Shown here: one piece after another, positions 1-64,000 of the stretch | How the letters are laid out: every line of letters starts with the position of its first letter | Position numbering within the stretch: the stretch's first letter is position 1 | From: Octopus vulgaris | Taxonomy: Eukaryota | Reading direction: 5' to 3' | Length of the DNA stretch: 64,000 nucleotides | NCBI GenBank assembly: GCA_951406725.2 | Contig: OX597819.1 | Span: forward strand, 62,062,001 to 62,126,000 | Program-made: the position numbers and the translations under genes | The notes under the pieces: model-generated | Databases searched by the model: none | What the model was told of the DNA's origin: nothing | The model's input: the letters and a program-made list of their open reading frames with translations, nothing else

Positions 1-142
1 ATCTAAGAAGGGAATATGTTGAATAAAATCATAATTAACTGATCCTCCTGTATTTTCTTTTACCCAAATCCAGGAACTTTTCAGCATTCTCTAGTATATA
101 TACATACACACACACACACACACATACACACATATACATATA

Positions 143-620
143 CCATCATCATTGTCATCATCTTTTAATGTCTGCTTTCCATGTTGGCATGGGTTAGATG
201 GTTTCACTGAGGAATGGCAAGCCAGGAGGCTGCGCCAGACTTCAATCTGTTCTGGCAAGGTTTCTACAGCTGGATGCCCTTCCTAACACCAACCACTCTG
301 TGAGTGTAGTGAGTGGGCCAATCAGGCGGCACTGGCATGGGAGCCAATCAGGCGGCACTGGCATGGGAGCCAATCAGGCGGCACTGGCATGGGAGCCAAT
401 CAGGCGGCACTGGCATGGGAGCCAATCAGGCGGCACTGGCATGGGAGCCAATCAGGCGTAACTGGCATTGACCACCCTCAAATGATGCTTTTTATGTGCC
501 ACTGGCACAGGTGCCAGTCAGTAGCACTGGCCTTGGCCATGACAACAATTTCGCTTGGCTCAAAATATTTTCTCAAGCACTGCATATTGCCTGACGATTG
601 AAAGGTACTTTTAAATGGAC
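143..620 (-). mobile_element. RTE 3'UTR-type repeat containing an internal 26-bp tandem array
   Basis: Shares ggatgcccttcctaac(g/a)ccaaccactc and the (CAT)n end with the 625-1420 element. Confidence 0.7.
317..469. repeat. 26-bp tandem repeat (gccaatcaggcggcactggcatggga) x ~6
   Basis: gccaatc recurs at 317, 343, 369, 395, 421 and 447. Confidence 0.95.
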
Positions 621-624
621 CACA

Positions 625-1420
625 TTATCATCATCATCATCATCATCATCGTTTAACGTCTGTTTTCCGCGCTAGCACGGGTTGGACGGTTCGACCGGGG
701 TCTGGGAAGCCAGGGGCCGCTCCAGGCTCCAGTCTGATCTGGCAGAGTTTCTACGGCTGGATGCCCTTCCTAACGCCAACCACTCCGCGAGTGGAGTGGG
801 TGCTTTTTACGTGCCACCTGCACAGGGGCTGGGGGGTCCGGCATCGGTCACGATCGGTTGGAGCTTTTAACGTGCCAGCGGCACGGGAGCCAGCCAAGGC
901 GGCGCTGGCAATGTTCGGATGGTCTTACCGGCTCAGAGGCCAGTTGGGGCAGCGCTGGCATCGGCCACGTTCGGATAGTACTTTTTATGTGCCACCGGCA
1001 CAGGCATCATAACTCCTATTTCCATTGATATTTATTTCGACGTTCATGTTCATGTACTTGACTCAACAGATCTCCTCAGGCACAGCAGGACTATCTGGGA
1101 TCCGGGGTACTTTGAATGGGCAGGGGCTATGAGGAACTGATGCAGGAAGCAGCCCGGGTCTTTGCAGTCACAGCATATCTCCAGAGATCTCGGTCCTTCG
1201 CCATTGCCTCAGTGAGGCCCAATGCTCTGAGGTCATGCTTGATTACCTCATCCCATGTCTTCCTGGGTCTACCTCTCCCCCTGATACCTTCAACTGTTTG
1301 GGAGTGGCACTTCTTCACACATCTCTCTTCATCCATCCGCAGCACATGACCATACCATCGCAAGCGTCGCTCTTGCACACCACATCTGATGCTTCTTATA
1401 TCCAGCATTTCTCTCAGGAT
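625..1420 (-). mobile_element. 5'-truncated RTE-clade LINE (ORF C-terminus, 3'UTR and (GAT)n tail)
   Basis: ORF 1127-1408: RRLRWYGHVLRMDEERCVKK...RGRGRPRKTWDEVI...DRDLWR is the typical RTE C-terminus. It is followed on the minus strand by a 3'UTR ending in (GAT)n at ~625-650. Confidence 0.88.
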
Positions 1421-2439
1421 GCTTACATATATATATATATATATATGTAAAGGTATGTAGAAAAATACAACATGGACAAGAACGTATAACTCTTAGAAGA
1501 CGACACAATAAACACGGACAGGACATTCGAAACCCTCAGTCTTCAGTCAAGAACCGGATCATCGTAGTAATTTCGGCTGTATATATTTGTGTGTCTGTGT
1601 TTGTCCACCCCATCTCAATTGCTTGCCAACTGATATTGGTGTGTTTGTGTCCCCATAACTTAGTGGTTCAGCAAAAGAGAACAATAGACTAAGTACTAGG
1701 CTTATAAAGAAGAAGTCCTGGGGTGGATTTGCTTGACTAAAAGTGGTGCTTCAGCATGGCCACAGTCAAATGACTAAAACAAATAAAAGTGTAAAAGAGT
1801 ACACAAAAAAAGCTAATCTTTCTCTCCCCCTCTCCCCACCTCTGTCTATGGTTGCATAGTTAAGAAGTTTACTTCCCGACCACATGATTTCACGTTCAGT
1901 CCCACTGTGTGGCACCTTGGACAAGTGCATTCTACTATAATCTACTATAATCATGGGTCAAGCAAAACCTTTTGAATGGATTTAAGAGGTAAAAACTGAA
2001 AGAAGCCCATCATATATGTATACACACACACACATACACTCACATGCATATATATATTCTTTTCTACTCTAGGCACAAGGCCCGAAATTTTAGGGGAGGT
2101 GGGGGCAGTCGATTAGATGAACCACAGTACATAAGTGGTATTTATTTATTGACCCCGAAAGGATGAAAGGCAAAGTTGACCTCCGAGGAATTTGAACACA
2201 TGCAGTTTTATATATATTCTTTTATTCATTTGCTTGTTTCACCCATTTGACTGTGACCATGCTGGAGCACTGCTTTGAAGGCTTTTAGTTGAACAAATCA
2301 ACTCCAGGACTTATTTTTTAAAGCTTAGTACTTATTCTGTCACTTTCTTTTGCTAAACTGCTAAGTTACAGGGATGTAAATATACCAACACTGGTTGACA
2401 AGTGGTGATGGGGGTGGGTGGACAAACACAGACACATAA

Positions 2440-2767
2440 GTGAAGGCATGTGGCTTATTGATTAGGGTATTCGAATCACAATCGTATGACCATGAGTTCA
2501 ATTCGCAGCGACTTGCTGAATCCTTGAGCGAGACACTTTATTATTTCACATTGCTCCAGTCCACTCAGCTGGCAAAAATCAGAAGTACTTGTATTTCAAA
2601 GGGACAGCCTTGTCACATTCTTTGTCATGCTAAATCTCCCTGAGAACTACATTAAGGGTACACGTGTCTGTAGAGTGCTCAGTCACTTGAACATTAATTT
2701 CATGAACAAGCTGTTCTGTTGATCGTATCAGCTGGGATCCTCATCGTCGTAGCCAACAAAGTGATTC

Positions 2768-2770
<3 letters not shown>
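2440..2770 (+). mobile_element. tRNA-derived SINE (family D; other copies ~11682-12010 + and ~19270-19600 -)
   Basis: A-box/B-box-like head (tggcttattgattagg...gagttcaattc) and a body shared by three copies in the window. Confidence 0.7.
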
Positions 2771-2810
<40 letters not shown>

Positions 2811-3176
2811 TCACAAACATGTATATTGTTATGTTTTAGGATGGTTACATTTTTCTCTTCCCGGATAAACACATGCACAATATAGTCATTTTTCACTTGT
2901 TTATTATTGTTCTTATTTTATGTCCTTTTGTCTGGAAATCTGTCGTCACACACTTGTGACCTCTTCAGTGACTCTCCATACCACATGTCTCCTTCTGTTC
3001 TGTTTAGTCCATATACATATATAAACTCATGTATATCTAGGTGTATATACACAGACACACACAAACACACACACATATATATATTATATATGTGTCTATC
3101 TTTATATATATATATATATATATATTATTGCATATGTGTGTGTATGTATGTATATATGTGTATATAAATGTGTGTG

Positions 3177-3207
<31 letters not shown>

Positions 3208-5399
3208 ACAAGTGGACAAATGAAGGAAGGAAGGACTCAATACATTTGGTAGGAATTAAACACATTATTAATTAAAGCAGTTTGATTCAGCCCTGTGCAA
3301 ATTAAAATTTCATCGATTTATCACAGGAACCTACAAAACTTTCGGTTTTCTGGGGCTCACTCAAACTGTTTTTAAACAATAACACACACACACACACAAA
3401 CACACATGCTCACACACATATGTATGTGTGAGTGTGTCTATGTGTACCTGCATTTGTGCTTCCTTGTCTTGACATCTTGCAATAGATAGAAATGAGTATC
3501 ATCATCATACACATGTCCCTCGTTAGGGATTAGAGCTGATTCCAAACACAAAATACTATATGCTTTTTCCCAGTGACAAACTGTTGCTGATCTTGAAAAA
3601 GGAGAAACAAGCAATAATAAATCTCTGCGTGAGATGTAAACAGTAGCAGCACGATATCGTGAAGTATATTTGCCACCTAAATGTGGCTGATCCATAGGGG
3701 ATGATGCTACTGTTGTTTATAACCCCAGGAAGACATCTCCTCCAGCTGGCTAACAACACACTGTCTGTGTCCAATCAGTATTTGTGAAGGGAAATCACTG
3801 TTCCCATCTCTATCACTTCTATCTTTTATTTGTTTTAATCATTAGACTGTGGCCATGCTGGGGCACTGTTTTGAAAATTTTTTTAGTCAAATGAAACAAC
3901 CCCAGTACTTATTTTTAAGTTAGGTGCTTATTCTATTGATCTCATTTGCCAAACTGCTATTTCCAGAATATAAATAAACCAACTTCAGCTGTCAAGTGGT
4001 TCAGGTGGGGAACAAGCACAAAAAGACACAAAAATGGATTTTCACAGACTTATTCATAATTTCATTATACACAATTTTGATTGATAAACAAAGTACACAA
4101 TACTTTTTTTTATATATTTTCCCTAGATGTTAAACTTTGTTTAAAAGAAAAATTACATCCCATTTGAAGTGTGCCATTAATTATTTTCACTTTCAAAACA
4201 AAGCGTGTTAGTAATTTTGTCTTTAATCTTTAGAGTGTCACAAAGTCAAGCGAAAATAAAACCGAGAGCCACTGAGCTAAGGGGATATGAAATCATAATG
4301 GTCTACTTCCTGGTATAGTGTTCTAATTTTACATAAAAAACACAAATAAAAGTGGTTGAGAGCCCAGCACCAAATCTGTTTTGTTGTTGCCAACAAGATG
4401 CTGGTTGTTATTGTTGTTGCTGTTGTGATGTTTAGAATAATTGTTCTTGTGTTTCATTGATGTAATCTTCTTGAGTAGACTTACATCACTCCATCTTAAA
4501 CATAAGCAAGAATTAATCAGCAAACACAAACAAGAGAAGTGTTGTTGTTTAATCGCAGATCATCCCTGCTCAAGCAGACCTATGACTGAATGTGATCTAG
4601 CCATAACCATCCTGTCTATTTACATGTTCAAGATCACACGATCCAGTGTGTCTTCTTTTCCTTTTCAAGACAGTCATATGTGATTCGAGGGATATTTGAC
4701 TGCTCTGTCCAATGCATTGAGCAACTACACAGAGACTCTGTTGATGGATTAATAAAACAAGCATACAACAATGTTCCGGAAAAGACATTTTTTAAAATTT
4801 TAAGGCAAGCTGGAAGAATTGTTAAAACATCAGAAAAACATGCTATGCAATATTTCTTCCAGCTCCTTCCATTCTGGTTTCAAATCCTGTCCTGGGTAAC
4901 CTAACTTTTTGGGGTCAATAAAATAAAGTACCTTTCTAAGTACTGGGGTCAATGGTATTAACTAACCCTTTCTACCTAATTATATATTTTGTGCTTTGTA
5001 AGAAATAATTAATAATGTTTAACAATTAACGAAGATCCCCCATGACGAAGGGCTTCTGTTGTTTACTCTTCATTAGTTCATTAGTGTTTTAGCCATGGCA
5101 TTCCCACCTCTATCACAGATATTGCAACATCTAAAATAGTTCATTGTCTGGATCAGTTTTTACTAGTTTCAGTCATTGGAGGGTGGCCATGCTGGGGTAC
5201 GACATTGACAGCTTTAGTCAGACAAATCAACCCCAGTACCTATTTTCTAAGTCTGGTACTTGTTCTTTCCCTCTCTAAAGCTCAACTGTTAAGTTACAGG
5301 GATGCAAACCAACCAACACCAATTGTCAAGCAGTAATGGGGACAAATACAACACACACATGCATGCATACATAAATATTTACACACACTCACATACACA

Positions 5400-5436
<37 letters not shown>

Positions 5437-5456
5437 ACACACACACCACACACATA

Positions 5457-6590
5457 CAGTGGTTGGATAAAATAATGGAAACACTTTAAAATTTCAAACA
5501 AATTTATTATAATATGGGGCAGAACTACCTTTGGCAGTAATTACAGCTTGAATTCTCTGATGTATGGACTCATACAAAGTTTGAATTATTTCCAAAGGAA
5601 TTTTTGTCCATTCTTCAGCTAAAATAGTCACCAGTTCTTGTAGTGATGATGGTAGAGGATATCGACTCCTTACTTGTTTTTCTAAAATGCACCATAAATG
5701 TTCAATTATATTTAGGTCCAGTGACTATGGTGGCCAGATATGATGCTCGACTTCAGTAGAATGTTCCTCGTGCCATTCAGTAACAACTTTAGATCTGTGA
5801 ATTGGTGCATTATCATCCTGAAATATTGCATTTCCCTCTGGAAGCAGTTCTGCAACCATAGGATGAATGTGATCAGATAAAATGCTTAAATAGTCTTGAC
5901 TATTAATTCTGCCATGAAGGGAAAACATTAGGCTGGTGGATTTCCAAGATATAGCTTCCCAGATCATCACAGATCCTTCTCCATGTTTAACAGTTGGAAG
6001 AAAGAAACCTGGGTTAAATGCTTCTTTTGGCTGTCTCCACACATATACACGGCTGGTGGTTGGAAATAAGGTAAACGATGACACATCCGAGAAAATAAGA
6101 TTCTTCCATTGCTCCTGGGACCAATTCTGTAGGTTTTTACTCCACTCTAAACACTTCACAACATTTGTTTTTGAAAGTAGTGGCTTCCTGATTGCAACCC
6201 TCCTGTGAAATTCAGCTTTGTGCAGCTCCTGGCATACAGATTTTGTGAAAACTGGGTTCTCGAGGTGGTCATTAAGCTCTGCAGTAATTTTGTAAGCTAT
6301 ACTTTTGTGATCCTTTCTAACAATCTGTGTAAGAGTCTGACAGTCACTATCTGAAAGTTTTGGTCTTTTTCCAGACTTTTGTTTCAACGAGGAGGTTTTT
6401 CCTTCTTTCTCAAAGGCTGTCATTACTTTTGAGACGGTACTTCCTGATACACCATACATTTCGGCTCTTTTCATTACTCTAGCGCCTGCCATACGAGTAC
6501 CAACAATTTGACTTCTTTGAAAGTCCAATAGATCTGTCATTTTAATGAATTTTAATTACATTTTTCTGATATCTGAAAAGAAACATCATA
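5457..6590 (-). mobile_element. Tc1-like DNA transposon, one terminus retained
   Basis: TA|CAGTGGTTGGATAAAATAATGGAAACAC terminus at 5455-5484 downstream of the transposase. The matching TIR is not found beyond 6540 (sequence runs into an (AT)n tract). Confidence 0.8.
5494..6540 (-). pseudogene. Tc1/mariner transposase pseudogene (single premature stop; D..D(36)E spacing)
   Basis: 271-aa ORF with HTH region, GKRPKLS, FSDVSSF, TVKHGEGSVMIW and FQDDNAPIH. It continues in frame past TAG (5725-5727) as SLDLNIIEHLW...IQAVITAKG. Confidence 0.92.
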
Positions 6591-6599
6591 AATATATAT

Positions 6600-6633
<34 letters not shown>

Positions 6634-6833
6634 CAGATATAGGGTGAAATATAATTAATTTAATAAAATCAACAAATTTCACCTAGTAGTATTTCGGTAT
6701 GGAAAAGGACCATATTCGTTAAGAATTTATATAATTATAATAATAATTATATAATAATTACATAATTATATAATTATAATAATAACTTGTTGCAAAAAAC
6801 CCTTATTATTATAATTATATATATATATATATA

Positions 6834-7849
6834 CTAGCAGTATCGCCCGGCGTTGCTTGGGTTTGTAAGGGAAATAACTATATAAGCATTTTTAGTGAGT
6901 TATAGCAAAAAAATCGCAAAAAATGCATTAAAAATGGAATAAAAAATGATGGTAATTTTTTTTTTAAATCGTAGACTCATCGTAGACATTTTTAGACAGT
7001 TACTTCCCTTATATAATAGTGAAAAATGCATTAAAATGGAATAAAAAATGATGGCTTATTTTTTTTTTTAATCGTTGACTCATCGTAGACATTTTTAGAG
7101 AGTTACTTCCCTTATATAATAGCGAAAAATGCATTAAAATGGAATAAAAAATGATGGTAATTTTTTTTTTAAATCGTAGACTCATCGTAGATGCGCGCTA
7201 ATACCCAGAAGGGCTCGATATGAATCACGACTATAAGATACCCGGTTTTGGTTACACTGCACCGCAAAATGTGGGAGTAGTTAGGAATCTAAATCTTAGG
7301 AGACAGACACACAACCTTACTTTTATATATAAAGATTTGTGCAACAACTAAAACATTCGGTTGTGCAAATTGTTTGCACAGGAAACCTGCCCTGTGGCAG
7401 TAATTGCCATTTTTGTGGATCTGTTTCAGCTTTTTTAGCGATTTCTGTTTTGACGACTTCAAGCCATGAAGTCGTTGTTCTAAAAGAACGCTGGTCTCCT
7501 TGACAACGCATTACGACGTTGATTTCCTTACACTCCCTTCCCCACAGCTTCACGAGGGAGGGAAAAAGGGGGAGAAGCAACGCAGGTGCAGGTGTGAGCG
7601 TGGACGCCAACTCCGCCGCCATCGACACACGAAAAATTATGCATTAAAATGGAATAAAAAATAATGTTAAATTATTTTTAAAATCGTAGACTCATCGTAG
7701 ACGCGCGCTAATACCCAGACAGGCTCGATATGAATCACGACTATAAGATACCCGAATTTGGTTAAACTGCACCGCAAAATGTGGGAGTAGTTAGGAATCT
7801 AAATCGAAGGGGACAGACACTCACACAACTACAGTTTTATATATATAGA
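6834..7849 (-). mobile_element. Non-autonomous Helitron (composite; internal ~97-bp repeats and a second 5' end near 7334)
   Basis: Minus-strand 3' end: hairpin cccaagcaacgccggg followed by CTAG (6834-6837). 5' ends read TC-TATATATA/TC-TTTATATATA on the minus strand at 7849 and ~7334. Confidence 0.8.
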
Positions 7850-8355
7850 CTAGCAGTATCGCCCGGCGTTGCTCGGGTTTGTAAGGGAAATAACTATATA
7901 AGCATTTTTAGAGAGTTACTTCCCTTATAGATGCCAATTTGGGCTTTCTTAGCCATTTCTGTTTTGGTGTCTTCAAGCCATGAAGTCGTTGTTCTAAAAG
8001 AACGCTGGTCTCCTTGACAACGCATTACGACGTTGATTTCTTTACACTCCCTTCCCCACAGCTTCACGAGGGAGGGAAGGGGGAGAAGCAAACAGGTGCA
8101 GCTGTGAGCGTGGACGCCAACTCCGCCGCCATCGACACACGAAAAATTATGCATTAAAATGGAATAAAAAATTATGTTAAATTATTTTTAAAATCGTTGA
8201 CTCATCGTAGACGCGCGCTAATACTCAGACGGGCTCGATATGAATCACGACTATAAGATACCCGAATTTGGTTAAACTGCACCGCAAAATGTGGGAGTAG
8301 TTAGTAATCTAAATCGAAGGGGACAGACACTCACACAACTACAGTTTTATATATA
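7850..8355 (-). mobile_element. Non-autonomous Helitron, head-to-tail with the previous copy
   Basis: CTAG at 7850-7853 with hairpin cccgagcaacgccggg. The body is ~90% identical by eye to 7425-7849. Confidence 0.8.
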
Positions 8356-9212
8356 TGTATATATACATACATGAAAGGCTTCCTCACAGTCAAAAGGCAT
8401 TGGTCAGCCTCCAGGAAATAGCAGAAAACATTTGTGCAAGGTGCCACACAGTGTGTTTGAACCTGAAACCATGTGGTTCTAAAGTGATCTTGTTAACTGA
8501 ACAGCCTTGCCAAAGACATAATACTTGTAATACGAAACATTGAATAAAAAACACAGATAGCTTGTATCCATGTCATGAAACCCTATTGATAAAACAATTT
8601 TAATACACTAGAAAACATTTTTTTACTTAAAATGAGCTTTCTTTCTTTCTTTCTTTCTTTTTTTCATTCTTTCTTTATTTCTTTCTTTCTTTCTTTCTTT
8701 CTTTTCTCATAACAATAATATAGACAGTGACTTTCAGCAATGACACATTGGGAAATTGGCTGATGTCTACATGCATGACATAAATATGCATATACATATG
8801 GTATGGGTGTGTAGAGTGTGTGTGTGTGTGTGTATGTGTGTGTGTTTATATATCTGTATGTGTATGAGTGTGTGTGTGTGTGTGTGCATGCATAAATACG
8901 TAAATACATAAATGCATATACAATAGATATATGTACACACACACATATATATGAATATACATCTTTACTTGATGCATGTATATATCAGCCAATTTGTTAG
9001 TGTGCCAAACCACTGTCTATGCTATTGTTATCTTATGTATGGTTGTGTGTATGTGTGTGTGTGTGTGTCTGTATATATATATATATCTATGTATGTACGT
9101 ATGTCAATGTTCAGTTTTATTTCAAGATTTCTTCTTGCCAATAGAAAGAGCTGGTTTCTAACCTAGATCCAAGGTTCCTTCATTGGAATTTCAACATCAA
9201 CAACAGGGTATT

Positions 9213-9452
9213 TTTGTATGTATGTGTGTATGTATGGTATGTATGCATGTATGTATGTACATATGTATGTGAGTATGTATGTATGCATGTATGTATGTAC
9301 GTATGTATGTATGTATGTATGTATGTATATATGTATGTATGTATGTATGTATGATGTATGTATGTATGTGTGTGTATGTATGTATGTATGTACATATGTA
9401 AGCATGCATGTATGTATGGACGAATGTATGTAAATACATATATATATATATA
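9213..9452. repeat. (ATGT)n microsatellite (similar at 15516-15590, 15830-15935, 23270-23360, 32218-32283, 33436-33505)
   Basis: Direct inspection. Confidence 0.95.
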
Positions 9453-9459
9453 CATTTAT

Positions 9460-9668
9460 ATCCTTCGCATCACCATGGCACTACTTCAAGAGTTTTTCAG
9501 TGAACAGATTACTTCAAAGATACTTTGGCCACCAAGATCACCTAATTTAACACTGCCAGACATTTTTTTTTTTGATGGGGAGTAAATAAAGGATCAGTTT
9601 ACATAAATCGCCTGAAAACCATTAAATACTTACTGCTGAGAAAATACTTACTTTTGAACACCCTGTAT
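9460..9668 (+). mobile_element. Mariner/Tc1-superfamily transposon 3' fragment
   Basis: Translates as ...ITSKILWPPRSPNLTLPDIFF (WPPRSPDL motif) and ends in gaacaccctgTA. Confidence 0.6.
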
Positions 9669-9685
9669 ATACACACATTTAGATT

Positions 9686-9751
<66 letters not shown>

Positions 9752-9754
9752 TAT

Positions 9755-9801
<47 letters not shown>

Positions 9802-10496
9802 TACACACATACATATATATTGACATTTAAAGTATGTAGATAGGGTTATAACCCAAGCTGTGTCAGATGAATATTACTTTGCCTTTCATCCTCTCAGGGT
9901 CGATAAAATAAGTTCCAGCTGAGCAGTGGAGTCAATTTAATCAACTTACCCCCACCCCACACACTGCTGGCCTTGTGCCAAAATTTAAAATCAAAATAAC
10001 AAAGTCCTTGAAGATGACAAGCTGGCAGAATCATTAGCATGCCAGGCAAAATGATTAGTGGTATTCCATCCATTTTTATGTTCTGAGTTCAAATTTTACC
10101 AAGGTCAGCTTTGCCTTTCATCCACCAAGGTTGATTTAACCAACCTACCCACTGCTCGAAACTTACTGGCTTAGTGCCAAAGTGTAAAACCAATATAGCT
10201 AAGTTCACCATCCCAATATGGCTGTAGACCAGTGACTAAAAAAATCATTAAAACGAGTGAGGAAATACAATCAGATCTTAATTGGTTTCTGTAAGATTAA
10301 CAAACGACTCATTTTCCTCCACCACCAACATACTTCGTTTTATGTATTTATATATTTGCTACTAATATGCTCCAATGCATCTTTATTTTTATATCTGAAG
10401 AAACTGCCTATAGTTGGGCCACATTCCCAGTGAACAAAGAGTAGTAGCTACCACAATAAGTTGTGCGCTTTAAAAAGTAAAGAACATATATCCATA

Positions 10497-10737
10497 ATAG
10501 AGTAATCCCTCGACAATTGCAGGTGTTATGTCCCAAAACCTCCCACAGAAATATTTAAAATATAAAAAAATATAAATACCTATTGGCTGCAGAAACCCAC
10601 GATATACTGGGGAGTTTGTGATATAAATTTACATTTATTAGCCAGAAAAATCTGCTTCGTTCTGAGTGCATGATAGGTGAACTGTGTTGTATTGAGTGCA
10701 GAATAGGTGAACCATGATATGGTGAGGGATTACTGTA
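10497..10737. mobile_element. Tigger/pogo-type MITE (related pieces at ~40004-40088 and ~63713-63920)
   Basis: Termini (ta)gagtaatccctcgac ... gagggattactg(ta): inverted ends with TA flanks. Confidence 0.6.
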
Positions 10738-10747
10738 TATGTATATT

Positions 10748-11610
10748 CTTTTTTACTCAGTCACAAGGCCCGAAATGGGAGAAGGGGCCAGTCGATTAGA
10801 TCGACCCCAGTACTCAACTGGTACTTAATTTATTGACACCAAACAGATGAAAGGCAAAGTTGACCTCAGCGGAATTTGAACTCAGTGTGTAAAGACGAAT
10901 GAAATACCTCTAAGCATTTTGCCCGGCAAGCTAACATTTCTGCCAGCTCACTGCCTTATTTGAAACCAATATTCTTTTCTAGTCTAGTCACAAGGCCCAA
11001 AATTTTTGGGGAGAGAGCCAGTCGATTAAATCAACCCAAAAGGATAAAAGGCAAAGTCAACCTCAGCAGAATTTGAACTCAGAACAGAAAGACAAACGAA
11101 AAACCGCTAAGCATTTCGCTTGGCATGCTAACGTTTCTGCCAGCTCACCACCTTATTTGAAACCAATATTCATTTCTGCTCTAATCACAAGTCCTGAAAT
11201 TTTGGGGGAGGGATCCAGTCGATTAGATCGACCTCAGTACGCAACTGGTATTTAATTTACCAACCCCCAAAAGGATGAAAGGTAAATTCGACCTCAGTTG
11301 AATTTGAGCTTAAAGACAGATGAAATACTGCTAAGCATTTCACCCGGCGGGCTAATGTTTCTGCTATTTCTGCCTTATTTGAAACCAATATTCTTTTCTA
11401 CTCTAATCACAAGGCCTGAAATTTTGGGGGAGGGAACCAGTCAATTACATCGACCCCAGTACACAACTAGTACTTAATCTATCGACTCTGAAAGGATGAA
11501 AGGCAAAGTTGACCTCGGTGGAATTTGAACGTAGAACGTAAAGACAGACGAAATATCATTAAGTATTTTGCCCGGTGTGCTAACATTTCTGCCAGCTCTC
11601 TGCCTTACTG
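10748..11610 (-). mobile_element. Head-to-tail cluster of four tRNA-derived SINEs (family B, MetaSINE-like central domain)
   Basis: Repeated ~200-230 bp units with B-box gagttcaaattcc and gactttgcctttcatcctttcggggtcgataaattaagtacc on the minus strand. Confidence 0.75.
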
Positions 11611-12639
11611 TATATGTATATTAGAAAACCTGAGCTGTCAATAATGATGGCGGATGTTTTACTAAGCTTTGTTATAAGTACAGTGAAGGCACATGGTTTA
11701 GTGGTTAGGATATTTGGCTCACAATGGTACGGTCATGAGTTCAATTCTTGGTGGCACATTGTGTCTTCAAGCAAGACATTTCATTTCTTGTTGTTCTAGT
11801 CTATTAAGCTGGCAAAAATGACTTGTCCTTGTAATTCAAAGAGGTCAGCCTCATCACATTCTGTGTCTAGCTGAATCTCCCAGAGAACCATGTCAAGGGT
11901 ATATGTGTCTGTGGAGTGCTCAACCACATGCACATTAATTTCACGAGCAGGCTGTTCCATTGATTGAATGAACCTGGAATACTTGTCATTGTAACTGACA
12001 GGGTACCAGCTATAATTCCAGTATTTTGGTTTGTATGTATGAATATTAGATTTTTTTCCCATTAGAGCTATTGTGGAAAAATGTACATGATGATCATGCT
12101 AATGAAAGTATGAGAATATAGATATAAATGCCAAAATAACAGGAAAATAAGAAAATTATGCCTATCACACCCCAAATATTATACAGGTTTGATTACTTTT
12201 AATATGATTCACCTGCTCTGCTGAGGTTGACTTTGCCTTTCATCCTTTCAGGGTTGATAAATTAAGTACCAATTGTGTACTGGGGTTGATCTAATCAACT
12301 GGCTCCCTCCCCGGACATTTTGAGCCTTGTGACTAGAGTAGAAAAGAATATTGGTTTCAAATAAGGCGGTGAGCTGGCAGAAACGTTAGCACGCCAGGTG
12401 AAGCGCTTAGCAGTATTTCGTCTGTCTTTCCATTCTGAGTTCAAATTTGACTTTACTTTTCATCCTTTATATTTATATTTATATATGTATATTAAGGGCA
12501 CATAAATGCCTCACACAATTTGAAAAGCCCACCTCTTACATAGATATATAAGAGTGAACATCTCTACGTACTATGTTGGATACATTTGGTGTTTGTGTGG
12601 TATGTTGATTTTGTTTATTTTTATGTGTCTTGATTATGC

Positions 12640-12699
12640 CTGCACTGACGATTAGAAAGTGGATTATGTACACTAACTATGAAATCATATGATTTGTGG
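12640..12699 (+). ncRNA. Type-I hammerhead ribozyme motif (copy 1)
   Basis: ctgca-CTGACGA-t-TAG aa AGTG[loop]CACT aa CTA-t-GAA-ATCATATGAT(palindrome)-T-tgtgg. Stems I, II and III can all be drawn. Confidence 0.6.
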
Positions 12700-13123
12700 C
12701 TGAATCTGTTTTTAAGGATTGGCTTCAAAGGTTGATTACCTCGCATTCAGTACACTATGCATTTATTATGGTCGTTTTGACTTTAAGAGTCCCTAACAGC
12801 ATGAGGCATTTACGTGTAGTAATGCCCTTAATATAAATACATATATTTAAAGGAAATAATTATAAATTTTTCCCTTATGAGGTTTTCACACTGACTACTT
12901 GATAAATTCTTATAAAGATTTTATCCTATTTTAAATTTTAAATTTAATGGGAATATATTCAGTGCTGAATTATTCTGAATATACACATTTACCGAAATGC
13001 AATTTGAACCCCCCACCTCTTACATAGATATATAAGAGTGAATATCTCTATGTACTATGTTGGATACATTTGGTGTTTGTCTGGTATGTTGATTTTGTTT
13101 ATTTTTATGTGACTTGATTATGC

Positions 13124-13183
13124 CTGCACTGACGATTAAAGAGTGCATTTTGTGCACTAATTATGAAATCATATGATTTGTGG
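13124..13183 (+). ncRNA. Type-I hammerhead ribozyme motif (copy 2)
   Basis: ctgca-CTGACGA-t-TAA ag AGTGCA[ttttg]TGCACT aa TTA-t-GAA-ATCATATGAT-T-tgtgg. Confidence 0.6.
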
Positions 13184-13699
13184 TTGAATCTGTTTTTAAG
13201 GGTTGGCTTCAAAGGTTGCATTCCCTCATACATATTTGTTTAAAAGTATATAAATATACTCATAATGGTTTTTTTTTAAAACACATGCATTACAAAAACA
13301 CACACATCTGAGTCTGTCAAAGGTCAACCAACACAATGGAATGTAACTCCTTTCTGAAAATTCTCTCCTGATGAAATACCCAATTAACCACTTTCAATCT
13401 GAAACTTTTGAATTAATTTTTATTTAATTTGATTTCTCTAATTGAACTGAGTGGATATGGAAATGGCTATAGGGATAAAAATTTCCTAGGCCAAGGGCCT
13501 GAAGAAAATTCAAATTGAGCCCCACCTGCAAGGCCACATACTGTTTATCTTGATATGAGATCACCATGCCATGCACATATGATTGTAATGCATGTGCCTG
13601 GTGTACCCTTACCAGACGGGTAGTCATGATAGGTGTATTGGGCTTTGTATATTTGTACCCCAGTGTCACTTTGACTGCATGCGCTGCTCTCTTGCTCAA

Positions 13700-13799
13700 T
13701 AATGATAATGATGGTGATGATGATGATGATGATGATAATGACATCGATGACAACAATGATGATGATGATGATGATGACATCGATGACAACATCAACGAC

Positions 13800-13839
<40 letters not shown>

Positions 13840-13850
13840 ACTATTATTAT
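13700..13850. repeat. (GAT)n trinucleotide repeat
   Basis: Direct inspection. Confidence 0.95.
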
Positions 13851-14044
13851 TGTTATTAACTTTTCATTTTCTGTCTAGTCCAAGGTTATGACTTGTTTGT
13901 CCACTTTCTGTTTGTAAATACTTTTTAACTGCTTTCTCAGGCATTTATGCACATTTAGAAATTATATGTACCATGTTGCAATAAAATATACTTTTGTAAG
14001 ATATTTTGCTAATTAGATTATCTGTCTAGTTATTTATCCTTCTG

Positions 14045-14213
<169 letters not shown>

Positions 14214-14439
14214 TTCTGTTAACCTATTTCTGTTGTCTATATCTGTTCTGAGTCATCTGTGAATGCATGTATTTATGAATCTTGTCTATCTATCTATCTA
14301 GCTGGCTTACTAGTTAACTGTCTTTCTATCTATGTCTTCAACCACCTATGCATATATTTTGTTATGTATGTATGGATGTATGTATGAATGTATGTGTGTC
14401 TATGCAAATATGTGTGTGCATGTGTGTGTGTGTGTGTGT

Positions 14440-15113
14440 GATCATCATCATCATCGTTTAACATTCACTTTCCATGCTAGCATGGGTTGGACGATTTGAC
14501 TGAGGACTGGCAAACCAGATGGCTGCACCAGGCTCCAGTCTGATCTGGTGGAGTTTCTACAGATGGATGCCCTTCCTAACGCCAACCACTCTGAAAGTGT
14601 AGTGGGTGCTTTTACGTGCCACCAGCACGAGAGCCAGTCAGGTGGTACTGGCAATGGCCATGCTTAAATGGTGTTTTTTCACGTGCCACCTGCACAGGAG
14701 CCAGTCCAGCAGCACTGACAATGACCTCACTCGAATGTTTTTTGACGTGCAACTGGCATAAGTGCCAGTAAGGCGACACTAGTAATGATCATGCTTGAAT
14801 GGTGCATTTTACATGCCACTGGCACAGAAGCCAGCCAGCTGCTCTGGCAACGATCATGCTTGGATGTTACTCTTAATGCTCTACTGGCCCATGTTTCACT
14901 GCCATGTAGCGTGGCTGTTCGTACACATACGTTATACAGTCTACCTTTTACTCTGAGCGAGAGGCCCTTTGTCACCAGCAGAAGTAAGAGCTCTCTGAGC
15001 TTCGCCCAAGCTATTCTTATTCTAGGAGTTACACTTTCAGCGCACTCTCCCCCACTACTGACTTGGTCACCTAGGTAACAGAAGCTATCAACTACTTCTA
15101 GTTTTTCTCCCTG
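14440..15113 (-). mobile_element. RTE LINE fragment (RT C-terminal piece + 3'UTR)
   Basis: KGLSLRVKGRLYNVCVRTATLHGSETW (14727-14975) and LEVVDSFCYLGDQVSSGG; (CAT)n end at ~14440. Confidence 0.85.
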
Positions 15114-15511
15114 GAATATTTATAAAAGAACACAAACTGGGTTTAAAATTCACAACAGCTGTTTCAGCAGCATTTATTGATGAATGCTTAGGTTACATCA
15201 TGTCAAAAACTTGCCACCTTCAAGTGACTTCAAATAAACAGAGTGGTAAGTTAGAAAATTTATCATGTTCCATAAGGAAACAAATTAAGTTTTCAGAAGA
15301 ATTGTAGAATTATAACGCCCACTTACCAAAATCCTATATATTTATATAGTAATTCCTCTATTTAGCTGTATATGTTTATGTATATTTACATGTTATGAGT
15401 GGCTGTATGATAAGAATCTTGCTTCCCAACCCCATGGTCCCAGGTTCAGTCCCACTGTATAGCATCTTGGGCAAGTGTCATATACTATAGCCTCGAGATT
15501 GGTAGACAGAA

Positions 15512-15544
<33 letters not shown>

Positions 15545-16025
15545 TGTATGTATGTATGTATGTATGTATGTATGTATGTATGTATGTATGTGTGTGTGTG
15601 TGTGTATATATGTATGTATTTGTGTGTCTACATTTGTCTACCTACCATCACTTGACAACTAATGTTTGTGTGTTTATGGTTCCATAACTTAGCAGAACAA
15701 AAGGAACCAATAGAATAAGTACAAGGCTTACAAAGAATAAGTCATGTGGTCCATTTGTTTGACTAAAGGCAGTGCTCTACCATGGCCATAGTCAAATGAC
15801 TAAAACAAGTAAAAGAATAAAAGAATATGTGCATGTATGTATATATGTATGTACGTACGTATGTATGTATGTATGTATGTATGTATGTATGTATGTATGT
15901 ATGTATGTATGCATGTATGTATGCATGCATGTATGCATATAAGTATCTATCTATCTATCCATCCATCCATCCATCTATCTGTCGGTCTATCTATGTATCT
16001 ATCTGTCTGTCTATCTATGTATCTA

Positions 16026-16064
<39 letters not shown>

Positions 16065-16122
16065 CTCTATCTATCTATCTATCTATTTATCTGTCTGCCT
16101 GTCTATCTATCAATCCACCAAC

Positions 16123-16164
<42 letters not shown>

Positions 16165-16420
16165 ATGTTCTGTGCAATAATACAATGCATACCAGTAATA
16201 TACTGTAGTTCATTCAGTCAAGGTGTTTCATGCCAAAGGAATTACTTCTGGACAGTCGACAGTGAAGCAAATTTCCAAGACAGGAAATTAATATGAATTC
16301 AATCATCAAGTTTGTTAATATTGATGTTGCTGTTGCTGTGATTCTCATTGTTTTTAATGTTGACATTGTTGTTATGGTTATTCTTGCTATTCTAACTGTT
16401 GTCATTAGAGCAATTTTACA

Positions 16421-16592
16421 GTAGTAGTAGTGGTGGTGGTGGTGTTGGAGGTGGTGGTGGTGGTGGTGGTGATGGTGGTGGCAGCAGTGGTGGAGGTGGC
16501 AGTGCTGGTGGTGGTGGTGGTGGTAACAGCATCAGCAGCAGCACCACTGCTGCTGCTGCCACTGCCGCCGCCACCACCACTACTACTACTGT
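16421..16592. repeat. (GGT)n/(GCA)n/(CCA)n/(CTA)n compound trinucleotide repeat
   Basis: Direct inspection; G-rich half followed by a C-rich half. Confidence 0.9.
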
Positions 16593-17164
16593 AGTCTTTA
16601 TTGAAATTGTTGATATTTCAGACATGAGCTAAATTTCTTACTTCATCGAAGAATGCAAATTTAATATGTTATAGGTGTGGGCTTGGCTGTGTGGGGTTAT
16701 CAAGCTTGCTATGCAGCAATGTGATTTTGGGTTTAGTCTCCCTACATGACCCCTTGAGCAAGTGTCTTTTATTAAAGCTCCAATTTGACCAATGCCTTGT
16801 AAGTGTATCTAGTAAATGGAAACTGTGTTGAAGCTTGTCGTGAACATATTCTCTGAGAACATGTTTGGCCATGGGGAAATATTACCTTGCTTGGAAGCAG
16901 GTGAGGGTTGGTGACACAAAGAGCATTGGGTCATAGAAAATCTACCTCAGTAAACTCTGTCTGACTCATGCAAGCATGAGTGCAGCTTTGATGCAGGTCT
17001 GAGGAAGTGCTAATCTAATGTTTAAAACAGCAAATATCACATTTTTATTTTGGACTTTTACATGAACTGGTGTTGAAAGCAGATTTGGTACAGAAACAGT
17101 TGTAACTGACCATTAAAGACATGCTAAAGTCCTTTGTCTTCTTACTTGGATTATATATTGTTTG

Positions 17165-17460
17165 TTCCTTCTTGGGCCATGCCTGGCTCACAGGGCCGGT
17201 TTCCCGGTTTCCTTGGCATATAGGTTCCCCACCTGGACGGGACGCCGGTCCGTCGCAGGTGCGCTACAAGATGCAGGAGGAAAGAATGAGAGAAAGTTGT
17301 GGCGAAAGAGTCAGCAGAAGTTCGCCATTACCTTCTGCTGGAGCCACATGGAGCTTGGGTGTTTTGCTCATAAACACACACATTGCCCAATCTGAGATTC
17401 GAACCCACAGTCCCTTGACCACGAGTCCGCTGTTCTAACCACTAGGCCATGTGCCTCCAC
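17165..17460 (-). mobile_element. tRNA-derived SINE (family E)
   Basis: Minus-strand head tggaggcacatggcctagtggttag...ggttcgaatc is a clear tRNA A/B box. GC-rich body. Confidence 0.65.
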
Positions 17461-19109
17461 GGATTATATATTACTCTTTGCTAAATCCAAATCCACACAA
17501 TAGTGTTACTGTCTTGAAACCAGGATTTTCTACACATAAAACACATAAACTATCAAACTTTTATCCTCCATTTTGTCATACAGCATCTTATGGAATTTAT
17601 TATGTTAATGTATAATACAGATAAACAAAGATCTTGTTGATTACATATGAATCATATTCACAAAGTACATTTATATCTGTCATTAATTATCTACTACTAT
17701 CAAAACTAGGCCATATAGAATCACTTTTATATTCTTTTGCAGACTATTCAGAGACTTCATGGCATTATACATTTCAATGTAAGAGTTTTCAGATTTGGTT
17801 TGATAAAATATTAAAGTGAAATTTCAAAAGATTACCAATGTTAATGATACAAGACATTTTCAGAGTCTGCCGATGTTGATAAGATCTTTTAATTTAAAGA
17901 CGCAACCAGAAGATTTAAAAAGCAAAACATTTAAATTGTTCTGTGTTTTTTACAATTGATGAGTCTTTATTAGTAGGGGATTAGAAAACTGTATTTTAGT
18001 CAGTGATTTCAGTGCTTTATAAAGATGTTTAAATTAAATAAATAAAGATGCAAGAGTGGCTGTGTGGTAAGTAGCTTGCTTACCAACCACATGTTTCCGG
18101 GTTCAGTCCCACTATGTGGTACCTTGGGCAAGTGTCTTCAACTATAGCCTCGGGCCAATCAAAGCCTTGTGAGTGGATTTGGTAGATGGAAACTGAAAGA
18201 AGCCTGTCTTGTATATGTGTGTGTGTGTGCATACACACACATATATATATGTGTATAACACTGAGACAAAAGGAAAAATAAATTGAAAGGTATAATGAAT
18301 AAACTCTCTAATTGGTCGAAGCAACTTTATAACATACCAATATTATCATAAATCGAACATAAATATTTATTAAAACAACAGGGCATCCAATGGTAAAACC
18401 CAAGACTATAAAATACATACATACATATGAATAAAAGGTGATAAAAGCTAAAAGGGTAATACGAGTGAAGTCAAATGCAGAAATATATTTGAATCAAATT
18501 AATGCATAATAAAGGTGACTTAAAATTTAAGGCAATGAAACTAAAATGATATAAACATAAATGTTTTAATAAATATTTATGTTCAATTTATGATAATATG
18601 GGAATGTTATAAAGTCGTTTTGACCAATTAGAGCATTTATTCATTATACCTTTCAAATATATATATAGGCGCAGGAGTGGCTGTGTGGTAAGTAGCTTGC
18701 TTACCAACCACATGGTTCCCGGTTCAGTCCCACTGCGTGGCACCTTGGGCAATTGTCTTCTGTATTGCCTCGGGTTGACCAAAGCCTTGTGAGTGGATTT
18801 GTTAGACAGAAACTGAAGGAAGCCGATCATATATATGTATATATATATGTGTGTGTGTGTGTGAATACTTGTGTGTCTGTGTTTTGCCCCCAACATTGCT
18901 TGACAACCGATGCTGGTGTGTTTACATCCCTGTAACTTAGCGTTTTGGCAAAAGAGACTGATATATATAAAATTTAAAATTAAAATGAGGGTGAAAAATT
19001 GGATATTAATTTGATAACACCAATTTAACACCAGTGGTCTAGCATATTAAAAAACTAGTGGATCTGCTTCTAGCATTAGGGTGTCCACATAGTGGTAATC
19101 CCTCTCATA

Positions 19110-19150
<41 letters not shown>

Positions 19151-19639
19151 ATAAGGGCACTCAACACATTTATTAGGAGTTACATGTATTATTATTATTC
19201 AAAGCAGTTTGATTTAGATTCTGAAACTTAAAGTAGCACAGAATCTGAATCAAACTGTTTTTGAATATAGGAGCACTCTGTCAGCTACAACGATGAGGAT
19301 CCCAGCTGATACGATCAACGGAATAGTTTGCTCATGAAATTAATGTGCAAGTGGCTGAGCACTCCACAGACATATGTACCCTTAACATAGTTCTCAGGGA
19401 GACATGAGAGGATGACATGAAGTGTGACAAGGCTGGCCCTTTGAAATACGAGTACTTCTCATTTTTGCCAGCTGATTGGACTGGAGCAACGTGAAATAAA
19501 GTGTCTTCCTCAAGGACACAATGCATTGCCAGGAATTGAACTCACACCATTATGTTCATGAGCCGAATGCCCTAACCACTAAGCTACGTGCCTTCACATT
19601 TTTTTTTAATAATATATATGTATATATATCAAAAGACTG

Positions 19640-20140
19640 AGACCTCTGAAGATATGCTGTAACTGCGAAGACCCGACAAATGAAGTGGGTTCATGGCTTG
19701 CAGGATGGCCTGCTGTGCTTACCTTGGATCGTAGGGTGACCTGCTGTGCTTGAGGAGACCTATTGAGTCAAGTACATCAACATCAAAATTAAAATCATAT
19801 GGAAATTGTAGTTGTGATACCTGTGCCGGTGGTATGTAAAAAGCACCATCTGAACATGGCCAATGCCAGCGTTGCCTAGACTAGCATCTGTGCCGGTGGC
19901 ACATAAAAGGCACCAACCAATCGTGGCCATTGCCAGCCTCCTCTGGCCCCTGTGCCAGTGGCACTTAAAAGCACCCACTACACTCACAGAGTGGTTGGCA
20001 TTAGGAAGGGCATCAGTTGTAGAAATACTGCCAGATCAGACTGGAGCCTGGTGCAGCCTCCTGGCTTCCCAGACCCCAGTCGAACCGTCCAACCCATGCT
20101 AGCATAGAAAACGGACGTTAAACGATGATGATGATGATGA
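19640..20140 (+). mobile_element. RTE 3'UTR-type repeat with (GAT)n tail (further copies ~23375-23690, 33200-33425, 48300-48600)
   Basis: Reverse-complement match to 625-1115; ends aaacgatgatgatgatgat. Confidence 0.75.
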
Positions 20141-20157
20141 TATATTGAGTGGCTGTA

Positions 20158-20555
20158 TAATTACCTCTGCCAAGGAAGGAGGTTATGTTTTCATCAGCAT
20201 TGGTTTGTCCGTCAGTATGCAAAAGAAGTCAAAAAGTTGTGAACGGTATTTGATGAAACTTGCAGAAAAAGTTGGTAATGACACAAGGAACAGATGATGA
20301 AATTCTGGTAGTGATCCAGGTATTTTTATGGACTGTTAAAGGATTTTTCATTTGTTATATTTACTTTACTTGAAGTATTACAATGTTACGTTCTTTGTCT
20401 CCCTTCAAAACACATTCATCGTTTCCACGTAACCTATGGTGGCTTTGCTGTTTCCAAAGTTTATTTTCGTTTCTCTATTAGTAATTTTACTCACGCATCT
20501 ATCTTAAAATGAGCTGCTTGGCAGAGATCTGCGATCTCCGTGTGCTTTTTTAGTT
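20158..20555 (+). mobile_element. Helentron-associated non-autonomous element (HINE/DINE-1-like)
   Basis: Subterminal inverted repeats cctctgccaag (20164) / cttggcagag (20517), ggaggttatgtttt after the 5' subTIR, and a T-rich 3' end. Confidence 0.6.
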
Positions 20556-21088
20556 AACAAATGTTTTTTTTTATTCTAAATTTGTTGGAAAATAAAAGGC
20601 ACCAAAATAAAATAAAACGGTCATTAATATATGTGTGTGTATGTGTGTGTGTATGTGCGCACGTGTATACACACACATACACACCTGACTGATGATGATG
20701 ATGATGATGATAACATGAATCCTTGTTGAACAAGAAACTAACAAGGAAGAATGTGGTCTCCACTGAGCATGAGCAGAAAGAGTACAAGAGTTGAAAAACA
20801 ATCTCAAAATAGTTGATATTCTGTTACAAATCATTGCCACTATTACGAATCACCACCAACTGGCAGATGGCCTTAACAATGCTGCTTTCCAGAGTGCTTT
20901 TGTTTTATTTCACAAAGAAATAGTCAAGGCAGAGTTATGCTGTAAGAGGTTTGTTTCCCTATCACATGGTTCCAGGTTCAGTCCCACCACATGACACTTT
21001 GGACAAGTGTCTTCTACTATAGCCTCAAACTGACCAAAGCCTTGTGAGTGGATTTGGTAGACAAAAGCTGAGAGAAGCCTATTGTATA

Positions 21089-21145
<57 letters not shown>

Positions 21146-21198
21146 ATGTGTGTGTGTGCATGTGTTTGTGTGTGTGTGTCTGTGCATGCATTTGTGAG

Positions 21199-21231
<33 letters not shown>

Positions 21232-21595
21232 ATGCATTTGTGTGCGTCTTTGTGTTTGTGTTAATTCCCCACCAGTGCTTTGACAATCAGTGTTGGTGTG
21301 TTTACATCCCCATAACCTAGTGGTTCAACAAAAGAGTCAGACAGACTAGGTACCAGGCTTAATAAAAAATAAGTTGAATCATTCAACTAAAAGTGTCGTA
21401 GCATGGTGGCAGTCTAATGACTTAAAGAAACAAAAAGATGAAAGATATAGTTTTATTGTAATTGATGTCATGGAAAAAGAAAATTGCTATTTTTGGGGGG
21501 CCAAAAATATGGCTTGAGGTGAAAATACTGGCAGAAACTTGTGGCTGCCTGTTGATGTTGTCGCGACATTAGGATGAGCTAGAAGTTACTGTTAA

Positions 21596-21860
21596 TCCAC
21601 TCTGCTGAGTGGCTGGTGCAAGGAAGGGCATCCAGCTGTAAAAACCTTGTCAAAACTGACCTTGCCTGTGCTTGTAGCACATAAAAAATATTAAGTCCAC
21701 TCTGCTGAGTGGTCGGTGTAAGGAAGGGCACCCAGCTGTAAAAACCTTGTCAAAACTGACCTTGCCTGTGCTTGTACCACATAAAAAGTACTAAGTCCAT
21801 TCTGCTGGGTGCTTGGTGTTAGGAAAGGCATTCAGCTGTAAAATCCTGCCAGAACAGTTA
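21596..21860. repeat. 100-bp tandem repeat x ~2.6 within an RTE-tail-type element
   Basis: tcca(c/t)tctgctg recurs at 21596, 21696 and 21796. Confidence 0.85.
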
Positions 21861-22889
21861 CAGAGTTTTAGTGTAAGCTTCTGCTTGGCAGGCTCCTGTC
21901 AAACCGTCCCACCCATGCCAACATAGGAGGTGGATGTTAAGCAATGATGATGATGATGACAATGCTTACAGTTGACAAAACCACATCTGGAATGTTGCAG
22001 GTTTATTCTCCAGATTTTTGAATTCTGAAGCCAAAAGAATAAAAGACATTAGTCATTGTTATTTTTTTGTTTTTCAAATCAGAGCACAATCATAAAGAAT
22101 GACTATGAAAGTGAAAAAACACATATAAATATCAAAAGTTTGACTGAATTTTTGCAGGAGTGTCTGTGTGGTAAGTAGCTTGCTTACCAACCACATGGTT
22201 CCAGGTTCAGTCCAACTGCTTGCCACCTTGGGCAAGTGTCTTCTATTATAGCCTCGGGCCGACCAAGGCTTTGTGAGTGGGTTTGGTAGACAGAAACTGA
22301 AAGAAGCTTGTCGTATATATGTATATGTATATATATGTATGTGTGTGTATATGCTTGTGTGTCTGTTTGTGCCCCCAGCATCGCTTGACAACCGATGCTG
22401 GTGTGTTTGCGTCTCCGTAACCTAGTGGTTCAGCAAAAGAGGCTGATAGAATAAGTACTAGGCTTACAAAGAATAAGTCCTGGGATTGATTTGCTCAACT
22501 AAAAAAAAAAGCCAGTGCTCCAGCATGGCCACAGTCAAGTGACTGAAACAAGTAAAAGAGTAAAAGAGTAAAGAGAGTATATTATCCTTCATAGTCCTCA
22601 ATAATAGAAAACACTAATGTATTTTATTTTCCTCTTTTGAGCACAAGGCCAGCAATTTTGAAGGGAGGGGAAGTTGATTACATTGATCCCAGTGCTTGAA
22701 GTGTACTTATTTCGGCAACACCAAAATAACAGAACATAAACCCAGAAGAAATGCTGTTCAGGATTTTGTTCAGTGTACCAACAATTCTTCCAGCTCACCA
22801 CACTTTAAGAAAACCTATCAATACCTATAAGGTACATTATTTACATTATTTACATTTGACAGATATTTGTCCTCATCTTGTTTGTTGTT

Positions 22890-22935
22890 AACACAACATT
22901 TCAGCTGATGTACCCTCCAGCGTTCATCAGGTGTC
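22890..22935 (-). ncRNA. Degenerate minimal type-I hammerhead motif in a Penelope-like repeat
   Basis: Minus strand gacac-CTGATGA-acGCTG gagggtacat CAGCt-GAAA-tgtt-gtgtt. Stem I is gacac/gtgtt and stem II is gctg/cagc. Confidence 0.55.
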
Positions 22936-23684
22936 TTGGGAAATTTCAAACAAGATGAGGACAAATATCCGTCAAATGTAAATAATGTAAATAATGTACA
23001 TAATTCCTCATCTCTTAAATATAGAACATATTAAGTAGTTGGACTCAACCAAAATATTTCTTCCCATTGTTCATGACTCTGCGCCATAGATTATGGTTAG
23101 CATGTTAGACTGGTCAGACTGGTCAATACTCTGCGCTTTGGTTTAATGGTGTTTTACTTCTAATGATGTCATTTTATGTATAATATATACACTATCCACC
23201 CTGTATTCACCACTTTATTTCTTCTAAACGTTTGTATTCTACTTTTACAGTTAACCTACATACAAGGTTGTATGTATGTATTTATGTATGAGTGTATATA
23301 TATATGTATGTAGACATGTATGTATGTATGTATGTATGTATGTATGTATGTATGTATGTGTATATATATACAGTCATCATCATCGTCATCATCATCATCA
23401 TCATCATTGTTTAACGTCTGCTTTCTATGCTGGCATGGGTTGGATGGTTCGACTGTGGACTGGCGAGCCAGAGGCTGTACCTGGCTCCAATCTGATCTGG
23501 TAAGGTTTCCACAGCTGGATGCCCTTCCTAATGCCAGCCACTTCAAGAATGTAGTGGGTGCTTTTTACATACCACTGGCATGAGGGCCAGTTAGCTGGTA
23601 CTTGGTACTAGCATTGACCACACTCAAATGGTGCTTTTTACGTGCCGCCGGCACGGGAGCCAGTCAGGAGGCACTGGCAACGAC

Positions 23685-23726
<42 letters not shown>

Positions 23727-23781
23727 TTTGATAGGTTTCAGCCAGTATTGGTCCAGACCATGTCTAACTTAATAACTCTAC

Positions 23782-23814
<33 letters not shown>

Positions 23815-23919
23815 TTAATGTCCATTATCCATGCTGGCACACAAACAAAGGGAGAGAGATAGAGCGAAAGAGAGGTAGATACATATGCAGACATATATTT
23901 GTATGTATGTAAATCTTTC

Positions 23920-23962
<43 letters not shown>

Positions 23963-24498
23963 TATCTATCTCTCTAACTCTCTGTCTATCTATATTTTCA
24001 TGAGTAGGTGTGTGAAGCAGTGACAGAAAGAATACAGATACATATACATACATACATATACACACACATATTTATCACCTGTTATTAATAGAATATATAA
24101 TGGTTGACTTTGATGGCTGTTGAACACGAGTTATGTTTTCCTCACATTTATTTTTAGTCTCGCCTTGTTATTTTTCTCTGTTCACTTCATTTCTTTGGCC
24201 CATGATCATTATTCACGAAGTGAACTACGTAACTAGCAAGGCAGAAATGATTTTAAATATTAACCATCAAGGTTTATTCCTTTTTCTTCTCCTCTAAGCT
24301 TTTTAAAGATGCCTTCCAGCACAGTATTAACCTTTTTAATACCAATCCTGCCTGAGACTGCCTCTGGTCCTATGATACAAGCTTTCTGTTTAAAGCCATC
24401 GAAATTAAATTCATGTTAAGTTATATTCTAAACACTGGATTAATAATGACAAAGTTGTTTTACTAAATTTTTCATTATTTTCAAAATTAATTGACATT

Positions 24499-24910
24499 AG
24501 GCGTAGGGGTGGCTGTGTGGTAAGTAGCTTGCTTACCAACCACATGGTTCCGGGTTCAGTCCCACTGTGTAGCACCTTGGGCAAGTGTCTTCTACTATAG
24601 CCTTGGGTTGACCAAAGCCTTGTGAGTGGATTTGGTAGACGGAAACTGAAAGAAGCCCGTCATATATATGTATATATATATATATGTGCGTGTGTATGTT
24701 TGTGTGTTTGTGTTTGTCCCTCCAGCATTGCTTGACAACCACTGCTGGTGTGTTTACATCGCTGTAACTTAGCGGTTCGGCAAAAGAGATCGATAGAATA
24801 AGTACTAGGTTTATAAAGAATAAGTCCTGGGGTCGATTTGCTCGACTAAAGGCGGTGTTCCAGCATGGCCACAGTCAAACAACTGAAACAAATAAAAGAG
24901 TAAAAGAGTA
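24499..24910 (+). mobile_element. tRNA-derived SINE family A (others ~15398, 18049, 18667, 20928, 22155, 35000, 47620, 50607, 51330, 58840)
   Basis: ggctgtgtggtaagtagcttgcttaccaaccacatggttccgggttcagtccc head (A/B boxes), an internal (TA/TG)n tract and a (gtaaaaga)n tail. Confidence 0.8.
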
Positions 24911-26224
24911 TTAAGTCATCTGTGTATTTAGTCAGAAATATGGTAACAGAAAGGTTGAAATAAGAAGTTTTGCTTCGTAGAATCAGAAGTGATCTCTGGC
25001 AAGTTGGTATGAAAAGATTTAAGGTGATCTTAACCCTTTGACTGCCTAATTAAATTTCATGGCCATTCCTGTAATTATCCCTCCGCGCCACCAAAAAGAG
25101 AATTCATATTTTCTACTTCTTTAATGCTTTTTTCAGCATCTTCTGTAGGTACGAGTTTACATATCTGTCACTAGATGTATTTGATTTTTGCTCCAAAAAG
25201 AGGTGATGATGTAGGGGGAAAATTAAGGAAATCTGAAAAATTGTCTTTTGTAAAAAGTGCCTCTGGGGGTGTCTTCATTTCTTGTAGCACAAGGAAAAGG
25301 TTTTTTTTTTCAAATCCATGAGGTAAAACCACTTTAAGCAGCTAATGGAATGCAATTTTGAGTGTATATATCCATTTTCTGCATTCAACAGATTAATTAA
25401 ATCCTTCCATCAAGATTACATTAGTTCCAAAACCTATCTCGATAATGACTAAGTTATTTTACTAAATTCTTCACTATCTTCAAAATTAATTGCAAACAAA
25501 GGTAGTGTATTTGGTCAGAAATATGGTAACAAAAGGATTGAAATAAGAAGTTTGCTTCATAGAAGCAGAGGCAGTCTAAGGTAGGTTAGTTCTAAAAGGG
25601 TTAAAATGATCTCAAAACCGTCTACTAAAATTTCATGTTTATTTGTTCTAAACACCAGATTAATAATGACAAAGTCAGTTTACTAAATCCTTAATCATTT
25701 TCGAAATTAACTGAAACAAAAGCAAAACATTTCAATAAAAATATGGTTACAAAAAGAAGGTGGCAAGCCAGCAGAATCGTTAGCATCCTGGGTAAAATGC
25801 TTAGCAGTATTTCATTTGTCTTTATGTTCTGAGTTCAAATTCCGACAAGGTCGACTTACCTTTTATCCTTTTGGAGTCAATAAATTAAGTACCAGTTGTG
25901 TACTGGGGTCGATCTAATCGACTGGCCCCTTCCCCCAAAATTTCAGGCCTTGTAACTAGAGTAGAAAAGAAATATAGTAACAAAAGTGCCAAAGAGTTTG
26001 AATGATGTATTCTTTGAGTTACTTTTCTTTCAATGTTGGACATTCTGCTTTCATTATGTCATATTGATGATGTTCCCTGACAATATATAATTTTTTGCTA
26101 ATAGTCTTTTAGTCTTCTAGTTATTTCAGTCATTGGAATGCAACCATGCTGGGGCAATCTATTGAATGATTTAGACAATCAAATCAATCATAGAATTCAT
26201 ACTTTTTAAAGTCTGGTGCATACT

Positions 26225-26915
26225 TCACTGACAACCACTTCTGACTCTTTCCAGTGGTATGGCAAGGAGCAGAGTCCTGCTACTAAACATATGGCTTTCA
26301 ACAGCAACCCTCTCCAACCAGGATTTGACCACAGTCTTCAGCATCTTCACATAGCCATCTGAATTGAGCCTAAGACCCAGTTCAAAGATGTGGGAGCGAC
26401 ATGATGTCACCCTCAATGGCAGTTTGGGGAAACTTGGTTTTCATGATGTCCATATCGTGTCTTAGAGGAGGTTTTGATACTCAGCATGAATCATCATGTT
26501 ATGGGTAACTCTTTCCCAATATCCAAATGGTTTAAGATGGTGCGCTGGCAGAATTGTCAACATGCCAGGCAAACTGCTTAGCAGCATTTCGTCTGACCTT
26601 ATATTCTGAGTTCAAATTATGCTCAGCTTCCTTTTGCCTTTCATCCCTTTTGAGTTGATAAGTACCAACTGGGTACTGGGGTTGGGGGTGAATGTTATCA
26701 ACTTGCTCTCACCCCCAAACTAACTAGCCTTGTGACAAAATTTGAAACCAATATTCAGATAGCTTTCAGTCCTCTATACCTGCTATATTTTCTCAACTGC
26801 AGCTTTAATTTTTATGCTCTCTAATGCCTTTGACACCTCAATACACCAAGCTGCTTCTGAAAAAAAAAAAAAAAAAGAAAACAAAAATCGTCACATTTAG
26901 CCTGAAGACCTTGTA
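26225..26915 (-). mobile_element. maT/mariner (DD37D-like) transposon relic, interrupted by a SINE
   Basis: SHIFELGLRLNSDGYVKMLKTVVKSWLERVA and KTKFPQT motifs. The terminus gtcacatttagcctgaagaccttgta matches the 56030-57229 element. Confidence 0.7.
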
Positions 26916-28773
26916 TATGAATATAGTGTAGCGTGTTAAGTACTTAATGCTGTTAACATTTGTGTGTTGTATGAAATAGCAATGTGAATTACTGAGAGGG
27001 AGAGGAGTACTATCTTTTGCCCTGCAAATCATTATTGTCAGCATCTATTGCAGAGGCAAAGAATGTTATGCCATCAAGAACATGAAAGCAGGGGAAATAA
27101 CTCTAGTGTTAATTGCCTGTTATCAATGCAGCTCACCAGCAGACAAAGAAAAGTTACAAAAAGTGTTTGTAATTGAATAGGAGCCATCTTGAAGCAAGAC
27201 TAATGCAAAACAAGAGTTGCTTTGAAGCTCCAATGTGCAGACCTTTCTCTATACGTGCAAATTCTTTAGCCATATTTTTTGCAGTCAGTCAGAGTAGTGC
27301 TTCGATATCCTCTTCTTGCACTTGCAGCTCAAACATCATCAGATTTTCATTAGACACACTTTTTTCATTAGACAAGTATCTCAGGAAGGGGCCAGTCGAT
27401 TAGATCGACCCCAGTAGTGGTTACCAGACTTTAAACCCTTTGAAAAATAAAAGAAGTAAAACTTATCCGAAGTGGACATTTATGGCATGCTATTTCTTTG
27501 AAGAGCTTATTATGAACTCCTCTTGAATTTTTATGATGCACTAAAGGTTTGGATCCCTATCAGTAAAGATTTCAGACCTTCCTCTATACGTACAAATTCT
27601 TTAGCCATATTCTTTGTAGTCAGTTAAAGTGGTGCTTTGATATGCTCTTCTTGCACTTGCAGCTCAAACATCATCAGATTTTCGTTAGATACACTTTTTT
27701 CATTTAGCAAGCTATGGTATCCCAGTATCTCAGGCACACCATCAATGGTATCTTCAAGCTCTACATAATTTTTCTGTGTTGCAGTGTCTTACTGAACTTG
27801 ATGAAGACTTTTTGCCGATGGAAAACTTCCAAAGTTATGGATATAAATCATAGCAGAAATATTGGAAGAGTGCCAATCACCAACTCATTGACTAGAAATT
27901 GAGACTGAATTTCTGTGTTCAGATGTAAAAATAACTATAAACACTTAAACAGGATTTTGTCAGGGATTGAAAACATCAGCAAGCAGTTAGCCATTCAAAT
28001 TTCTGGTAGACAGATTATGAACTTGTTTTTATCAGTGGCTGGGTCGACTGGCAAAAACACATTAGACCCAGCAGATGCTCAGCTCGTTAGAATCTCATTT
28101 GTTGTAAACACCCTAACCATTTTTGGATAAACAACATATTGGAATGTTATTAACGATTTTGTCTCTGGCACCTTTTTTGACAGAACATGGATCGTGACAC
28201 AACAAAACCCAGTTACTGCAGGAACTCACGTCATTCAGCTTCGGCTACAGAATGCAACAATTACTACGCTTCACTATCATTGTTGACACACTAATTGATT
28301 CATTTGGTGTTTATATCCCTCTTCTGTCGTTCATTGTAACGACAACAATTTTTTATAAACGATAAATAAATATTTTTTGTATATGGACATCATACAAATT
28401 TTTGTTTTATTAACCAACCAAATATTTTGTCATTATAACTTTGATCATGCATTTTGCTGAACACCATTCATAGCCAAGTATTTTACTTTGTCCCATAATT
28501 TGTCTCCATTATCCACTGCATCCATAATGTTTAACATTTTCCAGGAGGCTTTAACGATAGGTTTATCTTTTTCATCAATTGCTTTTCTCAGATAATATGC
28601 CTGGAAGTTAGCTATGTCATTTTGACCCTTTAGTTTCAGCAAAGAAGTATTTTTGACATTATATTTTGCCTTCTCATTATCAGAAAGATCGATTAAGTTC
28701 CCTTGGTAGTTTAGTGGATTTTCTGAAAATATTACACCTAGTACTGTAGTTTTTCTACAGAGGAAAAAAAGTT

Positions 28774-29124
28774 GGATCTTTACCTTTTGACCTACAGATT
28801 TAAAAAATAAATGTTTGTAACTAAACACTTTCAAACTTTGGACACTGGTAGAATGTGTCTTATAAAATATCTTTTACTCTTAGCATTTTTGAGAAAAACT
28901 TATATTTACGAAGTTATTTCACATTAAAGTTCTTGTATTTCGGTAATTTCAACCAATCAATGACGTGTATTCAGCTGAATAAAATTACTGCTGTTGTTTG
29001 TCAACAACAACTATCAGCGGTGTATTTTTCATTTGTCACTATTATTTATGACATCATTCGTGTGTTTGTACTGGTTTTAAGGTTTTAGGGTATGGGTTAG
29101 GGTTTTAGGGTCAAGGTTTTAGGG

Positions 29125-29155
<31 letters not shown>

Positions 29156-29651
29156 CTAGGGTTTTAGGGTTAGGGTTAGGGTTTTAGGGTTAGAGTTTTA
29201 GGGTTAGGGTTAGGGTTTAGAGTTAGGGTTAGGGTTTTAGGGTTAGGGTTTTAGGGTTAGGGTTAGGGTTTTAAGGTTAGGGTTTTAGGGGTAGGGTTTT
29301 AGGGTTAGGGTTTTAGGGGTAGGGTTTTAGGGTTAGGGTTAGGGTTAAGGTTTTAGGGTTAGGGTTAGGGTTGTCATAAATAACAGTGACAAACGAAAAA
29401 TACACCGCTGGAAGTTCTTGTTGACAAACAACAGCAGTAATTTTATTCAGCTGAATACACGCCATTGGTTGGTTGAAATTACCGAAATACTACAATTTTA
29501 ACGTGAAATAACTTCCTAAATATAAGCTTTTCTCAAAAACGCTAAGAGTAAAAGATGTTTTATATGACACATTCTACCAGTATATGAAGTTTGAAAGTGT
29601 TTAGATACAAAAAATTCTTTTTTAAATCTGTAGGTCAAAAGGTAAAAATCC
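28774..29651. mobile_element. Foldback/MITE with ~280-bp terminal inverted arms enclosing a telomere-type array; 7-bp TSD aaaagtt
   Basis: Arms 28774-29053 and 29372-29651 are reverse complements (GGATCTTTACC.../...GGTAAAAATCC), and aaaagtt flanks both sides. Confidence 0.9.
29073..29372 (+). repeat. Interstitial telomere-like array of TTAGGG/TTTAGGG/TTTTAGGG
   Basis: Directly visible ~300-bp G-rich array. Confidence 0.97.
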
Positions 29652-31269
29652 AAAAGTTTGTCAACCGGTATTGGAAAAGACTTATAGTCATCCAAGCATT
29701 CTAATTTGAATGCCAAATCGCAAGTATATTATACAAATACTTGAAAAAGAAAAAAAACCCTTCATTTTAGGAGAAAATATATGTGGGAGACTTAATATCA
29801 TGGCAGCAGCAGCAGCTTTTCTTTTTATTAAAAGAGTCAGACAATTTTTAGAAGTTTGAAAAGCTTGGTATTGAGCTTTCTTCAGTCTAAGTACAAATCC
29901 TAGTAGACATGCGTTTCCAACAAGCCCAGTTTCATCAACGTTTTACACTTGTTCTGGTTTGTAAACTTGTTCATCGATAATTTTCTACAACTCTGAAGTT
30001 AATTAGTTGCAGTCTCTGCGCCAGTTCTCCTATTGTACTTTATTTCTTCTCATCCACCTGCCTGTCTATCTTACTAATGGCATTACCCTGTTATCTTACT
30101 AACCGTTTTAATGCTGTGCAATTCAAGACACCTCTTAAACCAATGATGTCAAACTTGTTTGGTTTTGCGGGACAGTGAAGAACAATTATTCCTGAAAATT
30201 CCTATCTATAATGTAGGCCAAAGTAAATGAAAAAAGAAAAAGCGTCAATATACATTAAAACAACCTTATTGGCAATGTGAGGTGTTAATAAAGTTTGTAG
30301 GCACAGTTACCCCGCTTGACACCGGGTTCAAATAAGCCGGCCACGTAGAGGGGGCGTTATGCAACATTAAGTTTCAGACATTCACTTCTGTCGCTTTCTG
30401 CACTGGGATGCGAACTATGAAGACACAACCTGACTGGCCCTCTCATATCACACGCCAGCTAGCAGATAGGAGTAAAAGCCCTGAAGACCATGCCCTCTAC
30501 GCACTAACCATTCCATTTATCATTCAGTTGTGCATATACATGTGGCCACATTAAATGTATACAAAATTACAACCTTTTTTATATATTCTTCATCCGGGTT
30601 TCCTACCAAATGAGATCACAACCTTCTGAGTGAGTCACATTAAGTGGCTCAACAACTAACTACCCATCTATAAGTTTATATGTAGAGGTGTGTGTGTGTG
30701 TGTGTATGGTGGGGGAATTCATCAATGTTGCATATATACAGTTGTATTAAGTGTTTTTAAAGTCAAAACGAAAATAGAAAAGTTTAATAGAAAGATTGAA
30801 GTATTTCAGCTGCAAAACCTTTCTGTATCGTTCAAAATCCATTTGGATGTACATGTGTGTAAATTTGAAATAAATAAACCACCCGTTTTCCTTGACGTGT
30901 GAAGGGGGGAGGCAAAAAAGCCACATCTTTTGGTATATGAATCCACAAGCTTCTTTTTACTTTGGTTACGATAAAGAATTCCTTTAGGTGGTTTGATTTT
31001 GATTAATAGGGGCCGGTATTAATCAGTTTAGTTGGATGCATACTTCGTTAACCATATCATATATAGTAACGGTATATATTTTACAAAATATTTAAATGTT
31101 AAAAAATAATGCTAAAAATTATTTTTTATAAAATTGAGCTGGGGGCCAGACTAAACATTGCTACGGGCCATATGGTTCATACCCCTGTTTTAAACCTTTT
31201 AAACCAACCTTGCACGTTTGCAAATTATCATGCAAACTTTTAACCTTCGCTTGGATCGTTCAATCCAAA

Positions 31270-31660
31270 AGGCGGCGAGCTGGCAGAAACGTTAGCACGC
31301 CGGGCGAAATTCTAAGCGGTATTTCGTCTGCTGCTACGTTCTGAGTTCAAATTCCACCGAGGTCGACTTTGCCTTTCATCCTTTCGGGGTCGATTAAATA
31401 AGTACCAGTTACGCAATTAGGTCGATATAATTAACTTAATCCTTTTGTTTGTCCTCTCTGTGTTTAGTCCCTTGTGGGTAGTAAAGAAATAGGTATTTCG
31501 CCCATTGCTACGTTCTGAGTTCAGATTCCGCTGAGATCGACTTTGCCTTTTATCCTTTCGGGGTCAATGAAATAAGTACCAGTTATGCACTGGGGTCGAT
31601 GAAATCTATTATCCCCCTCCACCAAATTTCAGACCTTATGCTTATAGTAGAAAAGTATTA
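31270..31660 (+). mobile_element. tRNA-derived SINE family B (CpG-intact copy; others at ~2058-2200, 10015-10195, 12220-12470, 25760-25970, 34435-34975)
   Basis: ggcggcgagctggcagaaacgttagcacgccgggcgaaat head, B-box gagttcaaattcc, and the gcctttcatcctttcggggtcgat central domain. Confidence 0.8.
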
Positions 31661-32319
31661 CGTCCAATCCCATCATTGGTCTACACGCTTAGGAACCGTT
31701 CCATTTTAATCGTTATTCTAGCTCTATGAAAAAAAAAAAAAAAGAAAAAGAAAAAAATGTCAACGCATTTAACGGATTGTCCATCTTTAATGAGATATAT
31801 TTTTCCTGCTGCAGGCGTTGTTTTTATCAATATGAATGATTTATTTTTCTGCAACATGAAACCTTTGTTAAAACAGCAAGTTTAATGTTCAATATAATAC
31901 CTTTATGAATCCTTTTCATATTATTGCATTAATTTCCACTTGAAAGTCATCCCATTACTTGAGTCAAAGCTGAACTGTATTGGATAATTTACATCTTTCT
32001 GATGATTGTGAATTATCCAGTACGTTTCTTTATAAGCGGTACAAACTTCGCCATTAACAAGATTCATTGGGCTTGCCTAAATATTTAAACAGGCCCGACA
32101 AATGTGGGATTTTTCTATAGACACATTTAGAGTCACTTTCTTAAATGAAACCAAAGGTAGCTTGCATATTTGCATATGAATACTTATGGTATAGCTGTTA
32201 ATAAATAATACGTATAAATGTATGTATGTATGTATGTATGTATGTATGTATGTATGTATGTATGTATGTATGTATGTATGTATAAACACACACACAGACA
32301 TACACACAAACACATATAG

Positions 32320-32739
32320 GAATCTTTTCAGTTTTTAAGATAATTTCTAGGTGACTAAAATATTTTAAACTTCGTATACTGGTAGAATGTGTTTATAAAA
32401 CATCTTTTTCTCTTGGCTTTATTGAGAAAATTCTATAGTTCGTAAGATATTTGTTGTTTTTTTGTTCAATTTCTGCAATTTCAACCAATCAATGACGTCC
32501 ATTGAGGTAAAAAAAACAAAACATTCTGTGCCGTATGAATATGTCCCTCGTTTAAGACACAGATTGGGTTCATTTACATTTGTGAAGAAAAAAAGATACC
32601 CTTCCCCCACCCCTAACCCTAACCCTAACTAACCCTAAAACAGATTGAAATGCAATTGATCGATACTAGGGTCATAATTATGGGTGACAATTTCATATGA
32701 CACCGCTAGAAAAAACTGCCGTTCAAACCGAAACGATCC
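32320..32739. mobile_element. Related non-autonomous DNA element with short TIRs and (CCCTAA)n
   Basis: Termini gaatcttttcagttt / aaaccgaaacgatcc and flanks catatag/aatatag. Shares ctggtagaatgtgt...tgagaaaa...aatttcaaccaatcaatgacgt with the 28774 arms; CCCTAA repeats at 32612-32638. Confidence 0.7.
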
Positions 32740-33650
32740 AATATAGTAATAGGCACTCGTCGATCTCGAGAGACTACGGACCTGCTCTCGAAGAAATTGT
32801 GTCGGCTGCTGGTGGTGGTGCAGCGTCTACTATAACTGCAGAGGACCACACGGGAGTGACAGTCACGTATACAGCGACTGTATTTGAAGGAGCTCTCTAC
32901 TGGTGTTACAAGATTTTCTTTCCGTCGAGAGACTCGTTGGCTCACAAATACACCCATACCCACTTTCTCTTTCCCACTTATGCTCACCTTATATCTTGAG
33001 ACTTTCTCTGCCACTCCATCATTACTTTTTATTTATTCAACTCCACCGACCCATCCTGATATAATGCGAGGTAGCCATGCATCTCTTCTATAGCAAGACA
33101 TCTGTAGCTTGTCTCTTCATCATACTTTAGCCTTTTGACACCTGGCATAAAGGCACCCTCGCCTCACTTAGTAGCGAGAGCTTTTTCTTTTTCCTCTGTT
33201 CTTTTTCTGTTTTGCAAATTACTCAGCAACCTCACCGATGCCGGTGGCACGAAAATGAGCACCAAATACACACGGTAATGTAGTTGGTAATTTAAAGGAC
33301 TGCCAATCATAGAAACCATGCCAAGGCTGGCACTGGAACTCAGCGCGGCACTGCGGATCGCCGGATCTTGTGCAACCATCTAACCCATACTAGCATGGAA
33401 AAGAGACTTTAAATGAGATCCGTCGTTACATGTACGTATGTATGTATGTATGTATGTATGTATGTATGTATGTATGTATGTATGTATGTATGTATGTATG
33501 TATGAATGAATGCGTATGTATGCATATATAGATGTATATGTATGTATTCCTGTACCCATATATGCATGTATATATACATATATATGTAGGTATGTACGTA
33601 TATGTATGTATATATGCATATATTTATATATTATTTATATTATATTATAT

Positions 33651-33692
<42 letters not shown>

Positions 33693-35145
33693 ACACACAC
33701 ACACACATAATGTAATATATGTGTGCATATATGTCTGTATGTACATATATATTTTATATGCACACACACGTGCATATATATGTATGACATCACTAACAAT
33801 TCGAGTAGCCGTATCTCCTAAAAGGTCAAAAGTCCACTGGATATTTACTTGCAGATATCTAAGTTCTCTAACTTCTTACAGTAAAAAGTGTTGTATCTCC
33901 GTGACCTTTACAATTCAAGATACTAAAACGTACGAACTGTCGTAACACTAGAGTAATTTTGTTAAATGGCAGTAATAATGAGAGTTTTGACTATTGAAGA
34001 TAATTTTCTTCAAACTTTGTTATGTGCAAATAAGCAGTCTGCGTACTGTTCACAAACAATTCGTCAACAGTTCTGTCTAGCTCACCACGGGAATGTTGCT
34101 GGTTTTTTCTCCATATTACCGTATTTTAACGTGTATAAGGAACCCTTTTTTGTCAAAAATTAGGTTAAAAAAATATAGGAGTTTTTTTTATACATGGATA
34201 GTATTATAATCCCTTGCAAAACCTTTTTTTATGAATTTTAAACCCTTAAAATTAAGGGGTTTCTCATACACAATGGTTCATTATACGTGTTAAAATCCGC
34301 TCGTTTGAATTGTGGAATCAAGAGTATGAAGATCAATGAGGAGTGTAGAGTTAGACTAAGCTCGAACTTGTATAGGTTGTAATTGAGAATTCCTTGCTAA
34401 AAGAGAAAAAAAAACCCCAAAACGTTGAAATTTCTTTTCTACTCTACGCATAAGGCCTGAAATTTTGGGGGAGGAGGCCAGTCGATTAGATCGACCCAGT
34501 ACGTAACTGGTACTTAATTTATCGACCCCGAAAGGATGAAAGGCAAAGTTGACCACGGCGGAATTTGAACTCAGAACATAAAGACAGACGAAATACAGCT
34601 AAGCACTTCGCCCGGCTTGCTAACGTTTCTTATTTCTTTATTGCCCAACATAGGGGCTAAACATAGAGGGGACATACAAGGACAGACAAAGGGATTAAGT
34701 CGATTCCCGTGTGTAATTGGTACTTAATTTATCGACCCCGAAAGGATGAAAGGCAAAGTTGACCTCGGCGGAATTTGAACTCAGAACATAACGGCAGACG
34801 AAATACCTATTTCTATTTCTTTACTACCCACGAGGGGCTAAACACAGAGAGGACGAACAAGGACAGACACACGGATTAAGTCGATTACATCGACCCCAGT
34901 GTGTAACTGGTACTTAATTTATCGACCCCGAAAGGATGAAAGGCAAAGTCGACCGTGGCGGAATTTGAACTTAAAATACTTTCTAACTTTCTAATTTTGT
35001 GTGATAAGAAGCTTGCTTCCCAACCACATAGTTCCTGGTTCAGTCTCACTGCGTGGCACTTTGGGCAAGTGTCTTCTACTATAGTCTTGGGCCGACCAAA
35101 ACTTTGTGAGTGGATTTGGTTGACGGAAACTGAAAGAAGCCCGTC

Positions 35146-35193
<48 letters not shown>

Positions 35194-35385
35194 TGTTCCC
35201 CAACATCGCTTGACAACCGATGCTGGTGTGTTTATGTCCCCGCAACTTAGCGGTTCGGCAAAAGAGACCGATAGAATAAGTACTAGGATTACAAAGAATA
35301 AGTCCCGGGGTCGATTTGCTCGACTAAAGGCGGTGCTCCAGCATGGCCACAGTCATCATTTGACTGAAACAAGTAAAAGAGTAGA

Positions 35386-35434
<49 letters not shown>

Positions 35435-37264
35435 CACACACACACACACACACATATATGTATATGTTTGTGTGTCTGTGTTTGTCCTCTAACCATCGTG
35501 TGACAACCGATGTTGGTGTGTTTACGTCCCCATAAACTAGCGGTCGGGCAAAAGGTACCGATAGGATAAGTACTAGGCTTACAAGGAATAAGTCCTGGCG
35601 ATCGATACGTTCGACTAAAAGGCGGTGCTCCAGCATGGCCGCAGTCAAAATGACTGAAACAAGTAAAAGAATAAAGCTAGTAATTTTTTGGGGGTGGGGT
35701 GGGGAGGGGGAAAGTCGATTATATCGATCTCAGTACTTGATTGGTATTATTTTGTCGCTTCTGTAAGGAAGAAAGGGACAGATGACCCCGGCGGGATTTG
35801 AAATCAGAACGGAAGGAGTCAGAATAAAGGTCGCAAAGCATATGGTCTGAGGTTTTAACGATTCTGCCAATAACACAAAGTAACTTGCATGGGACCTCGA
35901 CTTTATAACACCCCCTCCCAAGACCCAGTTAAACGATAAGGGGATATGCGAATCACGTAGTCACAATTTATAAATTCACAATGGACGGTGTCTTAGTAAG
36001 TCAAATTAGATGGGACCAAGGCGTCAGAGTCGCAGAGTAATGAAAGCAAATGAAGAAAATAATTTTAGAGCAACAGTGTAGTTGAAACGGTGTATCATTG
36101 ATGAAGTTTTAGAACAGATAGGTTGTATTCCATATAATGTGATTCTACTCAGAAGGCTCTAATATCATTTGACAGGAACACGGTATAAAGAAATACATGG
36201 AACAAGGAGGTAACTTTAAATGTCTTTGATGCCAGCCACATATATATATACACAAGCTGAATGATAAACTGAAGTGGCTGATGGACATTTATTCATATAT
36301 CTACATGCATCTATGTGGGTTGTATGTTTGCCGTTAACCCTGGTGAGTTCAGGAACAGCGATATGTTAAAAGCTGTGCAGTGTGTTGGTGTTGTGTAGAT
36401 GTTGTTAACGACGTTGGTGAGAGACATGATGGTGGTGACAAAGATGGAGGTTGCTATAATGTTGTCAGTGGTTAGACCTTAGAAGGTCTAGAACCAACAG
36501 ACCCCGAAACTAGGAGGAGGTGAGTTTTTATAGCCAAAAGGTTGGCTCAAATATAGTTTAGAACAAACTGTCTCACGTGATTTATTTGGAAGCTGCGATT
36601 GATTGGGTTGCACACTGGCACACGATAGAGTAAAAGACAAATTGAACTAACAGCAACTAATCAGAGTGGTAGACACAACGGTATCCAAAACAGTGCCCAA
36701 AGGTTAGCTGTTACCTGCTACATTCGTATGTATGTATATATAATAAGGAGAGGAAGTTCTCTTGAGTTCGCTACAAAGTTTTAAAAAAGCTTGCCGTTCT
36801 CTGCTTAATGCAAGCAATATCGAAAAGTTACCCTATTTTCTACGAAGAGTTGGCAACAGATGTGCCTGTCATAAAAAAAATGTGCATTAAATGTTGTATA
36901 ACTTGACATTCTTATATATTGAAATTATTGTGTAAGCCTAAAAAAGTCGTTAAACTTAACATTTTTTTAATAGATTGAAATAGTTGTACGTCCACATTTT
37001 CACCTTACAAAAGTAAACCTAAAAAAAAACATACTAGATTGTGATTGTATACGTGTGCATGTATGCGAATTACAATGTGGTTCAGAAAATAGATTTGCTA
37101 GTCACATGGTTTTAGGTAAAATCCACTGAGTGGCGCGAGTTTACCAATTTTTTGGTAGTGAAATTTATTGGATGAAAACTAAAAGGATGTCTTTTACGTA
37201 TGTATGTATGTGTGTATGTATTTCACAGCCGTAGGTTTTTTTTTATCTCATTACGGAAAAAATT

Positions 37265-37326
<62 letters not shown>

Positions 37327-38629
37327 AAGTGAACTGGAATGACATTATATAATCCACAAAAGAACTTCGACAAATATCGTTTATCTGAAAATTGAAATGT
37401 GGGAAGCTTTTTCTCGCCACAACTCTACTTATCTGAAAATCCTCAAAATATCCGTAGAGTATATATTGTAACGAATATAGAAGAACGGAGTTAGCTAATT
37501 ATTTGAATATATCGTTTACAATAGTTTCATCATTCTCTATAGTAACCAATCTTGCGTCATGGAAACTATTGTTGGAGAAATAAAGGATTTCCTTTATAGC
37601 ACTAGATGAGGTCGATTCTTCAGAATTTCACAAAATGTAATATGCTTGTTGATTCTGTGACCTTGCGGATGAATACCCACCAACAGTTCCAAATTGGGCA
37701 GGTCTAATTAATTTCATTTGTGCAAGAGAAACAACGGAATAAGGAAGTAGTAGTTAAATTTGACAAGAAAATTAGCTTCATTCCATGTTATTAATTTTGC
37801 TTGTCGTTATAAAACAATATCCTACTGTGTTGCCAACTATAAATTTTTTGGATGTCTTAAGTTGCCGACTATATTTACTGACATATCGCAACATATTAAC
37901 TACAATGAAAGGTGATGAAACGATTGTACTTAATCCCACGTCTTACCTGGCTCTCTTTTCTTTCCCTAGACCAACAAATTGCCTTTCCAGCAGACCACCT
38001 TCCGTCTATTCGACCGCCTCCAATCAAGCTCTGTCAGTTTCCGTGTCTTCCCTCGTTTAAGCGCGCTCGCAAACTTCGTAACTTTCTCCTCTCACATCCT
38101 CGGATTTATCTCCTGCTCTCGTCTTCACTTCTACATTTACCCTTTCTTTTACAACACCATCTTCATCGGACTCAATTATTGTACTCTTTGCGTTGCACCT
38201 CCACCAATCTTATTCTACGCGCCACAAAACTGGCTAACAACTGAAGTAAAGTGCATTGCTAAATGTATACTTCGTCTTCCTTTCACACAACCACTGCCTT
38301 CTCACCACATCCTTCATCAACTGCTGTAGTTCTAGGACGTCAGTCTTGTTTTTGATCTGTCACACTTGTGTCTCCTTTGGGATGTCAATCGGAGGGCTTG
38401 CGTTGTAATGTTTGAAATAGGTTTCCGTAGGATGTGTCCCAGCTAACCCCATTTCCCCTTCAACAGAGATTCTACGAGAAGTAGCCGTCCGCAAAAAGAA
38501 GAAAACCGAACTTAACTGCAAAACAAGAGCAAGCAAAGCAGAGAAACAAAGAGAGAGAGAGAGAGTACAACCGAAGTCCCCTAGGCTGTGAAATGAAGTG
38601 TAAAAAGAAACAAGAGAAACAATATAGAG

Positions 38630-38882
38630 CAATGGTTCTCAACGTGGGTCCACCTGACACTTCGAGGTCCATATAAAATTTTGTTGTAAAATTTACGGAC
38701 AAGAAATTATTTATATACTTCTGCAATACGCAAAACATTTTTTTTTAAAATACAATTCCAAATAACATTGAATTACAAAAAATATAATAGGAGTTTTAAA
38801 AAATCGAATGGCTATGAGGGTCCATCTGAATAAAATTAAAGGGGTCTATAGGAATAAAAAAAAAAATGGTTGAGAACCATTG
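38630..38882. mobile_element. hAT (Charlie-like) MITE
   Basis: TIR caatggttctcaac / gttgagaaccattg; 8-bp TSD atatagag / atgtagag. Confidence 0.85.
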
Positions 38883-39296
38883 ATGTAGAGGAACTTGCTC
38901 GGGAAGCGGAAGAAGAAAAGATCAAGAGAAACCTGAAAGAATTCTACATCATCTAAAGCCTTCTCAGGAAATCTGCAAGCCACTTCCATCCCAGTCGAAG
39001 ACAATGACGGAAAAACATTTTTACAAGCCAGCAGGAACGGTTGAGAGATGGAAGGAAAGCTTTGTAAAGTTTCAAAACCGTCTTGCTCCACTCAGTTATC
39101 CAGATAGACCTTTAGCTGAAACTCGTAGAATACCACACAGAGATCCCACCCCAAGAACAAACTTGGAAAGCAATCTTTAAAAAGAGAAACGGGAACGCAC
39201 CTAGCCCAGACGCAATCCCATCTGAGACCCTGGAAACGGATATGAATTAGTCGATCGAAATTCTTTACCACCTGTTCAAAAAATTTGGGATACAGG

Positions 39297-39451
39297 TAGG
39301 GGCGAACGTAGAATATTAAGGGCCCTCGGACATAACTGTTTACCGGGCCCTTTAGAATTTATTTAGTAGAGTTAACATGTAGAGTGCGGGCCCCTCTGAG
39401 TTCCGGGCCCTCAGGCAGTGCTCGATTGACCAACGGCTCAGTCCACCCCTG
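39297..39451. mobile_element. hAT-type MITE
   Basis: Termini taggggcgaac / gtccacccctg, internal gggccc motifs, and 8-bp flanks gatacagg / aatacagt. Confidence 0.65.
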
Positions 39452-39931
39452 AATACAGTTATGTTCCTTGAAGACTGGAAACATGGCTATCTCTTGAAAC
39501 TTCCAAAGAAAGGAAACTTAAAAGGACTACACCAACAGGATAGGTGTTTAATCAGGTGGTCATTGAATGGTTATAAGATGAGGTGGACAAACTTTTACGA
39601 AATGAAGAAGATGGGTTCTGAAAGGACATATCCCTCGCCATATCGTGGTTCACCTATCACGGTTTATTTAAGCTTACGTCGACCCCTCTGTAGTGTTGTT
39701 TTGCATCTATAATAAAATAGCTACATTGAAAAGGTTGCAAGACGCAACGAAAATTTTAGGAAAATAAATATAAGAAATAAGTGGAAATTTTACCGGTGAG
39801 GGTGTTAAATTATAAGGCACAAAAAGAAAATGACTCTCCTCACACACAACAGAATATGTTTCAACACACGAACTCACATAAAGAATCTTGCAAACCAAAT
39901 CCCCAAATGGAAATGGAAATATATACAAATT

Positions 39932-39992
<61 letters not shown>

Positions 39993-40524
39993 CATACATA
40001 CAATACAGTACTGTTTCTACTTCGCGGATTCTCACCTACCGCGGGGTTTTGGGAACGTAACACCCGTGGTAGTCGAGGGAATACTGTACTGATCAGATAG
40101 CTTGTGTGTACACCTGATTGGTGGAGTGATCAAGCAGCTGAGTGGTTTCCTAAGTTCGTGTCACCGATCGCGAGATCATTTGCGTTACAGAACTCCAAGA
40201 GTTTTACCTTGATCTTCCCTTATTTTGTGTGCCCATAGCCACCATATATTCCAGAGGAGCTATAATGGTGTGATCCAATATGTCTATTAAAATCGTCAGC
40301 TGATATTGGGAACGCCGTTGTTACTTATCGAAGTTGTCCACAGAAGGACCTCATAAAAGCACACAACACGCGCATACACAAACACATTTATACTCGCGTG
40401 TACACACAAACACACATTACAGATAAACGACAGAAAATGGAATACACACACACACATATATATATATATTTATATATACATACACGTTTATAAATACATA
40501 TACATATATACACACACACATATA

Positions 40525-40597
<73 letters not shown>

Positions 40598-41429
40598 ATG
40601 TATGTATGTATGTATGTATGTGTTATGACTAAGGTAAATTATCGCAGAGACGCCGTCCGTCAGTAAATTAACAGTCAAGTTAATGCCACAACATTTAATG
40701 TAGCGATAGGGAAAAAAAACAAAATTGCACACGCTAACACCAACACGTATACACATATAATCATAGACATAGATATGTGCACGCTGCGAAAATGGTTTTA
40801 TAAATTGTTTATTTATTTTTTCTTAAGAAGAAGAAAGCAGGCGTTTCTTCTGCCACCATGTTTTTCTTTTTTTTTTTTAATGGTTATATTTAGCTGAAGC
40901 AGCGATTAATATAAATTATTAGAAAAAAATCCGTGTGACATTGTTTTTTTACAATTATTAGTGAGAGATAATATATTAATTTATTTTATTTTTAATGATA
41001 ATTATTTCTTAATGATAATGATAATAATAATAATACATCATTATCATATTGTCTGTGTCCTTATATATCTTAATAGAATTATCGATTCGAAGTAATGAAT
41101 AGCTACGTATTCATTGATGAAAGTAGGTCACATTGTAATGTGGAATCTTCTCAGGAGAAAATCAGTCCATCTTTATGATATTTAATAATTCTGAGACATT
41201 TCGCGAAAATTGCATCTAGTTGGCAGGTTAAAAAAAAAAATTTATTAGTATTATTATATATATTATTGATACGGATTTATATTTTCGCCTATCAACCTCG
41301 GAAAATTGTTTAAAAAAATAATTCATTTAAATTTTTATACCTTTATAAAAAATTTAAACGTTATTTTAATAATAAATCAAGTAAAAAAAAAAATTAATTT
41401 ATAACGAAGCAAAAATAAAAGAAAATTAC

Positions 41430-41744
41430 AAAAATTACAAAAATGAAGGAAAAAAACAAATTTCTGACACGATCGGAATTATTAAATCGGTAAACTTCGG
41501 CATTTTTCGTATCTCACCGAGCATTTTTGTTTTAGTTGATTTTGTGTTCTCTGTCGTACTTGAGAATGAAGCAATAAAAAGTTGCTTCCGGAAATTGCCG
41601 ATTTTTAACGAGTAGTAAATCGGAGAGACAGTCCTTTTACAGACTTGGTCCCGTCCCACTGAGAATAATAAGTCTTGGTTGGTAAATCTGTTTGGACGCC
41701 ATATTTGTGAATCTTGGCGGACAAAGGTTCTAATCCGAGAAACA
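41430..41744. promoter_or_regulatory. Putative OGT promoter/5'UTR, CpG-rich, with a palindromic ETS-like site (TTCCGGAA, 41586-41593)
   Basis: Repeat-free, CpG-retaining segment flanked upstream by A/T tracts, directly before the putative OGT ATG. The CCGGAA core is present on both strands. Confidence 0.5.
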
Positions 41745-41769
41745 ATGGCGCAAATTTCTGATACGACAG
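41745..41769 (+). CDS. OGT: O-GlcNAc transferase, putative first coding exon (MAQISDTT-G, phase-1 donor)
   Basis: aacaATGGCG CAAATTTCTGATACGACAG|gtcagt: good start context and GT donor at 41770. Phase 1 joins in frame to the exon at 63174 (G+GT=Gly), giving [19 protein letters not shown], which parallels vertebrate OGT ...[15 protein letters not shown]. Lies in a CpG-rich, repeat-free promoter-like region. Confidence 0.72.
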
Positions 41770-42560
41770 GTCAGTCTTATATTTCAAAATCATTTTTATT
41801 CGATCATTGCTTTCAGTTTAATTACTTTTCATTCTTTTCTTCCTTCATTTTAACCTCTATTTATTCATCGTCATCATATCTCAATGGACGGTCTTACGAA
41901 TGTCATCTATTGAGTCATTTCATAAAAGCCGCACGCAGCATTACCATTAATTTTATTTATTATCATTTATTTTCAATTATAGTTCACATCAATTTCGCTA
42001 CACATTTTTCAATCATTTCCATTACCAATTATATATATATTTAACCTAGTTTATCCCCCAAAACATCGGCTTCACCATAATTATACAATTTACTCTACGT
42101 TCAGTCTCTTCCATCTGTTCATCTTGTTTATCTTTTATTCTCTCGATGTGGTTATTCCAGAGATTTCTCTCATCTTATCTCTATTTTCTATCTAGTTTAT
42201 ACATACACACACGAGTAAATCTCTTATAAATGTAAATATGCACACTTATGAGATAGCTATCTACATGTGTATGTATATACGCTCATAGGTATTATATACA
42301 AACAGGTTAAATAGCTGTCTATATATGTATACATATAAGATCACATATATGCGCACAATACTTCGCGGGTGTGTGTGTCTGTGTATATATATATATATAT
42401 ATAGATAGATAGACACACACACACGTGCTAAAATCTCTACATGCATATACTCATAAAAAAAAACTCCATCTCCATATATATGCACAAATTGCACATACGT
42501 GTGAGTGTATGTATATATATATATGGTACTATTTAAAAAGACCACCCTTCTTAAAGAGTA

Positions 42561-42607
<47 letters not shown>

Positions 42608-42709
42608 CTGTGGATGAAATTGACAATCACATAGCCATGAAATTATACATACACGTGCAAAAAACTCAAAGTTCTGGGTATATAAACACATAAGAAAAAC
42701 CTGTGTATC

Positions 42710-42741
<32 letters not shown>

Positions 42742-45700
42742 CATACACACACACACACACGTACAGTATAGCTTTCTACATATGTGTATTAAAAAGTAAA
42801 GTTGCCTCGAGGCTCATTAGGTTGTCGTTTGTCTCCAGATTCCGAGATATTTAAGCTCGTGAGTGAGAAATATTACAAGACAGGAGGCTCATGGATGGGA
42901 CGCCACGTAGTCGTACAGTTAACCCCTTTTCCCTTGGGATTAATTTTTTAAAAACTGATAATGATTTGAAATAAGAAATAAAAGTGTCTTGCTCAAGAAC
43001 ACTGTACCAAATCCACGATTTTACGATCTTGAGCCTAACAATCTAACCACTACGCCACGCTCTGTCGCCACACACATATATATTATATATATATATATAT
43101 ATACACACACGTCCAAAACCACATGTTTATATACACATAGAATGGTCTATGTATATGTATACACAGATTTGCGTGTGTATAAACTCGCCAAACTACAGTC
43201 TTCCTCTTTCTATAATCTTTATTAATCGTATATATATTAGTTGTCTCTCTACCACATCTCTTTCGCTCTATCCATCCATATATTAAAACGTCTTCTCCAA
43301 GGCTGATGTTTTAACCTTTTACTTGTGCACTGTTATTATTTATTAGTGGAAAACAGCTGTCTCAGCTTTCACCCTAACCTCCATGAATTGAATGCTGCAC
43401 CCCCCTTCCTCCAGTATTACGCAAGAGCATTTATTCAGTTATGATTTTTCGATGCGGACCGAGGTTTTATTGAACTACTACTACTGTTGTTCAATTGTGA
43501 TTTTTCGATACGCACATAGATTTCATCGAATTCCGCTTTATTCAATTATAATTATTCTATGATGCTGATATGGGGTTTCGTCGAATTCTTTAAAAAGCTT
43601 CGTGGCACCACCAGTTCTTTAACTATTCTGTAGCAGTGGAAAACGATGAACGTCACAAAATCTCATTTTCCAGTTCTCTCAATGGCACCGTGACGGTGTT
43701 CACATCTGCATTAATAAGATCGTTATTAGCATCATCTCTCACTCACTATCTTTTTCCATCTATCTCCTTCCTTCCTTATATATATTTTGTGTTTGTGTGT
43801 AGTTTTCTTCATGATAACCAATCCCAGATTTTCAAACCACTTGCAACCTCAACATTACACCCAGTTCTAATAATAAAGACAATTTCTCTCTCTCTACTAT
43901 GTATAATATGGTATATTTCACCAAGAATTATTTCATTTGGCATTCTTTTATACGCAAATTTCAGTGAACCACCTTCCTATATATTAAAGTACACAAGGTT
44001 ATTTTTTTGTTTTGACTTAAATCTGTCCTCTGGTTTCGCTGTTTTTGTTATTTACTTTTATATTTACTTTTCCCTTTCTTTTCCTCATTGGAATTGAAGT
44101 TACAAAGAGAAGGTGCACTGTCTGCTTTACCATTTATTCACGCAAGCCATAAATCCGCCATGTGTGTGTAATATATATATATATAAAATGTGTGTGAGGT
44201 AACTTATGTGTATATTTATTACATAGTGTTTACGACCTATGTAATAGTGTTGACTTCAATCAATTTCAACAACGTATTGTGATAGGCATTCGGAATTGTA
44301 GAGATTATTTTTAATTTCCTGTACAGTTTTATTAATATACGTACTTGTAAGTCTTTATACTTACAAGTGCGTATATTAATAAACCTATACATGTGCCTAG
44401 TGTGTTGAGGTTATATATACACACATGCACGCACATCTGAAACATACGTGTAGCAAGGTTTAGATGCATTCTTTTATACTAGTATATCTCAGCACGCACA
44501 CTCTGCCACTATTTTCATTTACATAAGCATAGAAGCGCATGCACGTGGGTTTTCTTCATGCGAGTTATGAATTCCACATATATATACATATATAAATACA
44601 CACACACACACACGTCTGTGTGTGTGTGTGATCATAATCATTAGTCATTGCAAATGCAGTGTGAGGAGGAGCCGACTGTATTGTATTGTGATATCGGCGG
44701 AATGTTGCTGTGAGATCATTCCTTAATTCGTATATAGCAAAAGCTATGCATAAGTCGAATCATTAGCATATATTAATCTGGTTTCATATAAAAAGAGTGG
44801 ATAGTAATGTAGATGAGGTTTTTTTCTTTAATAAAAATTCATCAAGGAGAGATCGTCATTGTACGACGGCTGCTAACAAAGTACCTCAGACTATGTAAAA
44901 GTACTGTAAAATGTATCTAAAATTATCATTCCGTGGTATTTTTTTTTTATCCTAAAAGTGAAAATAATTGGGAAATAGATAAAAACGAAGGTAGATTTTT
45001 CAAAAATTTTGTTAAACTTATAACGCAGTATGATGGGTCGGTCAATATCAGTGAAACAGCTGTTCACAGAGGCTTTTGTTGGCCAGGTTTTATTTGCGTA
45101 TTTGTTAGCTGGCAACCATGATAGTACGATTAAATGTTACGTGTCTCTTAGAGAATTCTCTGCAGTTCGATCCGTTGTCTCTTGTGACACTTTGCGCGCA
45201 TGCTCGAACTCATATTACTAAGAAAGAAGTAAACATCGTTTACACTAGCATCTCTTTTAGACTCATCTTTCCAATAATTTGTACGATCGGAACGATATCT
45301 AGACGTTTTATTAATAGGTGTAGATGTGAATGTAGATCTCTCATAGTTTTTATTTTTTATAGAGATATGTGTCTGTGTGCTTTTTTTATAATTGTACATA
45401 AATGTAAAAGTTGCATTTAAATTAATTTATTTCAATAACGAAATATTTTTTTAATGAATAGATTTCAGTAATGTGAAAGATATTCTTATCGCTGTCGGTG
45501 TTTTTGCATAAAGCTAAAATATATGAAAACCAATCTTCCACGTGTTTCGTGCGATCTCATCAGCTTTATCGACCTGTTAGCAGCGGTTCCGATGTTTATA
45601 TTAATTTATGCAATATTCAATTTGTTCTCATTGGCGTCAGCCGTTGTCAAAGACAAACGCATTTATTATAATGTTCGAATGAGATAAGGTTTCTGTGTGT

Positions 45701-48227
45701 TGTATGTGGTAATTGAATATTCTAGAAAGTTTCATAGATTGAAAAAGTATTGTAGAATTATTTCAGTTTTTTGGTTGCAACTTATATTTTTGTCGAAAGA
45801 TGCTTGTTATTTTGGTTATTCTTTTGTAAAGGAAAAAAGTTTATTCAGCTGGTTCAACCTTGAGAAAATATAGTCTATTTATTGTCGGTATCACGTCAAA
45901 AATTCTGTTTTTCTATTGTTTAGAGTACATTTCTTAATCTTCAAAAAATGGTTTTAAGCACTTCTCGACTTTTCTTCCACCTTCATTCTAGTAGTAGTAG
46001 TGGTGGTGGTGGTTGTGGAATATCACTCACATCTATATATATACTATGCTCTGTTTTCTGGAATGGTTGGTGTTTTTGTAAGTAATTTCAGCAATATGGC
46101 GCATTTACGTCGAAAAGTATTTCTTTTAATAACTTGCGGAACAATCGTAAAACGATTCCTTCTTTGATTTTGTGCTTCTTAAAATAAAACATCTATTATG
46201 AGCAAGTGGCTAGATATCTGCGGCAAAGTCACGAGTGTCCTTCCATGCAAAAAGCAAGATGATATTGATTGATCATAGCTATTATTGTTTATAAGTGGTT
46301 TTTTTATGTAAAATATTTTTGTTTTAAGAGACAAATACTCATTGTCTAAATGCTCTTTCATTTTGTTGTTGGAGTAGTTTCATTGTATGTGGAATAATAA
46401 TTCAAGAAAAAAATTATTAAATGTTTGAGAAGAATTTTGCGGAATATCATTTTGACATTTTCCTTGAGAAGTATCTAGGTGTATTAGCAGTCAACTGTCA
46501 TGATGAATTCCATAGTGGTGCTTCTGAACTTAGAACTCTAAAATATCTTATTACTGAGAAATGAGCTTCTAAACTTTCTGAAGCTTTTTGGTTATTTAGG
46601 ATCAATAATATCGTTCGTCGGCAGACTACAAATTTGAAGGGGCACAGTCGGTTGAATCAATCTCAATACATGAGTGGTACTTATCGACCCCAGCAATAAG
46701 ATCATAGTACCGGTAAATGAAACTGCTTCTAGCATTCTTTACCTTCATAAATAGTAGACCTGATGCAAACAAGATTTACTGGTGTAAATAATTCCATGAA
46801 GCTGGAATTTAAGAAAAATGGAGAGGGAGAGACATTGAATACTCTGTTCATTCTAATATCAATAAAAAGCCTTTTAAGATTATGTAAAATATATATGCCA
46901 GAATCTATCTTGATGTAATATACTTAAATGCTGTCAGCAATTGAATATTTAGCAGTATATCAATCAAATCTGAAGTCTGCGAGAAATCTTTGAACTGAAG
47001 GGGTTCAATATCTGATAAAATTGGTGATTGTTGTGAACAAATAGCTAAGCTCGAACTAGAAGCTAATAGAATGACCATTGAAAAAGCATGAGCCTCACAC
47101 ATTCCTTCTCATTCCATTGTGTAGTTGTAAATGAATGATTATTATTGGCTGTATTTTATCTACATAATTTTTTTAATGACGTAAACTTGTAGTATGTGAA
47201 ATCTAAGAATAAATACATCAATATATGTGGTATATTTATTTCTCATCTCTGGATGTTTGAAGTAATTATTATGAAAAACTGCATCAAATTTGAAATACTT
47301 CCATTTGTTAGTTGATTGTCAACCAAAATCTCTCAACTTCTTGTTTTCAAAATAAGTATTTTAATATATACGTTAGAGGTTAGACAAAAAAAAAATACCA
47401 TTTGAGTTTTTTTATCTCTGATTTGTTGTTTCATTTGAAAAGTGAACTGGAATAAAAACATTTCAAAACTAATTATTTTGTTGTGTTAGTTATGAGCTGT
47501 TTTCATTCTATTCATGTGTATATGTGCTGATGTATTATTGGTTGAAGAAAAGGAAAGAAAAATAAGATCATTTTAGTAAAAGTTAAATAATGCAAAAATT
47601 TTTGATGCGCATTAATATGGTATGGCTATGTGATTAAAAAACTTGCTTTCCAACTGTGGTTTTGAGTTCAGTTCCACCTAGGGCAAATACCTTCTACTTA
47701 GGCTCCAGGCCATCCAAAGCTTTGTAAGTAGATTTGGTAGATTGAAACTGAAAGAAGCTTGTATGTATGTGTGTGTGCATTTTGTGTTTACCTATGCCTT
47801 GACATGGAGATAGTTGTAATTGAGCATCACTGTCATACAATGTTTGTTTAACATCTGTGAAGAACATGGCTGGTAATGAGGAAATGTTACATTGTTTGGA
47901 AACAGAAAAGGTTAGTGAAAGGAAGGGTATCTGACTGTAGGAGAATTTGCCTAAAAAAATATTCTGCCTGACCCATGCAAGCACAGAGACGTAGATGTTG
48001 AAATGTCGATCACATTTTAAAAATAAATAGCAACATATTTAAGAGTTTTTTGTTTCCACTGAATCAACTTCAACTATGTTGCTCTTTATGAAAATTAGCT
48101 TATTCTTTGCCAACAAAGATTGATGGAAACTATTCCACTTCAAATCACCACATTCCAATCCCACCTCAGTGTTGTGTATGTGCAATTTAGTTCATAGATA
48201 ACTCTACCCAGAATCACTTGCCTGTCT

Positions 48228-48300
<73 letters not shown>

Positions 48301-49684
48301 CTCATCATCATTGTTTAATATCTACCTCCCATGCTGGTATGGGTTGAATGGTTTGACATGAGCCAGTCAGGTACAAGACTACACCAAGCTACTGTGTCTG
48401 TTTTGGCATGGATTTTACAGCTGGATGCCCTTCCTAACATCAACCACCCCATAGAGTGGACTGATTGCTTTTTATGTGGCACCAGTACAGGCGATGTCAG
48501 TTTTGGCATGGCTTTCACTGCTGGATGCCCTTCCAAATGCCAATCACTTCACAATGTGGACAGGATGCTTTTTACATGGCACCAGTGGAGGCTCTTAAGT
48601 TCTTTATTTGCTTCATGTTATCAGCCAGTTATGGAAAAGGCATTGTCCCAAAGTGGTTGCAGTAAGTAGCTTCCACTATATATATATAAAATAGCTGATG
48701 TGGTCCTTGAGATATTTATAGATCTCCTACACACTTCTGTGTGGTAAAAAAGATTCACTCTCTTAGGTACAGTGTCTGACTAATGTAAATACTTGTAGTT
48801 GCATGGATTTGTCATCAATTTTGTACATGTCTGCTTTTTTTTCTTCCCAGTTTTAGTCTTTGCATTTGGGTGAAATGCTCTGAAGTATAACTCTATTAAA
48901 TACTAATCCATTTCTTCCATGTTCTTATTTTGTGTACATTGATATACTAACTAGCATTACCCTTTCTCCTACACAGGTAGTGTGCCTCATCTATGCACAA
49001 CCTCACACAAGACTTGAGACTGCTTTCACAAACAGTAACTTCAAATCACAACCTTCCTATTTATAAAAACAAATTCCTCTTCTAGACCTTACACCCTTTG
49101 ATTTTCCCTTCTAACATCACTTACTCCATTTGGAAGACTGGGTTTTATTTTCAGTACTAAGAGATATTTTGGTTCTGATCAGTTACCATTTTATAAAGCG
49201 CAAGTGCATATAGATATTTAGGAAAGTGCTGTTGTTGTACACATATAAACATCTGCTTTAACAGTCACTTAACTGATTACATTCACCAATCCCACATATA
49301 TAAGAACTATCTCTTCTCCCACCATTATGACTTCTCTGAACTAGTAAATGTCATTCTACTCCCACTCAGAGCTTAAAGTTTTATCCTTTCATCATCTCTT
49401 CGCAACTCTAACTCCTACCCACTCTGCTCAATATTTTTTAGTGTCTAATCATCCCTTTAGAATTTGTTCTTTTTTGACCAGCAGAAGTTGAAACTAGACA
49501 CTGTTGATTAACAAAAATTATGTAAGAGGATAGCTTCAATGGCAGAACATGAGAAAATGCTTTTCAGAATTTTGTTAAAATCTGGCAGCTTTGCTTTTTG
49601 TCTCTCTTGGGCAGTTGTGAACTGAGGTCCTTTAAATTGATTTGAGCTCTATCTAAAAATGTTGCCTTTTGCCAATGTCTGCAG

Positions 49685-49721
<37 letters not shown>

Positions 49722-51195
49722 TTACAGCATCCAGCTGTAAAAACCTTTGCCAAAACTGACCTTGCCTGTGCTTGTGCAACGTAAAAAGTACACTCTGCTG
49801 AGTGGTTGGTGTTAGGAAGGGTATTCAGCTGTAAAAATCCTGCCAAAAGAGTCACAGAAGTCTGGTGCAGTCTCTGTCTGGTTGGTTCCCGTCAAACTGT
49901 CCCAGCATGGAAGGCAGACATTAAACGATAGCCTCTACAGCTGGATATTCTTTGTAATGCCAACAACATTACAGTTAACTGTAATTTTTTCATGGCACCA
50001 ATACTATAGACTCTTGTCTGATTGGGTGTTTGGTAAAGAGGAGGGCAACTTTACATGAGGTGTTTAGTGGTTAAAGTATGATAGAAGGGATGAGAACAAG
50101 TTTCTTGCTGTAGAGGAGATATATGGATACCTCACATTATGTATGCGTGGGTGAGTAATTAGGTTGGAGCGGATTAGAGAGAGAACTAGAAATAATTGCA
50201 ATGATATCTTTGGTCTCAAGTACAAGGCGAATAAAAGTGTGGGTACAAGTCAGATAGATTGCAGGAGTGTATGGGCTGAATGAGAGATGGCTAGAGATGT
50301 GAGTAGTGAACAGGAGTGGAGTGGGAGTTAGTGGAAACTGTGTTGGAAGGGAGGTAGGCGAAAGAAAGGAGTGGCTGACAGTTCAGAAAGGGTGAAAAGT
50401 AACAAAATAGTAATAGAGTAGATGAGGGAAAGATGAAGGAAAAGGTGATGTGTGGGTGGTGAATGTGAGACATGTAGTGATAAGATGTAAGTCAGAGGTA
50501 CACTGGATTAAAGTGAAATGGCTCAGATGAAATCAAACCTGTGATGTCAGTACTGAGGTTGACAGTGTAGTTCTTATAAAATCTACAAAAGGCTCTATGT
50601 ATATAGGTGCAGTTGTGGTTGTGTGGTAAGAAGCTTGTTTCTCAACCACATGGCTCAAGGTTCAGTCCCACTGCATGGCACCTTGGGCAAGTGTCTTCTA
50701 CTATAGCTTTGGGCTGACCTGGTTTGTTTTTGTCCCTGTAACTTAGCTGTTGGGCAAAAGAGACCAATAGAATAAGTACTAGGCTTAAAAAACACAAGTC
50801 GTGGAGTTGATTGTTCGACTAAAACTCTCCAAGGCGGTACTCCAACATGTCTGCACTCAATAGACAAACAACTAAGTGTATATATATGAGTTAAAGTATT
50901 TTGTTAATGAAGTCAGTTGACTGATCAGATAGTTATGTCTAGCATCTATAGAATAGATATTAGACATCTATATTTTGTAAAATCTACATAGTTCCAAGGC
51001 TAGTTTAAAATAGTTTTTTCTTTTTATGTACAATATCTCTAAGTAGTGATGTTGCTTTGGTGTAGTGGTTATCACAGCTTAGAAGTGTTAATCATTGTTG
51101 AGTATTCAAATTGTGCTGGCAGTGTCACAGCTTTTCTTCGTCTGCTGTGCTCTCTCTCACACACATATACATCTGAGTGGTTGGTTGTGTGTGTG

Positions 51196-51237
<42 letters not shown>

Positions 51238-53250
51238 CACACACACACATACACGTGCTTAAAGCTAGAAGTGATTATCTCCCCTTGAATAGCAGCAGTC
51301 AACCATTTGTACACACACATCCACAGACATGGAGGTGTGGTTCAGAAGCTTGCTTCCCAGCTCTGTGGTTCTATGCATGATACTTTGGTTAAGTGTCTTC
51401 TACTATAGCCCCTTTTCAATTAAATCCTTGTGAATGGATTTAGTAAACAGAAACTGAAAGAAGCCCATCATTTAATGTTTTCCTTCCATGCTGGCATGAG
51501 TTGGATGGTTTAACAGCAGCTAGCAAACCAGAAGACTGCCAAGCTCTACAGTTTGCTTTGGCATAGCTTCTATGGCTGAATCCCCTTCCTAATGCCAACT
51601 ACTTTACAGATTATACTGGGTGCTTTTTATGTGGCACCAACAAGGTCACCAAGTAACTTGCAAGAAAAGATCCCCAACTAAGGGGGAAGTAGTACAGAGG
51701 AAGATGACCTTGTTCCAGGTGATGAAAGGTTAGATTATAATAGAGGGATAGAAACTGGTATTTTGCATAGAGAGATACATGGCTACCCCAGTTGGAAGCA
51801 ATGAGAGGAGAGTGTGCAGTTGTGTATACAAGCATTACTGTCACCCAAGCAGCTTTCCGTAAAAATGTTTGGCCATGAGGAAATGTGAAGTTACTTGTAA
51901 ACAAGAAGGGTATTTAGCTATAGAAAATCTACTGCAATGAATTTTGTGTGACCTTATGGACTTTTTGAAGTTAATCTTGGGTGGTGGGGAACAATGTAGT
52001 GTAATATGTTTATGTGGTAGATGAAAAAATATCTTTATGGGTAATGCAATCTGGTTGGTAACAAAAAGTTTGTTCTGAAATTTCTGTTGAATTGCACTGC
52101 CTTTATTTCAATTGAGTTTGAATATATGAATTTAGTAAAATAACTGTCATTGTTAAGCTAGAATTTGGAACCTGAATTAACATGAAAATTTGATGGAAGA
52201 TTTTCATTTAAATCACTTTGAATAGGATGTTTGTTACACAGAACCAAGGGCAGTCTTGGGTGGGTTGGTATCAAAAGGGTTAAAGCTCTGTTGAACCTGT
52301 TTGGGTGGCTTCTGCTAAATTAGTTGAATTATAGCTAGTTATAGAATTGGTTGAATTATAGATAATTATTGTGATCACTCATCCAAGCATGTATACAAAT
52401 ACAGGTGCTGGAAGTTTGATTCGTGCAGGTCACATTCATTAGTGTTGAAAGCTTGTTGAATTCAGTTGGATGGGTAGACGGTTATAGTGTTGGAAATTAA
52501 TGGTTGATTTTTAAGCTATTGTTATGGTTCATTCAAGCGTGTGTCTACGTGTATGTATGTATATATATATGTATATATAACAATGAAGAAATAAGTGATA
52601 TAGATATCCAATTTATACAGAACCAATTAGCACTCTGATAGAGCTTCAGGAATATAAAATTAAAGAAGGAGAGAAGACAAATTCAAAGGTCGATGTATAT
52701 ATTCATTCAATCCATATTAACAAAATTCTCCATGGTATACAAAGTACATACATAGATGCATTCATCTATATGATATATAAAAAAATTTCTAAGAATTTAT
52801 ATACACATACATATACATGAAAATTTATAAATATATAAAAATTCATAAACATATAAAAATATAAGTCCATAAATGTACTTGCAAAGTCCGAACGTTCGAA
52901 TTTGAATCACTGAAGAGGAAGATAATAAACGAATGTAAAATGGTTCATAAGGGTCTAAAACATGTATAAAACCTTACAGTTTCAAAAAGATATAGGTTCT
53001 ATGGGTGAGCTAACTCCAACCATAGTAATTCTCTATATTTCTCTCATCAGAGTTAATAGATTCACAAGGTTAAAACTTTAAAAGAAATGGTAGGTTAGAT
53101 GATTTTTAAAAACTGAATGTTTAATCGGACCATTCTCTTCAAGGAGATGATGTTAAAAGGCTAAAGTGCATTATAACACTATATAGAGTATAAAGTTTTT
53201 TGAAGAGTCCATAATATGAAGTAAGGCTAGATTAGGATCCTATAGTTTAT

Positions 53251-53830
53251 TTATTTTTGGTGAAAGTTTAAAAAATTTAAAAGTTGGAGATATTTGTGTC
53301 TACAGGTAATTATAACATCAGATATCTTAAGAAACCTATTTTTGTTGGCTTTGATTATGTGGATTGTCTCCTTCGTGCATAAATCACAATTCTTCGTGTG
53401 TGTATTATATGGTGTGACTTCCTTTATAGACCAATCCAGACTGAATTCTTTATTGTTCATTTTTAATTTATTGATGTATGTTGCTAGTGTGGTTGAATTT
53501 TTTGTTTTGTGGTTAGTGAAAGAGTTTATATGCACCCTATATCTATCTACTTATGAAGTCAGTTGTACTACCTTTGTAAATCTTTTTAGGTTCATTTAGG
53601 ACTGAGGCTTCAACTTTATATATGGTATTTCTCCTTAAACAGAGCCTTTAAGGGGACAAAATTCCCTATTACGACAATTGTTTTTATTTTGTTTCCTGGT
53701 TTAGTCTTACTATTTTTAATATCCATGCTCTTATTATTGTTCTTTGTGTTAGGGTCAGCTAAGTTATCTCTATTGGTTTTATTTCTAAGTTTGTCTATTA
53801 TTGGCTGCAATGATAGATCCAAGATTGGGT
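53251..53830 (-). pseudogene. Penelope-like element GIY-YIG endonuclease relic
   Basis: CPLKG..IYKVEAS..KIYKGST (frameshifted), then HINSF..KNSTTLATYINKLK..WSI..Y..NCDLCTKE..CRHK, the characteristic PLE GIY-YIG C-terminus. Confidence 0.75.
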
Positions 53831-54134
53831 GTGGTAGAATAGGATAATTTAAGATGTGTGTGCGTGCGTGCGCAACAGGTCAGTGAAAGGTCAGATTCAA
53901 TGATTTTTGTTTAAATGTTACCTTTGAATATTTTCAATTATGAATTTTTACTGGCTTTGTAGAAATTAGGTATTATTATTTGATGTTAATATAGATTTTT
54001 TTTTCCTCATTAGCAGTTGGATGCATGTATATGCGTGCGCAATTATAGCTTTATTGTACATCTTTATTGGTTAGTAAACATATGTCTCTTCATACACACA
54101 AACGTACATTTTGTGTGTATATAGATATTATCAC

Positions 54135-55530
54135 ATCACCGTTGTTTAAAGTCAGTTTTCCATGCTAGCATGAGTTGAATGGTTTCACAAGAGCTGTCCA
54201 GACTCCAATTGTCTCTTGTGGCATGGCTTCATGTCCTTCCTGATGCTAACCACTTTGAGTGTGCTGAGTGCGTTTACACAGCACCAATGTGTGTGCATTT
54301 TGTGTGGTACCAGCACCTGAAAAGGACAGGCTTGTATGTGTGGATGACACTGAATTTACTTGGCTTGACACGTCTTCTCTAGTACAACGAATCGCCATAA
54401 CTCTTGTGCTTTTGTCATTTCTTCAGTGTCTGAAGATTCTTTCTTAACACTTTGCCCCATGTCTTCCTGGGCCTACCCCTTCCCCAGGTTCCTTCCACAG
54501 TTAGAACTTGGCACTTTATTTGGCTGTCCTCATCCATACACATCATGTGACCAAACCAATGCAGTCTTCTCTCTTGCACACATCTGCTGCTTCATATATG
54601 TAGTTTTCCTCTTAAATCATTTACAATCTGTCATGTGTGAACACTGATATTACCCCTCCAGTGGAGCATGTTAGCTTCCTTTCTTTCAAGCCTTCACAAG
54701 TCTTCTGTAGTTATAACCCATGTCTCACTGCCATGTAACATAGCAGTATATGCACAGGCATCATACAATCTGCCTCTCTCTCTCTGAGAGAGAGGCCCTT
54801 TGTTACCAATAAAGGTAGAAGCTGTCTGAACTTTGCCCATTCTGTACTTATTCTAGCAACTACACTTTCAGAACTTCCTCCTCCACTGCTAACTTGGTCG
54901 CCTAGGTAACAGAAGCTATCTACTACTTCTAATGATCACCTGAGCATTTGTGGGAGTCGATTGCCTGCACATTTTTAGTGCGTATTGTACCTGCACATTT
55001 GTTCACACAGATTATTTTCTGTTAACCTTCCTGTGATTCTGCTACACCTCGTATGTGTCGACAAGTGGGGGCTGAGAACTGATCCTTGGTGAACTCCTAC
55101 CTGTATATTGAATTCATTGCTATACTTACTGGCAGCATCCCTGTACATGGTTTGTATGGTTTGTACAGCTAACCACTCCTCTGTCCCTAGCTTCCGCATT
55201 GACCACCAAGTAAGGGGGTAGAGAACCCTGTCAAAGGTTTTCTCGATTTTGACAGCTAAATACTTCTGCAGTTGCTTTATCAGGAATATAGCATCAGTCA
55301 TGCTTCTCTCAGACACAAAACCAAACTGCATCTCATTTAGGCTAACTCTCTTCCTAATTAGTTGAGCTGTAACCCTCTCTGTATCTTTCATTACCTGGTT
55401 CAGCAGTTTCATACCTATGTAACTATTTCTGTCTTTGTTGCAGTTGACTTTGGTACTGCTGCACCAGTCGTTGGGTCTGACTTCCTTGTGGACAGCAATA
55501 TTAGTCCAAATCCCATTCCGCCAGGTGTTT
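54135..55530 (-). mobile_element. RTE LINE relic (RT domain + 3'UTR) in OGT intron 1
   Basis: EMQFGFVSERSMTDAIF..EKTFDRV..GVHQGSVLSP (54975-55412), followed by the same C-terminal and 3'UTR sequence as 625-1420. Confidence 0.88.
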
Positions 55531-56029
55531 TAAGCATATATATATATATGTAAAATACAAAACCTGATTTTATACACACGCACACTGGTATATATTCATA
55601 TACCTATCCACATGTAAATGTGTACACTAACAAATACATGTACTTGTGTTGGTGTTAATAAATATGCATAAATAAATAGATGTCTTCAGACATTGCTGTA
55701 TGATCTTACATACACGTGTAAGCATAAATATAAACATGTAGACACACATATGCACATCATTATCGTCATCACCGTTTAATATCTATATTCCATGTTAACA
55801 TGGGATAAATGGTTTGACGTGATCCAATGAACCAGAGTGCTACTTTGTGCTTCATTGGCACCTTTAGTAAGATTTCTATGGCTAGATATCCTTCATAATA
55901 CCAACCCTCACACATATATATAAATTGTATATATAAATATATTCACATGCATACAAATATTTATATATATATATGTACATATAGTTATTGATGTATATAT
56001 ACTTACACCTATATTCAAAATATTTACCT

Positions 56030-57229
56030 AAGGGTGTTCTGGCCAAATTTGACAGTTCGCATAAAAGGAAAAGACATGAATATCCAGTTCAAAAATAAGT
56101 ATTTTAAAAACTCAAAAAATATCAAGATTATGGTTTGGAGATAAGTTTACTCAAGGTAACCATCCTCAGCTTCCAACATAGTCTTCTTTATGGTGTCCCT
56201 TGGAAGATCTTCGAACACCTTGATTTTGACCATTTGCTCGACAGTGTTGTAGGTAGAGTGATTGTTGTCGTTCTCAACTGTACTCAACACATAATAAACA
56301 ATAGGATTATAATCACGGGAATTAAGTGGCCAGAAATTGGGGCTGCCAAAATTGTAGAAATTCTCCAGTAACTACTTTTAACTCTTTTTTTGGAGGTATG
56401 GTTAGGAGCTGAATCCTACTACCACACATATGGCCTTTCAGCAGCTTTATGGCGACATCTGAATTGAACCCAAGTGCCTGTTCAAAGATGTGGGGCAGCA
56501 TGACGTTTCCCCCACTTGACACCTAAGACCATCAGAGTTTGAGGGAACTTCCCTCAAGACAATCAGTTTGAGGGAACTTGGTTTTTATGATATGTGGGAT
56601 AGCACTTGGTTTGTAGGCAAGCCACCTGTTCTGGGTGTTATGAATCTGGTCCTGGCAGAAGTTCTTTTCATCTGAAAAAAACAGATCATCTCCAATTTCA
56701 CCAGGATGCCTCAGCTTGTTCAGGAGCTTCTTTGCTTTCATTAAGTGGTTCTCCTTGGCCTTGTGCCTCTTGTTTGTGTGGTAGTGAAGGTCCTCATTTA
56801 GGGCAACTTCCAACAGTTTCCCTTGCCAAAACCTGGATTCTTTTTATTGGATTTTTCATCTTATCCTGCTGTTGTTGGATGAATTCTAACATGAATGCAG
56901 TCAGAATGTCTGCTGTGTCCCTTCCTGCTAGCCATGGCTTTGTAGTCTCTATTGCAGATTTCTGTCACACCTTACAGCCTTTACAGTATTCACAGAGCAT
57001 TAAGCAGCAGTTATGATGTTAGCATTTTGCTACTTGGTACAGATCATCATGATACTAATAACTTATTTTCAATATTCAGTTGGCTTTCAGTCCTCCATGT
57101 CAGCTAACTTTTTCTTAACTAAAACTTCAACCATTATGCTCTCCAATGCTGTTGACTGTTCACCAATACATTAAGCTGTTCCTGAAAAATGGAGACAAAA
57201 CATTGTCAGATTTAGCCTGAACACCATAT
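56030..57229 (-). mobile_element. maT/mariner (DD37D-like) transposon, degenerate near-full-length copy in OGT intron 1
   Basis: FFSDEKNF...NTQNRWLA...KTKFPQT, then DSAPNHTSK and FWPLNSRDYNP with frameshifts. Inverted termini gggtgttctggccaaatttgaca / tgtcagatttagcctgaacacc. Confidence 0.8.
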
Positions 57230-57237
57230 ACTGCATG

Positions 57238-57275
<38 letters not shown>

Positions 57276-59714
57276 TAATGATTTTGCAGGCATTTGAATA
57301 TTATATACAATGCCTTAGGTTTCCTTCGTTTCTCTATTCTTTAAAATGAAATATAGAGTTCAACTTTACCTCTCATCCCAAATTATTTATTGATACTTCT
57401 CTTTTTCTGTGTGTGTGTGTGTGTGTGTGTATCTGTCTTTCTGGAAGAAATTGATTGTGATTGGACCTAGAGAGGGATGGGCTTCATTAGTTTTATATGC
57501 TCAGTAGGCATCCGGAAGTGTAATTTATTTATCGAAGGGAGTGACTGTTTACTTTTTCAGTACAAAACCTGGTTTTGGAAGTGTGTATATTGTCATAAAT
57601 ATAGATACTTAAATATAAATACTGATGTAAAAAGAAATATTTTATTATTTCAAGTTTGTGAAACTTATATTTTGATGGCATTATATTTATTCTGTCTGAA
57701 AAACAAGAGACTATTCTATATAATTATTGCTAGTGAATTACTTTTAGTTTTTTTCTTCAATGTATTCAGGTGTATACCATATCCTTTCTAAGTATGTAAA
57801 AGGTATCAGGAAAAGTTGTGTGTGAATCTAAGTAGATATGTGTCCTTGTGTTTGTTTACATAGGCACTGGAAATTGCAAGCTTTTAAATTCAAATGATTA
57901 AAAGTCTTGTGATAAGTGCTCACCAGCCTTTGTTTTATTGCTTCGATCAGATGACATGTGCATCCAAGTTCCTGAGAAGAATAATTTGTAATACTTGTGA
58001 TGTGGTGTAGCAAATACCTTCAAGTTGTTTAGGAACTCAACAGAGTAATTTACTGTTCATTTGGCATTTGAAAATTTGTCTATAGGCTTGTAAATAAATT
58101 TATCTTTATGCAACTTGAATTGTTCATTGATCATTTTAACATCCTTTTGGTTTGGGCAAGTGTTGCTTTTTTTTTAATTATAGACATTTGTGATTGTGAT
58201 AGATGTCTTGAATTTTGGGAAAAAATAATATTTATTTTTCTTTCTGTTTGTGAACTGAAGTTGCTTCTCTTGTTGTATTCAGTTTAAATTTCTTAACATA
58301 CCTCCTTAAATTCAGGTTCAAGTAGCTTCTGATATGAGATTTTATGGCTGTTAGGATGACTGAAAGTCACCTGCTATGACTACATATATTGCTGATCTCA
58401 TGGTCCAATACAAAGCCTCAAAAACAAATTTATGGGATATTTCAAATTTTCATTGAACACTTTCACAGTTGTTTTAGTGTGTTTTGTGTAAATCTGATGG
58501 GGATATGTATGTATGTATGTATGTAAACCTACACACATGCTATATTTCATTCTTTCTTGTCAAGAAATTTATTTGATCCATAACCATTCTTTTTCTATCG
58601 CACTACTCTTACTTTTGTCTATTTGTCCCCTTTTTCTGTCTTTCTTTTTGCTTTGCCTATCTGATTGTCTCTCTCTCACTGTTCTTTTCTCTGCCATCAA
58701 TAATCTGCCAATCCTGTGCCATAAACAAACAACACTCACTGATAATAACAAACATGACAGATTACCTATATCTATATTATATAAATGTGATCTGTAAAAT
58801 ATATATCAGATATAAAATCTCAGCGGTATATATGTCAGGCATTAGCTGTGTGATTGAGGAGTTTGCTTTGCAATCTCTTGGTTTTGGATCCAGCCTCATA
58901 GTACAGTAATTTGGGGCAAGTGTCATCTACCATTGCTCTAGGTTGATCAGTACCTTGTGAGTGAATGTGGTTGACAGAAACTTAATTAAGCCTTCCATGT
59001 GTGTGTGAATCTTGATATTTTGTTTGTCTCTATGTAAACATAATAGTGCTAATTTTTACATTCCTTGTTGACATAACTGGTCCCTCTGCACTTCTGAAAA
59101 CCAGTGGAATATAAAAAGGGCTGGTGAGTGGAAGAGCATCTGGTTGCTGAACCCTGCCTCAAAATCAGTTTCTTGTTCAAGCCATGCTAGTACAGAAAAA
59201 CAAGTGTTAAATAACTCTATATCATAGTATCATTCACACAGTATTTTCATTTTATCTTAAATCTATCTGTAACACAAATGCAATTTACCCCATTATTTCT
59301 GCTCATCAGCTATAGAGGTAATGAATAGTCAATGTAGGGGGTGACATCATCTTGCTGAATTCATTTTCGTTTGGTTTGATTTCTATGACCAGTTGCCCTT
59401 CCTAACATCAGCTGCATTACAGAGTGCACTAGGTGTGTTTTCTTTTGTGACAACAGTTCTTGAGAGGTAACCATGATCTTATCATAACTAAAGGATCTTT
59501 ACTCGCTTTGTCTGCCTCTTTAAAGAGAATGAGAAGCTAAAGTAATAAACATAAATGATAGTGATGAAAGGGATGTGTGATAGGATGAAAATGAAAACAG
59601 TAAATGCTTTGGGCTTAAAACAATATATATATCTAATATTGTTCTATCATCCTCAGATGTGTTTCAATATATTTCTTACACACTCATGAGTTGCAAAAAA
59701 ATAAAAAATAAACT

Positions 59715-60250
59715 GCATGTCACATCTGCTGAAAACTTGCTTTAAGTTTGAAATTCTCAGTGCTTGCATGTACCAACAAATGTTTGAGTATGTAGCATGG
59801 GTTGATCATTATAATTACGCAGTCTACATGACTATCGACATTATAAATGTCTTGATGTGTGTAAACAAAATATGGCCACTTCAAGAGAATTTGATTCTGC
59901 TGCAAAACATACCTGTGACAACCCTCAATTTCTTGAATTTTAAATGTACGTTTTCTACATGTACAAGCTGTTTCTACTAGCCAGCTATACTCCTCATTAG
60001 GTTTGTCCATCAATCAAGAATCTTGTAAACACCATCTCTCTTCAGTAGCTTCATGGATGATTATGTGTACATTGTTATAGAATTCTTGCTAAATTCTTTA
60101 AAAGTTGTTTACTTGGTGTATATAACTTTACAAGATGAAATGATAATCATTCTCTTGTCCATGAAGCTACAGCCATTCAGCAAACTCTGTTTTATTTCCT
60201 GTTTCAGGAGACTTAGGTCTTATCTGTGCTGTATCATTCACTTGCAATGT
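59715..60250 (-). pseudogene. Possible very degenerate DNA-transposase fragment (Sola-like?)
   Basis: Frameshifted VENVHLKFKKLRVVTGMFCSRIK and ..CWYMQALRISNL loosely resemble the FxxPxxDTCxxC / YYxRQLxxxNL motifs. Weak. Confidence 0.3.
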
Positions 60251-60940
60251 TGCTTTCTTCTTTAAAGGAAAGATAATTGATGTTAAGTGTAGGTTGAAAA
60301 TAATGATAAACTATGATGTCAAAAATTGTATGTAAATTAAGATTCTGCTTACTCTTGCAATATCTCAAATACTTTAGTAATATAAAAGAATGTTAACCTC
60401 TTTTGTTACCAGCTCAACTGAGACTACCACTGGTTCTGTGATATAAACTTTTTGAAGTGATGTGATTTAAAACTTTGCAAACAGTAGCTTTATAATGACG
60501 GTTATTTTACTGAATTCATCATTTTTGAAGTTATTTAAAACAGAATTTCAGTAGAACTCTGGTAACAAAAAAGATATACTGTTACATTATAAGTTACCTT
60601 ATACTGTCATATAAGGTAACTTCTCATAAAGCTGCCAATTATTAGTTACGCATTAGAAACATGTTTAAAAACAAATCTTCTCTTACCTGAGCTGGTGCAG
60701 CAAATTGAACAAGCATAAATATCTGGTTTAATATTTCCCTTTAATAAAATTTTAGAACATGACAGGAAATTTCTTGATGCTAATTATGAGTACTCTGTGA
60801 TCAATCATAAGAACTGAAAATTATTCAACACTGATTGCTGAGGTCAGTGTACCAAATGGGAAAATATTGGGCACCATTTTCTGTGAAATACAGGGGAAGT
60901 AGTTTGTAGTAGCTGAATGTCATTACTGGACTAAACAGAC

Positions 60941-61413
60941 CAGGGGTGGGGAAACTCCTACCTGAGTTTCCAATTGCATCAGCGAGTCCATTTTATTGTG
61001 CCCGCAGGCTGGTATACTCGTAGGTACAAATTTTAGTAAATTTTTCATTTATAAAATTTATATAATATATGCCTATTTCTGACATAGGTTGTTTTTCCAC
61101 TGTGACTTAAAATGGTTAGACTCGAACAGGAAATTGTCCAGTAATTGCCATTTGAATGGAAATATTGTTTTTACTATAACACGCATATTACTAGTTTTTT
61201 TACCACCCCCTTGAGAGCCAACTACACTCTAGCTGAAAAATATAGAATACCTCATAAGTAATATAAATGTTCTAAATTCAGTGACAGTGTTAATAATGTT
61301 ATGCATTATATATACAAGATTTACACTTATAAGAGTTAGAATTTATGATTCGCCTACGGACCTTTTTCTTTGGAAATTTTTTCCTGTCCCATTAAAAAGT
61401 TTCCCCACCCCTG
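60941..61413. mobile_element. hAT-type MITE
   Basis: Perfect 16-bp TIR caggggtggggaaact / agtttccccacccctg; 8-bp TSD aaacagac / aaatagac. Confidence 0.9.
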
Positions 61414-62719
61414 AAATAGACCTATCCTCTTGATAGAAAATGAAAGCTAAAACTAAAATGCACACTCTTGCATTGGTACACGTGAAGGCTATTTTTCCCG
61501 TCCATATTCAGGAATGGGGGAAAAGAGGAATGCCACAAACGTATCTAGTTATGTTTGGCTATTGAAGCTAGTTATAATTTTGATGGCATTGTATCTCGCA
61601 TACCATACAAAGTAATGCCAGCTATGTTTGGTTTAAAATAACAAATGACAAAATTAACAAATGCTTTATGTAGAAAGTCTGAGATATTAAGATGCTTGCA
61701 TGAAAGCAATTTCTACAGGGCAATCTAGTAAAGAGCTACTTTAAGCTATTGAATGTAAATAAGAACTGCCTGAAGTTTATATGTTCTGTTTACCAATGTA
61801 AAAATAAAATTAATGCTGGAAATATTTCTTTGTTGATATACTATCAGGCATAAAGAAGCTGAAAGTTTACAATGTGTCTCTTGTGCTACTGACTATTGTT
61901 AATGTTGGAAATGCTTTGTTGATAACATGATCAGCCTGGCAAGTTTAGTTGAAATAATGTAAAGGTTGTCAACTTCATTTAAGATAAAGTAATTGTATCT
62001 AGTCTACTTGACATTGAGTACTCTCTGTAACTTCAGTTTATTTGTGGTATTGCTGTGTCTTTGAGAAATTTGCTTCACAACCATATGGCTTTGAATCTGA
62101 TAGATGACACGACCCCTTGGTCACGTGACTCCTTTATAGCCTCCGGTCAACCAATATCACTTGGAACTATATGGAAGCTTTTGTGTGTTTGTTTTTTTGT
62201 CTTTATGTATCTTTGTGCTGGCACTACTTGTGCAGCAGTGACATTTGTCATCCCATCTACAAAACATTCCGCTTGACAGTTTGATATGCAAAGACCATTG
62301 GAATAAAGTATCTTATTTGAAAACAAGTAATAGAATGGTATCTAATAATAGATGACTGCCTTGTGAACTCTCCTCTTGCACATAGCAGTATGGAGGAATC
62401 AGATGTAAAAATGCTCAGGAGTCATTTGCATCACCCCAGGCATGTCAGTATGGTTAAGAAGTTAACTTTGCAGCCTTGTACAGATGTGTTCTAGTAGTAC
62501 AACCACAGGTTGACCATTGATATCTATGTAATTAGAATTTGATCATTACAAACTGCGTCTGGTGTTTGTTTTTGACCTTAAGAAAAAGAGATTTATTGAA
62601 ATGAGTGCAAGATTAGTATAAGTACTGAGATGTGTATGACCAAACTGTTGAAGAAAATGTCCCTAACTTCAGTTAAATGACTGACACCAGTAAAATATAT
62701 ATTAAACAGAATATATTAA

Positions 62720-62940
62720 CCCTTGAGCATTTAATCTGGCCATATCCAACCCAGATATTCTACCTGTTTTATGTTCAAACTGGCCAGCTCTGGCCTCTCC
62801 CATCTACCCAATATTTGTCATTCTAAACATAAACAGTAACATCACTGAAATCTGAAAATTGCGAAATAATACATGATTAATTCAAAATAATGTGAATAAA
62901 TAAGCTTTACATTTGACAGAATAATCTGAATGCTAAAGGG
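62720..62940. mobile_element. piggyBac-type MITE (related degenerate pieces ~24327-24957, 25400-25605, 52060-52283, 60393-60570)
   Basis: TTAA|cccttgagcatt ... aatgctaaaggg|TTAA. Confidence 0.8.
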
Positions 62941-63173
62941 TTAAAATATATTAATCTGTATTTTTCTGCATACAAAGAAGTCAATAAAAAATAATTGGCT
63001 CTTTTTATTCTAGTTTTAAGCAAGCCAGTTGAAACCATGTTAGGGCATGCTTGTTTTTGTTTTATAGAGAAAAAATGCACATGACCTTTTATTTTATCAA
63101 ATTGTTGTCCCATCATAAATTTATTCAGCTTGCATTTTTAATATCCTGTCATTTTCAATTCTTTTCAATATAG

Positions 63174-63324
63174 GTTTAGCCGAATTAGCACATCGTGAAT
63201 ACCAAGCAGGAGATTATGATAGTGCTGAACAACACTGTATGCAACTATGGAGGCAGGAGTCAGACAACACTGGTGTATTATTACTCTTGTCTTCTATACA
63301 CTTCCAGTGTAGAAGATTAGAAAA
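63174..63324 (+). CDS. OGT: O-GlcNAc transferase (UDP-GlcNAc:peptide N-acetylglucosaminyltransferase) coding exon 2, first TPR repeats
   Basis: Pyrimidine tract + tag acceptor (63171-63173) and gtaagt donor (63325). The 151 nt translate to (G)[49 protein letters not shown](K), near-identical to the N-terminal TPR region of animal OGT. Confidence 0.97.
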
Positions 63325-64000
63325 GTAAGTATATACTCTTAGAACTAGTTTAAACTTACACAAGGGTTTATGAGTACATACTGTATATAATCTGCAAGAG
63401 ATTAGTTTTCATGGTTGTTGCTTCAAGGCTAATGCTATATATAGTTGAATTCATTATTGCTAATATTCAAATATGAATGGGAAAGATAGTTATTGAAAAT
63501 GGTTGCTGTTGAAATGTCAATTTGCTCAGCAACTTGACATTTCTGTTTTAGAGTTGTTTCTAATTTTTTTTTCTTTTCCTGGGGGATGGCTAGCTAAAGT
63601 GCCACAAAATATTTTGTCGCCATTTCTATAAACTTATTTCAGATGAGTAATTGAAAACAATTATTTAGGCTGTTTGATTAATTTTCTTGTATGTATGTGT
63701 GTGTGTACACACACAGTATTCTCTTGACTATCGCAGGTGTTGTGCCCCCCCCCCCTGCAATTGGTGAAAATCTGCAAAGTAGAAACGGCTACTGTACTGT
63801 ATATTCTTATTATTTTTATAATTTGTATATATTTATTTTTTTATTATTGCAAAACACTACCATGGAGGAATCAATGAAAGCTTAAATAATAAACTGCAAT
63901 ATGACAAGGGATTACTCTATATAAAACTAGTAATAAAGCTAAGGTTTAATGATAGCATTATACAATGATATACAAATTGTCCAACCCATGCTAGCATGGA

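Follow-up and report, generated by a model that had tools for sequence, protein, structure and literature searches.

A 64,000-nt stretch of the Octopus vulgaris genome (the window) carries two direct repeats, each with what looks like a hammerhead ribozyme, and the two motifs differ by a paired substitution in stem II. What kind of element is this, how did it enter the locus, and how did its two hammerheads come to differ? In the explanation that we consider very probable, the locus holds a decayed copy of a dispersed, non-coding type I hammerhead family, likely a non-LTR retrozyme pasted into TA-rich DNA by a Penelope-like element (PLE), in which helix II of the second hammerhead comes from another subfamily.

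Hammerhead layouts in the tandem repeat

The direct repeats, at 12516-12734 and 13000-13218, are 93% identical and start 484 nt apart, as an earlier reading of the letters (the sequence-only reading) had described, and the homology of the second extends to 13227. Exactly two matches to CTGANGA-N5-35-GAAATCATATGAT occur in the 64-kb window (12645-12693 and 13129-13177), against a mean of 0.00 matches per shuffled window in 100 shuffles. Both matches hold all 11 core bases and U at H17, with a stem I of CTGCA/TGTGG, a perfect 10-nt palindrome, ATCATATGAT, in helix III, and AUU cleavage triplets at 12692-12694 and 13176-13178; an AGTGCA/TGCACT stem is found in copy 2. The type I layout proposed earlier is therefore present in both copies, and self-cleavage is predicted. 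The motifs had also been called minimal, which they are not: past an internal loop, GATT and AATC (12632-12635/12703-12706) pair to prolong helix I, and helix II is made up of 3 bp, a 2 × 2 loop and a distal stem. The left boundary is an inverted spacer copy, as had been noticed, but it is longer than was thought. The parts of the element are as follows (A and B denote subfamilies, E1 and E2 fixed arm ends, both treated below).

12472..12513, minus strand: inverted left arm, monomer positions 107-157 with 8 nt deleted
12516..12694, plus strand: first unit, 5'-truncated (monomer 306-484), subfamily B at 8/8 diagnostic sites
12632..12706, plus strand: hammerhead 1 (type I), by layout, pattern match and family comparison
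12632-12635/12703-12706, plus strand: hammerhead 1 helix Ib
12640-12644/12695-12699, plus strand: hammerhead 1 helix Ia
12645-12651, plus strand: hammerhead 1 CUGACGA
12681-12684, plus strand: hammerhead 1 GAAA; helix II of subfamily B
12684-12693, plus strand: hammerhead 1 palindrome; predicted cut after 12694
12695..13178, plus strand: predicted cut-to-cut monomer, 484 nt; backbone B at 10/10 sites, stem II A at 5/5
12828..12850, plus strand: internal copy of E1 (~monomer 134-155), the stop site, in (TA)n, for one arm of family insertions
12926..12946, plus strand: internal copy of E2 (~monomer 232-252), stop site of the other arm
13116..13190, plus strand: hammerhead 2 (type I), intact core at 13129-13135 and 13165-13168
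13139..13161, plus strand: minimal subfamily-A tract, helix II of hammerhead 2, 5/5 diagnostic sites
13168-13177, plus strand: hammerhead 2 palindrome; predicted cut after 13178
13179..13227, plus strand: start of a third unit (monomer 1-48), ending ~190 nt short of the expected E2

A scan with hammerhead models had been suggested as a check. An Rfam scan of positions 10000-16000 gave 22 matches up to E = 5, none of them to a hammerhead family, and the identification as hammerheads is therefore based on layout and family comparison. Local folding gives the two window motifs z-scores of −0.7 and −1.0, and in the two copies the active fold is less stable than the minimum-energy fold by 9.3 and 5.7 kcal/mol; the active fold of the family consensus likewise differs from its minimum-energy fold. 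The computed energy of the palindrome duplex is −9.6 kcal/mol versus +1.1 kcal/mol for the monomer hairpin, which fits the dimer cleavage described for metazoan hammerheads (PMC4209133; this and the other papers on retrozymes and PLEs are cited from excerpts).

A dispersed non-coding family

Searching the genome (2.8 Gb, 227 contigs) with the whole element gave 2473 first-look candidates, of which 40 were scored; a 22-nt helix II/III pattern had 185 exact matches, and its reversed control had 0. Thirty loci were taken from the whole-element search, 30 from the 185 pattern matches (these being selected on part of helix II/III) and 30 by an E2 arm, coming to 58 + 23 without duplicates. A BLAST of the unit and a consensus had been proposed in the sequence-only reading; the unit belongs to a dispersed family. 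Segments of at least 150 nt have a median identity of 92.8% to the nearer consensus (85-98%, n = 85), so that the sampled family is old. GC is 0.30-0.33, and the ~484-nt hammerhead spacing recurs in L002, L003, L005 and L007. The longest stop-to-stop frame of the doubled family consensus is 56 aa, in keeping with the lack of a long open reading frame reported earlier. Seven loci have in common a ~440-bp flank, which, judging by resemblance, is probably an unrelated common short repeat.

The hammerhead core is constrained. In 29 other loci, chosen through whole-element BLAST, mismatches number 9 in 410 over the 11 core positions and 883 in 13756 over a background of non-CpG, non-diagnostic positions (permutation p = 0.0025); the CTGANGA and GAAA boxes are better kept than their flanks, one of the two points on which the earlier reading had staked its hammerhead call. 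The 23 loci picked without the motif point the same way (core 2/64, background 81/1189), but they are too few, with ~6 of them reaching the hammerhead. Across 79 hammerhead copies, position 17 is C in 27, U in 27, A in 21 and G in none, with 4 unread. Four stem positions vary on both sides: one helix II pair is A-U in 51 and G-C in 14 of 69 copies, the distal helix II pair is C-G in 50, U-A in 5 and G-A in 13 of 76, the 10.1-11.1 pair at the helix II base is U-U in 64 and G-C in 4 of 73, and the helix Ib pair is U-A in 61 and C-G in 4 of 66, the latter a U-A to C-G change in 4 copies. This variation supports the helices across the 79 copies, as far as sequence comparison goes; the pair counts follow subfamilies and are not independent events, because the copies share ancestry, and the two-sided changes stand for a handful of events. 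An origin by chance, with a local duplication that happens to contain a hammerhead-like pattern, would agree with the Rfam result and the weak z-scores of the motifs, but the dispersed copies, the conserved core, the two-sided stem changes and the absence of G at position 17 (0/75) exclude it, and we give it hardly any credence.

As a circle, the consensus folds strongly (z = −5.6 for A and −7.3 for B, 40 shuffles each), and the window monomer folds weakly better than shuffles (z = −1.8 linear, −2.1 circular). Among the listed holders of element sequence there was no RNA dataset; one RNA run contains two short family pieces, which speak neither for nor against expression, and in contigs a monomer junction equals the genomic tandem junction.

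In both window hammerheads, pair 10.1-11.1 is U-U instead of the standard G-C, and this had been attributed to CpG decay that inactivated the copies. The attribution fails: U-U is found in the 64 of 73 copies counted above, and a G-to-U change at 10.1 is no CpG change. Since U-U is the family norm, it was already in the source elements that amplified, and lineages that kept amplifying carried it. In axolotl, a retrozyme ribozyme with U-U at the helix II base (HHR_Amex2) is active, with weak cleavage of the monomer and stronger cleavage of the dimer (PMC7229834). CpG decay did turn the consensus G-C of helix Ia into G-U in both window copies. A further subfamily, C (L005, L018, L019 and L045), has G10.1, with G-C in 4 motifs and G-U in 1, and its motifs offer a natural control for the U-U variant.

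By its sequence, the element has the features of known animal non-LTR retrozymes, ends other than LTR-type ones among them, with cleavage and RNA circles as predictions. The earlier assignment to a retrozyme or Penelope-type mobile repeat holds up in that the element is non-coding and hammerhead-bearing, its monomer measures ~484 nt and its helix III is palindromic, which suits cleavage as a dimer. With metazoan non-LTR retrozymes (PMC7229834; bioRxiv 10.64898/2026.07.22.740005; excerpts of both), it shares a non-coding head-to-tail repeat with one type I hammerhead per unit, GC of ~33%, a strongly folded monomer, a palindromic helix III loop and co-occurring PLEs. The 484-nt monomer is longer than the 170-400 nt of the retrozymes in PMC7229834, yet inside the 51-972 bp range of bioRxiv 10.64898/2026.07.22.740005. 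Metazoan retrozymes form long arrays, whereas the sampled octopus copies mostly have <1.5 units, and the octopus helix II is longer and bipartite. Circular RNAs have been shown for the coral, mussel and axolotl retrozymes (PMC7229834); for the octopus family, cleavage and circles are predictions. It counts against the retrozyme explanation that 8/9 predicted Xenopus retrozyme dimers gave no cleavage in vitro, while 1 cleaved (bioRxiv 10.64898/2026.07.22.740005). Plant LTR retrozymes are likewise non-autonomous, with two hammerheads bounding a monomer, but have type III hammerheads, LTRs, PBS/PPT and 4-bp TSDs, in contrast to the type I motifs and PLE-like ends of the octopus element (excerpts of PMC7229834 and bioRxiv 10.64898/2026.07.22.740005). 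Cephalopods are not among the examples in PMC7229834, where octopus and cephalopod have 0 occurrences in the main text. Among the papers listed on hammerheads or Penelope elements in octopuses, none was seen to describe hammerheads or retrozymes from an octopus, although supplements may list the repeat under another name; the words ribozyme, hammerhead and retrozyme have 0 occurrences in the main text of a 2026 paper that annotates octopus repeats (PMC13282606).

Insertion footprint and a probable link to Penelope-like elements

How the family inserts can be read from its arm ends. Among 95 ends tallied, 40 lie at a fixed end, E1 (~+140-155 after the cut site), 33 at another, E2 (~+235-250), and 22 elsewhere; arms usually run into (TA)n. 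At the 28 loci with both strands represented, 14 consist of one E1 and one E2 arm, 3 of an E1 arm and a second arm ending at or just before E1, and 11, the window included, are complex or truncated; no locus among the 28 has two clean E2 arms. The two end sites were noticed first and arm pairing was tallied afterwards. In the 23 new loci picked by an E2 arm, 17 are two-armed with the second arm inverted, and the other arm stops at E1 in 15.

The window copy has an inverted E1 arm at the left, its outer end being the fixed end E1 and grading into the TA-rich flank, and a right arm that ends at +48, matching neither fixed end. Contigs from three runs (three organism labels) cross the right junction with 1, 1 and 4 differences, so this end is no assembly error; the missing right end is probably due to a later deletion. 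The right flank (13228-13290) was considered as an E1 or E2 remnant and rejected, as 47% of shuffles reach its score. Relative to consensus B, the window monomer differs at 26/458 non-CpG and 9/26 CpG positions. With ~6% divergence outside CpGs and a truncated right end, the copy is probably a fossil rather than a source, and, as a fossil of a known class, its direct value is modest. A two-age model, in which a new copy was placed in register into an older one, was set aside, there being no clear step in divergence along the element. To the left lies a very high-copy ~220-bp repeat in partial tandems (10839-11622 and 12217-12447); an inverted copy of it adjoins the hammerhead element, which appears to be set in the TA-rich end of this repeat.

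This footprint resembles that of PLEs, for which excerpts of PMC8557442 describe insertions with a partial tandem, an inverted 5' copy, a tail and a (TA)n bias, and excerpts of PMC11167929 describe, in the anole, a tail that marks two internal reverse transcription start sites and uncleaved RNA as the main template. Endonuclease-bearing (EN+) PLEs and the octopus family have in common the partial tandem, the inverted 5' arm, 5' truncation, two fixed internal ends (the tail), (TA)n targets, a hammerhead upstream of the ends and a long helix II (excerpts of PMC4209133, PMC8557442 and PMC11167929). According to the same excerpts, EN+ PLEs differ in carrying an RT/GIY-YIG ORF, which the octopus family is without, and in a tail of 30-40 nt versus ~95 nt; the excess of this E1-E2 distance over the PLE tail speaks against our preferred explanation. 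Moreover, the octopus ends are AT-rich and target-like, unlike the start site of the anole PLE, which is a non-homologous loop rich in AC, and PLE hammerheads have G10.1-C11.1 where most octopus copies have U-U.

GIY-YIG matches are plentiful in the octopus genome (6136 candidates, with 148 of the 150 scored matching), and intact PLEs with RT and GIY-YIG are present. An intact 781-aa frame has GIY-YIG above the cut-off and RVT_1 at 28.9 bits, just under the cut-off of 29.6, and the PLE copy examined has a (TA)n end and a partial tandem. Eight stretches (L091-L098, e.g. L094:1626-3968, plus strand) belong to a young intact PLE family with RT and GIY-YIG, 97-99.8% alike apart from one at 91%. 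Near the 3' end of L091 there is a minimal hammerhead-like motif, a U3-A8 variant.

Might the repeat itself be a terminal repeat (pLTR) that belongs to an autonomous PLE, with an ORF further out than the 5'-truncated copies reach? In PLE pLTRs, hammerheads typically have a long helix II and one more base following A9 (PMC4209133), the footprint is PLE-like and most sampled copies are 5'-truncated. Copies that extend upstream of a hammerhead, however, continue into monomer spacer and then another hammerhead (e.g. L002, L003, L005, L007, L018 and L044), and monomer BLAST and junction reading found no coding sequence upstream in the 58 + 23 loci, the consensus frame being at most 56 aa. As a PLE terminal repeat, the monomer was absent from the 30 of 148 GIY-YIG loci and the 8 full-length stretches of one PLE family that were searched; in these 38 PLE stretches it is unmatched, bar one fragment in L068. 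That fragment (L068:96-431, on the strand of the GIY-YIG match) is an 82% relative of the E1-E2 region, two-armed, with one E1 and one E2 end. It was rejected as a link to a parent PLE, because it lies ~800 bp from the PLE piece and was judged a neighbouring insertion. On balance we consider a pLTR of an autonomous element improbable.

Our preferred reading is thus still that of a non-coding retrozyme pasted by a PLE. Besides the E1-E2 distance, the Rfam result, the energy gap between active and minimum-energy folds, the weak folding of the window monomer, the right end at +48 and the want of a parent PLE in the 30 GIY-YIG loci and 8 full-length stretches count against it. Animal retrozymes have been argued to derive from PLE pLTRs (bioRxiv 10.64898/2026.07.22.740005), and papers, as far as their excerpts go, tie the two by co-occurrence and pLTR homology. 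The octopus family adds sequence support of another kind, suggesting that animal retrozymes insert with a PLE footprint, one fixed end per arm, in (TA)n. Under such a mechanism, transcripts of master copies would be longer than one unit, and the hammerheads, paired as dimers via the 10-nt palindrome, would cleave them and set free a strongly folded monomer in linear or circular form. At a (TA)n target, both strands would be nicked by an RT/GIY-YIG protein from a PLE, and reverse transcription would start inside, at E1 on one strand and at E2 on the other, giving a direct and an inverted arm. At the window locus, the direct arm would have run beyond one unit, and a later deletion would probably have taken the right end.

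A mosaic of two subfamilies

Fifteen sites tell subfamily A from B, ten in the backbone and five in helix II. In the window element, all 10 backbone sites are of type B in every unit that covers them. In helix II, hammerhead 1 is B at 5/5 sites and hammerhead 2 is A at 5/5, so that the window copy is, on these diagnostic sites, a recombinant of two subfamilies. The paired stem II difference, TAG/CTA in copy 1 and TAA/TTA in copy 2, had been read as a compensatory change. The pairing of the difference is real, but it did not arise as a change from one copy to the other: the pair is fixed as A-U in subfamily A (51 copies) and as G-C in B/D (14 copies). The mosaic is the only feature specific to the window locus. 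No listed contig joins helix II of hammerhead 2 to the unique flank; the mosaic rests on the assembly and on a private G at 13141, found at ~100× in one run, whose unique flank contig has a depth of 68.

Elsewhere in the family, helix II types match in 13 of 15 elements with two typeable hammerheads (among the 13 are L006 and L018, each readable in part; L054, taken to be two separate insertions, was excluded). The two discordant elements are the window and L025, which has A and D hammerheads with a ~240-bp interruption and may be two events. Combining backbone sites 27/35/36 with the helix II pair gives all four combinations, A/A, A/B (L003), B/B and B/A (the window and L027), which points to recombination within the family; L027, in which an A helix II stands on a B backbone, is a single recombinant.

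The register of the tandem bears on how it was written. Reverse transcription round one circular monomer RNA would produce copies that are head-to-tail, in register and longer than a unit, as is observed; the 13/15 agreement of helix II types, the strong folding of the consensus as a circle and the retrozyme circles of coral, mussel and axolotl (PMC7229834, excerpt) agree with it. Copying of one circle cannot alone explain the window locus, because its hammerheads belong to different subfamilies: they differ at 5/5 subfamily sites, and one circle would need a later event. The same tandem could come from a linear read-through dimer or a template jump, and in the anole PLE system the main template is uncleaved RNA (PMC11167929, excerpt). 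We therefore regard a rolling-circle origin as conceivable, while leaning against it.

Alternatively, the element may have become mosaic once it was in place, either through gene conversion by an A-type copy elsewhere or through ectopic recombination of two genomic copies. The A-type tract is short (at least 23 nt), and the window units share non-consensus bases at monomer positions 321, 384, 406 and 3, which flank the tract on both sides, as if from one template; the right end is abnormal, and ectopic recombination could explain the truncation too. On the other hand, three of the four shared bases are CpG sites, open to parallel decay, the combination of B backbone and A helix II recurs at L027, and L025 has two unlike hammerheads. 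A single switch between a B RNA and an L027-type RNA would suffice, whereas conversion needs two borders. An event after insertion nevertheless keeps a substantial chance, somewhat short of even.

In the explanation that we prefer, reverse transcription most likely changed from one RNA template to a related one, at this locus or in a source element, and so brought in the helix II of subfamily A. The broader proposition, that the tandem units of animal retrozymes are not in every case copied from a single RNA circle, that the PLE reverse transcriptase can jump between monomer RNAs and that ribozyme modules are swapped between subfamilies, is rather unlikely on present evidence and is put forward tentatively. 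If it were true, the window (B + A), L025 (A + D) and L027 would be footprints of module swapping, and mixed-subfamily double hammerheads could pair via the invariant 10-nt palindrome. The mosaic in any case allows a cheap genome-wide test of whether tandem units derive from one circle or from several RNA templates.

Two other features of the window were noted. A 276-aa open frame at 5725-6555 (minus strand) resembles a Tc1/mariner transposase in its motifs. At 29077-29372, ~300 bp of a degenerate (TTAGGG)n array with TTTTAGGG units lie inside the long contig and form an interstitial telomere-like repeat.

Follow-up and report, generated by a model that had tools for sequence, protein, structure and literature searches.

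Introduction

Telomeric repeats in interstitial positions are usually interpreted as traces left by chromosome fusion or repair. TBE1 of Oxytricha, a Tc1/mariner-like element that encodes proteins, carries telomeric repeats at the tips of its arms. Foldback elements of the Galileo/P type have long arms, a 7-bp duplication and CA..TG termini. The hATw transposons make 7-bp duplications, and the ends of hAT elements are usually YA..TR.

Merlin elements are described as having GG ends, terminal inverted repeats (TIRs) of 24-462 bp and 8-9-bp duplications. Several Merlin families contain internal tandem repeats; that of Merlin-1_Aplcal, from the mollusc Aplysia, has a period of 6 and 39.5 copies, the unit not being given. 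The arms of Merlin-1N1_LVa are 325 bp long, and Octopus bimaculoides is among the sources given for Merlin-like proteins (all from the available portions of PMC8101967). MULE duplications are 8-11 bp, and the arms of MULE/Phantom elements, hundreds of bases long, fold into hairpins (PMC6446971, available portions). Repbase hAT entries are annotated '7-bp TSD', the terminal rule being that bases 1-11 align with a classified member (PMC4455052, in part). Duplications of 7 bp are also given for the fungal hAT7 and the TIR-less Kyakuja (PMC12730594, in part), and hATw is annotated in snail, Hydra and amphioxus (PMC12905397, PMC13465017 and PMC6128900, each in part). Tandem repeats within TIR elements are thus already known.

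The stretch of Octopus vulgaris DNA analysed here (64,000 nucleotides, called the window) contains an element in which two long inverted arms enclose a telomere-like array. It resembles TBE1 in having telomeric repeats within a DNA transposon and differs from it in that the array is internal and the element non-coding. With the Galileo/P type it has in common the long arms and a 7-bp duplication; its termini, however, are GGAT..ATCC, and Galileo is without a telomere-like core. No description of a TTAGGG-carrying TIR transposon was found in the literature covered, which excluded Repbase Reports and most subscription journals. Titles and abstracts yielded none from octopus, and the available portions of PMC6947457, PMC6431247, PMC9071541, PMC10045372 and PMC8969392 contain nothing on a two-armed telomere-repeat architecture. 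The family may well be present in repeat libraries already.

Structure of the two-armed element

The two-armed element spans 878 bp (28774..29651). Its parts and immediate flanks are listed below; element B is a related element described further on.

28767..28773, no strand: left target-site duplication AAAAGTT, directly outside the left arm
28774..29053, plus strand: left inverted arm, 280 bp, terminus GGATCTTT
28953..28966, plus strand: motif CCAATCAATGACGT of the left arm, exact; also exact in element B at 32485
29016..29052, plus strand: inner arm module (AGCGGTGT...TTGTCAC...ATGAC), resembling the right end of element B
29054..29072, plus strand: 19-bp spacer between left arm and array; at the other end, array and right arm adjoin with nothing between them
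29073..29371, plus strand: telomere-like array of 299 bp, made up of some 44 units (TTAGGG, TTTTAGGG and variants of these)
29372..29651, minus strand: right inverted arm, likewise 280 bp long, differing from its left counterpart at 25 positions
29652..29658, no strand: right target-site duplication AAAAGTT, directly outside the right arm

The original prediction of inverted arms of about 280 bp around a telomere-like array is borne out. The arms, 28774-29053 and 29372-29651, align without gaps and are 91% identical, and their 25 differences comprise 14 transitions and 11 transversions (K2P 0.095), three of the 25 being attributable to CpG decay. This is the longest of the 422 inverted pairs found in the window among pairs up to 5 kb apart. 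The predicted fold of the element has a z-score of -27.7, and none of 20 shuffles was equally stable. The termini are GGATCTTT and, in reverse complement, GGATTTTT, the ends thus reading GGAT..ATCC. The interior consists of the spacer and the array, and contains neither a transposase gene nor a Pfam match. The arm sequence had no match among plasmids, no Rfam family was found in 27000-34000, and no second two-armed copy is present in the 64-kb window.

A CCAAT/CRE-like motif had been described in each arm. It is exact in the left arm, where CCAATCAATGACGT presumably combines a CCAAT box and a CRE-like half site, but its counterpart in the right arm (29459-29472) has decayed to CCAACCAATGGCGT by two changes. 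Beside this CCAAT/TGACGT motif, in the longest stretch unchanged between the arms, each arm has a perfect 14-bp palindrome with a ATTCAGCTGAAT core (28968-28981 and 29444-29457), which is absent from element B.

By an approximate regular-expression count, the array is composed of 20 TTAGGG units, 11 TTTTAGGG units and 13 variants, TTAGGG being the commonest. All of it runs in a single polarity with no head-to-head junction. The longest pure TTAGGG run is 3 units, and there is an internal 28-bp tandem duplication, in which a 38-bp segment that includes a non-canonical unit is repeated 28 bp further along. The G4Hunter score of the array is 1.26; it contains 38 G-runs and 6 of the 7 canonical G4 motifs on the plus strand of the window.

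The host sequence

The two-armed element interrupts the remnant of a gene, here called the host fossil.

28448..28773, minus strand: downstream part of the host fossil, a decayed transposase-like gene; Pfam negative
29659..29960 (upper boundary approximate), minus strand: upstream part of the host fossil, with several frameshifts and stops

That the fossil is derived from coding sequence is shown by 17 unnamed protein relatives (best E 4.5e-14). The earlier name Tigger found no confirmation in Pfam; by motifs such as NVDETG and AWMT the fossil is tentatively Tigger/pogo-like. The host fragments gave no match in Pfam, DDE_1 included, and none in PDB, and a word-index search gave none among 117 candidates. 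Recognisable motifs are spread over all three frames, and the frame changes several times. Excision of the element together with 7 bases gives AWMTISLFQYRLTNFFSSVEKLQY, exactly as had been claimed, but the frame comes out identical when 1, 4 or 10 bases are taken out instead. The excision test therefore shows insertion into a continuous fossil and does not single out the length of the duplication. The observations support a true insertion of a non-autonomous TIR DNA transposon. A 139-bp direct repeat (27238-27376 and 27573-27711; 90% identical, 335 bp apart) lies close to what is probably the C-terminal end of the fossil.

Element B and the target-site duplication

The window contains two complete copies only, 2.7 kb apart. 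The second, element B, lies downstream of the two-armed element.

32313-32319 and 32740-32746: flanks of element B, CATATAG and AATATAG, a 6/7 match
32320..32739, plus strand: element B, 420 bp, asymmetric, with termini GAATCTTT and GGATCGTT (reverse complement)
32611..32640, minus strand: telomere-like array of element B, short, reading on the plus strand as 4 full CCCTAA units and one incomplete unit

Element B begins GAATC and ends GATCC, termini similar to those of the two-armed element. It is equally distant from the outer parts of the two arms, with 132 and 135 identical of 184 aligned bases (about 73%). Element B lacks the foldback form: its ends match over only about 8 bases, two of which are mismatched. 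Followed inward from its right end, element B is similar to the inner arm module, and 11 of 5000 shuffles but none of 4872 real windows attained the same score, for regions that were chosen after the similarity had been noticed. The arm of the two-armed element combines modules found at opposite ends of element B. The first unit of the array is of the TTTT type in either element and lies some 20-30 bp inward of the inner module, and the G-rich strand runs inward; the lengths of the two arrays differ about tenfold. The telomere-like repeat and the flanking duplication, proposed as features to look for in other copies, both recur in element B, as 4-5 units in the same place and polarity and as the 6/7 flank match. 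The foldback form and the long array do not hold as family traits: element B is without both, and they are seen only in the 28774-29651 copy or its subfamily. The insertion site of element B is the margin of an (ATGT)n/(AC)n microsatellite block.

A scan of bacterial and archaeal genomes with one exact 22-base pattern gave a single locus, bases 1-72 of contig JBMYPE010000078.1 (Kangiellaceae MAG), which is 89.6% identical to element B over 77 bp. Beyond base 72 the contig is bacterial-looking and unrelated to element B. Horizontal transfer was rejected as the explanation; the simplest account of 72 matching bases at a contig start is that animal DNA was joined to the contig chimerically, and the start of this contig is probably such a chimeric end. 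The fragment shows that elements of the element B type exist in more than one copy, and it is too short to include termini or array.

The 7-mer AAAAGTT is repeated exactly outside both arms. Random position pairs share a 7-mer with a frequency of 2.65e-4 (400,000 pairs), and the chance of a flank match with one mismatch in 7, as in element B, is 2.8e-3. Because AAAAGTT begins with AA and ends with TT, the locus alone can also be parsed as TGGAT ends with a 5-bp duplication or as TTGGAT ends with a 3-bp one; the flanks of element B alone can be parsed as a 6-bp or 5-bp duplication. A 7-bp duplication costs no substitution in the two-armed element and one terminal and one flank substitution in element B. 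An 8-bp duplication requires the loss of one base in each element (edit distance 1 each) and is disfavoured. Seven bp is the cheapest parse common to both elements and hence the best one, in agreement with the original prediction. The duplicated sequence differs between the copies, being AAAAGTT in the two-armed element and (C/A)ATATAG in element B, in a comparison of two copies only. Insertion at TT/AA with no duplication was considered and rejected: it leaves the repeated 7-mer unexplained, and element B has no TT at its left flank.

Predicted RNA structure and other repeats in the window

RNA from either strand of the two-armed element is predicted to form a long stem (-388.7 and -382.8 kcal/mol) with a longest perfect run of 44 bp. 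A G4 is predicted from the plus strand only, and allowing it lowers the energy to -453.3 kcal/mol. A G4-prone RNA loop would, by this prediction, need transcription of the plus strand. Binding of telomere proteins to the element and its editing by ADAR are predictions only. SINE-like repeats at 10839-12447 and 31285-34630 form tandem and inverted pairs with arms of 129-202 bp (85-88%), and they provide double-stranded RNA more commonly than the two-armed element does. The SINE-like repeats and the microsatellites of the window suggest an octopus genome.

A Pfam scan was made of 100 of the 146 stop-free segments of at least 75 aa, the 46 of low complexity being left out, and it detected two protein matches only.

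5728-6555, minus strand: Tc1-type transposase, 276-aa stop-free frame (HTH_Tnp_Tc3_2 E 1.1e-7, DDE_3)
54978-55529, minus strand: reverse transcriptase fragment (RVT_1 E 6.7e-9)

No autonomous partner with matching ends, such as one with the DDE_Tnp_IS1595 transposase expected for Merlin, was found in the window, and none of the 100 scanned segments encodes a matching transposase, a scan that a heavily decayed partner would escape. LINE-like pieces were seen by eye at 1130-1492 and 14730-15119. A 103-bp tandem repeat (2.7 copies, 6912-7191) has weak 19-21-bp matches to the arms (E 0.18), probably by chance.

Origin of the telomere-like repeats

It is highly probable that the two-armed element belongs to a multi-copy family of non-autonomous cut-and-paste TIR transposons, whose termini are G(G)AT and whose target cut has a stagger of 7 bp, in which the telomere-like repeat is an old, built-in part. 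The ancestral element would have carried a short telomere-like repeat just inside a conserved subterminal module, and this repeat would predate the split into subfamilies. A transposase encoded elsewhere would bind the ends, mobilise the element in trans and cut the target with a 7-base stagger; the target here would have been a dead transposase gene. In the two-armed subfamily both ends would be long 280-bp arms, and slippage or unequal exchange would have extended the repeat to some 44 units. These processes are favoured over telomerase because pure runs do not exceed 3 units and a 38-bp segment containing a non-canonical unit reappears after 28 bp; telomerase addition would not yield impure, internally duplicated arrays. 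As to the history of the arms, long arms may be ancestral and element B a deletion derivative, or the foldback may have arisen by template switching at the array, which is conceivable because array and right arm are joined directly, without a spacer.

The same data bear on other origins. If a fusion or telomerase healing had left an interstitial telomere, and a breakage-fusion event its inverted flanks, canonical TTAGGG might well be the commonest unit, as it is. The array, however, has a single polarity instead of a head-to-head arrangement and its units are impure, the host fossil is continuous across a site whose target is duplicated, and the same repeat is found in the related element B, so that this origin is scarcely credible. 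The evidence supports the conclusion that TTAGGG-type repeats travel with the transposon family and do not mark a fusion, because they have one polarity and no head-to-head junction and recur at the same place in element B. The original prediction, which regarded the array as transposon cargo and not a fusion scar, is sustained on the second point by the polarity, the duplicated target and the relative; capture at this locus does not agree with the presence of the repeat in subfamilies about 27% apart. It is also unlikely that the foldback is a one-off, formed when an element like B broke at its G-rich array and one end was copied inverted during repair, the array then growing locally. The spacer on the left arm only and the lack of a second foldback copy in 64 kb would fit such an event, but the exact 7-bp duplication outside both arms shows that the unit already had two arms when it was inserted, modules from opposite ends of element B are combined in the arm, and the two arms are equally distant from that element.

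Whichever way the arms arose, the repeat might be a functional cis-module, in which TTAGGG is kept for telomere-repeat-binding factors or G4 formation (in end pairing, as a promoter or in escape from silencing) and seeds such sites genome-wide. Its constant place and polarity in the two diverged subfamilies, the G4Hunter score with the G-runs and G4 motifs of the array, and the decrease in predicted RNA energy when a G4 is allowed are in keeping with this. An array that is impure, with at most 3 pure units in a row, and that varies about tenfold in length between two copies is not, and two copies are too few to show selection; we regard a cis-module as improbable. Most likely the repeat is a passenger or a subterminal binding repeat with no telomere function.

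Relationship to known superfamilies

The likeness of the two-armed element to Merlin is one of form, in GG termini, long arms and internal tandem repeats. The resemblance of the GG termini, pointed out in the original prediction together with the misfit of the duplication, holds for three of the four ends of the two elements, the fourth beginning GA. The 280-bp arms fall within the Merlin range of 24-462 bp, and the corresponding match in element B is about 8 bp with two mismatches. The misfit is real as well: Merlin duplications are 8-9 bp, whereas 7 bp is the best fit here. The arms are of the size of the hairpin-forming arms of MULE/Phantom elements, but the 7-bp duplication lies outside the 8-11 bp of MULE/Mutator (PMC6446971, in part). 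The 7-bp hAT groups agree in the length of the duplication and in having asymmetric ends as in element B; hAT7, however, is fungal, and hATw is a candidate by the length of the duplication. The available portions of PMC9004415, PMC12905397, PMC13465017 and PMC6128900 mention hATw/hAT5 without termini, and hATw end sequences were not found in the available portion of PMC8721813 or elsewhere in the literature covered.

Although it resembles a long-armed non-autonomous Merlin or MULE in its working, the two-armed element is filed under none of Merlin, MULE and hAT, because the length of its duplication disagrees with the first two, and its agreement with the third in that length would have to extend to the termini. 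The best single guess for the mover, and a tentative one, is a transposase of the Merlin kind whose stagger has become shorter. A 7-bp hAT is possible, though slightly less likely; some other or unclassified transposase is doubtful, and a MULE is the least likely of the four.

Significance

GG ends combined with a 7-bp duplication fit neither the published Merlin nor the published MULE definition. There is a small chance that TTAGGG is retained as an active subterminal module by an unclassified GG-ended, 7-bp-duplicating group and that this group, present in many copies, accounts for most of the interstitial telomere-like repeats, sites for telomere factors and G4 motifs of this genome, to which the foldback subfamily would add long double-stranded RNA stems. 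A transposon family carrying telomere-like repeats is another origin for interstitial telomeric sequence than fusion or repair, and would confound telomere calling and the mapping of chromosome fusions.
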